64,000 bases of DNA, from the sequence record AP018399.1; one strand, written 5' to 3'. This document shows positions 1-64,000 of this stretch, piece after piece. Each line of letters begins with the position of its first letter. Position 1 is the stretch's first letter. The notes below the pieces were generated by a model. That model was not told the origin of the DNA. It worked only from the letters and a program-made list of their open reading frames with translations, and ran no database searches. Made by a program: the position numbers and the translations under genes.

Positions 1-91
1 AGCCATCGGGGTAGGGTGCTTTTATTTTCAAATAAAAAGTAACTCATTTAATTCCCAAACTTGTTTTGGGTATAGGCTTGTGGTATACTGG

Positions 92-325
92 TCAGTCATC
101 CTCAGTATCTTCGTCGTCCTCTTCCTCGCTGTCATCCTCTGCATCAGCAGCAGCGTCGAACATACCTTCGATGCGTGCAGTACGCTCGGCATTGATACGC
201 TCACGCTCTGCATCGCTCAGGGCATCCCATGCCTGTTGTTCCTTGGCAAGCTCAGCCTGTGCCTGTGCAGCACGCTCCTGCTCTACCTCATTGAACATAT
301 CGTCAAGGCTCATGGTCTTACGCAT
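92..325 (-). CDS. hypothetical protein, acidic C-terminus
   Basis: ORF downstream of a TTGACA-17-TATGCT promoter. Confidence 0.7.
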   Translation of the reverse strand: MRKTMSLDDMFNEVEQERAAQAQAELAKEQQAWDALSDAERERINAERTARIEGMFDAAADAEDDSEEEDDEDTEDD

Positions 326-355
326 TGCGTGTATCTCTATTGAGTTAGTGTGTAC

Positions 356-384
356 AGCATAGCACTACTAACTTATAATGTCAA
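356..384 (-). promoter_or_regulatory. sigma70-type early promoter (representative of dozens)
   Basis: TTGACA-17-TATGCT. Confidence 0.8.
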
Positions 385-749
385 GCGGCTTCCCTATCTT
401 CCCACGCCTGCCTGTCGTTGTACTCCATCAGGTCATACTCATTGCGGATGCCGTTACGCTCTGCCCATTCGGTGAGGCCGAGGGAGGCGATACGCTCACG
501 GAAGGCAGCGTCACGGGCCTCGTCTGCTGCGATGGATGCATCCACGTCATAGGCGAGGGAAGAGAACATGCTGACCCACTGCTCAGCGGTGTAGGTGTTG
601 CCATAGACCCAGCGGGCCTTGATACCGTGGGCATCCTTGTAGTGTTCGCAGTAGGAGTCGAACAGGTCGGCGGTGTCGCCCGAGTTGACGGCGTTGGTGA
701 TGTTGGCGATGACTGCTTCGGTGATGGAGGGGTGCAGGTTCATGGTCAT
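381..749 (-). CDS. hypothetical protein
   Basis: ORF with its own promoter; start trimmed to the ATG after an SD-like AGG. Confidence 0.7.
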   Translation of the reverse strand: MTMNLHPSITEAVIANITNAVNSGDTADLFDSYCEHYKDAHGIKARWVYGNTYTAEQWVSMFSSLAYDVDASIAADEARDAAFRERIASLGLTEWAERNGIRNEYDLMEYNDRQAWEDREAA

Positions 750-828
750 CGCCTTGCGTAGTTGGTATGTGTGTAGAATACAAAAGGGGCTGACAAATGT
801 CAACCCCTAATGTATGTTGGTTGTGGTG

Positions 829-1218
829 TTACAGGGTGACCACGATGTAGGGCAGGCCACCGGGGAAGGCTCCCCACATGGGCCGGGGCAGGACGGGCTT
901 GGCGAGGCCGAGGGCTTGGCCCAGCATGAAGAGGCCATCCGCGTCGCGTTGTTCGCCGTACTGCGTGCCGTCCTTGGTGACGACCATGTTCAGCATGGAC
1001 ATGCCACCGCCCTTGTCGTGCATGAAGTCGTCGGCGAGTTGGCCGAGCATGGAGCGAACGTCTTCCCGGTGGGATTCCAGTCGGCCCGGATGGAAACCGA
1101 CTTGCATCATGACGCCTTGGGCGGCGACGTAATCGGTCGGGGGTCCGTTGGCGACTTCCTCGTCCTTGAACAGACAGTCATGGATGACGGACTTGATGTT
1201 GGCAGCGGTGAGTTCCAT
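829..1218 (-). CDS. hypothetical phage protein
   Basis: ORF with AAGGA SD and phage-typical codon use. Confidence 0.75.
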   Translation of the reverse strand: MELTAANIKSVIHDCLFKDEEVANGPPTDYVAAQGVMMQVGFHPGRLESHREDVRSMLGQLADDFMHDKGGGMSMLNMVVTKDGTQYGEQRDADGLFMLGQALGLAKPVLPRPMWGAFPGGLPYIVVTL

Positions 1219-1226
1219 GTGGTTCC

Positions 1227-1409
1227 TTAGTTCGGGAAGATGATGGCCTTGAGTTCCGCCTGCGTGTTGGCGTAGCCCATGAGTTGGTAGCCGTTCGGAA
1301 TCTTGTTGTCCTTGCGACGGTTGCGGATGGGGAAGCCGGTATGCGTGGCACCGTTGGAGCGGATGACCATGTACTTGGCCTGACGGTTGGTGTGTGCGGC
1401 GAGGGCCAT
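1227..1409 (-). CDS. hypothetical protein
   Basis: ORF with AAGGAAG SD and promoter. Confidence 0.65.
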   Translation of the reverse strand: MALAAHTNRQAKYMVIRSNGATHTGFPIRNRRKDNKIPNGYQLMGYANTQAELKAIIFPN

Positions 1410-1468
1410 GCTTGCGCTTCCTTGTGAGTGTGCGTTTATTATAGCGGCTTAACTTGGAATGTCAAGCT

Positions 1469-1852
1469 TTAATCGCTACCATTATCCATGCCGAGTAGTA
1501 CCATTGTCAGTCGGGATTCATCGCCGCCATGATGGCGCAGGAATTCCACATGGAATCCGAATACGTTGTCCCGGTCGGGCTGGACGCTCTGCACCATTTC
1601 ACGGGTGCCTGCATCTACGGGGAGCTTGCCACGGTTGCGCAGGTAGATGGCATGACCGGCACAACGCGGAGAGGATTCGATTTGCTCTTGCCAATCCGGC
1701 TGCTCATAGTCGATGAAGATATGGCAGGGCATCCGGGGAGCGAATTCCGCTTGTGAGAGGAATTCCAGCGTTGTGCTGTTGCCGAGGTAGCCCGGAGCGC
1801 TTGTGCGACGCCACGGGCATTGTGCGCAGGGTGTGGTGTGCTGCTTGCACAT
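1469..1852 (-). CDS. Cys-rich putative metal-binding protein (CxxCPW family)
   Basis: PCAQCPW plus later CH and CAGH motifs. Confidence 0.6.
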   Translation of the reverse strand: MCKQHTTPCAQCPWRRTSAPGYLGNSTTLEFLSQAEFAPRMPCHIFIDYEQPDWQEQIESSPRCAGHAIYLRNRGKLPVDAGTREMVQSVQPDRDNVFGFHVEFLRHHGGDESRLTMVLLGMDNGSD

Positions 1853-2193
1853 GGTTACAACCCTTCCACTGCTTCACGGGGAATGACGATGGGGTCTTCG
1901 GTTCCGGTGTAGGACAGGACGATGTGGGCATCCGTGACGTATTCGGACACGTCCTCATTACCGATGTACGGAATGAGGATATCGCCGGGATTCAGGCCGA
2001 GTTGTTCGGCGACGGGATGGTCGGTAACGACGTAGCGACGGGCCATTACAGTTCCACCACTTCCAGCACCCACGGGCGCTCATCGGCGGGCAGGGAGTTG
2101 ATGGCCTCTTCCTTGGAATTGGCGTTGACGTTGTGCTGACCGCCTGCGACGATGATGAGGTAATTCTTCATTGTCATTCCCTGCTGTTGGTTG

Positions 2194-2478
2194 GTGTGTT
2201 TATTATAGGCGATTGAGTTGGATTGTCAAGCTTTAGATGATGAGATTTACCAGAGACAGGGAAACGAGGGCCGTATATGCGCAAATCCAGTTGATTCGGC
2301 CGTTTCGTTCCTCTTCGGAAAAATTGCCGGTGATGAGGGTGAGAATACGCTTCATGGTCATGGCCGAGAAGACCACAAACATGATGGTAGAGAAGAGGGT
2401 GAAAAGCCCGGTAATCATGGGTATTATTCGCCGATGTAGTGTGTTTATTATAGGCGATTGAGTTGGATTGTCAAGCTT
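2194..2478. repeat. 40-bp perfect direct repeat (2194-2233, 2439-2478) containing an early promoter
   Basis: GTGTGTTTATTATAGGCGATTGAGTTGGATTGTCAAGCTT occurs twice. Confidence 0.9.
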
Positions 2479-2860
2479 CCAAATCGAAATAGATTTCGTC
2501 ATCATCGCCGCGATAGATGCGACCAGCATAGCGACCGGCGTTGCATCCTTCCTCATATTCCTTCCACCATGCCTCATCCGGATTGCTGGGCATGTCGCAT
2601 TCCCGCATGTCACCGGCAATCCATTGCAGGATGAGGGCATCCACCATTGCATCGGTGTAGTCTGCGATTTCTTCCGCCGTGTAGTCGGAAGAATTGATGA
2701 TGAAATGTTCCTTGTCCTGTCGGGCGATTTCGGGCAGCAGGTTGGTCGCATCGGCCACCGCCTGACACCACGTAATCTGACCAGCGCTCAGACCGAGTTC
2801 GGCTTGGCTGGCCGAGTAGGAGCGGGGATTGATGGCAGCGACCAGCTTCGTGATGTTCAT
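2471..2860 (-). CDS. hypothetical protein
   Basis: ORF with its own TTGCAT/TATAAT promoter. Confidence 0.7.
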   Translation of the reverse strand: MNITKLVAAINPRSYSASQAELGLSAGQITWCQAVADATNLLPEIARQDKEHFIINSSDYTAEEIADYTDAMVDALILQWIAGDMRECDMPSNPDEAWWKEYEEGCNAGRYAGRIYRGDDDEIYFDLEA

Positions 2861-2898
2861 GGCTTGATGCCCTTGTGTGGTGTGTTTATTATACACAC

Positions 2899-3186
2899 TT
2901 AGATGGCAGATGCAACATGCTTGCGCAGCAGTTCCGCGATTTCCACGGCCATTGCATCCGGCTCTTCGCTGTTCTCTTCGCGAAGGTCATTGATGTGGTC
3001 ATAGAAGCTCAGCAGAATGCAGACCATCGTGTGATGCACGTTGACGGTCGCGCCATAGCCATTATTGAAGCCCCGGTACAGGGTATAGATGATATCGCGG
3101 GAACGATTCGACCAGAACTTGGTGTGCGTATCCTCATAGATGCGCTCGGCCTGCTCATAGGTGAATTCGATGGTGTAGATGTTCAT
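2899..3186 (-). CDS. hypothetical protein
   Basis: ORF with AAGGGA SD and promoter. Confidence 0.7.
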   Translation of the reverse strand: MNIYTIEFTYEQAERIYEDTHTKFWSNRSRDIIYTLYRGFNNGYGATVNVHHTMVCILLSFYDHINDLREENSEEPDAMAVEIAELLRKHVASAI

Positions 3187-3244
3187 CGTATGGTTCCCTT
3201 GTATGTGGGTGTCATTATACACAAATAAATTAAGCCGTCAAGTG

Positions 3245-3288
3245 TTGACATTATAATTTAGTTGCTGTAAAATGGATGGCAGGCCGGG
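3245..3288 (+). repeat. dispersed promoter-GGATGGCAGGCCGGG element, copy 1
   Basis: TTGACA-17-TAAAAT-GGATGGCAGGCCGGG. Confidence 0.9.
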
Positions 3289-3337
3289 ACTACAGCGCGC
3301 GGACAAAAAGAAAGGGAGCCAATCGGCCCCCTTCCTG

Positions 3338-3574
3338 TTACACTGCCCCGATGTACTTGGGGGCGGGTTCCATGTTGTGGAATCCCAGCTTGATGATGGT
3401 ATGCTCTTTGTACTTGATGAAGTGGAAGATGAAGAACAGGCGGAAACAGATATCGCCTTCATCATCCACATTCCACTTGAAAAGCATGTGCGGAATGTGG
3501 TAGCGATTCCACGCCCACCAGTATTGCAGTTTGATGCGGGCCTTGTACCACAGCGCGCGAATCTTCCAGCGCAT
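3338..3574 (-). CDS. hypothetical aromatic-rich protein
   Basis: ORF coupled to the upstream stop and followed by a terminator. Confidence 0.55.
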   Translation of the reverse strand: MRWKIRALWYKARIKLQYWWAWNRYHIPHMLFKWNVDDEGDICFRLFFIFHFIKYKEHTIIKLGFHNMEPAPKYIGAV

Positions 3575-3575
3575 G

Positions 3576-4250
3576 TTAGACCCCCATCGCTTCGCGGACT
3601 TCGGCGGGCAGCAGGGCGAAGCGTTCGGCGTTGATTGCATTGTAATCGTAACCGTCTTCCTTCGTGTCCATCCAATGCAGCATCCACATGAAGGGAGTTT
3701 TCGGCCACTTCTTGACGAATTCGCCGGTTTCCTTCATCCGGGTCAGCTTGTACACGAACGCTTCGCGGATATCGTAGTCGCCGACGAACGTGTAATCGCC
3801 GCGTTCGCCTTCGCAGCCACCGGAACAGCCGGACGGGTAGACGTTGTTTTGGTCGTTCGCCTTCCATGCGAAATAGACCTTGCCCATGTTCAGCGACGTG
3901 GTGCGGTAGGTTTCCATCGTCAGCAGGGCCGACAGTTCCGGATTCCAGTAGATGCGCTTTTCCTCGTCGCTCGGCTCTTCCGTATCGTCCCACGGATTGC
4001 CCTTGAACGCGACGGTTGCCAGCAGTTGGAAGCCCTGAGCCTCCACGATGGCGACAGCCTCGGCGAAGGTGATGTTGTAGTGCGTATCACGGGCAGCGCT
4101 GAGAGCATTGCGCTTGAGTTCGTTGTGACGCATGGCGAGAGCGAGGCCCAGCAGGTTGCTTTCCTCGGTCCGACGCTCGCCGGTCAGGCGTTCGGCCACG
4201 TCGATGGGGTCGAAGTCGAGGATGGTTTCCAGCGTGCTATTCTGCGGCAT
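3576..4250 (-). CDS. hypothetical phage protein
   Basis: 224-aa ORF with its own promoter. Confidence 0.8.
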   Translation of the reverse strand: MPQNSTLETILDFDPIDVAERLTGERRTEESNLLGLALAMRHNELKRNALSAARDTHYNITFAEAVAIVEAQGFQLLATVAFKGNPWDDTEEPSDEEKRIYWNPELSALLTMETYRTTSLNMGKVYFAWKANDQNNVYPSGCSGGCEGERGDYTFVGDYDIREAFVYKLTRMKETGEFVKKWPKTPFMWMLHWMDTKEDGYDYNAINAERFALLPAEVREAMGV

Positions 4251-4302
4251 TTGCCTTGTCCCGTGTGAGTGTGTGATGATTATACCGAATTAACTTGAAA
4301 TG

Positions 4303-4704
4303 TCAATCGGTCAAATCAAAATATTTCGACGTGTTGATGGTGTGCGTCTTCTTGTCGGCGTACACTGCATTGCGCAGGCCGAAATAGTAGTTGTGGAACT
4401 TCTCGTTTTGGTCGTCGCTCATGCGGTCGGTGTACTGGTTCCAATACCAGTTGACCAGCAGACAGGTGAAGGCAGCGGAGACGGTCAGGCGGTCGGCCGT
4501 CACGTCGTTGTAAGCTGCGCTCATGGTCAGTTCATCGCCATCGCACGGCAGCAGCAGGATGGTCAGGCCGTCGATGTTGGCGGTGCCCCACTGTCCACCG
4601 TTGAAGTCGCGGACCTTCTTGCGAGCCACAGCCTGAGCGTAGGCATCGAAGTGGAAGCCCTGAATCGGGTCCAGACCGAATTGCTTGATGAAGTCGATAT
4701 CCAT
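4303..4704 (-). CDS. ArdB/KlcA-like antirestriction protein
   Basis: Pattern (DFNGGQW ... AAFTCLLVN ... HNYYFGLRN) and size resemble the recalled Antirestrict family. Confidence 0.5.
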   Translation of the reverse strand: MDIDFIKQFGLDPIQGFHFDAYAQAVARKKVRDFNGGQWGTANIDGLTILLLPCDGDELTMSAAYNDVTADRLTVSAAFTCLLVNWYWNQYTDRMSDDQNEKFHNYYFGLRNAVYADKKTHTINTSKYFDLTD

Positions 4705-4756
4705 GACTGCCTCACTTCGTTGATGTGTGGTTATAATACCACACTTAAATTATATG

Positions 4757-5155
4757 TCAAGCCTCTTCGCGGAAAAGAATTCGCAGCGCGCGGGATAGCC
4801 AAAAGCCACCGACTGCGCTAGCCTTCTCCCGGTTGAACATGACTTGTCCATCCCGGAACGTCACCACGTCGTCATCCTCGCCCGTTTCGTAGGCCACGAC
4901 GTAGAAGCCTGCCCGGTCAGCCTCACGGGGAAAGCGGCAGAATGAGGCCATCATTTCAAGCGAATTCCACGCGAAGACGAATTCACGGCACCACAGGCGA
5001 TTGTTTACCGTCTGGTAATCGTGCGATGCGTGACCCTTGCGGGCCAATTCGGTGGGTTCCTCATGGGCCATGATGTTGTGCGAAATGCTCGGGCACTTGG
5101 AACGGCCGGTCAGCGGACCCAATCCATCCCTGTCTTCCAGTCGATAAACGAGCAT
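4757..5155 (-). CDS. hypothetical protein
   Basis: ORF with promoter. Confidence 0.7.
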   Translation of the reverse strand: MLVYRLEDRDGLGPLTGRSKCPSISHNIMAHEEPTELARKGHASHDYQTVNNRLWCREFVFAWNSLEMMASFCRFPREADRAGFYVVAYETGEDDDVVTFRDGQVMFNREKASAVGGFWLSRALRILFREEA

Positions 5156-5221
5156 TGCATTTCCCCGTGAGTATGTGTTAAGTATACACGAAAGAAATTG
5201 AATGTCAACAATAATTTAGAC

Positions 5222-5265
5222 TTGACAGGGTTATAATTTAGGTGTAAAATGGATGGCAGGCCGGG
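5222..5265 (+). repeat. dispersed element, copy 2
   Basis: Same consensus. Confidence 0.9.
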
Positions 5266-5347
5266 GATGTGTATCCCATGAGAAACATTGTAAACAATAA
5301 GCAACAAAAAGCCCCGACTTTCGCCGGGGCTTTTCGTGTGGTAGGGT

Positions 5348-5647
5348 TCAGGAAACCGTCTTGAGGGATTCGCGCTTGTCGATGTATCCCTTTTCGACCA
5401 GCGTATCGAACAGGGCGCAAAGGCCGTTGTTGCGATTCTTGACGGTCATGCGACCGGGGATGTTCTGGCGAACCTGACGGTCTTGGAAGATGATGGTTTC
5501 GAAGCTGCGGACCGAACCGTCTTCACGACGCTCCACCTTGCCTTCCACGGCCATCGCGTAACCCGGACGGCCATCCGGCTTGTGGGTGTAGAGATTCCAG
5601 TGGTAGCCTTCCTGCGTGGACGGAATGTACTGGCTGTCGCTGCTCAT
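5348..5647 (-). CDS. hypothetical protein
   Basis: ORF with promoter and terminator. Confidence 0.7.
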   Translation of the reverse strand: MSSDSQYIPSTQEGYHWNLYTHKPDGRPGYAMAVEGKVERREDGSVRSFETIIFQDRQVRQNIPGRMTVKNRNNGLCALFDTLVEKGYIDKRESLKTVS

Positions 5648-5694
5648 CTTGTGGCCCTTGTTGGTTGGTGTGAGTTGATTATACACCTATTGTT

Positions 5695-6039
5695 TTAATT
5701 TGCAATAGGCAATTCACCAGCCGCTTCATCCTGTCGCCACTTGGGCACCGGGACATTCTGCATTGCTTCCATGACACCACCTTCCGCACTCTTGGCTGCG
5801 GTGATAGCATCGTGATACAGACGCTTGCCGAGGAAGTGATAGCCGTTCAGGGCTTCCGGCATGTTCTTGGTGAGTTCGTTCACGGCGAACCACATGCGGG
5901 AATTGAAATTGTCTTCCGTGAATTCGGCCTTGATGCCTTCACCGATTGCGCGGAAGATGGCGTCACGTTCGGCCGCATGGAAATGGCTCATGTGGTTGCG
6001 GATGTAGCGAGCGACCCACCAGCGAATCAGACGACGCAT
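5695..6039 (-). CDS. hypothetical protein
   Basis: ORF coupled to the upstream gene. Confidence 0.65.
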   Translation of the reverse strand: MRRLIRWWVARYIRNHMSHFHAAERDAIFRAIGEGIKAEFTEDNFNSRMWFAVNELTKNMPEALNGYHFLGKRLYHDAITAAKSAEGGVMEAMQNVPVPKWRQDEAAGELPIAN

Positions 6040-6040
6040 G

Positions 6041-6244
6041 TTAGCGGCCCTTGAATGAGTTGTGTTCGGCGACGATGGTTTCCGCCAGTGCCAGCCCGTA
6101 GACGGTTGCCACAACGTCCGCTTCCGTGTCACCGTTGGGCGTGCCGTTGTCGATGCGAATCGTCCAGTTGCCATGTGCATCGGGACATTCGTCCACAATC
6201 CACTTCTTCTTGATGCGGTTGAGTTCGCTGTCGAGCTTGTTCAT
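6041..6244 (-). CDS. hypothetical protein
   Basis: ORF with promoter. Confidence 0.6.
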   Translation of the reverse strand: MNKLDSELNRIKKKWIVDECPDAHGNWTIRIDNGTPNGDTEADVVATVYGLALAETIVAEHNSFKGR

Positions 6245-6295
6245 GGTGGCGATTCCGTTGAGTGTGTAATAATTATACACACTCAAATGAAATTG

Positions 6296-6514
6296 TCAAC
6301 CCTTCTTTTTATTTTCGTCTCGGGCTTGACGGAAGCCGCGCAGCTTGTCAAGCTTGCGCCACACGTCCCGCTGCACCAGCTTGTATTCTGGGGCGTTCAG
6401 GGCGTCGAGGCGCTGGCTCAGGTCTTCGTAGTAGCTCAGCAGTAGATTGAGGTTCGCATCACTCAATGCGTCCCCATTGTCCAGCGCTTCGTTAGCCGCT
6501 CGCAGTTTGTTCAT
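6296..6514 (-). CDS. hypothetical helical protein
   Basis: ORF. Confidence 0.6.
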   Translation of the reverse strand: MNKLRAANEALDNGDALSDANLNLLLSYYEDLSQRLDALNAPEYKLVQRDVWRKLDKLRGFRQARDENKKKG

Positions 6515-6715
6515 GCGATGCGGCCTTCATAGGGATTGCCCGCCTTCCACGATTCCGGCGAACAGGTATCGGAATGGCGGGACGTGTGGTTGGTCCAGTA
6601 GACCTTGCCATCTTCCACCTTGACCAGCGTGTACGTCGAGCCACGCCACTTGACTTCGTTCGGGAGATTTTCGCTCACGGCCTTGCCTCTTTGATGATGT
6701 GTTTATTATAACACG

Positions 6716-7009
6716 TCAAAAGTATTTGTCAATATCCTGTTGCATCTTGACAATGCCAACGGGATTGGCAGAATGGACACGGACCACAGCCGGAACGGTC
6801 GCACCTTCCAGCTTGCGCATGATGATGTATTGCAGCACGTCCCAGCCCGTCATTTCCTTGTTTCCGTAGAATGACGCGATATCGTGGTCTAGCGAAACTT
6901 CATCGTATTCGCCAGAGTCGAGCATGACGATGGCTTGATGAAAGTTGCGGGCCACGTCCCAGCCTTCGGGGCATGGCCGCAAATCATCCACGTACAGCCT
7001 GCGGCTCAT
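6716..7009 (-). CDS. cyclic-phosphate-processing receiver (REC)-like domain protein
   Basis: LYVDDLR ... VSLDHDI ... TGWDVL ... VHSANPVG motifs. Confidence 0.7.
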   Translation of the reverse strand: MSRRLYVDDLRPCPEGWDVARNFHQAIVMLDSGEYDEVSLDHDIASFYGNKEMTGWDVLQYIIMRKLEGATVPAVVRVHSANPVGIVKMQQDIDKYF

Positions 7010-7203
7010 TCGACTTTGCCCGTGCCGTGGCAGTAGGTGCAACGCTCTTCGTAGTTTTCCACTTTGGTAGACGGGAAATAACCCATCCCCAGCGCGGCAC
7101 CCATGATGACGCCCATCGCCATATCCGGGACAACACGGGTTTGCGTGCGGGTGCCCTTGCCGTAGCAGAAACTACAATTGCGCTTCTCTTTCTTGTCGCT
7201 CAT
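7006..7203 (-). CDS. DnaJ-type zinc-finger small protein
   Basis: CSFCYGKG and CTYCHGTG repeats. Confidence 0.65.
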   Translation of the reverse strand: MSDKKEKRNCSFCYGKGTRTQTRVVPDMAMGVIMGAALGMGYFPSTKVENYEERCTYCHGTGKVE

Positions 7204-7529
7204 TACAGCTTTTCCTTGAGTTGACGCATGATTTCCAGCGAATCATTGCGGTACAGCTTCATCGTGTGGTGAATGTCTTCCACGTCCAGCACGATGTAAA
7301 ATGAATCATCGTTGTGGTCTTCATCCCAATCAGCCACAGCGAAGTTTTCACGCGGGAAGATGATGATTGAATCATTGTCTTCACCGACGTAGAAAATGAT
7401 TTGGTCGGTTGCGTCGGAATAGCCAACGCTCTCCACCAGCGTTGCACCGTTGACGATGATGGTCACGGAAGCGAGTAGCAGGGCAATCGCTCGGCCGGAT
7501 TCGATGGGGTTTGCAGGCTGGAAAGGCAT
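7203..7529 (-). CDS. hypothetical protein
   Basis: ORF with AAGGA SD. Confidence 0.7.
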   Translation of the reverse strand: MPFQPANPIESGRAIALLLASVTIIVNGATLVESVGYSDATDQIIFYVGEDNDSIIIFPRENFAVADWDEDHNDDSFYIVLDVEDIHHTMKLYRNDSLEIMRQLKEKL

Positions 7530-7559
7530 TGTATGTTCCTTAGTTGAGAAAGGCCGGGA

Positions 7560-7673
7560 TTACTCCCAGCCCTTCTTTGCGTGCTTCTCTTTGCGCTTGT
7601 AGTCGTTCTTACGGTCGCGATGGGTAGCGGCCTTGTTGAACTTGTGGGCGTTCTTGGCGACCGGGTTGTTCAT
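7560..7673 (-). CDS. small basic protein (MNNPVAKNAHKFNKAA...)
   Basis: GGAG SD; resembles a recalled small conserved T4-like phage protein. Confidence 0.6.
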   Translation of the reverse strand: MNNPVAKNAHKFNKAATHRDRKNDYKRKEKHAKKGWE

Positions 7674-7732
7674 AGCACTAGCTCCGTAGTTGATGTGTGC
7701 TAGTATACTTATAATTTTCCCGGTGTCAAGCG

Positions 7733-8127
7733 TTATTTGTTCGCTTCGATGATTTTTTCTGCGAACTCCACGACTTCCCACATGGCATTGCGAACTTCAC
7801 CGTATCCGGCAGAATGCCCATCATCGTATGCCTTGGAATAGCAGGCATTGAACGTGGCATCATTCAGATGGGAATGCTCGCCGCGCAGCTTTTCCTTCCA
7901 GATGCCTTCCAGCACGGAACGCTGATGGCGGTAGATGCGTTCGGCGTCCGCGTAGGCCACCATATCGCGCTCATGGGCTTCCAGTGCATCGGCATGGGCA
8001 CGGAAGTCGGCCGGGTCTTGTCGCGGCCCAGCGTGGAAATGCTCGGCTTCTGCGGACGGCTCGGGTAGGGCAGTTCACGCAGGGCGGTTTCGATTTCGGC
8101 GAACGTGTTGTCGGTCGTGATGTTCAT
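7733..8127 (-). pseudogene. frameshifted hypothetical protein (one-base shift near 8017)
   Basis: N-terminal ORF has the promoter and start; the -1 frame continues as DPADFRAHADALEAHERDMVAY... with natural codon use. Confidence 0.55.
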
Positions 8128-8157
8128 GTGTTTATTATAGTCCCTTATCTTGAAATG

Positions 8158-8388
8158 TCAAGTGGGTTGACGTTCTTTCATGCGCTGTTGGATGATGCGC
8201 AAGCGCTGCTCTTCGGCCGTGGTCGGCGGCAGATGGTCGCGGTAGCTCTTGACCACTTCGTCAACGTGCCACGACGAAATCATGCCCTTGTCGTCCAGCT
8301 TATCGCCGTGTGCGAACTGCACGAAAGCTTCGAAGCTTTCCGGTTCCAGCAGACGGGATTCCGCGACTTTCTTGAGGTCGTGCCACAT
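8158..8388 (-). CDS. hypothetical protein
   Basis: ORF with GGAGG SD. Confidence 0.65.
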   Translation of the reverse strand: MWHDLKKVAESRLLEPESFEAFVQFAHGDKLDDKGMISSWHVDEVVKSYRDHLPPTTAEEQRLRIIQQRMKERQPT

Positions 8389-8620
8389 GATTACTTCCCT
8401 CCGATGAGGAACAGGGCCAGCGAACCGAGGAACCACAGCGCGGCGATGGTGGCGATGCTGTTGAACTTCGGACGGTACCAGTTGTTCTTGTAGGCTTCGA
8501 CCAGCGTCAGGATGATGAGGACGATGCTGATGAGGTTCCAGAGAATCATGCGGGCCGTTCCGTAGTGGGTATGTGTGTAGAATATAGGGGTTAACTTCTC
8601 TTGTCAACCCCTATTTTCAA

Positions 8621-8886
8621 TTAAAATCCCTTCGACCAATCCTCAACGCCCAAGATTTCGAACAGGCGTTCGCGGGTGACCACTTCGATAGCCTTCATAT
8701 CGCGTTCGGCCATGATTCGATTGGCCTGCCGGACCGCACCATGCATGGTCGTGTAGGCAAAGTTTTTGCGCAGGTAGGCCGCATCGAAGTCACGGGTGAA
8801 GTATCCCGGCTTATGTGATTCGCGGGCTTGCGCATCCACACATTGAACATGGGGGCATTCGGGTCAATGATGTAGAACGTGTCCAT
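8621..8886 (-). pseudogene. frameshifted hypothetical protein (extra TG at 8836-8844)
   Basis: MDTFYIIDPNAPMFNV joins DAQARESHK... if one TG of TGTGTGG is removed. Confidence 0.5.
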
Positions 8887-8958
8887 TTCGGCACCGAGTT
8901 GGAGTATGTGTGTAAGCATACGCCATCCAATCCCGGTTGTCAAGTGCTTTACACAAAT

Positions 8959-8990
8959 AAAAACGCCGACTAGGATTGCGCTAGTCGGCG
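8959..8990 (-). terminator. intrinsic terminator
   Basis: CGCCGACTAG/CTAGTCGGCG plus U-tract. Confidence 0.85.
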
Positions 8991-9406
8991 GTGAATCTCT
9001 CAAAACCCCTATTTCGGCAACAATCGGGGGCCGGGGTGTGCATCCCCTCTCAAATCCCTTCACGTTGAATGTATGCACCATTCAACCTATAGAAGCGCCG
9101 TCCGCTCTTCCGGGTTCACTGTCACGGCTCCGCAACGTCCCGACTTCTCTAGGGATACATTCCCTACTGTTTCGACATGCAATAAGGTCATAACTCCCTA
9201 TCGTCTCACATGCCAGCGTCAGGCTTGAACAGTTGTCAATCTTTTAAATTAGTCAAAAGTTTAAGCGTCTCAAGATGAAATTAGGTCATGGTATTAGAAG
9301 GCACTACCCTCCTTTTCACTATTTAATTTATCAGTTCACTTAGGGCCGGACTGGTTACCGGGAGAGATTGCAGGTTATCATACCTGCATCATTTGTCAAG
9401 CGGTTT

Positions 9407-9640
9407 TTACTGCTTGAAACCGTAAGCAATGAAACCGCCACGGGTGTCGCCGTCAATCTTGTCCGTGCCCACCTTGTAGGAGCGGCCAAAGATATCGAAC
9501 AGTTCCGTTTCCGGGGCCAGCGTGGCAAGCTCTTCCGGAGTGATGAGGGACAGTTCGGTCCCTTCGGCCAGCACCGGTTCCCGGTCTTCGTTACCCCACT
9601 TGAACGTCGGGTGGTTGACAGTCCACTTTGCGCGATTCAT
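9407..9640 (-). CDS. hypothetical protein
   Basis: ORF with AAGGA SD and promoter. Confidence 0.7.
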   Translation of the reverse strand: MNRAKWTVNHPTFKWGNEDREPVLAEGTELSLITPEELATLAPETELFDIFGRSYKVGTDKIDGDTRGGFIAYGFKQ

Positions 9641-9688
9641 TGCATATCCTTGTGTTGGTGGTTTATTATACCACGTCGAAACGGATTG

Positions 9689-10008
9689 TCAACGTCGTCC
9701 GGCAAATGCCATTGCACGCATTGACCGCTCATCGCTCGCCCGGTTCCAATACCGGTCCTTGCAGTTGTTCCGCCCCTTGTTCGAACAGAACGCTTGCTGA
9801 TACGATTTCTTCTTGAACGTGTTGCCACAGCCCGGACACTTGCATTCGCTGCCGGTCTTGGTTGCCTTGGCGACTTCGTACAGGTTCAGGCTTCGCAGCT
9901 TGGCGATTTCACGGGCTTTGCGTTCCCGCTCTTCCTCTTCGGCTGTCCACCCGTCTTCCAGTAGGTCAGACAGGTATTCACCTTCGCTGATTTCGTTCGG
10001 GTCATGCA
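9689..10008 (-). CDS. zinc-finger-like protein
   Basis: CPGC ... FCS ... C motifs; start trimmed to MHDPNE. Confidence 0.6.
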
Positions 10009-10615
10009 TTAGCGGTACTGCCTCCGGCGTAGTTCCTCGTCCAGTGCCGCCCGCCATTCCCAGCCGTAGAAGTCGCCGGTTTCGTCGCCACGGGAGAATG
10101 CGTCTTCCTTTGCCAGCTTGGCATCGGTCCATCGCCGCATGTTCTTTGCAACGCGACGGCGGTACTGCTTGCGGTCTTCGTGTGCCATTAGTCGGTTTCT
10201 TCGTTGGGGTAATCGAAAAACGTACCATCATTTCCGATGGCAATAAGTTCGCTTTTCAGCGATTCATCGGGGACAAGTTCCGACAATACGGTGTCCACCG
10301 ACCCACGAATCATGTTCCCCGTGTCACACTCATCCAGAATATCCAAGAGAGTGTAATTTTCCAGCTTGTCGTCGTCGGTATGATACACGACGAATTGCAG
10401 AACGCTCTTACGCACATTACTCATACTTCTTCCTCCATTTCTTCCAGTTCTTCGGAGTCCATGTGGCAGTCGAGGCCGCACGCACGGCAACGCAGATGGG
10501 TGGTGTTGCCCAGAGTGCCCAGCAGGGTGAAGTTGTAGCTGCCGCAACCGTCGCACTGCATCGTCTTGACTCCTGATTGATTGTGTGTGAATTATAGCTC
10601 AGGTCTGGGTGGCTG

Positions 10616-11224
10616 TCAAGTCCAGCCCATCGACTTGATGAACTCGGCTTGGCGTGCTTCCGCTTCCTTACGCTTCTTGCGTTGCGCATTGAGGAAACGA
10701 TTATACTTCTGTTTCATACCCTTGACGATAGCAGCAGCATCGTGGCGAATGCTGACAGCCGTTTCCACGTCGTTGATGGTGTTGGCATAGTCGCAGCGGT
10801 GGTCCAGAGACAACGCATAGCGAACGGAATGGAACGGGATTTCGATTTTGAAAAACGCCGTGATTGCCTTGAGAACTTCCAGCGCAGTTGTACCGGACGA
10901 AATGAAGTCGTCGCAGATAATCCACACGGGCTTACGGTCGCCGAGGATGATGCGGGAATGTTCGATAGAGCTACCGTGGCTCTTTTCGTTCTTCTTGCGA
11001 ACGTACACCGTGCCAAAATCCACGGTATCGGTCTTGGTGATGAACATGCTGATAGCAGTCGCAGCAGTCGTGCCCGACATGCCACGATAAACGAGAATGG
11101 GGAACTTGCCGTCTGCAATGAGAGCGTCAACTTCCTTGGCGATTGTCCGGCCCCATTCCGCCATGTAGTGCGGATTCATGGAGCTACCATAGTGACTCTT
11201 GCGGTTTTCGTTCAGTCGGCTCAT
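10616..11224 (-). CDS. type I phosphoribosyltransferase-like protein
   Basis: PRPP-binding motif VWIICDDFISSGTT. Confidence 0.7.
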   Translation of the reverse strand: MSRLNENRKSHYGSSMNPHYMAEWGRTIAKEVDALIADGKFPILVYRGMSGTTAATAISMFITKTDTVDFGTVYVRKKNEKSHGSSIEHSRIILGDRKPVWIICDDFISSGTTALEVLKAITAFFKIEIPFHSVRYALSLDHRCDYANTINDVETAVSIRHDAAAIVKGMKQKYNRFLNAQRKKRKEAEARQAEFIKSMGWT

Positions 11225-11324
11225 GTGTGTAGCATACCACTATAATTTACAATGTCAACACTTATTTTCTAGCTTTTTGCACTATGGACATTTCGCAAAT
11301 AGCCGATTTTTCGTCGCGTGGTTC

Positions 11325-11368
11325 CCCGGCCTCCCAGCCATTTTATTATAATTAAGTTCTCTTGTCAA
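11325..11368 (-). repeat. dispersed element, copy 3 (GGCTGGGAGGCCGGG variant)
   Basis: Same consensus, minus strand. Confidence 0.85.
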
Positions 11369-11435
11369 CTATTGCAGACAAAGAAAAGCCCGGATATGCT
11401 CCGGGCTTTCCGCATTCCCCGTTGTGGGGGTTGGG

Positions 11436-11711
11436 TTACTTGCGGGCGATGGAGAAGGCGAACCCGCCCACGTTGCCCGACACGTCCCCGGCCGTCTTCG
11501 GCAGCTTGACGCCACCGGCCAGCTTGGCAGCGCTGCGCACGCGGTCGGCGTTGATGCGGGCGGTGGTCTTCGGCGAGCGGTACAGGCCAGCACGGACCGG
11601 CTTGGCGATGCTGTCGGCGAAGGCGGCGACGCCAGCCTTGACGATGTTCTTGGCGGCTTCGAAGCTCGTGGTGTCGGTGGACTGGCCGTTGACGGTGACG
11701 TTGTAGGACAT
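11436..11711 (-). CDS. hypothetical basic protein
   Basis: ORF with AAGGA SD and terminator. Confidence 0.7.
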   Translation of the reverse strand: MSYNVTVNGQSTDTTSFEAAKNIVKAGVAAFADSIAKPVRAGLYRSPKTTARINADRVRSAAKLAGGVKLPKTAGDVSGNVGGFAFSIARK

Positions 11712-11891
11712 TGGCTTGATTCCTTGTGTTTGGAGTTGGTTTTGGTGGTGTGGGTTGTGCGTTACAGCACTTCGAAATCGTCGTCGTTGCCGTACATCAC
11801 GGCGTCGAGGTCCGCCATGTCTTCGGCGTAGCGTTGGGCGTCGTAAGCGGAGAAATCGAACTCGTCCATTTGTTGCCTCGGTGTTGTTGGT

Positions 11892-12269
11892 TGGTATGGG
11901 TGCTACTATACACCCTTAAATTATATTGTCAACACTTTTTTCAAATTATTTTTCTGCTTGCATGTCGCACCAGCTACCGTCAAGCGTTTTCGACGGCTTC
12001 CAGCTTCACCGTTACACCATCCTTGGTAAACACCATCGGACGGCCCGCCATCACGTTGAGTAGAATCAGGTCAACGCGGGAATCTTCCATGCCACGGCGC
12101 AGCAGCTTTTCCGCTTCATCCTTGGGGAGAACGACAACCGGCTTGCCGTAAGTGGAAAACTTGATATTCATGATGATTCCCTGTGGTATGGGTGCTACTA
12201 TACCCCCTTAAATTATATTGTCAACACCTTTTTTCAAATTATTTTTCCGCTTGCATGTCGCACCAGCTA
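11892..12269. repeat. ~85-bp direct repeat (11892-11976, 12184-12269)
   Basis: Near-identical copies spanning a gene 3' end and a promoter. Confidence 0.9.
11980..12171 (-). CDS. hypothetical protein between 85-bp direct repeats
   Basis: ORF with promoter inside the duplicated segment. Confidence 0.65.
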   Translation of the reverse strand: MNIKFSTYGKPVVVLPKDEAEKLLRRGMEDSRVDLILLNVMAGRPMVFTKDGVTVKLEAVENA

Positions 12270-12814
12270 ATGGCATCTTCCACGCTGGCAGCGTCATAGA
12301 CCACGTTAGCCGGTTCACCAGCGAACACGACCACGCTGGGGCTGGAATAGATGGCGGTCATGCTGATGATGTAGCCGCGATACTGGAAGCCTGCACCAGC
12401 GGCCACATGGTTGCCTTGTGCATCCATGATGCCAAAGCGCTTGGAATTGAGGTTGTCGCTCATGGGCATATCAGTAGTCTCCCGAATCGTACATGCCGTA
12501 ATCTTCATCGGTTCCGAAGCCAGCGGACGCCAGTGCATAGCCGTCATCGGAATCGTCGCAGTCGATATCGTCGCAGTCGATATCTTCCTCACCTTCATCC
12601 TCATCGGACTCCGGATGCGGGACCGGCTCGCCAGTGTAAAACGGATTGGCGACCCACGTATCGGAATCATGCAACAGCCACGCCAGATGCGGGCACTCGC
12701 GGCCAACGTTGCGGGCGAACTCGTTCAGAGCATCATTGTTGGTTGCGTAGGTCATCGTTATGCTCCGTTGATTTGTGTGGTCATTATACACAAACAAATT
12801 CAACATGCAAGGGG

Positions 12815-12858
12815 TTGACGTGACCTAAATTATAGTGTAAAATGGATGGCAGGCCGGG
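12815..12858 (+). repeat. dispersed element, copy 4
   Basis: TTGACG-17-TAAAAT plus motif. Confidence 0.9.
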
Positions 12859-12916
12859 ACAGTATGCGGGGCCAACAAAAAGCCCGGATTGCTCCGGGCT
12901 TTCGATTCTGCTAGGG

Positions 12917-13427
12917 TCAGCGGTATTCGTTGGGGTACTTGGCGAGGATGGCGTACAGGCTGGCGAATTGGGCCGGAATCAGCACGGAATTGATGCGTTC
13001 CCATTCGGCCGGATTCTTGAGCAATTCCGCATCCGGGTTGGTGGTGAAGTGCGAGCCGCCCAGATGGTACAGGTCGGCAGTCTTGCGCAGCGTGTAGATG
13101 GTCTGCACAATCTCGCAGAACTTCCACAGGTCGCGGTCGTCGGTGATGGTCAGCGTATCGCCGAAATGCAGTTTGAGTTGGTCATACAGATTCTTATTCT
13201 GCATTTCCTTATTCTGCCAGTCCATGACGTGCAGGCTGTCCAGATGGTAATGGCAATCGCGATTGCCGAGGTAGCCGAAGCCCCAATACCAGTTGCAATC
13301 GAACGACGGGCGACGGAACAGGATGCCACGGCCATGCACGGAACCGAGACGGAAGTTTGCCGGGAACGCCGCAACCTTGGCATTCAGGTCATTGGAGAAG
13401 GCGTTAGGCTGGGTCCGCATCATCTTA
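12917..13427 (-). CDS. hypothetical phage protein
   Basis: ORF (CNWYWGFGY motif) with promoter and terminator; start approximate. Confidence 0.7.
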
Positions 13428-13479
13428 ATCCGTTGTGGTGTGTGGTCATTATACACACTTAAAAGAAATACGCAACTAC

Positions 13480-13523
13480 TTGCGCAAAAGAAAATTATAG
13501 TGTAAAATGGATGGCAGGCCGGG
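13480..13523 (+). repeat. dispersed element, copy 5
   Basis: TTGCGC-17-TAAAAT plus motif. Confidence 0.9.
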
Positions 13524-13574
13524 AGAGTATGCGGGGCCAAAGAAAAGGAGCCTTGCGGCCCCTTCGCTTTTTAG

Positions 13575-13793
13575 TTAGATTGCCCATTCCAGTGCGGCAT
13601 GGAGGCATTCTTTCGGCGTCCCGCACTTGATGGTGCGAATGCAGCGATTGGTGATGCTGCTGTATTCGTCCAGACCGGTGTAACCGTTGCGGCCTTGGGC
13701 TTCCAGATAGGTGACCTTCCCGCGTTCCTTGGCGACTTCGTTGATGCCCTTGAGGTCATTCCGGAGGTCTTCGCGCATGTAACGGGCCATTTC
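13575..13793 (-). CDS. hypothetical protein
   Basis: ORF with promoter and terminator. Confidence 0.6.
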   Translation of the reverse strand, partial: EMARYMREDLRNDLKGINEVAKERGKVTYLEAQGRNGYTGLDEYSSITNRCIRTIKCGTPKECLHAALEWAI

Positions 13794-13910
13794 GTTCTCG
13801 CCTATCGTGTTGGTGTGTGGGTCATTATACACACTTAAAAGAAATGTGCAATACCCAAATACAAAAAAATCCCCCTATTTCTAGGGGGATTCTTGTGGTA
13901 CCCTTGGCGG

Positions 13911-14654
13911 TTAGCCGTTCAGGATATCGGCCGGGATGCTCGCCACGTCTTCCGGCAGGTAGGACTTGCGGGCGACGATGAGGCGTTCGAAGTTGCCTTC
14001 CTTGAGGCTCAGAAACTTGAGGCCCACGGAGCGCTTGTTCAGCGCCTTGGAAATGGCGTTCGACATGAGGACCGGAGCGCCCGACTTGACGACCTTGTAT
14101 TCGCCCGGTTCGCGCACGTTGCGGTTCAGTTCCAGACAGGCGACCATGATGCTCGCCACGGTCGGCAGGCCATCGGTCAGCACCGGCTGCATGATGCCTT
14201 CGACCTTTTCCGTCACGAAATGGACCTTGATGCCATCGGCGACGCGGGCATAGCAGCGGTCATGGCCCTGACGGTGGGCGTCGCTGCGGTCGCCGGTCAG
14301 CGTGGTATTCATGCTGTCCACTTCCTTCGCCTTGCGGGTGTTGAAGATGGTCAGCAGTTCGGTTTCCGGGAGCTTCGACAGAACCGGGTCGGCGTCGATG
14401 AATTCCTTCACGTCGCTGAAACGCAGGTCCGACAGAGCGGCCATCTTGCGCTTGTACAGGTTTTCGACGCTGAAACGGGTGATGAGTTGCGCATCGTACA
14501 CGGTCGGCTTCACGCGGTCGCTGGTGGCGACGTAGCCGTACACGGTGGCGATACCGCCCTGACGGGCAACGCTCAGGCTTTCCAGCGCTTCGGCCTGTTC
14601 GGCAGTGGCGCGGAACTTCTGGCCGTTCAGGTCGGTGAGAATCAGGTGGGTCAT
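13911..14654 (-). CDS. hypothetical phage protein
   Basis: 247-aa ORF with AAGGA SD and terminator. Confidence 0.8.
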   Translation of the reverse strand: MTHLILTDLNGQKFRATAEQAEALESLSVARQGGIATVYGYVATSDRVKPTVYDAQLITRFSVENLYKRKMAALSDLRFSDVKEFIDADPVLSKLPETELLTIFNTRKAKEVDSMNTTLTGDRSDAHRQGHDRCYARVADGIKVHFVTEKVEGIMQPVLTDGLPTVASIMVACLELNRNVREPGEYKVVKSGAPVLMSNAISKALNKRSVGLKFLSLKEGNFERLIVARKSYLPEDVASIPADILNG

Positions 14655-14992
14655 TGCCGTTCCTTGTTGGTTGGTATGGGTGAATTATACACGACCCGTC
14701 GAGGTTGTCAACAGGTTTTTTCAATTTATTTTAGTGGAAGTGTGCCCGGATTTGCTTTTCGGCCTGATACAATGTCCAGCACAGACGGCCGTTCACTTCG
14801 ACATAGTTGCAGTCGCTACGGGCGAAATGACGTTCACACATACGCATCGCGTAGTCCGGGCCAATCATGTTGGCGGGGTCATACGAACGGGTGCGGGTGT
14901 GGCGGACGATGGTGACGGGTTGCGTAGCCATTTCATTTCCTCGCCTTAACTTATGTGTCCATTATACACACTTAAATTATTTGTGCAAGGGG

Positions 14993-15035
14993 TTGACAAA
15001 AGAAAATTATAGTGTAAAATGGATGGCAGGCCGGG
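14993..15035 (+). repeat. dispersed element, copy 6
   Basis: TTGACA-16-TAAAAT plus motif. Confidence 0.9.
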
Positions 15036-15171
15036 ACTATAGCCCGGACAGAATGAAACCCCAGCCTTGCGACCGGGGTTTCGGAAAGGATTCGCCGTCT
15101 GTCCAGTTATTTCGCTGGCGGGTTCAACCTGTAGACATAATGCCACAGGTTGTTATACTTGTCAAGCGATT

Positions 15172-15504
15172 TTAGCGCTTGATGTACAGGCCGGAACCGT
15201 ACAGGTCGCACGGCTTGCCATTGCCCACGTCGAGGCCATCATTCCAGATGGAACCGCGCTTGCCCTTGGCGGGCTTCTTCCAGCCATCGGCCTTGAGAAT
15301 GTCGCCATTGCTCAGGTCGATGAAGCAATAGACCATGCGCTGCGAATCCTGATTCACGATGCGAGCGAATTTCTGGCCGTATTCCACTTCGAACGTGCCC
15401 TTGAACGGCAGGTAGCCGCGATTCGGCAGTTCCAGCATGTAATACTTTTGCAGTTCCCCCACGAACAGGGTAATGCGGTCTTCGATGCCAGCTTGACGTG
15501 CCAT
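15172..15504 (-). CDS. conserved phage protein (ILKADGWKKPAKGKRGSI motif)
   Basis: Motif recalled from a widespread phage family. Confidence 0.7.
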   Translation of the reverse strand: MARQAGIEDRITLFVGELQKYYMLELPNRGYLPFKGTFEVEYGQKFARIVNQDSQRMVYCFIDLSNGDILKADGWKKPAKGKRGSIWNDGLDVGNGKPCDLYGSGLYIKR

Positions 15505-15565
15505 TGCGTAGCTCCCTTGTGTATGCGACTAGTATACTGACTTAAATTGCAATGTCAAGTATAAT

Positions 15566-15933
15566 TTAGTCGATTCGCGTTTCCACGTTGCAGGGGATGC
15601 CACGTTCCCGCAGTTCAGCAGCGAAGGCATTGAGGCAACGGGCACGATAGTCCATGCTCTGCCACATGCCATCGGCCTTGACCATATCGGCCGACATGCT
15701 GAAATAGTAATGCTTCCGGTAGTCATCCCAGCGCCAGTTATGCGCTTTCAGCACGTTGGCGAGGCGATGATTCTTGCGAATCTTGATGCAGGCCCACGCG
15801 AAGCCGCAGGGATACCAATGCGGCTCGGCAATCAGCGATTGCTCATTGAGCTTCACCATGCCCGCGCTGATTGCCAGCAGCAGGGCTTCATTGGTAACGG
15901 TAACGTACTGGTCGGGCTTCTTGCCGGTCATGT
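15566..15933 (-). CDS. hypothetical protein
   Basis: ORF with promoter. Confidence 0.65.
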
Positions 15934-15995
15934 TGGCGATTCCGCTTGAGTGTGTGGTCATTATACACACTTAAAAGAAATGTGCAAGCTTTATT

Positions 15996-16511
15996 TTAGC
16001 CAATCGTGCGACGCTGGCCCGTCCAGTCATTGCGATTGAATACCTGTCCCGAACGGTTGCGGATGCCCGCGATGCTGCAACGTTGCATGGCCGCATGATG
16101 CTTCGGACCGGCCCACGTTTCGGCCCCGTTCGCATTGCGGTACAGATATTCATTCTTGACACGGCCACGCTTGACCGTGATACCGTATTGCGAACAACGG
16201 GTGCCGGTGCCGCCCAGCGAGCGATGAATCGCCTTCCAGATGCGGTCATGGCCCGAACGCCCACGCAACGCATAGTCAACCATGTGCGCAATTTCATGCG
16301 ACACAGTATTGCGGAATTCTTCCGGAACCTGCGAAGCGTTATGGGTATTGAACTGTACTTCCCAGCTACCTTGCTTCGCCCAGCCATTCATGCGGCCCTT
16401 CGCGAAGAATGACACCTTCGGAACGGGACGGGCAGCGTAAGCCGGATACAGGGCACGGGCCTTCGCATCGTACTCGTGGAAATAACCCATGATGGTGGCT
16501 TCGATGCTCAT
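15996..16511 (-). CDS. SprT-like zinc metalloprotease
   Basis: HEIAH, GHDRIWK and CS motifs. Confidence 0.8.
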   Translation of the reverse strand: MSIEATIMGYFHEYDAKARALYPAYAARPVPKVSFFAKGRMNGWAKQGSWEVQFNTHNASQVPEEFRNTVSHEIAHMVDYALRGRSGHDRIWKAIHRSLGGTGTRCSQYGITVKRGRVKNEYLYRNANGAETWAGPKHHAAMQRCSIAGIRNRSGQVFNRNDWTGQRRTIG

Positions 16512-16902
16512 TGTCTGTTTCCTGTTTGTGTGTGCCCATTATACACACTTAAATTATTAGTGCAACCCCTTTTACCAATCTTTTTCATTGATGATAATGG
16601 GACGGCTGTCGGAAAACTCCGGAAGGCGGGACAGGCTGATTTTCAGCGTTTCATGGTCCACGCTACCGGCTTCCCATGTGACCACGCGGGGCTGATTCGC
16701 CCAACCCATGTAACGGGATTCGCGGATGCGCTTTGCGCCAAGCTGGCGCAGCATGGATTTGTACATTTCCGCGTCATACGGGAATGCATCGAATTGGGAA
16801 GACTGGTGCAGGTATTCACGCATGACGGTATTCCCTTGGGGTGTGTGACCATTATACACAAACAAATGAGGGTGTCAACTACAAATTTCAATCTTTTTAG
16901 GC

Positions 16903-16945
16903 TTGACATTCCTATAATTTAGTGTAAAATGGATGGCAGGCCGGG
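16903..16945 (+). repeat. dispersed element, copy 7
   Basis: TTGACA-16-TAAAAT plus motif. Confidence 0.9.
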
Positions 16946-16987
16946 GATATAGCGAGGCAAAAAGAAAGGGGCCGTAGCCCCTTTCCC

Positions 16988-17254
16988 TTAGCGGATGATG
17001 GTGGACTCACAGGTCGGGGAGTTGGTAGCATCCGGGGCCGGCTGCACCACGTCCGGATTGGCCCGGACCATCCAACCCATGCGGCCCATCTTGAGGCCAC
17101 GGGCGACCACTTCGCCGCAGTCGCGGACGATGACGGTATCACCATCGGCCTCGACCGAGTAACCGGCCTTCTTCATGCTCTTCTTGAAGCCGGTCATCCA
17201 CGTATTCGGGGCGAAGCGGGCGACGGTCTTGAAGTGGGCTTCGTTCTGGCGCAT
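16988..17254 (-). CDS. hypothetical protein
   Basis: ORF with GGAG SD and terminator. Confidence 0.7.
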   Translation of the reverse strand: MRQNEAHFKTVARFAPNTWMTGFKKSMKKAGYSVEADGDTVIVRDCGEVVARGLKMGRMGWMVRANPDVVQPAPDATNSPTCESTIIR

Positions 17255-17360
17255 CGGTGTGTCTCCGTGGTTGATGTGTGTACTATACTCCCTTAAATTT
17301 ATTTGTCAACACCTTTTTTCAAATATTTTTAGGGGTTGACAGGATTCGGTGGGCTAGTCT

Positions 17361-17403
17361 CCCGGCCTGCCATCCATTTTACACTTATAATTTAGAAAGT
17401 CAA
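17361..17403 (-). repeat. dispersed element, copy 8
   Basis: TTGACT-16-TAAAAT plus motif. Confidence 0.9.
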
Positions 17404-18335
17404 GTATTGCAGACAAAGAAAAGCCCGGATATGCTCCGGGCTTTCCTGTTTACATTGCTCGGCGGCTGATTGCATCGCCGGTGAAGGCTTCCCACACGTC
17501 ATACGGCATGGAAAGGCGGATAACCCCTTCACCATCGAAAACGTGTACCTGTCCGTCATCGTCCATTTCGGCGATGAATTCGTCAGCTTGGGCGAGGATG
17601 GTCACCCCATCGGACCGACTGCAATCGCATTCGGCCATCGGGTGTATACGGCGAGAACAGCCGTCGTCGCAGGCACGGTCAGGGCGTTCGGGCATTGGCA
17701 TTCTCCATTAGGTTCGGGTCCACGTCATGTACTGGCGTTCGGTGATTTCGCCATTCTTGTGGAGGGAATCGGTCCAGTCATTGAACGCGGTGTCCAGCGT
17801 CGCACGACCTTGGTCCGGGAGCTTCGGGGCGATTTCGTCTTTGAAGAACTTGCGGGCTTCACGAAGGGTCATGGCGGCGTTCCGTTGTGGTATGGGTGCC
17901 ATTATACTCAATTAAATTGAGTTGTCAACACCTAGTTTTTGTTCGGTGGGAAGGTATAATGCCGCTTTGACACAGGCGAACCGCAATGCTTGCAGCGCCC
18001 GTGCATGATGTAGTAGCGTTCGGTTAGTTGATTCGTGAAACGGTTTGTGCTTTCCCAGCCGTCACCCTGTACCCAGCGGTCAACCTCATGCACGTCGCTT
18101 TTGCAACGCATGGTGATGGCCTCGACCTTGGCCCGTGCGATGGTCACTTCACGTTGCGTTTCCGCTTCGATTGCCTTCGCATTGGCCTCGGCGGCTTTCG
18201 TCTGAGCCGCTAGGATTTGGATATCTTGACGGCGTGCGATGTAGCAATGCACGATGGTCCAGAGAGGGCCGAAAATGCCCTTGAATTGACGTGTGGCGCT
18301 CACATGGGTGAACACCACGTCGATTGGTTCCTGAC

Positions 18336-18566
18336 TCATGCCGCAGCCTTTTCCTCGCTGTAGAAGTCTTCCGGGCTGTAATCGCTGGTAACGCCATCGG
18401 TCCAGAACAGGCCAACATAGTTGGGATTCCGCGACCACGGCTGCCACGCGATGTACCACTGGCCGTACAGGTCAACCCCGACGACATAGCCCGCATTCTT
18501 CCAATGCACCTTGCGGCCAGCCTTCACGGCTTCCTGAATCTCGGCGAGGGTATTGAACTGAGCCAT
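18336..18566 (-). CDS. hypothetical protein
   Basis: ORF with promoter. Confidence 0.65.
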   Translation of the reverse strand: MAQFNTLAEIQEAVKAGRKVHWKNAGYVVGVDLYGQWYIAWQPWSRNPNYVGLFWTDGVTSDYSPEDFYSEEKAAA

Positions 18567-18736
18567 TTGCGTGTCCCGTGTTGGTATGGGTGTAGAATAT
18601 CACACTTGAATTATATGTCAACCCCTTGCCTTAAAATAATTCATGGGTATAATGCTTGGCGCAAAAGAAAAGCCCCCAGCATTGCTAGGGGCTTTTCACA
18701 CCACGGGTTAGGGCACCACCCCTAACCCCACCATGC

Positions 18737-18994
18737 TTAGCGGCGGTTGACGACCATCGCCGGGTTGTGCAGCGGGATGCGGTAGATGACCGGAGCCGGA
18801 CCGCGCTTGCCTTCCGGACGCTCGGCGACACCGACTTCCGTCGCGAGGCCGAGACGGGCCAGCGTGGACAGGTCGGGCTGCTTGACGCGCTTGCCGTTGA
18901 TGCTCAGACGCGAGTCCTTGCCACGGCCGATGATATCGGCGACGGTACCCTCGATGTAGTCCGGGGTCTGGTTGAAAGTGGTCTTGTTTGCCAT
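18737..18994 (-). CDS. putative winged-helix-like small protein
   Basis: LSTLARLGLATEVG ... GPAPVIY pattern; GAGGA SD. Confidence 0.5.
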   Translation of the reverse strand: MANKTTFNQTPDYIEGTVADIIGRGKDSRLSINGKRVKQPDLSTLARLGLATEVGVAERPEGKRGPAPVIYRIPLHNPAMVVNRR

Positions 18995-19297
18995 GTTCGT
19001 TTTCCTCAGAGTGGATTTGATTTGAAGGGTTTGTTTCTACAACGTGGATAGTCTATCTAACTTATAACAGCTTGTCAACTACTTTCTTGAAATAAGTCCT
19101 AACGCAAGCGTTAAGACAGGTACGGCAGGACGGCACCCACGAAAGCGGTAGCGTCCGGGGTAGCGGTGAAGTGGTTCACCAGCTTGATGACAGCCCATGC
19201 CAGCAGCGCAAGGCCACCGATGGACACCAGCAGGCCGACGATGAAGGCCAGCAGCCACAGCTTGCCGAAATGCTTGAAGATGAATTCCATGTTTGCC

Positions 19298-19639
19298 TCA
19301 GTAGAGAGTGGTATACTGCTTGTCGGACTTGGGGAACATCACAACGGACAGGATGGGGAAGTCCAGCTTGTCATTGGGCTTCACAACCTTGCCATTGAAA
19401 CGAATTGCACCCTGCTCAATGAAACGTCGCAGAGTCGAATTGGATGCGGCCTTCTTCTCGGCCACGTCCCAGAAACCTTCCTTGCCCAGCCCCAGAAGCC
19501 ATTCATAGGCCGTCTTGTTGGGGATGAAGGCATCGGATACACGACACCAGTTGCGGACCAGCTTGAACTTCACGAGGGGCAAATCCTCATGGATTTCAAG
19601 GACTTCGATGGTATGGCCGTTGAGTTCGATGCTTTCCAT
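19298..19639 (-). CDS. S4-like RNA-binding domain protein
   Basis: SNSTLRRFIEQGAIRFNG resembles the S4 motif of the TyrRS C-terminus. Confidence 0.6.
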   Translation of the reverse strand: MESIELNGHTIEVLEIHEDLPLVKFKLVRNWCRVSDAFIPNKTAYEWLLGLGKEGFWDVAEKKAASNSTLRRFIEQGAIRFNGKVVKPNDKLDFPILSVVMFPKSDKQYTTLY

Positions 19640-19863
19640 GTGCTAAATTATACACACTTAAGTTGTGGTGTCAACTACTTCCGTATAAAGCCAGTTCTTC
19701 GGGTCCATACGATTCCAGCGCGCGAGTTCGGCGAGGAAGATGCCCCGATGGGCGCATTCGATTTCACGAATCCATGAACGATTCGTGGGGATATGCTTGG
19801 CCCTATACTTGTACTTGGTCGGGATGACCGGAGGATTCTTCCACCATGCGTCCATTGAAACCC

Positions 19864-20172
19864 TCAGACATTGGTCATCTTCACGAATGTTGCGACGGCC
19901 GCGATTGCACCCGCATACAGGCACAGGTATTGGCCGAAATGGTTGCGAAGGTCGCTCCACATGCGAGCCAGAGGACCACGCTTCTCCGCATTGTAGGAGC
20001 GGTAGACGGAGCGGACGAAGTTGCCGGTGAAATACGACTGCACCTTGGCGACCAGCACGACCACCACGACGGCGACCACAGCCGACACCATGATGGGGAA
20101 CAGCACGTTGCTGTTGTACAACTGGTATTCCAGCGGGTTGCGGTAGACGATGAATTCCTGCGGCTGGCTCAC
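19864..20172 (-). CDS. putative membrane protein
   Basis: Two hydrophobic segments. Confidence 0.55.
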   Translation of the reverse strand: MSQPQEFIVYRNPLEYQLYNSNVLFPIMVSAVVAVVVVVLVAKVQSYFTGNFVRSVYRSYNAEKRGPLARMWSDLRNHFGQYLCLYAGAIAAVATFVKMTNV

Positions 20173-20559
20173 GTTGTCAGTCTCAGTTAGTGGAATGAGA
20201 TATAATTTACCTCATTCCACATAGGTTGTCAAGCGGTTTTATCGCTTGGATTTGCGCTTTGCAATGCGGGCCTTTGCACGCTGGGCACGGGCTGCGTTAT
20301 GCTTGCCGGTACGGGTCCGCGACCACTGGCTGAATAGCTGCTGCATACGCAACTGGTTCAGGTAGTCATCCGCTGCCTTCTGTAGCTCAGCGCTGTCGAT
20401 TTCTTTGCCTTCGGCGGTCAGGTCGGTTACGAGTTCGTCACTGGTTTGCATTTGTTATCCTAAGTTAGACGGCTAGGATAGCAAATAGATGACTCAAGTT
20501 CAATACTTGACTTTGAGTGTAGAAGATGAGATAAATACGGTATATCCCGGAATCTCATC

Positions 20560-20967
20560 ATGCTACTAGAAGACCTACGCCCACAAGTAAGACGCGACCA
20601 GTCCGCAGAACGCCTATACCATCGTGAAAAGGGCTTCCCGCAGGACGTGAACCTACCTCGCGGCTTCTCCCCGGTTGTTCGCCTACGCTACGGCGGACAC
20701 GCTCGACAGGAAGCAATGGCTGACCGCTATGGCAATTTGAAGCTGCCTGATGCAATCGACGTGCGTAAGGGTGATATCTTTGAGATTGGTGTCACCGGGA
20801 ACACCGTCACCAAGATGGCAGTTCGTATGCCATACAATGACAAAATCGACTTGGTTGTGGTCTTCATGCCCGCTGATGGCTTCGTAAAGACCGTGTGGGC
20901 GAACACCAAGGGCGACACCCACAAGACCCTAGACCTATCGAAGTACGCTGACCCGAAGCGCCATTAA
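20560..20967 (+). CDS. hypothetical protein behind a late-type promoter
   Basis: ATAAATA at 20531; lone plus-strand gene in this block. Confidence 0.7.
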   Translation: MLLEDLRPQVRRDQSAERLYHREKGFPQDVNLPRGFSPVVRLRYGGHARQEAMADRYGNLKLPDAIDVRKGDIFEIGVTGNTVTKMAVRMPYNDKIDLVVVFMPADGFVKTVWANTKGDTHKTLDLSKYADPKRH

Positions 20968-21269
20968 ACCTCTTTGTTGGCGATTCGGGCCAACTGACCC
21001 GCATACTTGACCATCTTCTTGCGGATGAGCGCAATCTGACGCGGCGACAGGAAGCCGTTGGTGCGCTTGTACTGGTTGACCAAATCGGTCAGGATGTTGG
21101 CGTCAACGCCATTGAAACCGATACCATTCTGCTCTTTCGTGGTTTCGGTTGCCTTCTCTTCTTCCGTCTGGCGAGCATGGATTGCCAGCAGGCCACGGAC
21201 CAGCCACTTGTCGTCCGATTCCAGCTTGGCCTTGACTTCTTCCTTCGTCCACTTCTTGTCGGTCATGGC
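20964..21269 (-). CDS. conserved phage protein (GIGFNGVDA motif)
   Basis: ORF with promoter. Confidence 0.7.
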   Translation of the reverse strand, partial: AMTDKKWTKEEVKAKLESDDKWLVRGLLAIHARQTEEEKATETTKEQNGIGFNGVDANILTDLVNQYKRTNGFLSPRQIALIRKKMVKYAGQLARIANKEV

Positions 21270-21743
21270 TTTGACTCCCGGTGTGTGGGAGTCATTATAC
21301 ACTTATAATTTCGACCGTCAAGCCCTTATTGCTTGAATTTTCGCAATTCGGGCAGAAGTTTTTCCAGATATTCGGCCACGGCTTTGGCTTCGTAGTAGTC
21401 TTCACGATAGCTCGGGCCACAGTCATCATAGTGGCCGAACATGGATAGACTACTCTGGGCAGACTTGAGGTTTTGCCTCGCCTTGCCCAATTCGTCTTCC
21501 ATCACGCGGATGACGCTACCGTTTCGCGCCCGCTGCTCCTTGTCGCTCACAGTAGCGCCAGCCAGCCCAGCGACTTGACCGCGTGATAGGTCAGCAGGCT
21601 TCCGAGAATGAAGGGGATGGCCTTGAAGAACACGGCGCTCTTGAAGTTCGACGTGTGCATCAGACACAGGCTCAGCAGGTACAGACCCGCAATCAGGATG
21701 ATGTAGGGCATTACGTTGCTCCGTTGAATGAGCCGTCAATGTA

Positions 21744-22127
21744 CTAAATTATATTACGTCTGTCAACAGGTGGACCGACTAATTTACACAAATAGTCGAT
21801 AAGTCTTTGAGTGTAAAAGAATTCCGTCAAATCTATTGACGTGCCGCCCTTGATGTGCGACCATAGTTCAGCGAATCGGTGTACTTCTTCACGGGTAGGA
21901 AGGTCGCTGTCCTTCTTCCGGTTGCATTTGGCACATGATAGAACCATGTTGCCGGTTAGCGTGTTACCCCATGAACGGGGGAAGAAATGGTCACGGGTGT
22001 AACCGTGTGGATTCTTCTTGTCGTGGCCTACGGGGTCCAGCTTCTTGCTGCAATAGAAACATGCGTATTGTTGCAAGTTCAGCATAAGGGAATATGAGAA
22101 CTGCGGTCGTGTATTGGGAGTCATCAC
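21744..22127 (-). CDS. HNH endonuclease
   Basis: CFYC ... TRDHFFPRS ... N ... CAKCNRKK. Confidence 0.8.
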   Translation of the reverse strand: MMTPNTRPQFSYSLMLNLQQYACFYCSKKLDPVGHDKKNPHGYTRDHFFPRSWGNTLTGNMVLSCAKCNRKKDSDLPTREEVHRFAELWSHIKGGTSIDLTEFFYTQRLIDYLCKLVGPPVDRRNII

Positions 22128-22457
22128 CCAATATTTATTTGACTTTTCCCAGCCCTTGCAATGCCAGCCACGACGTATAGAAATAGCCGTAAACGTCCGG
22201 AACAGCGAGGCTTCCCACGAAATACTGAACCAATGGAAGCTTGCCGTTGCTGTCCTTGTATAGCTCTTTACACCACGTTGACCATTCCTGCATTACCTCG
22301 ACAGGCAATTGCTCAGTCAGCGGCTTGAACTGAATGAATAGATGGTATGGGATTTGTACTGGAATAACAAGTACGGGCTGCATCTTCGTTCCTTTGATGA
22401 TGCCACTATATCCAATGGACAACCTCGTGTCAAGCGTGTATTGTGGCCGCTCAGTTC

Positions 22458-22501
22458 CCCGGCCTCCCAGCCATTTTACACTATAATTTAGAAGCTGTCA
22501 A
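22458..22501 (-). repeat. dispersed element, copy 9 (GGCTGGGAGGCCGGG variant)
   Basis: TTGACA-17-TAAAAT plus motif. Confidence 0.85.
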
Positions 22502-22558
22502 CACTTGCAATTAAATTAATTCGTGATATGATGGCGTTATCTTCACTGGTCAAAACGT

Positions 22559-23008
22559 ATGGCTATCACCATCGTTTCATATCAGCGGTTCGCCGACATG
22601 CCACGCGCATTGCATAGTGCGTGCTGTATCATGGGCGACCATAGCGGGCACATGCGCAGGCTCGCGGAGAACCTGTATCTACGGAACGGGGAGCCACACT
22701 TCACCCTGCGGGAAGCGCTGGTGATGTACGACGGTGGCGAGGTAGTCGGCTGGGCTGCACTGTACGATGAATGGGGACTAGACCACCCGTGTGCCAGCGT
22801 GTGGATATGGCCTCACATGAGGGGACAGGGCTACGGCTCTCGACTCATGAAGGACATGCACGAACGTTGGCACAAAGCCAAGCCGGAAGTATTCAATTCA
22901 GTTGTGAAGGTATGGCGTGAACTGGATGAGGGCAGGGCCACCCCTACTCAAATAAGTCCTAACGCAAGCGTTACTATGGTACCCCTATATACAGGGTATG
23001 CTAGTTAA
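22559..23008 (+). CDS. GNAT-family acetyltransferase-like protein
   Basis: VWIWPHMRGQGYGSRLM acetyl-CoA motif A. Confidence 0.75.
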   Translation: MAITIVSYQRFADMPRALHSACCIMGDHSGHMRRLAENLYLRNGEPHFTLREALVMYDGGEVVGWAALYDEWGLDHPCASVWIWPHMRGQGYGSRLMKDMHERWHKAKPEVFNSVVKVWRELDEGRATPTQISPNASVTMVPLYTGYAS

Positions 23009-23256
23009 AGTCGCCATCATCCCACCCAACAAAGATTACATTGTACTGCGTCAACAGGACGGACAAGAAGGTCGGTTCCCTCGTCAGTTCGCAAGGCATG
23101 TTTCAACTAACGATATCTGTTTGATGACAGAGTATCGCGGTCGTCCTCAACTCAAATTGTTGACAGATGACGATGAAGTCGTTATAATGAATACCACGCA
23201 ACGGTTCGGGCCACCGCCTAAACCACCTGAACCGATTCCAACTCCTTGAGGGATAT

Positions 23257-23778
23257 ATGAAAAAGCTTCTCCTGTTCACCTTGCTGACCCTGTTCAGCTT
23301 CGCAGCCTCGGCTCAGTCCTATTCAGGCCGTGGCGTCACCACGTCTACCTACCCCGTCTTCGACCGCGTGTACGAGCCTGCAACGCAGGTATGCCGCGAG
23401 GTCGTGGTGGACTCGGGCTACAACGCTGGTGGCGCTGCTGTCGGTGCTGTGGTCGGCTACGTGCTGGGCCGTGAAATCGACCGCGACTCCCGCAGCTACT
23501 ACGGTGGCTATTACGGTGGGCGTGGCTACGGCCATCGTGGCGGCTACTACAATGACCGCCGTGGGTATTACGGTGGCGTGTACGAAAGCCGTGTGGGCCG
23601 CTACGGCGGTGCTGTGGCCGGTGCTGTCATCGGTGGCAATGCTGGCCGCTCGGCTGGTGTGACGACGGTGTGTGAGGAACAGCGCAACGGCTATGCCCGT
23701 GAAGTGCTGGTCGGCTACCGCATCGTGACCCGCTATCCGGATGGCACCACCCGCGAACGCTTCGAACCGACCCGTTGA
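23257..23778 (+). CDS. glycine-zipper envelope protein
   Basis: Signal peptide and GAAVGAVVG / GAVAGAVIG repeats. Confidence 0.7.
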   Translation: MKKLLLFTLLTLFSFAASAQSYSGRGVTTSTYPVFDRVYEPATQVCREVVVDSGYNAGGAAVGAVVGYVLGREIDRDSRSYYGGYYGGRGYGHRGGYYNDRRGYYGGVYESRVGRYGGAVAGAVIGGNAGRSAGVTTVCEEQRNGYAREVLVGYRIVTRYPDGTTRERFEPTR

Positions 23779-23826
23779 CAGATTAAAGTTCAATAGCTAT
23801 ACTAATCTCTCAACACTAGGAATCCC

Positions 23827-24075
23827 ATGAAGCGTATCCTCCTGCTCGCCGTTCTGGCCCTGTCCCTCACTGGCTGCTACAACGGCAACGATGCCCGCAA
23901 GGCGCTGGAAGCCCAAGGCTTTACCGATATCGAAATCACCGGCCATTCGTGGTTCGCGTGCAGCGAAGACGACACGTATTCTACGGGATTCGTCGCTACC
24001 AATCCGCAGGGCAAGCGAGTCAAGGGCACTGTCTGCTCTGGCTTCCTGTTCAAGAACGCTACCATTCGCTGGTAA
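23827..24075 (+). CDS. lipoprotein
   Basis: Lipobox LTGC. Confidence 0.75.
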   Translation: MKRILLLAVLALSLTGCYNGNDARKALEAQGFTDIEITGHSWFACSEDDTYSTGFVATNPQGKRVKGTVCSGFLFKNATIRW

Positions 24076-24821
24076 TGGCCTGCGACTGCGAGACGTGCAA
24101 GTATTTGGCCGAGTTTCAGACTCGGCTTAATGCTATTCCGGAAGAACACCGGGCATTCTTCGATGACCTGATGCAGCGTTATGAAGGCGCTTGCACTGAC
24201 CGGGATGTGAATGCGTCCATTCTAGACGGGTCATGGCCGTCCGCAAAAGGCTACATTGAACATGCCGCACAAACTTTAGGGTTCAAGTTGGTCCCTATTG
24301 ACAAGGCGTGAAGATGTGTTAACATATTGGTCTAAACATTTAGGCCCAATATGACACCGCAAGAAGCCGCACAAGAAGAAGTCCCGAGCAATGTGATTTA
24401 CATGGCCGAATTCCTCATGAGACGCAGGAATCAGGCTGTCACCGAAGCCAATGCCATGTTCGCAAAGGCTCAAAAGCTCTCCAAGAACCCCGACCCACGT
24501 CAAGACCCGTTCGCTGGCGTCCTGATGAAGAAGGTTGATGCACTCGCCGAAAAGGCGGAAGCCCTTGAGAAACATATCAAGTTCATCGTTCGCGGTGGAC
24601 GTGGGTCCATGATTCCGTCTCCGGGTTACAGCACGGCATACGGCCAGCCTTCGCCGCCCCCTCCGGTGAACATTAGCGTGACATTTCCCGCCCCTATCAA
24701 GTAAAAAACTTACTCATTCAGCCAGAAATTTGACGTTTCTGGCTGAATTTGTTATTGACAAGCTTTAAAGAACTGGTATATACTTTGTCTGTAGTACCAC
24801 AAAACCACTGAGGACACTCCG

Positions 24822-25187
24822 ATGAATGAAACTGATTTGGTCAATGCTGACCTGCACGACGAAGCCGATGGAATTGGCGAAAGTGCGGCAGTAGTGGCCG
24901 CTGCTCCGGTGGCTCCCGCTGCCGATGAAGTACAGACCCCGGCCGCTGCTGTCGTGACCGATGCCGTTACCAAGGCTCGCTCTGGCGCTGGTCGCAAGGT
25001 TGACACCACTGGCACCACGGCTCTGGGAACCGCTCGCATCCTGTATGCAGCGAATCCGGGCTTGGGCACCAAGGAACTCCGCGCTCTGTTCGTGGAAAAG
25101 CTCGGCCCGAAGTTCGGCACCACCGAATCGGTTGCCCAGACCTACGTCAGTCTGGTGCGCAAGCCGAAGGCGAAGAAGGCCGCGTAA
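24822..25187 (+). CDS. hypothetical protein with basic tail, possibly nucleic-acid binding
   Basis: GAGGA SD and promoter. Confidence 0.7.
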   Translation: MNETDLVNADLHDEADGIGESAAVVAAAPVAPAADEVQTPAAAVVTDAVTKARSGAGRKVDTTGTTALGTARILYAANPGLGTKELRALFVEKLGPKFGTTESVAQTYVSLVRKPKAKKAA

Positions 25188-25314
25188 GCAATACAGCTTA
25201 AAGCAAATAAGATTGCGTGTCAATGACAAATTGGCACGCAATCTTTAAAAATTGTTGTTGACAATCCGTGATGATGTCTTATAATTAACGCATCGAATCA
25301 CTAGGGAGTCACCA

Positions 25315-26067
25315 ATGAACAAGTCGCCGAAGCTTCTCTCTGTCGCCGCCGATGCAAAGACGGTGAAGGGTCAGAAGATGGGGTACCTCACTGGCGTTCT
25401 GTACCTCGCTCCCCATACCATTTCCGGCTATCAGGTGTGCCCGAAGGCGTCGGAAGGTTGCCGTCTGGCCTGCCTGTATACCGCTGGCCGTGGCATCTAT
25501 ACCAATACGCAAAATGCCCGCATCGCCAAAACCAAGCGCTTCCATGAGGACCGCGACGGTTTCATGGCGCAGCTTGTCGATGAAGTGGAAGCGCTGATTC
25601 GCAAGGCAAAGCGTGAAAGCCTGATTCCCGTGGTCCGTCTCAATGGCACGTCTGATTTGCCGTGGGAGAAAATCAAGTGCAATCGTAACGGCGTCGCCTA
25701 TGCGTCCATCATGGAAGCGTTCGCGGACGTGCAATTCTACGATTACACTAAGGTTCTGGGGCGTTCTAAGGCGCTTTCTCTGCCTAACTACTCGCTCACT
25801 TTCTCTCTGGCGGAAGACAATGACGCTGCTGCAATGAAGGCATTGCAGGAGGGTTTCAACGTCGCCGTTGTGATGAAGGTAGGCCGCAAAGAAGACAAGC
25901 CCGCGAATTGGGGCGGCTTTCCGGTAGTCAATGGCGATGAAACCGACTTGCGCTTTCTGGACCCGCAGGGCGGTCACATTGTCGGCCTGTTCCCCAAGGG
26001 CAAGGCCGGTAAGGATACGCTGGGATTCGTCCGGGCAAAGGATAGCGGCTTCGCAAGAGCCGCTTGA
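25315..26067 (+). CDS. Gp88-like conserved phage protein
   Basis: LYLAP ... CPKASEGCRLACL ... VRLNGTSD motifs. Confidence 0.75.
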   Translation: MNKSPKLLSVAADAKTVKGQKMGYLTGVLYLAPHTISGYQVCPKASEGCRLACLYTAGRGIYTNTQNARIAKTKRFHEDRDGFMAQLVDEVEALIRKAKRESLIPVVRLNGTSDLPWEKIKCNRNGVAYASIMEAFADVQFYDYTKVLGRSKALSLPNYSLTFSLAEDNDAAAMKALQEGFNVAVVMKVGRKEDKPANWGGFPVVNGDETDLRFLDPQGGHIVGLFPKGKAGKDTLGFVRAKDSGFARAA

Positions 26068-26115
26068 TAATTACAAGTAGATAAGCTAAAGTCATCCTAG
26101 TAGATACATACTAGG

Positions 26116-26622
26116 ATGACCAGCAAGAATGTAAGCCGCCATACGATTGACGTAAAGACTTTCCGGGACAGACGCAAAAGCGACGTTCCGACTTTGCTCA
26201 ATGCGGTTGAATTTTTTCTTGACGAATTACTAAAACGCTGTACAATAGCGTACAAGTTAAACATTAAAGTCACGCTCAAGAACGGACCCGTTAAGGGTGA
26301 CGACAAGAGCCTGAATGATGGACTAGCTTGGGAACACGAATCCGGGACAGGGGTCAAGTGGTTTCATATCCACTTGAATGATAACGTTCCGTTCCTAGAA
26401 CTGCTCTCCACTTTGGCTCATGAGACAGTCCATGTCGTGCAATTTGCGACTGGCAGACTTCGAATCGAAGATGAGGATTGGATTTGGGAAGGCAAGAACT
26501 ACGGACCAAAGCCCTATATTGGGAAAGAAGTTGACAATCAACTTCCGTGGGAGTATGATGCGTACTCCAAGGAACCTGAACTCGCTCGGAAATTCGTTAA
26601 ACAATACTATTCCATCTGGTAA
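26116..26622 (+). CDS. putative zinc metallopeptidase
   Basis: LAHETVHVVQ and LPWEYDAY. Confidence 0.7.
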   Translation: MTSKNVSRHTIDVKTFRDRRKSDVPTLLNAVEFFLDELLKRCTIAYKLNIKVTLKNGPVKGDDKSLNDGLAWEHESGTGVKWFHIHLNDNVPFLELLSTLAHETVHVVQFATGRLRIEDEDWIWEGKNYGPKPYIGKEVDNQLPWEYDAYSKEPELARKFVKQYYSIW

Positions 26623-26868
26623 ACCCATCAAATGAGCAACATTGCAAACCTTTCTCGTCAGATTGCCAAGCTCAGCGCCCAGCTTACGGACGCCAAGGCA
26701 AAGGGTGATATCGACCTCGCTGAACAGCTTGAGGACGAACTGAACGACCTTGAAGACCAGTTGGAAGACGAGGAAGAGGCCAACCGCGATGGCGGCTTTG
26801 GCTGGTCCTAATAAGTCCTAACGCTCGCGTTAACCCCTCCATTTCTCCTTTACAAACAAGGATTTACA

Positions 26869-27306
26869 ATGTGTCTTGATATTGACGTGCGGTATCACCC
26901 GAACTACGGCAAGAAGGGTTCGGCGTTCATCGCCCAGCAGCCCATCCTCGTCTACAAGCGCCTGAACTGCGCTGACAAGACCGGTGGCAAGGCTCCCTAT
27001 CAGGGAACCCGCTGGGACTTCGGTGTCGAGCAGCGTGTCCCCCGGTTCGGCTATTGGGGTCAGAACCGCCGCGAAATCGACGTGGGCCTCCATGCGTTCT
27101 TCACCAAGGACGCCAACCGTTGCTACGGTGACGTGTTCCCGGCTGTGATTCCGGCCGGTGCCCGCTTCTTCCTCGGCACGAATGGTGAAGTGGTTTCCAC
27201 GGCTCTGACCGTGTACCGTACCCAGAAGGAAATGCTGGCCGCATTCGGTGCAAAGGCTGTCGGTCCGGCCATCAAGCGCCATACCCTGACCAAGCGGGCA
27301 CGCTAA
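26869..27306 (+). CDS. hypothetical protein
   Basis: AAGGA SD; coupled to the next gene. Confidence 0.7.
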   Translation: MCLDIDVRYHPNYGKKGSAFIAQQPILVYKRLNCADKTGGKAPYQGTRWDFGVEQRVPRFGYWGQNRREIDVGLHAFFTKDANRCYGDVFPAVIPAGARFFLGTNGEVVSTALTVYRTQKEMLAAFGAKAVGPAIKRHTLTKRAR

Positions 27307-27887
27307 TGTTCGGTCCGGCCGTCTCCCCAACTCCGCTGCGCACCTTCAACACCGATGACGCTCTGGCCTTCGTGGAAGGCCGGGGTGTGGATGCCGCTGG
27401 TCGCACCATCGAAGACTATTTCAAGTTCGATGCGGACAAGTGGGAAGAGTGCCACAACCATGTGCAGTGGGCGTTCCCCAGCCACATCATGTCGCGCTTC
27501 AATCTGGAAGCGCCCGTGGTGGACATGGAAGACTTCGCCAACCGGCTGACCGCACAGGGCCACATCAATATCAAGCGATTGATGGGCAACTACCTGACCT
27601 CGCTTGGCTGGTTCGAAGACAAGGGCGGCTGGCACGCTGACCTCAAGCACGAGCGTGCGGGACTGTGGCTGTCGCCGTACAACCACAACTATCAGCGCAT
27701 TTCGCGACTGCTGAACCTGCTGTCGTGGATTGATTCCAATCTGGCAATCGAACTGCTGAACGAATTCCTGACCGTCGCACAGGAAGCTTCGAAGTGGGTG
27801 ATGGAAGACCATTTCAAGCGTCCTATGGCTGTCATCAATGCCGAGACTGTGGTATACTGGTCTAAAGCCGCCATCGGAAAACTTTAA
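27306..27887 (+). CDS. OGFr N-terminal-like domain protein
   Basis: WEECHNHVQWAFP ... SRFN and HNYQRISRLL motifs. Confidence 0.7.
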   Translation: MFGPAVSPTPLRTFNTDDALAFVEGRGVDAAGRTIEDYFKFDADKWEECHNHVQWAFPSHIMSRFNLEAPVVDMEDFANRLTAQGHINIKRLMGNYLTSLGWFEDKGGWHADLKHERAGLWLSPYNHNYQRISRLLNLLSWIDSNLAIELLNEFLTVAQEASKWVMEDHFKRPMAVINAETVVYWSKAAIGKL

Positions 27888-28636
27888 AATGTTGCAGAAG
27901 ACTATCTCCGCTCTGTTCTCTGGCATGGAAACCCAACCGGTTGCCTTCAAGCCGTCCGAAGTGAATGATGCCTACCGCAAGGTGGACCGCATTCTGGACA
28001 CGGCATTCCTGCCGGAGCATGTGGACACTGCCGAACGCATGTTCACCAACCTGCTGAACCGCTTTGCGTTCAGTGCGGAACATCGCACGTCTCCGCTGGT
28101 GGTCGGAATGCAGGACCGTATCAATACCCGACGTGCGGAAGTCATCGCACAGTGGGAAGCAATGAATGGAACACGGGTGGCGGCATAAGCCACCCAGCTT
28201 TACGTTGTACTAGGAAAATTACTTGAATACCGAAATCAGTCTGGCCGACCGCAAGACGGCCCTAAATGAAAAGCTTGCGGGATTGCAGAACATCGCCATT
28301 GATGAGTCTGCCAACTTCAAGTTCATGAATCTGTTGCGCTCGCGGTTGACGGAAGAAGGTATCCCGTTGGAAGCTGCAACCCAAATCGTCGCCAATATCG
28401 ACTATGATATGTCGGCCGTCAATGAAGACGACGACTACATCGGTGACGTGGCTCTGGCCTATGCGGAGTTTGCAGCGCGCGTATACGACAAGCTCAAGGC
28501 TGGCAACTGGCATCGTAACATGACGGACTCTGTTGTCCGCAAGTATTTCGCTCATTTCAAGATTACTCTTGATGTTCCGGAACGAAATCGTCAGTTGGCT
28601 CTTGACTTTAACGGTCAAGGTGCTTAAACTATAAGC

Positions 28637-29275
28637 ATGAACCTCATTCCTGCCACTGTCACCGTTCCGGACTTCATCCTCAACAACGACCTGTTCCTGC
28701 GTGCGGCGAACTTCGCCCACAAGCACCATGATGCGGTCGGACAGAAGCGGGAAGGCTCTGGCGAACCCTACATCGTCCATCCGCTGGAAGTGGCCGGTCT
28801 GGCTCACGCGATGGGCCATGAGTTCGACTATCCGAGCGAATGGATTGAAGTGGCTGTCGTCGCGGCGCTGCTGCACGACACCATCGAAGACACCAAATGC
28901 ACCTACAACGAAATCGAAGCTGAGTTCGGGGCTGTCGTTCGCGACACCGTGTTCTGGCTGACGGACGTGGTGGAGAAGGCCAAGGGCAATCGCCGGGTGC
29001 GCAAGGAACTGGAACGTGTGCGTCTCATGGCTGCACCGGGCCGGGTCAAGTTCATCAAGTGCTGCGATATCATCGCCAATGCCCGCTGCATCCTCAAGGA
29101 CAAGCCGGGTTCGGCTCAGTTGTTCCTCACCGAGAAGATGAGCGTGCTGGATACGTTCGTCCACTACAACCGGATGCACAAGGGCACCGATAACATCGGC
29201 AAGTTGGATAAACAAATGCTTGCCAAGTGCCGTGCGGTTCTGGTAGAATTCATGGACACTATCAGCAAGCCCTAA
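28637..29275 (+). CDS. HD-domain (p)ppGpp hydrolase-like protein (small alarmone hydrolase)
   Basis: H..GQKREGSGEPYIVHP ... ALLHDTIEDT, the RelA/SpoT HD signature. Confidence 0.8.
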   Translation: MNLIPATVTVPDFILNNDLFLRAANFAHKHHDAVGQKREGSGEPYIVHPLEVAGLAHAMGHEFDYPSEWIEVAVVAALLHDTIEDTKCTYNEIEAEFGAVVRDTVFWLTDVVEKAKGNRRVRKELERVRLMAAPGRVKFIKCCDIIANARCILKDKPGSAQLFLTEKMSVLDTFVHYNRMHKGTDNIGKLDKQMLAKCRAVLVEFMDTISKP

Positions 29276-29280
29276 AGGCC

Positions 29281-29934
29281 ATGACCAACATTCCGCTGTC
29301 TCAGGAACTTCTCGACTCGCAGACCGCATTGGATGCACTGCGGGCCGAGTACCGAATCATCCATGACAAGCTGATTCCGGCTGCTACGGCTCATCGGGAA
29401 CTGTTTGCCAAGTTCGCTCTGGAAGCCTTCGAAGCTGCCGAGGACAAGCTGGCACACATCCTGTCGCCGCAGTTCTATGACGTGAGCGTGGACCATCTAC
29501 GGGCTACCGATGCGTTCCTGTGGGACCGCTACGGGGCACGTACCAGCGGTCACAACTCGCTGACCTATCAGCGTCTTCCGCAGTTGACGTTCTACAAGAA
29601 CAGCGACGGGGCACACAACGCGAAGATGGTGCGTCTGATTGAAGATGCACTGCCGCACATGCTGCCGTTCACTGCGGACATGAAGGACCACTACGGCCGG
29701 GAAATCGACTCGCAGTTGCACGGCTTCTGCCTGTTCGGGACTCTGGAAAGTGGCCTGTCGGAACATGCCCGCATCAGTCTGTACGTTTCGCACGAGAAGA
29801 AGGTTCTGGTGTCGGCCACTCGCTATTCGCGTACTACGTACACGAAGGTGATGGAATTCGATGAAGGTATTGACTACTTCATTGAAAACCACTACTATGA
29901 GGACTTGTCGCAGCACGAACGCGACGATGACTAA
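29281..29934 (+). CDS. hypothetical protein
   Basis: ORF. Confidence 0.75.
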   Translation: MTNIPLSQELLDSQTALDALRAEYRIIHDKLIPAATAHRELFAKFALEAFEAAEDKLAHILSPQFYDVSVDHLRATDAFLWDRYGARTSGHNSLTYQRLPQLTFYKNSDGAHNAKMVRLIEDALPHMLPFTADMKDHYGREIDSQLHGFCLFGTLESGLSEHARISLYVSHEKKVLVSATRYSRTTYTKVMEFDEGIDYFIENHYYEDLSQHERDDD

Positions 29935-29947
29935 ATAAAGACCTAAT

Positions 29948-30037
29948 GGAAGCGTGGCCGAGTGGTTTAAGGCAACGGTCTTGAAAACCGTCGGCCCCGG
30001 AAGGGGTCCGTGAGTTCGAATCTCACCGCTTCCGCCA
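29948..30037 (+). tRNA. tRNA-Ser(UGA)
   Basis: Class II cloverleaf with CCA. Confidence 0.95.
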
Positions 30038-30281
30038 AATTCAAATGAGCAAACGACTACAAAAGAAGATTGCCAAGAAGGGTACCGAGAATATCAAGCA
30101 TCTTGGTAAGCGGTACAAAGAAATGCGTGCAATGTTCTTCGCAATGGAAGAACACCGCAATGAACTGGTTGGGAAAGAATGGGTAGCCCTCAAGCGAGCC
30201 ATGAAGGCCGAGAAACAAGTAGAGAAATTGAAGAAACAACTACTTGACAACGGCATCCAACCAGAGTAATATACACAAATC

Positions 30282-30390
30282 GGGAATGTAGCTCAGAGGA
30301 CAGAGCGCAGGGCGAGGAAGGGACTGGTTTTCCACCAGTAAACCCATCCAATCTCAGAAGTCAGTGGTTCGAATCCATTCATTCCCACCA
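30282..30390 (+). ncRNA. tRNA-like RNA with extended anticodon arm (109 nt)
   Basis: Acceptor GGGAATG/CATTCCC-ACCA, normal D and T arms, ~33 extra nt. Confidence 0.75.
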
Positions 30391-30562
30391 TTTTCGCAAC
30401 ACAATTGCACAGACACTAAATACCGTTATGAACAAACCATATTACAAACGATATTACGCCAAAGCCTAACAGGGCCGTATACGTTTGTGTGCGGTTCTGC
30501 AACGGAACCGTAGTACAGTGGTTATCTGATTCATAAATTCCCCTTAGTTTTACAAACAATTT

Positions 30563-30651
30563 GGACTCGTTCCCATAGCTGGCCGAATGGAGCGGACTCT
30601 TAATCCGACAGCGAAAGCTCATCGTAGGTTCGAATCCTACCGGGTCCACCA
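30563..30651 (+). tRNA. tRNA-Lys(CUU) with long variable arm
   Basis: Loop CTCTTAA; V-arm AGCGAAAGCT; CCA. Confidence 0.85.
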
Positions 30652-30691
30652 AATTTTACGCACTGGCGCTTGCGCCGTGTGACACGTCTAA

Positions 30692-30768
30692 GGGACGGTA
30701 GCTCAACGGTCTAGAGCAATCGGCTTTTAACCGATAGGTTGTGGGTTCGAATCCCACCCGTCTCACCA
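30692..30768 (+). tRNA. tRNA-Lys(UUU)
   Basis: Cloverleaf with CCA. Confidence 0.95.
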
Positions 30769-30773
30769 ACAAC

Positions 30774-30860
30774 GGATAGGTATGCAAGCGGTCAACGCAA
30801 TCGGATTGTAAATCCGCCGCCTTAAGGGCTTCGAAGGTTCGAATCCTTCTCTATCCACCA
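30774..30860 (+). tRNA. tRNA-Tyr(GUA)
   Basis: Class II cloverleaf with CCA. Confidence 0.95.
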
Positions 30861-30864
30861 ATTT

Positions 30865-30936
30865 GGGCTTCACAATCTATAGTGAGAACGCCGTAACTCG
30901 GCGCAGTCGGCGACTAGGTATCGCCAAAGTCCACCA
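30865..30936 (+). ncRNA. divergent tRNA-like RNA with G3.U70 and ACCA end
   Basis: GGGCTT/AAGTCC acceptor and three hairpins; no TTCR loop. Confidence 0.55.
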
Positions 30937-30941
30937 TCTTC

Positions 30942-31042
30942 GTCAACTAGTAGCTTAATAGGAAAGCGGCCGGGAGCGCCCGGTAATAGCACGAAACCCT
31001 TGTGGGTTAGCGATGTGGGCTGCGATACCCACCTAGTTGACA
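30942..31042 (+). ncRNA. tRNA-like RNA with 8-9 bp acceptor stem
   Basis: GTCAACTAG/CTAGTTGAC, D-like arm, T-like GTGGG/CCCAC; no CCA. Confidence 0.5.
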
Positions 31043-31114
31043 ATCTCTTCATCTTCCCCTACAATTTGCCTCGTTGTTTTAACCCTTTCATTTTAACCAA
31101 CCAAGGAAATTACT

Positions 31115-32026
31115 TTGAAGAAGATTTTTACCCTGCTGTTTGCGTCCATCATGGCCCTGAGCCTGTCGGCCTGTCGTGGTGAACTGGTGGAAGTCCCGCC
31201 TGCCCACGTCGGCAAAATCATGACCAAGGACGGCTACCGCGAAGGCGTCATCGGTACCTCCAAGTTCCGCCTCGACGTGTGCTACAACTACTGCGACAAG
31301 CTGGTTCTGCTGCCGGTCGCTGACCAAGCGAACATCGAAACCCTCGACATTTTCATGCCGCAGGACAAGCTCAAGCTCAAGGTCACCATCCGCACCAACC
31401 TGACCATCACCGACAAGAAGCAGATGGACTCGCTGTTCAACAGCGTTGCTCCTACCGAGTCGGAAGAGAGCCAGAAGGTTGCCCGCATCGGCCGCGATAT
31501 CGTCTACAAGACCTATGCGCAGCAGATTATCCAGACCGAAGCTCGCGAATACCTGAGCCAGTTCACCATCGCCGAAGTCGCAAGTTCGATGGAGAAGGTG
31601 AATGCTGACCTGTCGGCCCGTCTGTCGAAGGCCATCAAGGAACGCACCCCGTTCAACGTTCGCTACGTCGGCATCACTGGTATCGAATACCCGGCCATCA
31701 TCACCGAAGCGCAGGAAAATGCTGCGAAGCGTCGTGAAATGATTGAGCAGGAAAATGCGCAGAAGCAGGTTGACCAAGTGAAGCTGGAACGCCAGTTGAA
31801 CGAAGCTCAGTTGCAGCGCAAGATTGACGTGGAAAAGGCGGAAGCCGATGCCGAAGCTGACCGCATTCGTGCCGTCGCTGCCAACAACCCGGCCGTCATC
31901 AAGCTGCGTGAACTGGAAAATGAGCGTGCATGGATTGACGCTTGGAAGGCTGGTGGTTCGCAAGTCCCAAGCGTCGTGACCGGTGAGCAGGGCAGTAACT
32001 TCCTGATGCAGATGCCGAAGAAGTAA
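31115..32026 (+). CDS. SPFH/band-7 family lipoprotein
   Basis: Lipobox LSAC, SPFH-like core and C-terminal coiled coil. Confidence 0.75.
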   Translation: MKKIFTLLFASIMALSLSACRGELVEVPPAHVGKIMTKDGYREGVIGTSKFRLDVCYNYCDKLVLLPVADQANIETLDIFMPQDKLKLKVTIRTNLTITDKKQMDSLFNSVAPTESEESQKVARIGRDIVYKTYAQQIIQTEAREYLSQFTIAEVASSMEKVNADLSARLSKAIKERTPFNVRYVGITGIEYPAIITEAQENAAKRREMIEQENAQKQVDQVKLERQLNEAQLQRKIDVEKAEADAEADRIRAVAANNPAVIKLRELENERAWIDAWKAGGSQVPSVVTGEQGSNFLMQMPKK

Positions 32027-32045
32027 TCCCGCACAGGGGAATGCA

Positions 32046-32074
32046 GAAAAGGGAGCCGAAAGGTTCCCTTTTTT
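32046..32074 (+). terminator. intrinsic terminator
   Basis: GGGAGCC-GAAA-GGTTCCC-TTTTTT. Confidence 0.85.
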
Positions 32075-32133
32075 GTTGACACAAGTTCTACATCTGGTAT
32101 AATTCCCTCATCATCAACGGAGAAGTTCAACAC

Positions 32134-32553
32134 ATGGTTCTGTTCCTCAATTACCTGCCGTACCTCATCATCGCTCTGGGTCTGTTCCTCTGCTACCGTG
32201 CCAGCGTCAAGCACAAGGGCACCGACAAGGTTGGCAAGAGAATCGTCCTCTGGCTGGCCCTGACCATCGTCGCTCTCATCGCCCTGCGTGCAGTGAGCAA
32301 TGGATATCTCGGCAAGGCTGTCGGTGCGAAGCTGGAAACCCCGACCGTGGAAGAACTGGCTACCGAAGCCGAAGAAGCCGCCCCCATCAAGGACGTGCTG
32401 CGCAAGCCTGACCGAACGGCCGAAGAGTCCGACAAGCACTTCGCTGCTCTGACCGACTGGCGAGCCGACAAGGCAGCGCGGGAGAACCCGCCGAAGCCGG
32501 AACCGGAAGCCACTACGGAAACGCAGGAACTTCCACTCCCCGCCAAGCAGTAA
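32134..32553 (+). CDS. membrane protein
   Basis: Two TM segments. Confidence 0.7.
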   Translation: MVLFLNYLPYLIIALGLFLCYRASVKHKGTDKVGKRIVLWLALTIVALIALRAVSNGYLGKAVGAKLETPTVEELATEAEEAAPIKDVLRKPDRTAEESDKHFAALTDWRADKAARENPPKPEPEATTETQELPLPAKQ

Positions 32554-32637
32554 AAATGAAGAGTCAAGTATCGAAAGGTACTTGACTCTTTCATTATGAA
32601 CGGTTATAATTTCGGCCTACTCCAACGGAACACCGAA

Positions 32638-34299
32638 ATGACCGACCAGATTGACGACACCGCCGAACGCATCAAGAAGCTGCTGATTTCGTTGGTGGAA
32701 AGGCTCGGCCCGGATGCTGACCCGGATATGGTCGCCGAGATTCAGATGATGCGTGCGGCCGACATTATCAAGTCGCACCTGACCGATATCACCAAGGCCC
32801 GTACCATCGTGCTGACTGGCGATACGTCGCACCTGTCGGTTCGCAGCATCATCCAGCGCCTTGCGGATATCGACAAGCCGAAGCGGTACGACTTCCAAGA
32901 CGACAACGTTCACGAACAGGAATTCCTGCGTGGCCTGCTGCATTGCGTCCCCAGCTACATCATGCGTGGCGACGTGACCAAGGAACAGGTCATGAATGCC
33001 ATCGACGGCAAGGAATGGCTGGAACTGCCGGAAGGTCGTGAGTACAAGTGCTACGACTGTGCCCAGCCGCTCAAGGTGGCGTTCAAGGGCAATGAAGTCC
33101 GTATCACTGCCGAGAAGGTGTGCGAACACAATCACACGTTCACCATCGAAGTGGATTTCCCCACGGGTGAAGTCGTGTTCGATGACTGGCCGGCTCGTTT
33201 CTCGGAAGCCCGTGATGCTGGTTTCATCACCGAAACCGATGATGGCGAATCCATCAACTACCTCAAGGGCCAGCGTCAGAGTACGGACAACTATGCCAGT
33301 CAGCAGATTGTCCATCACAGCGTCGGCAACACCTGTCCCACGTTCTTTGTGAACAAGGAAACGGGTGCCATCCAGATTGGTAGCCGCTGGGATGATGAGC
33401 AGGACGAACACGTCACTCCGGAAGGCATGGAGGATGTTGGTTCCTTCTGCACGGACCTGTGGTGGGTGACCATGCTCGACCGCAAGTTCTACGACACCAT
33501 CGTGGGCAAGCTGCCGCAGCAGAAGTCGAAGAAGTATTACGACAAGGAACTGCACATCGCGCACATTCCTCCGGGCCGCTATCGCTTTACCTGCTATGGC
33601 CGCACGGAAGAAGACATGGATATGTTCATGACCGGTGAACGTATCGGCGATGCCAGCGATTTCATGCCGCCGTTCGACGTGCTGGCTTCGAAGCGTCTCA
33701 TGACTCTGGACGAAGCCACGTTCAAGTACCTGTCGATGTGGGGTAAGCCGCGAGGCAATCCGCTGTCCGCTCGTTTCCGCTTCCTCGACTACGTGTTCAA
33801 CACCATCGGCAATGGCCTGCGTTCGAAGGGCGAACTGTTCAACGCTTACAGCATCGCCAATGATGCCGTGGGTGATGTGATTCCGCCTTCGGATGACCCG
33901 CTGGACAAGAAGAATCCCTATCCGAATTTCAAGAAAGAATACAGCACCATCTACAGCGTACCGCTGAAAGACATGCCTACGGATTGGCTGGAAGGCGTCT
34001 TGTGGTATTACGAAGAATGCAAGACCTACTTCGAAAATGGTGCGGAGGGCTATAGCTATGCCTACCCGTCAAAGCAAAACCGGGACGACGAACTCGCCAA
34101 GCACTTCGAAAAGTATCGCAAGGACGGACAAAGCGAAGAAGAATACTTCGCTGCGGTGTCCAAAGCATACGAATGTGAATTCCGGGGTGACATTCCGGAT
34201 TTCCAAACCCGACGCTGGGAAAAGGAAAAGGCTCGCATCCTTGCTTTCATCAGCGACACCATGAAGTACATCAAGGAAGAGCTTGACACGCGAGGTTGA
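32638..34299 (+). CDS. large hypothetical phage protein
   Basis: ~550-aa ORF; CYDC and CEHNH motifs. Confidence 0.8.
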   Translation: MTDQIDDTAERIKKLLISLVERLGPDADPDMVAEIQMMRAADIIKSHLTDITKARTIVLTGDTSHLSVRSIIQRLADIDKPKRYDFQDDNVHEQEFLRGLLHCVPSYIMRGDVTKEQVMNAIDGKEWLELPEGREYKCYDCAQPLKVAFKGNEVRITAEKVCEHNHTFTIEVDFPTGEVVFDDWPARFSEARDAGFITETDDGESINYLKGQRQSTDNYASQQIVHHSVGNTCPTFFVNKETGAIQIGSRWDDEQDEHVTPEGMEDVGSFCTDLWWVTMLDRKFYDTIVGKLPQQKSKKYYDKELHIAHIPPGRYRFTCYGRTEEDMDMFMTGERIGDASDFMPPFDVLASKRLMTLDEATFKYLSMWGKPRGNPLSARFRFLDYVFNTIGNGLRSKGELFNAYSIANDAVGDVIPPSDDPLDKKNPYPNFKKEYSTIYSVPLKDMPTDWLEGVLWYYEECKTYFENGAEGYSYAYPSKQNRDDELAKHFEKYRKDGQSEEEYFAAVSKAYECEFRGDIPDFQTRRWEKEKARILAFISDTMKYIKEELDTRG

Positions 34300-35500
34300 T
34301 GGGTTATAATAAACCCATGACCTACACCGTCCAATACGCAGACAAGAGTCGGCTTCCGACTCTTGTCGCTGCCTACCAACTGGTTGACCAAGCTCTCAAG
34401 GGCTTGGCAATCACGAAGGATTGCGCGGTTACGCTCAATCGCTTCTACTACGACAATGAATTCTTCCTCTTCAACTTCTCCGTGACGTTGAAGGGGACCA
34501 AGCCCTGCATGTACCTGCTTTCCATCCCCAATGACAGTGCGATGGGCATGATGGGCTGGACTATCCGCAGCAACAAGTGGAATGGTCAGCGGGAGCCAAT
34601 CGACTCGCCTGCGTTGTCATTCGGCCACTTCATCCGCAAGACGGACCACGACAAGAACAAGAAGAAGAAATGAACATCAACGAATACAAGAAGCGCAAGT
34701 TCCGTGAACTCAAGGCCAAGAAGAAGGCATTCGGCTTCGAACTATCGGTGCATGACCCGGCTTCCATCATCGCTGCCGCCAAGGCAATCGAAATGGCCGA
34801 ATGGATGGACAAGGGCGTTCTGGTCGAATTCAAGACCGATTACAACGCGCGTGAACTGAAAATCTATACCGATAACCCGGCTTTGGCTGGTGAAATGCGT
34901 CTTCTGTGTTGACAAATCATTGCCAGTATGATTAAATACTGGTAATGACAAACGAAAAAGACATAGCTACAAGGGTAGCTGAAAAAGAAGCTGAGATTGA
35001 ACGTTACAAAGAAATCCTCCACCGGTACCTAACCGGACCCTCACGAACCACTCGCTGGTACAACAACGGCAAGGTTCATCTGGAAGAGCTAGAAGCAGAA
35101 CTAGCTGAACTCAAAAAAGAACTTGACTCTCCAAGTTAATCTGCTATAATTACCCAATCTTCCCAACAGGAACACTTCAATGCCTTGCAGTGATGGTGGT
35201 GTGGCGTATCCCCCGAGCAAAGAAGAACTGGCCGAGCGCGCTTTCATCAAGCGTGCCCCCGGTATGCTCTGCTCGGCCTGTCGTGCGCTGGAATCGTTCG
35301 GCTACGACTTCGACCTGAACCCGGAACTCGCCGACTGGTGGGCCAAGCACAAGGCCGAAGATGCCGAGCGTGAGCGCAAGGAACACGCCAAGCGACTGGA
35401 ACTGGAACAGGTGAACGAAATCATCAAGAAGCCGTTCAAGAACCTGACGGCCGAAGAAAAGCGTCTGCTCAAGAAGCACAACTACCTCTAAGGAACCAAC

Positions 35501-36040
35501 ATGAAATACATTCTCCTGATTCTCGCTCTGATGTTCTCGGCTCCGGTCTTCGCACAGCAGACCGAACAGCGCACTCCGAGCGAACAACTGAACGCTGAAA
35601 TCGCTCAGATGAGCGATGCACAGAAGGCCGAAGCTCTCAAGGCCATCCATGCCGGTCAGTCCGATACTGCGGCCAAGGCTCGCGAGTGGATTGATATCGG
35701 CAATGGCCTCGGTGCTGGTCTGGCCGCTACCGCTGAAAAGCTGGGCGTGGTTGCCAACGACTTCGCCAAGTCTCCGGTCGGCAAGCTGGCAATGGTTCTC
35801 ATCATCTGGAATTACATGGGTGATGACCTGTTGGGCGTCATCATCGGCTTCCCGATGCTGTTCCTCGGTGGCCTGATGTTCGTCTACCAGATGCGCAAGA
35901 CCTATGGCATCTACAACGAAAAGGGCAAGTTCATTCAGTACGACGTGGTTGCTCTGAATGACAGCCGTTGTGGCCCCGGTGTGTTCATGAGCATCGTGTT
36001 CGTCATCTACACCATTGTGTCGATTGTCGTCATCTGCTAA
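35501..36040 (+). CDS. exported/membrane protein
   Basis: Signal peptide and TM helices. Confidence 0.75.
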   Translation: MKYILLILALMFSAPVFAQQTEQRTPSEQLNAEIAQMSDAQKAEALKAIHAGQSDTAAKAREWIDIGNGLGAGLAATAEKLGVVANDFAKSPVGKLAMVLIIWNYMGDDLLGVIIGFPMLFLGGLMFVYQMRKTYGIYNEKGKFIQYDVVALNDSRCGPGVFMSIVFVIYTIVSIVVIC

Positions 36041-36046
36041 GATAAC

Positions 36047-36122
36047 GGCCCGTTAGCTCAGCGGTCAGAGCAAGAGCCTCTAAAACTCCGGGTCGTGGGT
36101 TCGAATCCCACACGGGCCACCA
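36047..36122 (+). tRNA. amber-reading tRNA (CUA), A73
   Basis: 76-nt cloverleaf, loop CT-CTA-AA, CCA. Confidence 0.85.
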
Positions 36123-36129
36123 ATCAAAT

Positions 36130-36205
36130 GCTTTCGTAGCTCAGCGGTCAGAGCAAGAGCCTCTAAAACTCCGGGTCGTGGGTTCGAATCCCACCGAAAG
36201 CGCCA
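36130..36205 (+). tRNA. amber-reading tRNA (CUA), G73
   Basis: Same D/AC/T arms as the previous tRNA but a different acceptor stem. Confidence 0.85.
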
Positions 36206-36245
36206 AGTTGTTGACAAACTCCCATCACTAAATTATACTTGTGCC

Positions 36246-36560
36246 ATGAACGAAATCATCCAGAAGATGTTCCCCACTGGCACTCTCAATGGCCGTGGTG
36301 GTACCGAAGTGAACGGTCTGACCAAGGGCACGGTTCCGGCTGGTACCATTCTCAAGAGTGGACAGGACAAGTTCGACAACAAGGGCCGTCGTGAATTCTA
36401 CGCGGTCGAACTGGATGGGCATGTCGCGTACCTGCGAGTGTGCGAAGCATATCCGGGTAGTGGCTATGACGAATTCGCGGTTATACATCGCGTCGTCAAA
36501 GCCGAAGAGACGGAAGAAGTGAATGAAATTCTCAACACCGTTTCTCGTATGACCAGCTAA
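36246..36560 (+). CDS. hypothetical protein
   Basis: ORF with promoter. Confidence 0.65.
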   Translation: MNEIIQKMFPTGTLNGRGGTEVNGLTKGTVPAGTILKSGQDKFDNKGRREFYAVELDGHVAYLRVCEAYPGSGYDEFAVIHRVVKAEETEEVNEILNTVSRMTS

Positions 36561-36630
36561 AAAGTAGTTGACAAGTTCGATTTTTGTAGTAAAGTATCAA
36601 TCTCGGTGACGGCATAGAGGCCACTCACTG

Positions 36631-36660
36631 GTTCTTTAACAACTTGAGCGGAAACAAGTT
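36631..36660 (+). promoter_or_regulatory. boxA (GTTCTTTAACAA) plus hairpin AACTTG-AGCGGAAA-CAAGTT
   Basis: Matches the rrn/nut boxA consensus, downstream of TTGACA at 36568. Confidence 0.65.
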
Positions 36661-36851
36661 CATAGACTGAACATGCCTCGGTAGGTCAGTATGGTGGCAA
36701 CACCATCTGGGGATGAGGACATGCTAGGAACCAATATGCTTTGGATACGCAGTGGTCGTTCACTAGCCACGACTACGGTATACGCTATCAGCACACAATA
36801 TGCATTGAATGTGCGGCGATTTGAAAGCTAGAGGCGTGTTCAATCTATGAA
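36659..36851 (+). ncRNA. unknown ~190-nt structured RNA
   Basis: 21-bp terminal helix and an internal GNRA hairpin ATGGTG-GCAA-CACCAT. Confidence 0.6.
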
Positions 36852-36855
36852 TTTT

Positions 36856-36980
36856 TGGTAGGTAAGCAAGTGGGCAACGTAAGACGGCAATGGTGTAGGT
36901 ATCCGTGAGGTATCAGAGTACGGTTGAGTCTCCCAGAAACCGTTTCAACTTCGTGAGTTCGAATCTCACCCTACCAGCCA
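36856..36980 (+). ncRNA. tRNA-like RNA (Tyr-like body) with large central insertion
   Basis: TGGTAGG/CCTACCA-GCCA; T arm GTGAG-TTCGAAT-CTCAC. Confidence 0.7.
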
Positions 36981-36987
36981 ATTCTAT

Positions 36988-37052
36988 GCACAGGTTACTT
37001 GGAAGCATCCGGTTGCGCACCGTGATGGGTGGTTCGATACCACTTCTGTGCC
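36988..37052 (+). ncRNA. D-arm-reduced tRNA-like RNA (loop TTGCGCA)
   Basis: GCACAGG/TCTGTGC and a T arm; no CCA. Confidence 0.5.
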
Positions 37053-37066
37053 GCGATTCGTATAGT

Positions 37067-37213
37067 ATTCTGATGGCGAAATAGGTAGACGCGGGGGTCT
37101 AGGCCAATATGGAGAAGGGAGCTAAACATTCCCTCTGCTGCTCATGGTCGGAAACTGCTGTGAAAGCGTTGCAGCAAAACGCTGACCGTGTGGGTTCGAC
37201 TCCCACTCAGAAA
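37067..37213 (+). ncRNA. tRNA-like RNA (Leu-like body) with extended anticodon arm
   Basis: Leu-type D loop GGCGAAATAGGTAGACGC, V arm and T arm; ~60 extra nt. Confidence 0.65.
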
Positions 37214-37224
37214 TTACTATATAA

Positions 37225-37620
37225 CAGTATGGTCGTAATCCCTTTAAAATGAAGGGCGTTCGGACGCGGGTTCGATTCCCGCCACGTCCACCACATGCAT
37301 CTTATAGCCAGAACTGAATCTGGTAAGAGGTAGTCAGCCACATTGAACCTTTCAGTAGAGCGCTGACCTAAGTCGCATGTAGTAACCCGCTTTAGGGTGC
37401 AAGTGATGGGCGTGCCAAGGTTTCGACGGGCGAAGATAGTGGAGAAGGCGACTAGCCAGAGTAGGCTCTAAAACTAAAACCTAAAGTAACTGCCAACGCA
37501 AATACTTTCGATTACGCACTAGCTGCCTAATCCCAAGCACATCCAGCACTTGGTCACCGAACGCTGGGCAATAGCAGTCCTTGGACTGTCTATTGTGAAA
37601 CATCTTCTGGTTCAGCCAGC
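37225..37620 (+). ncRNA. ssrA: circularly permuted (two-piece) tmRNA; tag ANANTFDYALAA
   Basis: Acceptor piece ending CACGTCCACCA (37293) precedes the 5' GGGCGTG (37408); G3.U70; tag 37492-37530; outer ends approximate. Confidence 0.85.
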
Positions 37621-37637
37621 CTAGGCAAAAGACGCAT

Positions 37638-37727
37638 GGCGGTATGGCACTCCGCATACAGAGGGTGTATTCACAATATGCAGTTCGTTATTGAGAGGAA
37701 ATGTAGGTTCGATTCCTACGGTCGCCG
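37638..37727 (+). ncRNA. degenerate tRNA-like element
   Basis: T arm GTAGG-TTCGATT-CCTAC and weak acceptor GGCGGT/GGTCGCC. Confidence 0.35.
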
Positions 37728-37857
37728 CAGACCCCACTATGCTGGTCTGTGAAAAACAGTCGATATGGGTTAATATGGAAAACGCCTCTCATCTTTCAAA
37801 TAGGAGTTGACAATGAGCATTGTTTTTGCTACTATGTCGGCTTCTGTAACAAGCTAC

Positions 37858-38051
37858 GCCCTTGAGTAAGACAGTCAGGGAGTAAGCTCTTAATGTGAGC
37901 ATGGTCGCCCCCACCTTTTGATAGGCTAGCCGGGGAGAGGTTCGAATCCTCTAAGCACCGTTAGGCTGAGACGAAAGGACTACGTTGCGAAGCATTGCAC
38001 GCCAATTCCGGAAACGGCTGGTAGTGTTAGCATCCGACTACAAGGGCACCA
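37858..38051 (+). ncRNA. 194-nt tRNA-like RNA with ~88-nt insert between T arm and acceptor 3' strand
   Basis: GCCCTTG/CAAGGGC-ACCA; internal AGAGG-TTCGAAT-CCTCT. Confidence 0.65.
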
Positions 38052-38104
38052 AATTAGGTGTTGACAAACGAAGAAAGTATGGTAATATGTACTTCTTCAC
38101 CGGT

Positions 38105-38192
38105 AACCACTGACGATTGGCCCACCGCAAAAGGGCCGAAACAGAGAGACACAAGCGAGTTTACCTCCTTCCTCGCCGTCTCCTGTCTGGTT
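38105..38192 (+). ncRNA. hammerhead ribozyme-like RNA (type I), predicted cleavage after GUC at 38187
   Basis: CUGACGA, stem II GGCCC/GGGCC, GAAA, stem III ACAG/CTGT, stem I AACCA/TGGTT; extra UU after A9. Confidence 0.7.
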
Positions 38193-38214
38193 TGACAACT
38201 TGAGTGCGGAAACA

Positions 38215-38995
38215 ATCTCAAGGTGGAATAGCGTACAGTGATGTGCGTAAAGTGTGGCCCGCTCAGGCTGCGCACCATGCAAATGGCTCCATCAAACAAG
38301 CACCGACTCCGGGGCACGCCAAAAGTGTGTCACGGCCCTTGTGAAGAACCACGAGGGAACTTGGAAAAGGTGCCCGACAAGCTAGTCTTGGGACAACTGA
38401 GACAGTTTCCACCCGCAAAGTGGATTAGGGATGCAACACGGATACCAAGCACTAGTCAAGGTGTAGAACATAAGCATGAGGCTGCAACCAAGTGCGATGT
38501 TCAGTGAAGTGGGACTGTTTAACAGGCAGAACCGCATATACAATCCGAGTAGCCGCAAGCGAAAGGATACAGGGGCGTGTTGTATTTGGTACTTCAAAAG
38601 GGTATCGAGCAACGGCAACACACGTCCTGAGCAACAAAACAACTTCATAGGTTAATGAAATTAATTAAACGCAAAGTTGTTGCCGGTGCATGATGAAAGT
38701 GACGTAATGCTTGACACGCAAGTGAATCAAGCCATTCCGAGGCTCGCAAGGCAGAGGGGTGTTGTGGGAAAGTCGCACGTTTGGGGTCGAACCCTTTACT
38801 GCTCGCAAGGCAGGCGGTAGACAGAACCATGAATAGTCATGCACGACAGTGGAAATGCCACCACTTTAATCTAGGCCGTCATGGTTGCTACTCACATGAG
38901 TGAGTGGATAACGGTAGAAACTTCGCTCGCAAGCGGAGTATAATGACCGGAAAGGTAACCAATCAATGCTGTAATCTCAGGCAGGCTTTTCCAAT
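38215..38995 (+). ncRNA. giant ornate ncRNA, GOLLD-like (~780 nt)
   Basis: No credible ORF, many GNRA hairpins, tRNA context, GGCGTGTTGTA..CAAAAGG and GTAATCTCAG motifs recalled from GOLLD. Confidence 0.6.
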
Positions 38996-39052
38996 AAATT
39001 CAAGACCTTGCAGCTTTAAGCGCAATCACACTAAATAGATTTACATTTCTAT

Positions 39053-39138
39053 GCGGGTGTGGCCGAGTGGTCGATGGCACTAGTCTTCCAAACTAGACTC
39101 AGAAATGGGCGCGAGTTCGAATCTCGCCACCCGCTCCA
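39053..39138 (+). tRNA. tRNA-Gly(UCC) with long variable arm
   Basis: Loop CTTCCAA, U73, V arm CTCAGAAATGGG. Confidence 0.85.
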
Positions 39139-39263
39139 AATTCAAAGAATTCAAGACAGATGTACACTGGACTGAATCGTCATTAGCGCCCAAGGGTGCA
39201 GAGAGTTCCGCTAGTATCTCGCTGCAACGACGTTAATGAATGTTCGACTAGCTCCAAATTTGA

Positions 39264-39342
39264 CGCGCGGTACAATCAATATCGGCAGATGGGCACCCTC
39301 ATAAGGTGTCGGTTGGGAGTTCAAGTCTCCCCTGCGCTACCA
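39264..39342 (+). tRNA. tRNA(CAU), initiator-like C1 mismatch
   Basis: C1.U72; lacks the three anticodon-stem G-C pairs. Confidence 0.75.
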
Positions 39343-39443
39343 AACCCGGATAGGGTAGCTCCCTATCCTTCGTAGGTGTGACCGGCTCTCATGAGGCTTG
39401 TCGGTTCTTGACTGAGCAACCTACAACCAATTCGTAGTACAAT

Positions 39444-39528
39444 GGGCGTGTGGCGGAATTGGCAGACGCACTAGATTTAGGTTCTAGCGCCGCAAGGCGT
39501 GTGGGTTCGACTCCCACCTAGCCCACCA
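39444..39528 (+). tRNA. tRNA-Leu(UAG)
   Basis: Class II cloverleaf. Confidence 0.95.
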
Positions 39529-39704
39529 AACGTCGGTCGGTACCTTAAGCAAGTACCGCCAAGTTATCAGTGATTTGCCTAGTTTAAGCTGATGGCTCGC
39601 CGTGAAACAGTCGGATATTAAAACGGGTAGGGTGTCGCCGATAGACTAGTGAATCAGCTTGCTAAGGGCTGGGAATCGAAACTGCTACTTAGCTTCCATT
39701 CTAT

Positions 39705-39779
39705 GGAGCATTCGTCTATCGGTTAGGACGCTAGACTTTCACTCTGGAAAGAGGGGTTCGACTCCCCTATGCTCTACCA
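39705..39779 (+). tRNA. tRNA-Glu(UUC)
   Basis: Cloverleaf with CCA. Confidence 0.95.
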
Positions 39780-39783
39780 ACAC

Positions 39784-39813
39784 AGAAGCCCGCCTAGTGC
39801 GGGCTTTTCTTTT
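39784..39813 (+). terminator. intrinsic terminator ending the RNA island
   Basis: AGAAGCCCGC-CTAGT-GCGGGCTTTT-CTTTT. Confidence 0.85.
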
Positions 39814-40540
39814 TGCTATATAATAATTGGAACATAGGATTTCAAATGGAATTATCCCCAATCCACCAATTATTGATTCTGGGAACGCTGACGCTCATCG
39901 CCGTAGTCTCGGTGGTTTCGCTCGCCTATCAGATGTACTTCCTGCCCAAGAAGCGCAAAGCCTTCCTCATTAAAGAAATGGGACATTGCTTGCTGACTCG
40001 TGAGCAAATTTACGGTGCGGAACTCATCAACCACTGCCGAACCATCCTGCATAATATCGACATACATTGCAGTATGAGAGAAGGATTCAAGATGGTCTAC
40101 ACATACGGCAAGTATGAGATAGGCGTCAACTGGTATCCTGTCAATGGATTGTTTGAGTTCACCTTCCCGGTCAAGTACGAAACGATTGCGAAAATTTACT
40201 ATCCGACTTGACAAACGAAGTTGATGGGTCTATAATTCTCATCATCAAGTCAGGACACACAATGACCACTTACAACGAAGAGTCGAGAGCGAAGATTTAC
40301 GAGCAGTATCCGCAGAAGCCCCGTGAGCAGAAGCGCATCGGTGGCCTCATCGAAAACTGGTCGCTGGTTCCGTTCAATGGCGATGACAAGAAGCTGGTCA
40401 TCGTGGGGTCGCTGAGTGGCGACAACTATTGGGACAAAGGCCCAATCCGTACTTCGCTCATCATGAGCATCAATGAAGATGAGACTGAGGCCGAAACCCT
40501 CAATACCATCTACAAGCTGGGCGTCAAGGCTTCGGCCTAA

Positions 40541-40830
40541 CGCCTAGGGTGGGGAGAGTCACTTTTCGCAGGTTATGGCTCCCCACAAGAATGAAATCTG
40601 CCAGTTTACCGCCCCAAGCTCGTGCTGTGGCATGGTCACCGTATTTGACCGGTCTACCACTACAGCCGGACCGACACACTAGGACAACTCTCACTAATCC
40701 TAGGTAAAGCGGTCGCCCTGTGAGAAGGGAAAGGATGTACCGACAAGTAGCGGCTCCCTCGTGGAGTTTCATGGTTGCGAAGCCATGATACTAATGAAGC
40801 GCGAAATCAGGTACAGCCCGAGCTAGGTGG
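40541..40830. ncRNA. unknown structured intergenic RNA
   Basis: AGCTCG-T-GCTGT/ACAGC-C-CGAGCT closing helix with several inner hairpins. Confidence 0.5.
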
Positions 40831-40884
40831 CTTGCATTTGACCTTCTGGTTTGTTATAATCAAGACCAATCCAGAGGTACCGAC

Positions 40885-41613
40885 ATGAAAATCACATCAA
40901 CGTGGCTCCTTACATCCGCTGCCCAAGTCGTCATCACGATTGCTGTGGGCGCGTTCATGCTGGTCAATGCCGCAGTGATTGGCTTCTATGTCATTGAAGG
41001 ATATGGGAATTATCAGAAGAAGGAATCTGCGGACGTAATCCTCACCGGTCGCGTTCACACGTTCTCGTCTCTGGAATTCACCACGAATCCGGCCGGTACC
41101 ATGCGTACCTGCGTCGGGGTGACCGCTAGCAACGGTCGGATGGTGGTTCGCGAACTCGGTGATTGGGAAGGAAACCTTCCGGCCGGTGACTTCTGTGGGC
41201 AGCTTTTCAGCGCCAGCAACCTCACCAACTGGAAGCATATGGCACCAACATCCAACGGCACCAGTGTGCTTGAGAAGGTGTTGTGGTCCATTGCTTTCTT
41301 CGTCGTGTTCATGAGTGGTGCGTATCTGGTGGCGTCGATTCCTGCCAATCTGGTGGCTATCGCATTGCCGGGACTGGCTCCGATTGCCAAGTTGATGGCG
41401 TTGGCGTTCACGCTTCCTGTGCTGCTGTTCTGGGCAGTGTTCGTCACCAGTGCATGGCAGTACCATCCGTCGTATTGGAAGTCGCCTGACGGCTATGTGG
41501 TCGAGACTGAGAAGGTCTTCATCACGCGAGACAAGCGAGTGTTCACCGCTCCGGAAACGTTGTTCGGATGGACCTCAAGCAATACGATGCAAGAACGAAA
41601 GGTGTTCGAATGA
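40885..41613 (+). CDS. multi-pass membrane protein
   Basis: GAGG SD and hydrophobic helices. Confidence 0.7.
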   Translation: MKITSTWLLTSAAQVVITIAVGAFMLVNAAVIGFYVIEGYGNYQKKESADVILTGRVHTFSSLEFTTNPAGTMRTCVGVTASNGRMVVRELGDWEGNLPAGDFCGQLFSASNLTNWKHMAPTSNGTSVLEKVLWSIAFFVVFMSGAYLVASIPANLVAIALPGLAPIAKLMALAFTLPVLLFWAVFVTSAWQYHPSYWKSPDGYVVETEKVFITRDKRVFTAPETLFGWTSSNTMQERKVFE

Positions 41614-41796
41614 GTTTCTTCAAGTGGTATGACCGGCATCCGAAGAATCGGTTCTGGTTCACCATCGGTGTCATCGCATTCGTCCTGATTCCTCCTGTAG
41701 TGACATGGACGGCTCCGAAATCACTGACGTGGATTGCGATTCTGCTGAATGCTGGCATTGCAGTGCTGCATATGCATAACTGGATGAAGTTGAAGC

Positions 41797-42198
41797 GTGG
41801 TTCCAAGTCGTAGAGAACAGCGCTTCTACAAGAAGGCCAGAGAAGCAAGCAGTCGTTCAAATCACTACAAGGCCAAGATTGGTGCGGTAATTGTCACAGG
41901 GAACTATGTCCTTTCAGAAGGGTGCAGCCGTGAGAAGAGCCATACAAGACAACACCGGTACGACCGTAGGATGAAGTACCACGGTGGTCAGTCGAAGCTT
42001 CATGCTGAGATTGACGCCCTTGTGTCATCTGGCCGTGTCGATTTGACTGGTGCCGAAATCTACATCTACAGGGAAGACAAGAAGGGTAATCTTGCCAACT
42101 GTAGACCTTGCGTTAGTTGTACACAGGCGTTGAAGGACGCTGGTGTGCGTCACATCTACTACACCCACAAAGAGGGGTTTGCTTATGAGCAGTTCTGA
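41797..42198 (+). CDS. CMP/dCMP-type zinc deaminase-like protein
   Basis: HAE and PCVSC motifs. Confidence 0.8.
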   Translation: MVPSRREQRFYKKAREASSRSNHYKAKIGAVIVTGNYVLSEGCSREKSHTRQHRYDRRMKYHGGQSKLHAEIDALVSSGRVDLTGAEIYIYREDKKGNLANCRPCVSCTQALKDAGVRHIYYTHKEGFAYEQF

Positions 42199-42341
42199 TG
42201 CAGCGTTCCGTGAGAAGTTCATGAAGTTGATGCAATCACGGAAAGAAATGTCGCCGGAACAGTTGACAAGCGAAGATGAGTTCGATAATATGGTCGAACT
42301 TGGTGATGCAACTGAGTGATTTCACTCTAATTGCAACCACA

Positions 42342-42348
42342 CTAAATA
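42342..42348 (+). promoter_or_regulatory. T4-type late-promoter-like CTAAATA (also 29931, 30416, 39031, 45061, 45733, 46091, 53690)
   Basis: Recurrent motif, in four cases 10-16 nt before a tRNA 5' end. Confidence 0.6.
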
Positions 42349-42360
42349 GTTTTACAATAT

Positions 42361-42437
42361 CCGGGTGTAGCGCAGTCTGGTAGCGCACTTGCTTTGGGAG
42401 CATGGGGTCGCAGGTTCGAATCCTGCCGTCCGGACCA
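42361..42437 (+). tRNA. tRNA-Pro(UGG)
   Basis: Cloverleaf, G37. Confidence 0.95.
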
Positions 42438-42448
42438 AATTCATAGTT

Positions 42449-42525
42449 CAGGGTGTAGCGCAGTCTGGTAGCGTGGCCGGTTTGGAGCCGGGCGGTCGTA
42501 GGTTCAAATCCTACCATCCTGACCA
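42449..42525 (+). tRNA. tRNA-Pro(UGG), A37 variant
   Basis: Loop TT-TGG-AG. Confidence 0.85.
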
Positions 42526-42568
42526 AAATTAAGGTATGTGTACCGGAACTACACATATGACGAACAAT

Positions 42569-42659
42569 GCCACTTTGCCTGAGTCCGGTCGATAGGAACT
42601 GCCTTGTAAGCAGTCGGGATAATACCCCATCGCAGGTTCAAATCCTGTGGGTGGCACCA
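42569..42659 (+). tRNA. tRNA-Thr(UGU) with long variable arm
   Basis: Loop CTTGTAA; V arm GGGATAATACCCC. Confidence 0.85.
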
Positions 42660-42667
42660 AATTCTAC

Positions 42668-42744
42668 AGGTCGGTAGTTCCAACGGCTAGAACGATGGAC
42701 TCCAAATCCATGCGATGGGGGTTCGAATCCCTCCCGGCCTGCCA
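42668..42744 (+). tRNA. tRNA-Trp(CCA)
   Basis: Cloverleaf, G73. Confidence 0.95.
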
Positions 42745-42942
42745 ATTTCTCATGACGCTAAAGTTCTGGTTCAAATGGAATGCACAGAAGGTCGCTGACC
42801 AACTGAACGAGCAATATCGTCAGTATGAGGACAACTGCTTTCCGTGGGAAGTACAGCGACAAGGTATTCGGTACTTGATTTTAAAGAAGTACCATGCTAA
42901 TGTATCTGGAACGTACACAATAGCAGCATCAAAACGACATAT

Positions 42943-43017
42943 AGGGGCGTAGTACAGCGGTTAGTGCGCTTGACTCTGACTCATGAAACGGTGGTTCGAA
43001 TCCATCCGCCCCTGCCA
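42943..43017 (+). tRNA. tRNA-Gln(CUG)
   Basis: Cloverleaf. Confidence 0.9.
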
Positions 43018-43303
43018 ATTCGGATGACTACAATGAAATTTGAAGTTTCCAAGCGTTTCACTATCTACGGTCTGAATGCACATGAACGAGAATTCATGTG
43101 TAATCTTCTCACCAAAGGCCAATACAACTGGTCCAATTGGGATAATGATACGTTCGCGGTCATCTTCCATGAAGGTTCGTTGCATACCATCCCCGAAGAT
43201 GATGTGGTGAAGTTCCTGAACATTCTTGACCATCGTCGGAAGGTTCATATATACTTCGAATACACTGGCGACGGACGCTTCAACATCATCGTCAAGTAAC
43301 AAT

Positions 43304-43379
43304 AGGGGTTTAGCCAAGTGGTTAAGGCATGGGCCTTTGACTCCCAGACCGGTAGGTTCGATTCCTCCAACCCCTGCCA
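43304..43379 (+). tRNA. tRNA-Gln(UUG)
   Basis: Cloverleaf. Confidence 0.9.
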
Positions 43380-43419
43380 AACCAGTTGACAAATGAACTT
43401 GATGGGTTATAATTAATCC

Positions 43420-43626
43420 ATGAACATACATTCGTTGACCCATGCAGTATCGGTGACCAGCACCAAGGCGGATTGTCTGGACTTCCTTGGCCTTGACCAC
43501 TCCACGCGGAACTTCCGGCTCATGTCGGATGCCATCAAGAAGCACGGCATCGACACCAGCCACTTCGTAGGAATCAAGGCTTCGGAGTACGTGGCACGCT
43601 TCAAACCAGTTGACAATCAGTTTTAA
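43420..43626 (+). pseudogene. N-terminal remnant of an HNH homing-endonuclease-like gene
   Basis: LGL ... N ... IKKHGIDTSHF N-terminal motif without the HNH domain; flanked by a 14-bp repeat. Confidence 0.5.
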
Positions 43627-44110
43627 TCTGGTAAGATAACATCATCACATCGGGTAAGCCCTTCACTGACCAGTGAGTCCGAGGAAGGGAGAGAAAGCAG
43701 GCCGGGTTGTTGGGGGCGCTGCCGAAAAGAGGGAGAGACAGTGGCACGAATGAAGCAAATGCATCTGGATATCATCGAAAGCCAAGAGGCTGACGAGGAA
43801 GGTATCATCAATGCGGTGCCAACTCCGGTTCCGTCTCCCGCACGGGAGGTCGCAAATGCCGAAGTATCTCCTGATTGATTCCACTTCGGTTTTCATTCCG
43901 GGCGACGAGCGTTCACGCACGAATCCCGGTCACGGATACCCCGAGCGGACGGAAACGTACCCGGTGTTGAAGTGGTTCGATACCGAGCAGCAAGTGCTGG
44001 AATATCTGGAAACGTGGGGTCGTAACATCAAAGACCCGCAGATATGGGAACTCGCTGGTAAAGTCAAACTGGAAGTGAAGACTACCTTGTCACTTTCCAA
44101 GTAATATTCC

Positions 44111-44197
44111 GGGCATGTGGCGGAATTGGTAGACGCGGCAGACTCAAAATCTGTTGGTAGAAATACCGTGTCGGTTCGATTCCGACCTTGCCCACCA
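44111..44197 (+). tRNA. tRNA-Leu(CAA)
   Basis: Class II cloverleaf. Confidence 0.95.
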
Positions 44198-44601
44198 AAC
44201 AAGAGAACGCAATGAAGATTTCCTTCCGTACTGCTGTCATGATTGCCATCGCTGTTGGTGTCGCGGGAAGCCTGCTTCTCCCCGTCAATGCGAAGGCTCA
44301 GGATGTTATCAGCCAGACCAACGCCACCATGATGGCGTTCCAGCCTGCGATGACTGCCGACACCAGTTCCAGCAAGCCCACAACGCCGCCTCCGGCCAAG
44401 CTGTACCGTGAGCGCGTACCGGGTAAGCCGGAAGAAGGATTCGTTCCTGTGACGGCTCCGGTGAAGAAGAACTACCAGTACACGAGGGTGGACTATCCCT
44501 ACGGTGAAGTTCTCATCTTCGAAGACTTCGTTCGTCGCAATGTGTGCTACATCACCATCAATAACGGTCGAATCTCGGAATCCTGTGTTCCCATGAAGTA
44601 A
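44188..44601 (+). CDS. exported hypothetical protein
   Basis: Signal peptide. Confidence 0.65.
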   Translation: MPTKQENAMKISFRTAVMIAIAVGVAGSLLLPVNAKAQDVISQTNATMMAFQPAMTADTSSSKPTTPPPAKLYRERVPGKPEEGFVPVTAPVKKNYQYTRVDYPYGEVLIFEDFVRRNVCYITINNGRISESCVPMK

Positions 44602-44983
44602 GGAAAACAAATGAAAACTGCACTAAAGGTTCTGGGTATTCTGGCTCTGGTTTTCTTCTTGCTGGTCGGCGGCTGCACTATGCTGGTCATGATGACACCA
44701 AAAAAGCCGGTTGTAGCCGAAGTAAAGAAGGATGCCATCGACCAAACTCGTGATATCGTGAATTTCACGTACAGTGCTGCCAAGCAGTGTGAAAAATACG
44801 GCGATGGGTCTAGCTCATGTAGTCTGTTTAAGAACCAAACACGTAATCGGGTAATTCGTGATATCATCTATGCTCCGGCTGTTCCGGGTGAAGTGATGGC
44901 TGAATTCAATAAGCGCGGATACTTCACCGAATATACCGAACAAATGTTGTATATTGAAGCTGTCGATAAACATCTTCGATAAC

Positions 44984-45058
44984 GGGCCGGTAGCATATGG
45001 GTAAATGCGTCCGACTCATAATCGGTTGAGCAAGGTTCGATTCCTTGACGGCCCACCA
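44984..45058 (+). tRNA. tRNA(CAU), Ile2 or Met
   Basis: Loop CTCATAA. Confidence 0.9.
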
Positions 45059-45076
45059 AACTAAATAGGTTTACAC

Positions 45077-45153
45077 GGTAATATAACTCAGCCCGGTAGA
45101 GTAGCGCCCTCATAAGGCGTTTGTCGCAGGTTCGAATCCCGCTATTACCACCA
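45077..45153 (+). tRNA. tRNA(CAU), Met or Ile2
   Basis: Loop CTCATAA. Confidence 0.9.
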
Positions 45154-45201
45154 AGATTTATCTTGACAGCCTCAAATGAGGCTGTTATAGTTTTAGAACA
45201 T

Positions 45202-45290
45202 GACGCGGTGCCGGAGTCTGGTTGAACGGGATGGACTGCAAATCCATAAGCGAAAGCTCATCACAGGTTCAAATCCTGTTCGCGTCTCCA
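45202..45290 (+). tRNA. tRNA-Cys(GCA) with long variable arm
   Basis: U73; V arm AGCGAAAGCT. Confidence 0.85.
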
Positions 45291-45295
45291 AATAC

Positions 45296-45445
45296 GGGGT
45301 GTTAGGGAATTGGAAAACTCGCCGGAAGTAATCCGGTAGCTTGTGATAAGGTTGCAACCACCGAAATCGACTGCATTCTAGAACGTAGTCACTAGTAGGT
45401 ATCATGATAGCTTGACTTTGGTTCGAATCCAGAGACACCCCACCA
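45296..45445 (+). ncRNA. 150-nt tRNA-like RNA with ~80-nt variable-arm domain
   Basis: GGGGTGT/ACACCCC-ACCA, AC arm GCCGG-AAGTAAT-CCGGT, T arm. Confidence 0.75.
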
Positions 45446-45978
45446 ATTCACAACAAAGGAAGTAAGATGTTCGCTCTACTGAGAAAGAAGTTCGGCACTG
45501 CTGCTTTCGTGTTCCCGCTGATGGCGCTCATGGGCATCGTCTTCCATGTGGAGCCGAAGGATATCCTGCTGGGTTCCGTCCTGATGTACATCGTTACGCT
45601 CGCTCTGCTGATGCTGGACGACGTGTTCGTGTTTGAATTCGCGGACAATGGCGCGCTTCTGAGCGAGGAAGAGCTTGTCGAATTTGACAAGCTGGTTTCA
45701 CCTGTACAAGTTACAGTGGAAGTGCAATACAACTAAATAGCTTTACAAGGTGGGATATGAAGAAAATCAAGGGGTTGTTCGGGAAGTATCCCGTCGCTGC
45801 TAACTCTTCATCGTATTTCGCCGCAACATTCGTTGGAACCGGTGCAGTAGCTACCGTATTCAATCGACCGATAGAAGAAGCAATCTTCATATCAGTCATC
45901 ATGGCCGTAACGGGCGGTGTAATTGGATGGGTAAAAACTGTTGACAAAGACGGTGAAAGCGAATAAGATACAAACTTC

Positions 45979-46067
45979 GGGTCGGTCGCATAGTGGCCGA
46001 GTGCAACGGGCTGTTAACCCGTCGAGTTAATACTCCATCGCTGGTTCGAATCCAGCCCGGTCCGCCA
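45979..46067 (+). tRNA. tRNA-Asn(GUU) with long variable arm and G3.U70
   Basis: Loop CTGTTAA; acceptor GGGTCGG/CCGGTCC; G73. Confidence 0.85.
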
Positions 46068-46261
46068 AATTCACAAACGTTACAACCATACTAAATAGTT
46101 TTTATGAACGCTATCCATATTGACAACCGAGCCGACCGATTTATCAGCATTATTGCTGATGATAGCGTCAGCGCGCGTGTGGATAGTTTTAGTGTTGTAG
46201 CAGTAGATTCAAGTAACAAGCAAGAGTAAGGCCAAGGAATCATTCTCGGTCTTACAGACAC

Positions 46262-46340
46262 GGGAATGTAGCTCAGTTTTTGGTAGAGCAGTAGCCTGAA
46301 AAGCTTCGTGTCGTAGGTTCGATTCCTATCATTCCCACCA
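46262..46340 (+). tRNA. tRNA-Phe(GAA)
   Basis: Cloverleaf. Confidence 0.9.
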
Positions 46341-46373
46341 AATTTCGATGTGCGCAGCAATGCGTTCGTCAAC

Positions 46374-46448
46374 GGTGAGTTCGTTTAACGGTTAGGATTC
46401 CGGCCTGTCACGCCGGGGACACGGGTTCGATTCCCGTACTCACCGCCA
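46374..46448 (+). tRNA. tRNA-Asp(GUC)
   Basis: Cloverleaf, G73. Confidence 0.95.
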
Positions 46449-46454
46449 ATCTTT

Positions 46455-46538
46455 GGGGTCATGGTGTAAAAAAGCATTGCGCCCTGTCTGGGCGTAGATG
46501 ATGGAGAGGTAGCGCTGCCTGCCCATCTGGCCCCGCCA
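46455..46538 (+). ncRNA. Asp-like tRNA mimic with T loop replaced by a hairpin
   Basis: GGGGTCA/TGGCCCC-GCCA, loop CTGTCTG, T stem GATGG/CCATC around 18 nt. Confidence 0.65.
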
Positions 46539-46608
46539 ATTTGAAGTAGGTGACAGCGGAAGGTTTTACTTGCCAAGGATGGCAATAGGTGTTAAGATTT
46601 ACAAATGA

Positions 46609-46684
46609 TGGACCGTAGCTCAGTTGGTAGAGCAAACGACCGATAATCGTTTGGTCGCTGGTTCAAATCCAGCCGGTCCAACCA
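46609..46684 (+). tRNA. tRNA-Ile(GAU), C33 variant
   Basis: Loop CC-GAT-AA. Confidence 0.9.
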
Positions 46685-46704
46685 AACAACCAGAAAGGAC
46701 TTAA

Positions 46705-47115
46705 ATGAAAAAGATTCTTGCAGTTGCAGTGATGTTCATGGTAGCATTCAGCGCCGCAGCCGGTGACTTCGATACGAAGACCATCCAGCGCGATGACGGA
46801 AGCGTCCAGCATGTGATTCCAGTCACCGAGCAGACGTGCGACTTGCAGAACAAGTCCAATCTGGGCAATGCAGCCATCGGTGCTGGTGTCGGTTACGCAA
46901 CCGGACGTGTCATCAGTGGTCGCAGTCGCAACAGTGGCATGTGGGGTCTGGCAGGTGCAGCCGCAGGCGCACTCATCGGTGCCAACACGCAGAAGTCGCA
47001 GGAGTGCCGTTACAAGACGGTGTTGAAGGGCCACAAGGTCATCACCATCAGCAAGGACGGCAAGATGAAGGAAGATTTCGTTCCTTACGTCGGACCTGAG
47101 AAGGTTAAGCTGTAA
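46705..47115 (+). CDS. glycine-zipper envelope protein
   Basis: Signal peptide and GAAIGAGVG / GAAAGALIG. Confidence 0.7.
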   Translation: MKKILAVAVMFMVAFSAAAGDFDTKTIQRDDGSVQHVIPVTEQTCDLQNKSNLGNAAIGAGVGYATGRVISGRSRNSGMWGLAGAAAGALIGANTQKSQECRYKTVLKGHKVITISKDGKMKEDFVPYVGPEKVKL

Positions 47116-47789
47116 TGCGCAAGTTCGAAGTGATTACGAAGCCGACCAACACGGTCAAGCTCACTATCGCGAAAGACCGCGTTACCGTGAAGCTCCCGGA
47201 GTCAATCACTCTGGTGAATGCCGAACGAATCGTGAAGTTCTTCAAGAAGGTGGCTGACAAGAATCCTTCGCCGGAATTCACGTTGCGCGGTAATGGTACA
47301 CCGGAGAATGTCATGCGACACGGCATTGCGATGTACTCTGGGATTCGTCCCGGTCGTAAGCCGGTCAACGAAGGTTCGTACAAGTTTGAAGAGTAAGACG
47401 TTCTCGGACGTAAACCGAGTGGTGGAGGGCCGGGAAGCCGACCCCTAAAAGCAAGACGGCAACGACTAGACTGACCGCCGAAATATGCATAGAAGAGTCA
47501 AACTAGTGACAGCAAGAGAGAATGCACAGAATTCAATTGATTAGAGAGAACGATGAAGATTTTTGCACGACCCAAGGCTTCAACCGCAGAGCGTAACAGC
47601 AAGATGGGATTTTCCCAGCGTATGAGTCCGAGGTATGCGTATGAAATTGAGCGCGTCTTCGAAGATAAGGATGGAGTGAAGCGTGTTGCGCTGTCTGGTT
47701 ACAGCAAGGCGCATACGATGAACTACACCGCCGAGGACTACACGTTCGAAGATGCCATCAAGCGTCCTGTCGTCGTCTAAGCAATATAT

Positions 47790-47869
47790 ACGGGTGTAAC
47801 CACCGTGCCTACGAAGCACGAGTAAGGTAATGGATGAAAATGCAGGTTCGACCCCTGTCGCCCGTGCCA
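47790..47869 (+). tRNA. D-armless tRNA-Arg(ACG)-like RNA
   Basis: Acceptor ACGGGTG/CGCCCGT-GCCA, perfect AC arm, 7-nt D replacement, 21-nt variable region. Confidence 0.7.
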
Positions 47870-47943
47870 ACTTAAGAGGTAACTAAAATGAAAATGTATC
47901 AGGAGGCCAATCATGCTTTAGGTTAAAATAGGAGAACCTAATC

Positions 47944-48630
47944 ATGAAAGGCAAGACTGTAGAGACTGTTCCGTTCGCATTTCGTTTCTTTCTGGTGAAT
48001 CGCTTCACCAAGGAACGTTTCGGACCCTTCGACAGCATTGAGGAAGCGAAGAGCTTCCGTTACGAGAAGTACCGCTGGCACTATTGGGCCACTGAACTCT
48101 ACTCGGATGCGCTGCCGCTGGACCGTCGCGAACGTGAAAAGGTTTGGCTTGACAGCCTGCGCAGCAATGCAGAACGTCGCTACGAGCGTCCGTTTTGCAT
48201 CGTGACTCATCTGGGTGATGTTGTTCACCCGGACGAAATCAAAGCTGCCAGCGGTGGATACGTCTACCGTAACAACGGCTGGGAAGCACGCAACAAGAAG
48301 CGCAACACCATCGAAGTTGGATTGGTGAAGCGCAAGGGTGATGGCAACAAGATTAAGAGCGATTGGGCGTACCGGCAATACTGGAACAACTACTCGCAGG
48401 AAATCGACTTCACCAACGATTCGTTCGGATACTTCCGTCGAATCAGTACCACGGCTGAGCATCGTGCTAACGCGGGATGCGATGCTGATTACGGCCAAGG
48501 CTTCGTTCGCGGTGCCCGTCGCGGTCACAATCTCCCGACCTCATGGGATGACGTGAACTGCGGTGCATACGGACTGAGTGCTTGTTGGAAGCATAACAGC
48601 AAGCGTCGTAAGCAGTGGAAGCCTAAGTAA
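47944..48630 (+). CDS. conserved hypothetical phage protein
   Basis: GGAG SD; LPTSWDD ... WKHNSKRRKQW motif. Confidence 0.75.
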   Translation: MKGKTVETVPFAFRFFLVNRFTKERFGPFDSIEEAKSFRYEKYRWHYWATELYSDALPLDRREREKVWLDSLRSNAERRYERPFCIVTHLGDVVHPDEIKAASGGYVYRNNGWEARNKKRNTIEVGLVKRKGDGNKIKSDWAYRQYWNNYSQEIDFTNDSFGYFRRISTTAEHRANAGCDADYGQGFVRGARRGHNLPTSWDDVNCGAYGLSACWKHNSKRRKQWKPK

Positions 48631-48635
48631 GATAC

Positions 48636-48711
48636 GGGGCCAAGGTGTTGACGGGTGGCATACTAGCTTTGCAAGCTTGGGGACTGGGTTCAATTCCCAG
48701 TGGCTCCACCA
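48636..48711 (+). tRNA. tRNA-Ala(UGC)
   Basis: G3.U70. Confidence 0.95.
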
Positions 48712-48730
48712 AATTAAAACAAGTAGATAT

Positions 48731-48805
48731 GGGAAGTTAGCTCAGGGGTAGAGCGGCTCCCTTACAAGGAGCGGGTCGGGGGTTCGAAACCCTCACTTCC
48801 TACCA
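48731..48805 (+). tRNA. tRNA-Val(UAC)
   Basis: Cloverleaf. Confidence 0.95.
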
Positions 48806-48817
48806 TATTACTACGAT

Positions 48818-48894
48818 GGGGACGGTAGCTCAACGGTTAGAGTGCTGCACTGTGAATGCGGTGATAGCGGGTTCGATTCCCCTCCGTCCCCCCA
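48818..48894 (+). tRNA. tRNA-His(GUG), encoded G-1
   Basis: G-1:C73. Confidence 0.9.
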
Positions 48895-48897
48895 AAC

Positions 48898-48989
48898 GGA
48901 AGCGTGTCCGAGTGGCTTATGGTAGCTCTTTGCTAAAGAGCCGACCCCTTAAACGGGGTCCGCAGGTTCGAATCCTGCCGCTTCCGCCA
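48898..48989 (+). tRNA. tRNA-Ser(GCU)
   Basis: Class II cloverleaf. Confidence 0.95.
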
Positions 48990-49321
48990 TATTCAGCATC
49001 ATCACCATCTTTACACGTCATCTTCATTGGTGTATAGTGACCTCATTATGAAGGACTACCGAATCAAGATGGTGACCAAGGACGGGTGCCTAGTCCAGAA
49101 CAGGGTAGGCAAACGCGACTTCTGGCTGCGCCCTGACGGCAAGCTTGACGAGCATTTCGCCCATATCAGCCTGACCTCTGATGCCCGTGAAAAGGGCGTG
49201 CGGCTTCTCTCTTACACCCATGACCAAGACGGCGTTCAGGCCGTAGTCGAGTGGCTTTGATACACTCCCGGCTGGTGCATTGTAGCACGACCGGCGTCAA
49301 GGTTCCATAAACAAATCATTC

Positions 49322-49398
49322 CCGTCTATAGCTCAACTGGACAGAGCAGTGGTGTTCTAGGCCATTGGTTGGGGGTTCGAATCCCTCTGGGCGGGCCA
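49322..49398 (+). tRNA. tRNA-Arg(UCU)
   Basis: Cloverleaf; unusual G32/G38. Confidence 0.9.
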
Positions 49399-50039
49399 AT
49401 TTTGCCCATTCACGTCACTATACGGGCACGTATCTGACCTTCCGCGTCACCCTGAACGATAGCTAAACGTTACCTGTCCGATACCAGCCCCGATGTAAAA
49501 AACCTGTGGACGCCCCGTGGAGGATGTGTCAATATTGATACACGGTCGCAGCAGCACAACAGGCCGTATCACTCAGGGGTTATAAATGGACGCGGGCGTC
49601 AGAGAATTCGCAGTAGCACTACAGGAAGTCATCAAGCAAAACCGAGCGGCAACAGAAGTAGATACCGGGGACGAAGTAGCAGACGAAGCATTCGCTCATG
49701 GGGTCCAGACAGTTCTTTGCGACCTTGAACAAATGCTGAACGACTTGGGGCAAGGGTTCGACGTGTACCGTTCAGAGCGACCGTTCATCCCGTTGGGCTT
49801 CAAGATACACGCTGTCGTAACTCATTGATTCGGCAGTAGATTTTTCCTTAACTCCAAAACTATAAAGCACTTTCTTCGTGATTGAAGAAAGTGCTTGACT
49901 TCGTGTGTTCGTTTGCCTATAGTATTTCCAACGCGGCGGGAAATTGACGGCTGACCCCGACAACCGACCTAAGCGTTATCTCATCGGAGAGACTTAGACA
50001 ACAACTCACACACAACAGCAACTTTTGGAGTAACGCAAC

Positions 50040-50420
50040 ATGACACAGTATCAGTTCTCGGACCTCAACACGGACCGTACCGTCAGCAACATCCCGCCCA
50101 AGACCCGCACGGTCAAGAAGTCGCCGCTGGCGGCTCGGATGGAGAAGCTGAAAATCAATGAAGCCTTCGTCATCAACGACGCCCAGATGGCTTCTGTCGC
50201 CGCCAATGTCTACGCAACCGCCAAGCGCATCGGCGTGAAGGTCACCCTTCGCCAGTTGCCGGAAGGCGTGGGCGTGTGGCGTGTCCGCAATACCAACGCC
50301 TCGCAGACCGACACCGAACGCAAGAACGAAACGCAGAACGGCGCACCCGCCAAGAAGCGTCTCGTGAAGGCCAACGCTGCACAGTCGCAGGGGCGAGGCC
50401 GTGGTCGTAAAGCGGCTTAA
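50040..50420 (+). CDS. small DNA-binding-like protein
   Basis: KLKINEAF ... GVKVTLR ... VGVWRV pattern. Confidence 0.55.
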   Translation: MTQYQFSDLNTDRTVSNIPPKTRTVKKSPLAARMEKLKINEAFVINDAQMASVAANVYATAKRIGVKVTLRQLPEGVGVWRVRNTNASQTDTERKNETQNGAPAKKRLVKANAAQSQGRGRGRKAA

Positions 50421-50588
50421 CTCACAGACCAGCATCGCACCTTGCGATAGAAGAGTGGCCCGGTCTGACCACCGGGCTAACTCTAGGGTTACTACTTTTG
50501 GAGTGCGCCCATAGTACAGGTATGTGATGAGTCTGTCAAGGGGTAGTGCGAAGAAATTTCACTCTTGACAGTTATAGATGACGGCACT

Positions 50589-51215
50589 ATAATTAGTGCC
50601 ATGACCATCCATGACGAAATCATCAAGCTTCGGGACTCGGCCAGCAACAGCCTGCGTCGGGTGGAAAACTTCCCCAAGCTGACACCATACGGGTCCATAT
50701 ACACCGCCACGCTAGTCGCTGGCGGTATTGCCCTGTCCGAAGTCTTCAAGTTCAACCCGCACACCTACGCGGGTGAAGACATGGATGGCATCATCAAGCG
50801 TCTGGTCGAGCGGGCCGGACTGGTGGAAGGGACGCTGGGCTACGTCGAATGCACCGAAGGCGTGCTGGACTATCTGCTGGTCCCGTCTGAGGATGAGTCC
50901 TACCAGAAGAAGTTCTACAATGGCGTGTCCGCATCCCGCGACCGCAAGAACGTCACCATCCCCGGCACTGGCATTCGCTACACCGTGAAGAAGCCGGAAG
51001 CGAAGCGCAACGTCTACAGCGATTGGAAGACTCTGGACGCATCCGTCCTAGTGGTCATCAATGCCGTGGGCGAATGGAAAGACGAAAAGGCCGACGAAGA
51101 GAACAAGAAGAAGGTCGAAGACTGGCTTGTTTCTACGGCCGGTGACGTGACCAAGGCGCTGGAATATCTCACTGCACTGGACAAGTTGGTCGGGAAGGCT
51201 ATGACTCATAAATAA
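50589..51215 (+). CDS. hypothetical protein
   Basis: ORF with promoter. Confidence 0.7.
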   Translation: MISAMTIHDEIIKLRDSASNSLRRVENFPKLTPYGSIYTATLVAGGIALSEVFKFNPHTYAGEDMDGIIKRLVERAGLVEGTLGYVECTEGVLDYLLVPSEDESYQKKFYNGVSASRDRKNVTIPGTGIRYTVKKPEAKRNVYSDWKTLDASVLVVINAVGEWKDEKADEENKKKVEDWLVSTAGDVTKALEYLTALDKLVGKAMTHK

Positions 51216-51690
51216 GTTCATCAACCGAGCTTATTTGCAATGAGACTAGACCTTTTCAACCCGTGGCGTGACCTAACAACTTGGTCAGGCTTGACTCTAC
51301 AGTACCAGACTTCCAAGAAGGGCGACACTTGGACTACCTACATTCGTGAGAAGGATAGCAAGCAGCCTATCACGTTTGGTATCTCACGCAATTCTAAGGA
51401 AGAGTCCCTACAGCGCGCGGACCAGAATCTTAAGCGAATTGGCATCGAAGGCGTTCAGAAGGCGATGGCTACCGGCCAGATGATTCGCCCTAACGAAGCG
51501 CTCCCCCAGCAGGAACCACGCAAGGAAATCGAATGGCGTGATGGAGCTAACCACCGCTTCAAGGCCCAGCGTGATATCGTTGACGGCAAACCTCAACGCT
51601 AATCTTCAAAAATAATCTTCTCAATCTATTGACAACGCCAAATGATGGGCTTATAATTTAGCCCATCCTATCCACTCATGGAGAAACAAT

Positions 51691-52290
51691 ATGACCCTCA
51701 CCGGTCGTCTTGCTACCCTGATTGCTGCACTAGGCGTGTCAATCGTCGCTTTCAACCACTTCAACAAGCCCGAAGTCGTTGATATCTCTCACATCCAGCC
51801 TGTCGAAGTCCTTCCGGACCCCATTCCGGAAGCTGAAAGCGTGCTGGTTCAGCTTGACCAAGCCGAATTCGAATGTATGCGTGCCAATATGTACTATGAG
51901 GCCCGCAATCAGCGTTCGGATGAAGCCTACATCGCAGTTGGCTACACCGTTCTCAATCGCGTCGCTTCCAAGCGCTACCCTGACTCCATCTGCGGTGTCA
52001 TTTCGCAGGCACGTCGCGATTCGAAGGGCAATCCCATCCGCCACAAGTGTCAGTTTTCGTGGTACTGCGATGGCAAGCCGGACGTTCCGAATCTGAACAA
52101 TGTTTTGGAACGTCGTGCTTGGGAGCGTGCAACCGAACTTGCCGCACAAGTGATGCGGAATGAAGTTGACAATCCGATTGGAAACGCTACAATGTACCAC
52201 GCTACTTACGTCAACCCGCACTGGAAGCGTGCCTATCACAAGGTCGCGACCATCGAAACCCACATCTTCTACTCCCAAACCAAGGCTTAA
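51691..52290 (+). CDS. SleB-like cell wall hydrolase (Hydrolase_2)
   Basis: CMRANMYYEAR ... VLNRV ... CQFSWYCDGK ... YHA. Confidence 0.9.
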   Translation: MTLTGRLATLIAALGVSIVAFNHFNKPEVVDISHIQPVEVLPDPIPEAESVLVQLDQAEFECMRANMYYEARNQRSDEAYIAVGYTVLNRVASKRYPDSICGVISQARRDSKGNPIRHKCQFSWYCDGKPDVPNLNNVLERRAWERATELAAQVMRNEVDNPIGNATMYHATYVNPHWKRAYHKVATIETHIFYSQTKA

Positions 52291-52294
52291 TCAA

Positions 52295-52909
52295 ATGCTG
52301 ACTCTGAATTTCGATACGTGGTTCATGCGCAAGTTCCTCAACTACAGCGGTCGCTACGCTGAACCGCCGAAGACCATCTGTGAACTCGGTCGCGTCATCC
52401 TCGGCATGACCTTCCTGTGGCTGGTCGGTATCACTGTCGTGCTGGCTGTCGTGTCCCTGTACCTCACTGGCCTGTTCGGCGTGTTCTACGTGATGTTCAC
52501 CGATACCACGCTGGCCGAATTCTTCGACTTCGCCACGAAGGAAGCAACGTGGACCGGCATGGCTTGGCTGTTCTTCATTCTGGGCAACATCGCTCTGGCT
52601 GTGGCCGCTGGCATCTTCGGCTTCAAGTTCGCCAAGGAATACCGGGACGAAAAGCAACATGAACGTGCCCGCCTGAACTTCGAAAAGACTGGCGTGTGGG
52701 AAGTGCCGAAGGCTGCACCGTCGCCCATCAAGGAATTCTTCAAGGGTGTCTGGGCGCGATTCCACGACAAGACTTGCACGATGATTCAGTGGGAGAACGA
52801 CCCGGCCACCCTGCGCCAGCGCGAGCGTGAAAAGGAAGAGCGCGAGTGGGAAGAGCGTCGTGCAAAGCTCATCGCTGAAACAATCTCTGATTCAGAAAAC
52901 AACGCTTGA
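52295..52909 (+). CDS. membrane protein
   Basis: TM helices. Confidence 0.7.
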   Translation: MLTLNFDTWFMRKFLNYSGRYAEPPKTICELGRVILGMTFLWLVGITVVLAVVSLYLTGLFGVFYVMFTDTTLAEFFDFATKEATWTGMAWLFFILGNIALAVAAGIFGFKFAKEYRDEKQHERARLNFEKTGVWEVPKAAPSPIKEFFKGVWARFHDKTCTMIQWENDPATLRQREREKEEREWEERRAKLIAETISDSENNA

Positions 52910-52973
52910 CATAGTAATCACATCGCTGTAATCTAACCTCACTTTCCAACCACTACCTCAAAGGTAAGCAATA

Positions 52974-53399
52974 ATGTCCCAGCCGGTTCGTTTCACCCAC
53001 AACACCCGCAACCCGCGTCTGCGCTACACCGTGGCGTACTCGTTCGAAAAGAATGCCGATGGCACCCTCGACGTGACCTACGGCATCGCACAGTGCCGCA
53101 AGGGCGACTCGTTCTCCCGTTCGGAAGGCCGCAAGATGGCCGAAGCCCGTCTCAACAAGGCTCGCAAGGGCAAGCAGGCTGCGGTGGTCGATGCCGAGTC
53201 CGGCGAAGCTCTGGTCCCGCTGTACGGCGTCCTGTCGGTGCAGGACCATGCTGGCCTGAGCGTCGGCAAGTTCGTCTCCGAGACGTTCGAAGCTGACCGC
53301 CAGAAGACGCTGGCCTACAACTCGCAGAACTCGCTGGGCGCAATCGCCGCTCAGGTGTTCGGCCCGTCGCTGTCGAAGGCTCTGGGTTTCAGCTTCTAA
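52974..53399 (+). CDS. conserved phage protein
   Basis: GIAQCRKGDSFSRSEGRKMA motif. Confidence 0.7.
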   Translation: MSQPVRFTHNTRNPRLRYTVAYSFEKNADGTLDVTYGIAQCRKGDSFSRSEGRKMAEARLNKARKGKQAAVVDAESGEALVPLYGVLSVQDHAGLSVGKFVSETFEADRQKTLAYNSQNSLGAIAAQVFGPSLSKALGFSF

Positions 53400-53926
53400 G
53401 TAAAAAAGAACCCGCGTTAGGTGTTTCGCCTCCTTGGCATCTAACGCGGGTTTCTTCTTCTCAAGGGGTATTTGGTAACAAAACTGGAAACACAAATGAT
53501 TAACAAGAAGACCCTTTTCTTCACCCTCGTCTCTGACGGTACCCCGCACCAGTTCGAAGCTTTCAAGAGCATCATCTGCCCTTACGAAAAGAAGAAGAGA
53601 TACCAGCTTGACGTGTATCGCGACATGGTGGCATTCCGCAACTCTCCCCGCGTCTACATCCTCGACAACACAGGCAATATCCTCCCGGTCTAAATAAGAC
53701 CACACCGAATCTTAAGGGGGATACATGCTTTCGTTTCGTAACCAACTGCTACAGACCTTCGGCATCGAACGTGACTTCGCTGCCATCGTCAACTCTGACA
53801 TTCAGATTCAGCATTCCGACGAATGTGAACCGTTTGCAGAAATCGTGACTGATAAGGCCGGACACACAACCCTTAGAGTCGGGAGACTCCAACCTAACAG
53901 GGTGCCGGTCATCAAGATTCGGTAAG

Positions 53927-54760
53927 TCAAATCTGGGATTGAACTAGGCGGTGGAATTCCTTCACCGCCTTTTTCCATTTCTGGGGATTCTTCTTAAAAA
54001 CTGACGCAAAGAACGGATAAGCCCCAGCGTTACGTCGCGGGTCAACTGCATCATAGAATGCCGATTGAATCTTCTCACGGTCTTTCACTCCACGAATCGA
54101 ATTGATAAAATCTGAGGCCGCTGTGGTAATCTGTGGTCCGAATTCTTCCTGACTGTTGTAGTACAGGTCTGAGTCTTCCTGACCAGCTAGACGTGCTGCG
54201 TTGGTACCCGTCTGTGATGGGTGTAGCTTCCCTAGCGCAACGTCCTGAACCATGTGCTGCAACTCGTGGTCAACAATACCTTCAAGCGAGTGAAGCTGTT
54301 GTGGAATCAAGTTAGGATTATAAACGGCTCGGTCAGGTTTCACCGACGCCACGTTGACATTGATAGCTGACGGGTCACCCTTCGACTTCTGGAAGTATTC
54401 GCCATCGTTCGTATTACCTGCTGCTCGTGGACCAGCATAGAGCTTGAGTACGAAATCTTTTGTACGTATATTCTTTCTGTAGCGTTCCGGTAGCTCACTG
54501 GTACGGAATGCCACCTTGCCGCGTAGAGCCGGGTTGTTGCGGTCTAGGTTATGCAATTCAAAATCGCCGTACTTGGCTCGTGCATCCTGTAGAGCCTTTT
54601 CGAACTCTGGACCCGGTTCCTCTCCGTCCACACGATACAAACGTGCTAGATGACTGAAATAGGCCGCTGCAACAATGCTCATGGCCTGTTGATACGTGGT
54701 AGGCGGAATCTGAATCTTGGACTCGGCTAGGAATTGGCGGAATGAAGTCTTCATCCCCAT
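53927..54760 (-). CDS. putative virion-internal protein with HExxH motif
   Basis: FRQFLAES N-terminus, DHELQH; ATAAATA just upstream. Confidence 0.55.
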   Translation of the reverse strand: MGMKTSFRQFLAESKIQIPPTTYQQAMSIVAAAYFSHLARLYRVDGEEPGPEFEKALQDARAKYGDFELHNLDRNNPALRGKVAFRTSELPERYRKNIRTKDFVLKLYAGPRAAGNTNDGEYFQKSKGDPSAINVNVASVKPDRAVYNPNLIPQQLHSLEGIVDHELQHMVQDVALGKLHPSQTGTNAARLAGQEDSDLYYNSQEEFGPQITTAASDFINSIRGVKDREKIQSAFYDAVDPRRNAGAYPFFASVFKKNPQKWKKAVKEFHRLVQSQI

Positions 54761-54767
54761 ATTTATT

Positions 54768-54811
54768 CCCGGCCTGCCATCCATTTTACACTATAAATTA
54801 TAAAGTGTCAA
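54768..54811 (-). repeat. dispersed element, copy 10
   Basis: TTGACA-17-TAAAAT plus motif, directly upstream of a CDS. Confidence 0.9.
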
Positions 54812-54865
54812 CAAAAAAATACCCCTTGCATTGAGGGATGCAAGGGGCTATAATTTACTTTCTTC

Positions 54866-55600
54866 TTACTTTGAAGCGATTGCAGTGAAGTAGCGGATTG
54901 GGTTCAGTAGCTTTCCGTCTCGTCTGATTTCGACGTGGACGTGAACGCCAGTGCTGATTCCCGTTCTACCAGCTTTTGCAATTTCCATACCTGCTGTCAC
55001 AATGTCACCGGCCTTGACAAGCAAGCGTGAGTTGTGAGCTAGTAGCGTCGTATAACCATTCTCATGGTCAATCTCAACTACATTCCCGTATCCGTTTCGG
55101 ACGCCTGAGAAGACGACACGACCGGCTGCGGGGGCCAGAACAGGTGTACCTAGCTTGGCGGCTAGGTCGATTCCGTCGTGATGACGAACTCGTCCCCTGA
55201 CTGGATGCTTTCGCCATCCGAAGGCAGAGGTAATGATGCCAGTGAGAGAAGGGATGCGGGAAGAGGCTTGCGAGTCATCTTGTGGTTCCTCGCCCAGAAT
55301 GTTTTCTGGCTTCCGAATGAAGGATGCTAGAGGGTCTTCATCTAGCGTTGGCACATCAAATGGTGTCTGGTACACCGGTTTTGGTAGATTCAAAAAATCG
55401 CTCACGCGAGCGTTAGGACTTAGTGGTTCTACCAGTTGGGTTGCGGCAATCATCCCGGCTGTCTGCCCATGTTCAGCGGCAGATGCAGTTTGCGTGATGC
55501 TTCCGATTACCATCAGTGGTATCAGAAGGAATATCGCTGCTGCTTTCTTAATTACGGACGGTCTGTACAAGCTCCCATCCTTGGTTAGTAGTTCATGCAT
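54866..55600 (-). CDS. M23 family peptidase
   Basis: HDGIDL ... GYGN ... HNS ... STGVHVHVE. Confidence 0.9.
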   Translation of the reverse strand: MHELLTKDGSLYRPSVIKKAAAIFLLIPLMVIGSITQTASAAEHGQTAGMIAATQLVEPLSPNARVSDFLNLPKPVYQTPFDVPTLDEDPLASFIRKPENILGEEPQDDSQASSRIPSLTGIITSAFGWRKHPVRGRVRHHDGIDLAAKLGTPVLAPAAGRVVFSGVRNGYGNVVEIDHENGYTTLLAHNSRLLVKAGDIVTAGMEIAKAGRTGISTGVHVHVEIRRDGKLLNPIRYFTAIASK

Positions 55601-55718
55601 AGAGTTTTCCTTTAACGTTTGTCTAGCTTATAATTTTTCCCTCAAAGAAAGTATTTAGTAACGAAAGAAGCCCTAGTGTACGTCACTAGGGCTTCTGTGT
55701 CAATGCTATGTTCAGGTT

Positions 55719-56585
55719 TTAAAGCAAACCAGTAATGTGTGCATTCTCGACTGGCGGGGCACCAGCGAAGATAAACGAGGACTTCCCACCCTTGCGAATG
55801 TCCGCTTCTTCCGTAGGACTCAGCACCTTGCTGGAATCGAATTCAATTACTACCAGCTTCTTGTAGGCCAGAACGTTGTACCATCCGTAGTTCGTCTTCG
55901 TCACGAACAGGAAGAATTCATCATCACTCGGTCCAATCGGACCGGGACGGCTGGGGAAGCGACGGGACAGATTGACCTTTTCCTTACCCATGTACCAGCC
56001 GGATGCACCATTCTTAAGTGTAATCCACTGGCCCTTCTGGTAACCACTTACCAGCTTGGCACTGGCCTTCTTCTCGCGGGTTGCCATGTCGGTATTCATC
56101 TGGTCCCAGAGGTCAGTGCCTTCCGGAATCAGGATGTTGTTCGAACCGAGGCGACCAATCACGCAACGACCATTGATGACGCCACCAGCAGAGATACCAG
56201 TCTGCGTGATAATCTGGGCGAGGTTGGCCGAGGGGATTTCCCATTCGAAGCCACGCGGGTCTTCGATACGCCACACCACGTTGCCAGAGTTCCAACCGCC
56301 AGTACGCTTCACGGACTTGGCAATCTTGAAACCGGCCAGCGGTTCATTCTTGACGTTGATGGGGTCGGGCTGCTTGTCGTATTCGTACTTGCCGTTGACA
56401 TAGCGACCATAGCCGCGAGTCCACGTATCCACCGTTTCCTTGCGCTTCTTGAAAGCAGCCGTGGTATCGAACGGAGTCAGGAATGCCAGTGGAAGGTCGG
56501 ACGTGTCCTTATGCTGGCTCTTGAAACCAACATAGAATTCGTCAATACGCTTGATGAGTTCGCTCATCTGAACAGTGTGCCCCAT
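55719..56585 (-). CDS. conserved hypothetical phage protein
   Basis: WRIEDPRGFEWEI motif. Confidence 0.75.
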   Translation of the reverse strand: MGHTVQMSELIKRIDEFYVGFKSQHKDTSDLPLAFLTPFDTTAAFKKRKETVDTWTRGYGRYVNGKYEYDKQPDPINVKNEPLAGFKIAKSVKRTGGWNSGNVVWRIEDPRGFEWEIPSANLAQIITQTGISAGGVINGRCVIGRLGSNNILIPEGTDLWDQMNTDMATREKKASAKLVSGYQKGQWITLKNGASGWYMGKEKVNLSRRFPSRPGPIGPSDDEFFLFVTKTNYGWYNVLAYKKLVVIEFDSSKVLSPTEEADIRKGGKSSFIFAGAPPVENAHITGLL

Positions 56586-56775
56586 GAAAGGTTGCCGGAA
56601 GGAAGTATCGTTGCATATTCAACGTCGCGATGCGTAATCAACTCATCATCAACGAACGTACAACGTACCGTGATGGGTTTATTATAACGCTTCGCTTCTT
56701 CCTTTGCAAGCAAAAGAACACGGTCTGCCCCATCATAGGGCAGACCGTTGAGGTAGAACGTAAAGTTTCCTCTGG

Positions 56776-58083
56776 TCACTCGGAAGCCGCAGATTCCAAG
56801 TCAACCACGTCCTTGTCCAGCAGCGCAGTTTCGTGCGCGAGGAACAGCGGAGACTTCGCCTTCGTGATGGTCGGCGACACCGCTTCGCACTCCACGATAC
56901 GCAGGCATACGCCTTCGTCCACGGTCTTTGCGTCGCTCAGCGGAACCGGCATATCGGTGAAAGCCGAATGGCCGCTCATCACGTCGTCGTAGTAGCGACG
57001 GTCCATCAGGGCTTCGATACGGCCAGAAGCTACCAAGTCCGCCTTACGACCACGGAAGAATTCCGGGGTGTGCATGATGCCGTTGTCCACACAGAAGCGC
57101 TTCACCGCATCCCACGACAGTTCCACATGACGGCCGTCGTTGGTGATGACCATGATACGATAGACGTACAGGTCAGCACGGCCCTGCGGCACGTTGTAGG
57201 TGTAACCCGACTGGATAGCCGCACCGTCGCCGGTCCAGCCAATCAGTTCCGCGTACAGGATGAAGTTCTGCGGCACGATGGCATCGTACTTCTTGCCTTC
57301 GGTAGACCAGATATCGTCCTTGTAGAAGTGGACCTGATTCGGGTTGTTCGCATCCTTGATGACGCGACGCGAACCGTACACATGGTCATACGCCGTGGTC
57401 TGCACCTTGACGCCGAAGAACTTGGCAACCTTTTCCTTCCACGTCGGCTGCACGTTCACCGGCACATGGCCGATACGGATAGACGTACCGTGGAGCTTCT
57501 GGGTCACGATGACTTCGGCATCATCCGGAATCGAATCCAACTGGCGGAACCAGTGGGAAGTCGCCAGATGTTCCGGCAGGAACTTGTTGTCGATACGCTT
57601 GAACTTCTCTTCCTTGAAGGAAGTCTTCTGCACACCGGCCTTGCGAGCCACTTCGTACTTGCGGCAGATTTCGATGCCCGCGATTTCATCGAAGGTATCG
57701 CCTTCCTTGAGCTTCGACACGTCGATGCCCGTGAAGGCCAGCGAATCCACCGGCATCACCAGCGCATCCGAACGATGACCACGGAACTTGATTGCACGCA
57801 CGCGACGGTTCGCTTCGATGTAACCCTTCTTTTCCGGGTCAGCATTCAGCGTGGTATCGCGGTACAGGTTGTTCGCCTTGGTGTATTCGTCGGACAACTG
57901 CGTCTCTGCCGTGAACACCAGCACGAGGTCGCCGACCTTCGTATCCTTGCCCACGATGGCCTGATAGCCGAACAGCGGAGCGCCAACCACGTTATCGCAG
58001 TTCGGCAGCACGTTGATGTGGCGAATCGTCGTGACCACAGCCACGTAGTTCGCGTTCTTCGGTTCCTTGAAAGTCAGAGACAT
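56776..58083 (-). CDS. ATP-dependent RNA ligase with N-terminal OB-like domain (DRB0094-like)
   Basis: Motif I TQKLHGT, motif IV DEGVC and motif V KAKS. Confidence 0.8.
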   Translation of the reverse strand: MSLTFKEPKNANYVAVVTTIRHINVLPNCDNVVGAPLFGYQAIVGKDTKVGDLVLVFTAETQLSDEYTKANNLYRDTTLNADPEKKGYIEANRRVRAIKFRGHRSDALVMPVDSLAFTGIDVSKLKEGDTFDEIAGIEICRKYEVARKAGVQKTSFKEEKFKRIDNKFLPEHLATSHWFRQLDSIPDDAEVIVTQKLHGTSIRIGHVPVNVQPTWKEKVAKFFGVKVQTTAYDHVYGSRRVIKDANNPNQVHFYKDDIWSTEGKKYDAIVPQNFILYAELIGWTGDGAAIQSGYTYNVPQGRADLYVYRIMVITNDGRHVELSWDAVKRFCVDNGIMHTPEFFRGRKADLVASGRIEALMDRRYYDDVMSGHSAFTDMPVPLSDAKTVDEGVCLRIVECEAVSPTITKAKSPLFLAHETALLDKDVVDLESAASE

Positions 58084-58196
58084 TGTTGTCGCCTTGTTGA
58101 TTGAATGTAGGAGTAAACTATAAACCAAAAAAGAAGCCGTGTCAACACTTGACACGGCCTCTTCATCAATGTTGTAACTAGTGTTTTATTTTTGTA

Positions 58197-59198
58197 TTAC
58201 TTGACGTGCGTGTAGGTTTCGCCGTCGCGGATGCGAGCCACCGAGCGGGCAGACGTGCCGTAGGTCTTCGCGATGGTGGACAGCGGCCAGCCTTCGCTCA
58301 ACGCCTGACGGATATCGCGAACCTGCTGGTCGGTCAGCGTGGTGGTACCAACCGCAGTCTGCTTGGAAGCGAGGCCGGAGGTCGGGGCCAGCGGAGCCGA
58401 CTTCACATCAGCGGCCAGCGGAGCCGGAGCAGCCGGGGTCGCCTTCGTGTCGAACTTGGTGTCGAAGTTCGCCACCAGCTTTTCGATTTCGCTGCGGTCT
58501 TCGTTGTACTTCAATTCGCCGACGACGAGGTAGCGGCAGGCACGGCCCTTCGCGTTGTTGTAGTCGGTCGGAATCGAAACCACGTCTGCCGGGTTAATCT
58601 TCACCACGACGATGCGGGCACCGCCGAAGTGCGACAGGTACGATTCAGAGCAGAAGTGCAGGCCGGTCGAGCAGGTTTCGTCCTTGTTGTCGTTGACAGC
58701 GTTGCGCGGCATTTCCACGACGAGGCCGATGTTGTTCTTGGTCTTGCCATCGTGAACCGAAGTGTAGTCCGCGTTGACCTTCTTGTACGCGAGGAAATGG
58801 CCGTCCGTGGTAATCGGCAGGTCGCACGCTTCCATGAAGCCGTACAGTTCGGTGATGGCGCGATGCGACGGGTTCTGCATCAGGTTGTCGAGGAACAGCA
58901 GCAGCGGGGCAGCGTTGCCAGCTTCCTTCACGACCGTGAGGATGCGGCTCACCAGAGCGCCGTGCAGCGGACGACCATCGTACTTGAGAACGGTACCGTC
59001 CAGTTCAATCTTGCCCTGCGACAGCTTGACCACGGCCTGACGGACTTCGACAGCATCCTTCACGCCCTGAACGTCACCGGCTTCGATTGCCTTGATAACG
59101 AGGTCATACTGCGGAGTGCCGGTGGGGACGATATGCTGTTCGCCATCGACGTAGACGGTGACGTTCTTGCTGGAAATGACGTGCGGGATGAATGACAT
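58197..59198 (-). CDS. rIIB: rIIB-like protein
   Basis: DGHFLAYKKV, CSTGLHFCS and KGRACRY; adjacent to rIIA. Confidence 0.9.
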   Translation of the reverse strand: MSFIPHVISSKNVTVYVDGEQHIVPTGTPQYDLVIKAIEAGDVQGVKDAVEVRQAVVKLSQGKIELDGTVLKYDGRPLHGALVSRILTVVKEAGNAAPLLLFLDNLMQNPSHRAITELYGFMEACDLPITTDGHFLAYKKVNADYTSVHDGKTKNNIGLVVEMPRNAVNDNKDETCSTGLHFCSESYLSHFGGARIVVVKINPADVVSIPTDYNNAKGRACRYLVVGELKYNEDRSEIEKLVANFDTKFDTKATPAAPAPLAADVKSAPLAPTSGLASKQTAVGTTTLTDQQVRDIRQALSEGWPLSTIAKTYGTSARSVARIRDGETYTHVK

Positions 59199-59263
59199 TG
59201 AGAGAATTCCTTTAAGGTTTGAACTTGGTAGGTCTATATAGTAGCACTATTTGAGGCAGAGCG

Positions 59264-61471
59264 TCAAGCGCAGTTGTGGCACATATTGATGTATTCCACA
59301 ACATGCTCCGCTTCCTTGCCCGTGATAGCGCCGTAGCCGTGACGGGCCGCGTACTGCATCATGGGAGCCTTGTCGAACACAGTCTTGGTCGCGTTGCGGG
59401 TTGCAGCCAGAGCCGGATGCTGGTCAGCGTTGTAGCCAGCGATACGCAGCATGTAACCGTTCACGTCCGCCTTCGAAGCCACGGCCTGAGCCTTCGCATT
59501 CAGACGCATGAGACGGGCCAGCTTCGAACGCGGGTGCAAGCCCTGCAATTCGGAGAAGCGATATCCCAGAGCCGAATGAATCAGTTCGTGGATGCTGTTG
59601 GCGATAGTATAACGCTTAATCTTCGGATTAGCAATGATTTCCGCACGCTTTTCCTTAACGTAATCTTCCAACTTCACCCACTCAATGCCCGTCTCGGCCA
59701 GCTTGTCAACGTCATTGGCACGGATGCCATAGAGCGGCAAGTCAACCACGCCAGCATTGCAGAGTTCGTTAAACTGGCCCTTCACGTTGTAACCGATGCT
59801 TTCGGTACGCTGGCGGTCCACAACAATGTAGACGGCCTTTTCAACGTCGTCGCCGTTGTCGTCGGTCAGTTCGCCCAGCTTGTCGTATTCGCGCTTCCAG
59901 TTCGCAACCGAATCCATATCATCGCGGCCATTGCCGTTCGCACGGTAAGCGGTCGGACGGCTGTAGTCGGTACGGGTGCGGTCATACGCAGTACGCGGCG
60001 GGTCGGCCATCTGGGAAACCATGTGAATTTCCGCGAAGCCGCCCAAGTGGTCACTCAGCGCCTTGATGAAAGCCGCATCCATCTTGATGCTATCGAAGTT
60101 CGCAGTCAGAGACAGCATCGTTTCAAGGTTCTTTTCCTTGAAAAAATGACGCATCTTCGCAACCGGAGTCTTCGAAGTATCGCGCAGGACGATAGCAACG
60201 CGCTCACCCTTGGTAGGCTGCAACGTGGCATCATCGCTGGAATTGCGAGAGCCGGTGAAGCCGTTCATGCCGTTACGGGTGTACTTGGTAATCGACACGC
60301 CGTTGACGGTCTTCTTTACCTTGTTGCCATTGATATCTTCGCGTTCCACTTCCGTCTTGAACGCATCGCAGGTACCCAACTGGAAAGAGTAGGTGCCGTG
60401 GTGATGCTTGGTCGCCGGGGACAAATCCATTTTGATTCCCGCGATGATGCTGCGGAAAGTCTGATTGTCATTGATGAAGCGTGCCTTTTCATACACGTTC
60501 GGCAGCGTGGCAATCTGGGTTTCAATCCACTTCACCACGTCAGCGTGAGCTTCGGCCACACGCTTCTTAAGTGAATCCAGCGTCACGCCCTTGTACTCGA
60601 CACCTTCACGGCTGGCGGTCACGCCAATCTCGCCGATGTTGAAATACAGGTTCGCACCGATTTCATTGATGGTACGGAGGAACTGGCCGTCTTCCGACGA
60701 CAGGTGCGGCAGCACTTGCGTCACGTCCAGCGGATAGCCGACCGGACCCTGAATGATGTGCATCGACGCACGACCATAGGCTTTCGAACGGAAAATCTTG
60801 ATGGTCGCAGTTTCGAACAGCGCTTCGCCTTCCTCTTCGAAGTCGAACTTCGCACCGTTGCGGAAGTTCACGACTTCCGGCTTCACCGGGAAGAAACGCA
60901 ACTGAGTTTGCGCAGCCTTGATGAAAGCGCCAAAATCCTTCGGTTCGACACCGATTTTGATTTCGACACCGTTGTGTTCGTCGCTGGCGGTTTCAGCCAT
61001 AAGCTGAATTTCCGGGATGCCCTCGCCATTGATGAAGGCCGAGTACATATACTTGCGACCGTTGTAAATCGAAGTAACATTGAACTGGTCGGTGTACGAG
61101 AACGGAGTCTTCGCACCGAGGCCGAATGCGCCCACGGCATCATTCGACTGGTCCTTGGTGGACTGGAAGTAGACGCAGAATACGGTCTGCACGGCATCCG
61201 GCGACAGGCCGATACCGTAATCGCGGAAGGAAACCCACGGCTCAAATGCGTCCGGCAGGTGCAGGGTGAACGCCTTTTCCGGCGTACCGGCCATGACGTG
61301 CGAGTCCAAGCAATTGCACGAGATTTCGCGCATGATGGAACCAATCTTGTCCTGATACATGGTATCGGAAAGGACGCGGAACGCCTTACCGTTCATGGCG
61401 ATGGAGAACTGGCCGGACTGACCGGCAGCGCCAGAGGACTTGACCGGACCGTTATGCTGCTGAATCTGCAT
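59264..61471 (-). CDS. rIIA: rIIA-like protein (GHKL/HSP90-like N-terminus)
   Basis: REISCNCLDSH, RDYGIGLS, STK and GAFGLGAK. Confidence 0.9.
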   Translation of the reverse strand: MQIQQHNGPVKSSGAAGQSGQFSIAMNGKAFRVLSDTMYQDKIGSIMREISCNCLDSHVMAGTPEKAFTLHLPDAFEPWVSFRDYGIGLSPDAVQTVFCVYFQSTKDQSNDAVGAFGLGAKTPFSYTDQFNVTSIYNGRKYMYSAFINGEGIPEIQLMAETASDEHNGVEIKIGVEPKDFGAFIKAAQTQLRFFPVKPEVVNFRNGAKFDFEEEGEALFETATIKIFRSKAYGRASMHIIQGPVGYPLDVTQVLPHLSSEDGQFLRTINEIGANLYFNIGEIGVTASREGVEYKGVTLDSLKKRVAEAHADVVKWIETQIATLPNVYEKARFINDNQTFRSIIAGIKMDLSPATKHHHGTYSFQLGTCDAFKTEVEREDINGNKVKKTVNGVSITKYTRNGMNGFTGSRNSSDDATLQPTKGERVAIVLRDTSKTPVAKMRHFFKEKNLETMLSLTANFDSIKMDAAFIKALSDHLGGFAEIHMVSQMADPPRTAYDRTRTDYSRPTAYRANGNGRDDMDSVANWKREYDKLGELTDDNGDDVEKAVYIVVDRQRTESIGYNVKGQFNELCNAGVVDLPLYGIRANDVDKLAETGIEWVKLEDYVKEKRAEIIANPKIKRYTIANSIHELIHSALGYRFSELQGLHPRSKLARLMRLNAKAQAVASKADVNGYMLRIAGYNADQHPALAATRNATKTVFDKAPMMQYAARHGYGAITGKEAEHVVEYINMCHNCA

Positions 61472-61615
61472 GTGAAGAGTATCCTTGATGAAGTAAGTGC
61501 GAGAATTATAGGCCGACAAAATTACAATGTCAACCCTCATTCTGGAATTCGTTGGCGGCGATGTGCGTCAACTGATGGCGACAAGTATAAGGATTAAAAT
61601 CAATCCGTCAAGGGG

Positions 61616-61659
61616 TTGACAGGCAATAAATTATAGGGTAAAATGGATGGTAGGCCGGG
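61616..61659 (+). repeat. dispersed element, copy 11 (GGATGGTAGGCCGGG)
   Basis: TTGACA-17-TAAAAT plus motif. Confidence 0.9.
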
Positions 61660-62302
61660 GGTATACACTGGCCCAAAAGAAAAGCCCCGCTTGGACGGGG
61701 CTTCTCAACGCAGCGAGCTTTCGCTCTTCCGGCAGGGTACAATTAGCGGATGCTTTCGCCAGCCCAACGGTCAAAGATGCCGTAGTTCGACGGGTTGTTC
61801 TGGTCGCGCTTGTATTCGCGAGCAGCTTCACGAGTCTGGGTGTTCTTTAGCGGCTTCTGGGTCTTGCTGTTCTTGCTGTAAACGTAGTAACGAGAATTTG
61901 ACATTGTTTGATTTCCTTTATAAAGACCGCCATGTCACTAGCAGTATGGGGTCAGTATACGGATATCAAATTGGATTGTCAAGTCCTTCGCGTGCTTCCA
62001 ATTCCGCTTCCGCCTTGCGGACAGTAAGGATGCGACAGGTCATGCCCGGTTCCGGGGTCACAAACATATCTTCACCTAGGAAGACAATGCTACCCTCCAC
62101 ACGCGGCTTCTTGTCCGTCTGTAGCAGAACTTCCTTCTTGCCGTGGAGACTGGAACAGCCCAAGTACCACGGACCCTCATCACGGATGCGAGTATAACCC
62201 ACATAGATTAGACCAGCAACCAGAATGACGGAAGCAATCTTCAACTGCTTCCACTCGGCAGAGTTCGCAGCCCGTTCGCGTTTGATTTCTTCCCGCAGCT
62301 TC

Positions 62303-63052
62303 TTAAACCAACGCAACTTCGGCCTCCGGCTCTTCTTGTTTTTCTATGTGCAAGCCCACGTACTCACGCATTTGCGAGAAGACAGGGATGTGTACATCAA
62401 CCTGCTTCGAAATGCTATTGTAGCACAGACCACGCTTTTTGTGAATCGCAATGTCGTTCCAGTTCACCGGAACATCCATCTGCATCAGCAAGTCCTGAAC
62501 CTGCTGATTGTTCAGGCCATGACACTTCTTATGGCCTAGGTAGTGCGTAGCCACAGAGCGGATACTGTTACGCACAGCATCGTTCTGTCGCCAAATGAAA
62601 TAATTTACAATCTCATCCTTCGGCAGCGAGAAGACACGCGAATCGAAGAATGCCAGCGGCTTGTCTTCGAAGGCATCAGCAGCCAGCTTGTTGAACATGC
62701 CAGTCGCCAGAGACGCGGACACGCTCACCATCTTCTGGACATTGCCATCGAACCATGCATCGGTCGTCAGGTTGTCGTAGTCACGTAGCAGGATGGAGAT
62801 TTCATCCGACTGGCAGTAAGCGAAAACTGCACCTTGGATATTCTCACATAGAAACTTCATGGTGTTCGCCATGATAGCGATGAACGTATCATCGTGGGGA
62901 CGGTCAAGTCCCTTCGTCCATGTGTGGAATGCCTTACCGTCCAGACGGATGATTGCGGGCGTGCGTCGCATCAACTTGATACGATTCACGTCCTCATACT
63001 TCTTCATGCGGTCGCCGAGACTATCGCCGCCCTTGGGTGCAGATTTCGCCAT
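62303..63052 (-). CDS. tRNA-His guanylyltransferase (Thg1)-like protein
   Basis: RMKKYE, IRLDGKAFHTWT, QSDEISI, FDSRVF, YFIWRQNDA. Confidence 0.9.
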   Translation of the reverse strand: MAKSAPKGGDSLGDRMKKYEDVNRIKLMRRTPAIIRLDGKAFHTWTKGLDRPHDDTFIAIMANTMKFLCENIQGAVFAYCQSDEISILLRDYDNLTTDAWFDGNVQKMVSVSASLATGMFNKLAADAFEDKPLAFFDSRVFSLPKDEIVNYFIWRQNDAVRNSIRSVATHYLGHKKCHGLNNQQVQDLLMQMDVPVNWNDIAIHKKRGLCYNSISKQVDVHIPVFSQMREYVGLHIEKQEEPEAEVALV

Positions 63053-63588
63053 TACTTTTTCTTCCGAAGTTTGATATTCAACTCTGTTTCCAGTGTATCA
63101 TAGAACGCTGGTCGAGCCAAATACTTTTTGTGTTCGCGAAGCGTAATGGCTGCACGTCGCTTGATTTGTTCGAAGATTCGGTCCCATACCGCTTCGGATA
63201 GCTCCGGAGCCATCGCAGCCTGAACCATGCGACCGCTATCCAGTGTGATGTTATGGCGACCACACCATGCACCGTCGTAGTCAAAACTGACCCGGTATTC
63301 CTTCATGGTCGGCAGCTTGTTGCGTGAGTAGGAATCGTAAGGACAGACCTTGATTTCCCAGCCCTGACCCAAGTTCAGTTCCCAGCCCTCATCCACGCTG
63401 TACTTCTTCTCCGGAATGTATTTGTAATCATTCGGAGTGAACTGCATGATATCGAAAGGCTGGCCGTACAGCTTTTCGAACAACGGCCAGCCCTTCGGGG
63501 CAAGTCTCAGGAAGTCGAACAACTGAATGGCTGCATCAGCCGCTTCAATGTTCGACATGGATGGGATAGGAGGGGAAGCGATGGTCAT
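63052..63588 (-). CDS. hypothetical protein
   Basis: Coupled ORF. Confidence 0.7.
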   Translation of the reverse strand: MTIASPPIPSMSNIEAADAAIQLFDFLRLAPKGWPLFEKLYGQPFDIMQFTPNDYKYIPEKKYSVDEGWELNLGQGWEIKVCPYDSYSRNKLPTMKEYRVSFDYDGAWCGRHNITLDSGRMVQAAMAPELSEAVWDRIFEQIKRRAAITLREHKKYLARPAFYDTLETELNIKLRKKK

Positions 63589-63851
63589 TAGAATTGAATA
63601 TTGTAAAGGCGTGTCAGGTGTTCCGTGATGCGCTCCCGAATGTGTGCCTTCACACGCTTCAACTCGGTAGCCTCATCTTCCGATTCAAACTTCCAGTCAG
63701 CATTGCTCCACACCAACTGGTCCATGAATGTGATATGCACATTGTAACCGTCCGTGGTCCCAAACAACATGGGGACAGTACGGCCCGGCATCCCCTCATT
63801 CACCATGAGGTTCATCTGGTCGTTCAGTTCGCGGACGATATCGAAGAGCAT
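63588..63851 (-). CDS. hypothetical protein
   Basis: Coupled ORF. Confidence 0.7.
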   Translation of the reverse strand: MLFDIVRELNDQMNLMVNEGMPGRTVPMLFGTTDGYNVHITFMDQLVWSNADWKFESEDEATELKRVKAHIRERITEHLTRLYNIQF

Positions 63852-64000
63852 GACTGCATTCCTGCTTTGTGAGCCTTAATTATAGCACACAAAGTCAGCT
63901 TGTCAACTACTTCCCACGGGAGTTCGCTATCATCTTCCCTAGGACGAAAAGAATCAGGGCAGTCGGCCAGAAGGTTCCGTAGACTATGGAGTTCGTGACA

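Follow-up and report, generated by a model that had tools for sequence, protein, structure and literature searches.

An unannotated GOLLD RNA gene with a hammerhead-like leader in the tRNA island of Xanthomonas phage XacN1

The stretch of DNA analyzed here (64,000 nt, hereafter the window) corresponds with 100% identity to positions 1-64000 of Xanthomonas phage XacN1 (AP018399.1) and has two matching places in that record. The XacN1 genome has direct terminal repeats of 65,875 bp located at 1-65,875 and 318,796-384,670 (PMC5852040), and because the GOLLD RNA gene described below lies inside this repeat it is present in two copies per genome. XacN1 is a jumbo myovirus that has replication genes in common with T4-like phages and that is not classed as T4-like (PMC5852040), so the term ‘T4-like phage’ used in the initial annotation is a loose one. 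The deposited record contains no annotated feature between 36561 and 39052, and the words tmRNA, non-coding and noncoding are absent from the XacN1 paper (PMC5852040). This gap is part of a tRNA island, and the 64-kb window has at least 29 tRNAs and one tmRNA. As had been noticed at the outset, tRNA genes are present on both flanks of the element, with tRNA-Gly (from 39053), tRNA-Leu and tRNA-Glu on the 3’ side and a permuted tmRNA plus two suppressor tRNAs on the 5’ side. Coordinates of the features of the locus are collected in Table 1.

Several additional features were observed in this island. The tmRNA at 37177-37621 (+) is of the permuted, two-piece type (Rfam tmRNA_permuted, 123 bits; beta_tmRNA, 108 bits), has a tag peptide of ANANTFDYALAA as called by ARAGORN and lacks annotation in the XacN1 record; a permuted tmRNA is likewise found at locus L114, roughly 7 kb from the GOLLD gene there. 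The two suppressor tRNAs are in tandem at 36047-36122 and 36130-36205 (+) and have a CUA anticodon (amber suppressors), being recorded as tRNA-Sup in the deposited annotation and called Pyl by ARAGORN. The unannotated gap also contains cryptic tRNA-like elements on the plus strand at 36856-36982, 36988-37052, 37132-37214, 37615-37728 and ~37925-37962 that exhibit a T-arm and acceptor-like ends and that are missed by standard ARAGORN and Rfam searches. Those at 36988-37052, 37132-37214 and 37615/37638-37728 are called only when the ARAGORN intron option or a lowered threshold is used, and those at 36856-36982 and ~37925-37962 were recognized by eye only. Possible identities for these elements are tRNAs with introns, pseudogenes and processing signals. 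Elsewhere in the window, an Rfam tRNA match of 45.6 bits at 30282-30387 (+) is 106 nt long, does not appear in the ARAGORN output and may contain an intron.

Table 1. Positions of the features at the XacN1 GOLLD locus and of related promoter sites in the window.
Feature	Position	Strand	Basis or remark
GGTGTTGACAA sites (among others)	8611, 11936, 12228, 17313, 17932	-	motif count
GGTGTTGACAA sites (among others)	14989, 25254, 36207, 37803, 38057	+	motif count
Promoter-like site, sigma-70-type (TTGACA-16-TAAAGT)	36568-36595	+	consensus scan, 10/12; head of non-coding cluster
boxA-like GTTCTTTAACAA	36631-36642	+	11/12 against pattern GCTCTTTAACAA; 36 nt downstream of the 36568-36595 -10 box
Sigma-70-type promoter of the GOLLD unit (TTGACA-16-TAATAT with extended TG)	38061-38088	+	consensus scan
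Type I hammerhead-like leader	38103-38187	+	grammar match, covariation, model R1, folds
Stem I, 5’ strand AACCA	38105-38109	+	
Core CUGACGA	38110-38116	+	
Inserted UU between A9 and G10.1	38117-38118	+	
Stem II, GGCCC...GGGCC	38119-38137	+	
GAA	38138-38140	+	
Stem III with inner hairpin, A38141 paired with U38186	38141-38186 (46 nt)	+	
C17	38187	+	predicted cut between C38187 and U38188
Stem I, 3’ strand UGGUU, left on GOLLD after the predicted cut	38188-38192	+	
Predicted mature GOLLD RNA, ~799 nt	38188-38986	+	contig spans of runs X15 and X17
GOLLD 5’ domain, outside the Rfam model	38188-38569	+	iterative nhmmer homology; RNAalifold
GOLLD 3’ domain (RF02032)	38570-38983	+	227.3 bits; CM1/RAS14 sequence conservation stops at 38983
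A/U-rich variable linker of the 3’ domain	~38632-38671	+	unstructured part of the Rfam model, low posterior probability
GCAA-tetraloop hairpins of the 3’ domain	38742-38752, 38801-38811, 38924-38936	+	Rfam alignment
tRNA-Gly	39053-39138	+	downstream tRNA, same strand as GOLLD
Weak tRNA match	39265-39337	+	Rfam, 31.3 bits; not in ARAGORN or deposited annotation
tRNA-Leu	39444-39528	+	downstream tRNA, same strand as GOLLD
tRNA-Glu	39705-39779	+	downstream tRNA, same strand as GOLLD
First intrinsic-terminator-like hairpin 3’ of GOLLD	39784-39808	+	10-bp stem followed by a T run

The initial annotation had read the element as a GOLLD-like RNA from motifs resembling the GOLLD 3’ domain and had proposed a covariance-model search as the check. 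This search upholds the reading, as the Rfam GOLLD model (RF02032, gathering score 150) aligns with the plus strand from 38570 to 38983 at 227.3 bits (E 4e-63), covering model positions 1-416 of 416. The repeated CTCGCAAG (CGCAAG) hairpins that had drawn attention to the element are located where they had been placed, at 38743, 38802 and 38926, and correspond in the Rfam alignment to the GCAA-tetraloop hairpins of the GOLLD 3’ domain; there are seven such sites in the window versus 2.6 expected, three of which fall within 190 nt. The A/U-rich linker follows the first hairpin of the 3’ domain and in XacN1 contains no tRNA. A tRNA gene is nested in the linker at L011:638-709, at L023:6515-6586 and in L144 (449-520 nt after the cut site), which is a trait already known for the GOLLD family. 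BLAST relatives of the element are found in the Stenotrophomonas jumbo phages CM1 and RAS14 (74% identity) and in the Xanthomonas phages BUDD and X1, all four of which score above the GOLLD threshold (179-218 bits) and have their copies within tRNA islands. In RAS14 the GOLLD promoter is preceded, at a distance of some 500 nt, by an HNH homing endonuclease (L003:1957-2466) that sits between two tRNA genes and is annotated as a phage intron.

The region upstream of the Rfam match was analyzed by comparing it with other GOLLD loci. A gapped pattern built on two CGCAAG hairpins yielded 120 viral contigs, and 67 sequences in the collection have 3’-domain nhmmer matches; for every 3’ domain, the preceding 750 nt served as input for iterative nhmmer searches. 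These searches link the XacN1 5’ domain (38200-38562) to 50 of the 52 other GOLLD loci, with homology in most loci starting at profile position ~100-110, which is equivalent to ~38200 in the window. When 46 distinct sequences were folded jointly with RNAalifold, 29 helix pairs were obtained, 26 of which are changed on both sides, and these belong to helices that include the GUGA-loop hairpin at 38232-38247 as well as 38466-38502 and 38504-38542. A P1-like hairpin is also present at 38199-38222. XacN1 thus has the less conserved 5’ domain, in the ~380-420 nt class, that is a feature of GOLLD membership, and the homology together with the covarying pairs indicates an ordinary two-domain GOLLD architecture. 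Of the five loci retrieved with a 5’-domain pattern, four (L007-L010) lack a GOLLD; we took these for chance or truncated matches and left them out. We also rejected the idea that the GOLLD 5’ end usually derives from an adjoining upstream tRNA, since ARAGORN finds a tRNA within 60 nt in only a minority of loci.

On the basis of the covariance-model score and the homologous 5’ domain, we conclude that the XacN1 element is a genuine, previously unannotated GOLLD RNA gene, and thus a new member of a known family. Two other identities for the element were weighed, both of which we regard as exceedingly improbable. One of these is that the region codes for small proteins and that the RNA-model match is incidental. 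There are indeed reading frames on both strands, the longest that overlap 38100-39000 being 89 aa (38238-38507 +, GTG start) and 88 aa (38382-38648 -). However, alignment with CM1 and RAS14 reveals indels of 8, 4 and 6 nt within these ORFs, indicating that the reading frame is not conserved, which bears out the earlier statement that the element has no credible ORF. Covarying base pairs, the 4e-63 E value of a structure-aware model and the fact that the depositors annotated no gene there also argue against a coding role. The other is that the element is a different large ornate phage RNA, either ROOL or a new class, that is merely GOLLD-like. ROOL RNAs have the same phage and tRNA context (PMC5737381), but GOLLD is the sole family reported and it matches at full length, while no ROOL match was obtained in the Rfam scan either at the gathering score in the window or at E<=1 in 35500-40500. 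The same scan, with the same thresholds over the same two intervals, gave no large-RNA family besides GOLLD. That the 5’ domain is homologous to those of other GOLLDs likewise speaks against a ROOL or a new class.

We next consider what sequencing libraries reveal about this RNA. Approximately half of the 31-mers of the element are present in many soil and wastewater runs. Four runs (X1, X5, X15 and X17) were compared over positions 35600-41500. Run X1, a soil DNA library, covers most of the stretch including the flanking ORFs at a roughly even depth of 8-12. Run X5, from wastewater, is labelled RNA-Seq and was rated as probably DNA, and it also covers most of the stretch including flanking ORFs at roughly even depth; both of these runs contain a relative with ~97% identity to XacN1. 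The two RNA libraries exhibit a very different profile. Specifically, X15 (soil) has a single GOLLD contig of 768 nt that spans 38225-38979 plus seven further 3’ letters, and X17 (tick) has a single GOLLD contig of 782 nt that spans 38205-38979, also with seven further 3’ letters. Depth in both is zero on the flanking ORFs (35600-35993, 36388-37175 and 39934-41500) and is also zero over 38096-38160, such that the leader is absent from the RNA-library contigs. Both contigs end at ~38986, in agreement with the 3’ limits of both the Rfam match (38983) and CM1 conservation. These are assembled metagenomic contigs from relatives with 95-96% identity, not XacN1 reads, and for this reason the RNA ends that they give are approximate. 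These assembled contigs indicate that close relatives of XacN1 probably accumulate a discrete GOLLD RNA of ~770-780 nt. The interval of 38215-38995 that had initially been assigned to the element is therefore close, with 38188-38986 (799 nt) now the best estimate for the mature RNA, which would be preceded by a leader of ~93 nt that begins at ~38095. As a separate observation, relatives of the XacN1 stretch that share about half of its 31-mers occur in soil, wastewater and tick libraries from several studies (runs X1-X20), and therefore XacN1-like phages, or the GOLLD RNA itself, are environmentally widespread.

Immediately upstream of the leader there is a consensus sigma-70-type promoter whose AAATTAGGTGTTGACAA and -10 box are kept in phages CM1 and RAS14. 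The motif GGTGTTGACAA, with one mismatch at most, occurs 12 times in the window versus 1.2 expected, and 11 of these 12 sites have a -10 box at a distance of 16-17 nt. We consider these sites to be a family of predicted sigma-70-type promoters, and they probably function as host-polymerase promoters within the terminal repeat. Downstream, the spacer between GOLLD and tRNA-Gly is 67 nt, and the hairpin that follows tRNA-Glu is the only plus-strand terminator-like site in 35500-40500. Since GOLLD and the tRNA-Gly, tRNA-Leu and tRNA-Glu genes are on the same strand with no terminator-like site ahead of the tRNAs, they are probably co-transcribed.

The leader itself has the appearance of a type I hammerhead. 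Sequence conservation of XacN1 with CM1, BUDD and phage X1 begins at ~38100, which is ~100 nt ahead of the universal GOLLD core, and the XacN1 sequence in this region has a complete catalytic core (C3-U4-G5-A6-N7-G8-A9, G12-A13-A14, A15.1-U16.1, and an H17 that is not G). A strict hammerhead grammar has just this one match on either strand of the 64-kb window and none in 50 shuffles, and both the MFE and centroid folds yield stems II and III. Copies directly upstream of GOLLD were also identified with our own covariance model (R1) in CM1, BUDD, phage X1, L114, L023, L088, L144, L165, L197 and L222, that is in 10 other GOLLD loci, including two with stem I sequences that the model had not seen. 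The structural alignment of these divergent hammerheads was built by script. All three stems covary across the 11 GOLLD-linked copies; a count in six distinct copies gave compensatory changes at 11 of 14 stem pairs, with pairing in 77 of 78 cells. Invariant in these copies are the core CUGANGA...GAA, G10.1-C11.1 and A15.1-U16.1, with H17 being either C or A. The top R1 match in the window is 38103-38194 (21.8 bits, E ~4e-4), in which the UU counts as an insertion. This match is partly circular because the clade itself supplied the pattern by which the training sequences were retrieved. A further R1 match at 55428-55523 (-), at 20.7 bits, has CTGATGG without A9, no GAAA and AAC before TGGT, and was set aside as probably due to chance.

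Model R1 was built from hammerhead copies located between phage genes. A scan of metagenome and genome contigs with the clade-derived pattern gave 159 matches, 39 of which pass the grammar, and four to five of these 39 precede GOLLD (L144, L165, L197, L222 and L182, the last being the L114 contig). Around 35 are compact type I hammerheads in phage intergenic regions, situated mostly just before a ribosome-binding site and ATG. Pairing in 22 intergenic copies is 95.7%, versus 70% in shuffles (0 of 500 reach the observed value) and ~34% in slid registers. The compact intergenic copies have an ACCA/UGGU stem I (e.g. L178:562-624 (-) and L185:3144-3205 (-)) and are sometimes repeated between successive genes, as in L198 where two are 592 nt apart. 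A second hammerhead is also seen at the 3’ end of GOLLD at L114:3334-3391 (+) and L165:1847-1905 (-), with R1 scores of 31 and 41 bits, respectively. GOLLD is thus flanked by hammerheads on both sides in L114 and L165, and XacN1 has no 3’ copy. When GOLLDs were sampled irrespective of hammerheads, only 3 of ~43 (~7%: L023, L088 and L114) were found to have one, indicating that a hammerhead is not required for GOLLD function. It is instead a feature of a GOLLD subclade.

These results support a leader that probably trims the GOLLD 5’ end by predicted self-cleavage. The predicted cut is 12 nt ahead of the first universal GOLLD hairpin and 17-37 nt ahead of the starts of the RNA contigs, and it coincides with the start of universal GOLLD homology. 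The main competing explanation accepts the GOLLD gene and holds that the leader is catalytically dead, or is a structural 5’ extension, with the RNA running from ~38095 for a length of ~890 nt. One argument for this is that the UU inserted after A9, ahead of G10.1, could make cleavage slow or prevent it altogether. An additional base following A9 is known from viroid hammerheads. One or two inserted U residues are also present in CM1, L144 and L222 and absent from the nearest relatives, which is the pattern expected for tolerated variation. Specifically, the relatives found in runs X1 and X5 lack 38117-38118 and have U in place of C38114, giving the canonical core CUGAUGA/GGCCC. It can also be argued that a promoter located only ~10 nt upstream leaves no obvious need for a ribozyme, and that an alternative helix in the MFE structure between ACCGG (38099-38103) and CUGGU (38187-38191) would bury the cleavage site. 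Against a dead leader are the starts of the RNA contigs at 38205 and 38225 together with zero depth over 38096-38160 in two libraries, homology to most GOLLDs that begins only at ~38200, and retention of the full catalytic core while the stems covary. That Rfam hammerhead models do not match the leader is a further point in favor of the dead-leader explanation; Rfam ribozyme models gave nothing in the window, in 35500-40500 or, for the hammerhead models at E<=10, in the 201 nt of 38060-38260. However, these models also miss L023, L088, L114 and 20 loci with textbook copies, and at gathering thresholds they detect 0 of the ~35 compact intergenic hammerheads. Their silence is therefore weak negative evidence from models that are insensitive for this short class. 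Taken together we regard a dead or purely structural leader as unlikely. The ‘ribozyme’ of the initial annotation is thus supported, as a putative type I hammerhead-like motif directly upstream of GOLLD that no Rfam ribozyme model matches.

Farther upstream, a boxA-like element heads a stretch of 3.2 kb that has no annotated ORFs and that contains the tRNA-like elements, the tmRNA, GOLLD and three tRNAs. This GTTCTTTAACAA is the sole plus-strand boxA-like site (G[CT]TCTTT[AG]A) in 64 kb, and the count of the boxA pattern in the window is not above chance (2 versus 3.6 expected). The ‘boxA leader’ that had been noted is therefore partially sustained, in that the site is present but by itself is not above chance, and two promoters separate it from GOLLD, which begins 1.5 kb farther downstream. 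In other GOLLD loci a motif of this kind was noticed between a promoter and the GOLLD core. Of 46 distinct loci, 18 have G[CT]TCTTT[AG]A in the sense orientation in the 400 nt that precede the core, versus 0.63 expected from a background of all fetched loci, an enrichment of ~29-fold that is approximate because the motif was chosen after seeing examples. This distribution suggests that GOLLDs may often reside within rRNA-like antiterminated units. Our literature search found no paper relevantly linking GOLLD with a hammerhead or boxA. Note that the segment just after boxA (36638-36658, ACAACTTGAGCGGAAACAA) is almost the same over 20 nt as the hairpin that comes first in the mature GOLLD (38194-38216, ACAACTTGAGTGCGGAAACAA); a duplication or a boxB-like hairpin common to both could account for this likeness.

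The explanation that we favor for the locus as a whole, to which we assign a probability of roughly 0.72, is that of a GOLLD gene with its own promoter, a 5’ end cut by the hammerhead, a shared operon with tRNAs and, by analogy, assembly into a cage. Host sigma-70 RNA polymerase would initiate at the promoter at 38061-38088, with read-through from the upstream promoter and boxA-like site (36568-36642) predicted to add transcription. The resulting non-coding operon would contain the hammerhead, GOLLD, tRNA-Gly, tRNA-Leu and tRNA-Glu and would end at the terminator at 39784-39808. Cleavage by the leader between C38187 and U38188 would then produce a GOLLD 5’ end with a 5’-OH, while the 3’ end at ~38986 may arise through processing of the spacer ahead of tRNA-Gly, either by RNase P or by RNase E, with exonuclease trimming to the last helix. 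The GOLLD RNA from env-38 forms a homo-14-mer cage with an interior linker (Kretsch et al. 2025, PMC12286853). By analogy, the ~800-nt XacN1 RNA, with separate 5’ and 3’ domains, may close into a homo-14-mer cage that has its A/U-rich linker inside.

We also considered two broader ideas, neither of which we favor as strongly. The first is that GOLLD is made in the manner of rRNA, with boxA/Nus antitermination heading the unit and the ends being subsequently cut precisely, in the XacN1 subclade by the hammerhead; the boxA/Nus sites would in this scheme protect and chaperone a long untranslated, structured transcript, and precise ends would be important because a cage must be closed by the RNA. 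We put this at somewhat short of an even chance. The second concerns function, and to our knowledge the GOLLD family has had no known function since 2009. We tentatively propose, as a possibility more doubtful than the rRNA-like route, that GOLLD may be an accessory of the phage takeover of translation that acts on tRNAs or ribosomes. This suggestion stems from the company of tRNAs and a tmRNA, from the tRNAs nested in linkers and from a ribosome pull-down cited by Kretsch et al. (PMC12286853).

What is new at this locus is a mapped promoter, a probable self-cleaving leader as predicted from motif and covariation, a 3’ end at ~38986 and a phage-host system that can be cultured. The GOLLD cage structure was solved in 2025 from a metagenomic sequence without a host (PMC12286853). 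XacN1, CM1, RAS14, BUDD and phage X1 are isolated lytic phages with culturable hosts, and this, together with the mapped promoter, ends and operon partners, makes deletion, time-course and pull-down experiments possible. Clues to how giant GOLLD RNAs may be made come from the hammerhead leader and from the boxA enrichment. Finally, both GOLLD and the adjoining tmRNA are missed by the XacN1 record and paper.

The XacN1 locus can be compared with several known systems. It resembles ROOL in specifying a large ornate phage RNA near tRNAs, ROOL also being an RNA-only cage, and differs from it in that ROOL has another fold, forms an 8-mer and has no sequence or structure match in XacN1. With the leaders of rRNA operons it shares a boxA-like GTTCTTTAACAA located 36 nt after a promoter and heading a 3.2-kb stretch rich in structured RNA; unlike those leaders, the XacN1 site is 1.5 kb from GOLLD with two promoters in between, and is a candidate site by sequence only. 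A class of type I hammerheads in phage intergenic regions was reportedly described by Perreault and colleagues in 2011. The XacN1 leader has the same succession of ACCA, CUGANGA, a G-C-closed stem II, GAAA, an A-U-closed stem III, GUC and UGGU as type I phage hammerheads, whereas it differs from the intergenic copies in having a UU after A9 and a stem III of 46 nt, and in preceding a giant non-coding RNA where the intergenic copies precede a ribosome-binding site and ATG. GOLLD RNA itself is said to have been described by Weinberg and coworkers in 2009, and to this family (RF02032; env-38) the XacN1 RNA conforms in its full-length 3’-domain match, homologous 5’ domain, length of ~800 nt, A/U-rich linker and location in a phage tRNA island. 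The 14-mer cage is known for env-38 only and is proposed for the XacN1 RNA by analogy. The XacN1 gene differs in that it belongs to a host clade of Xanthomonas and Stenotrophomonas jumbo phages and lies in a 66-kb terminal repeat that gives two copies per genome, and it has its own consensus promoter as well as a hammerhead-like leader of a kind that is found in only a minority of GOLLDs.
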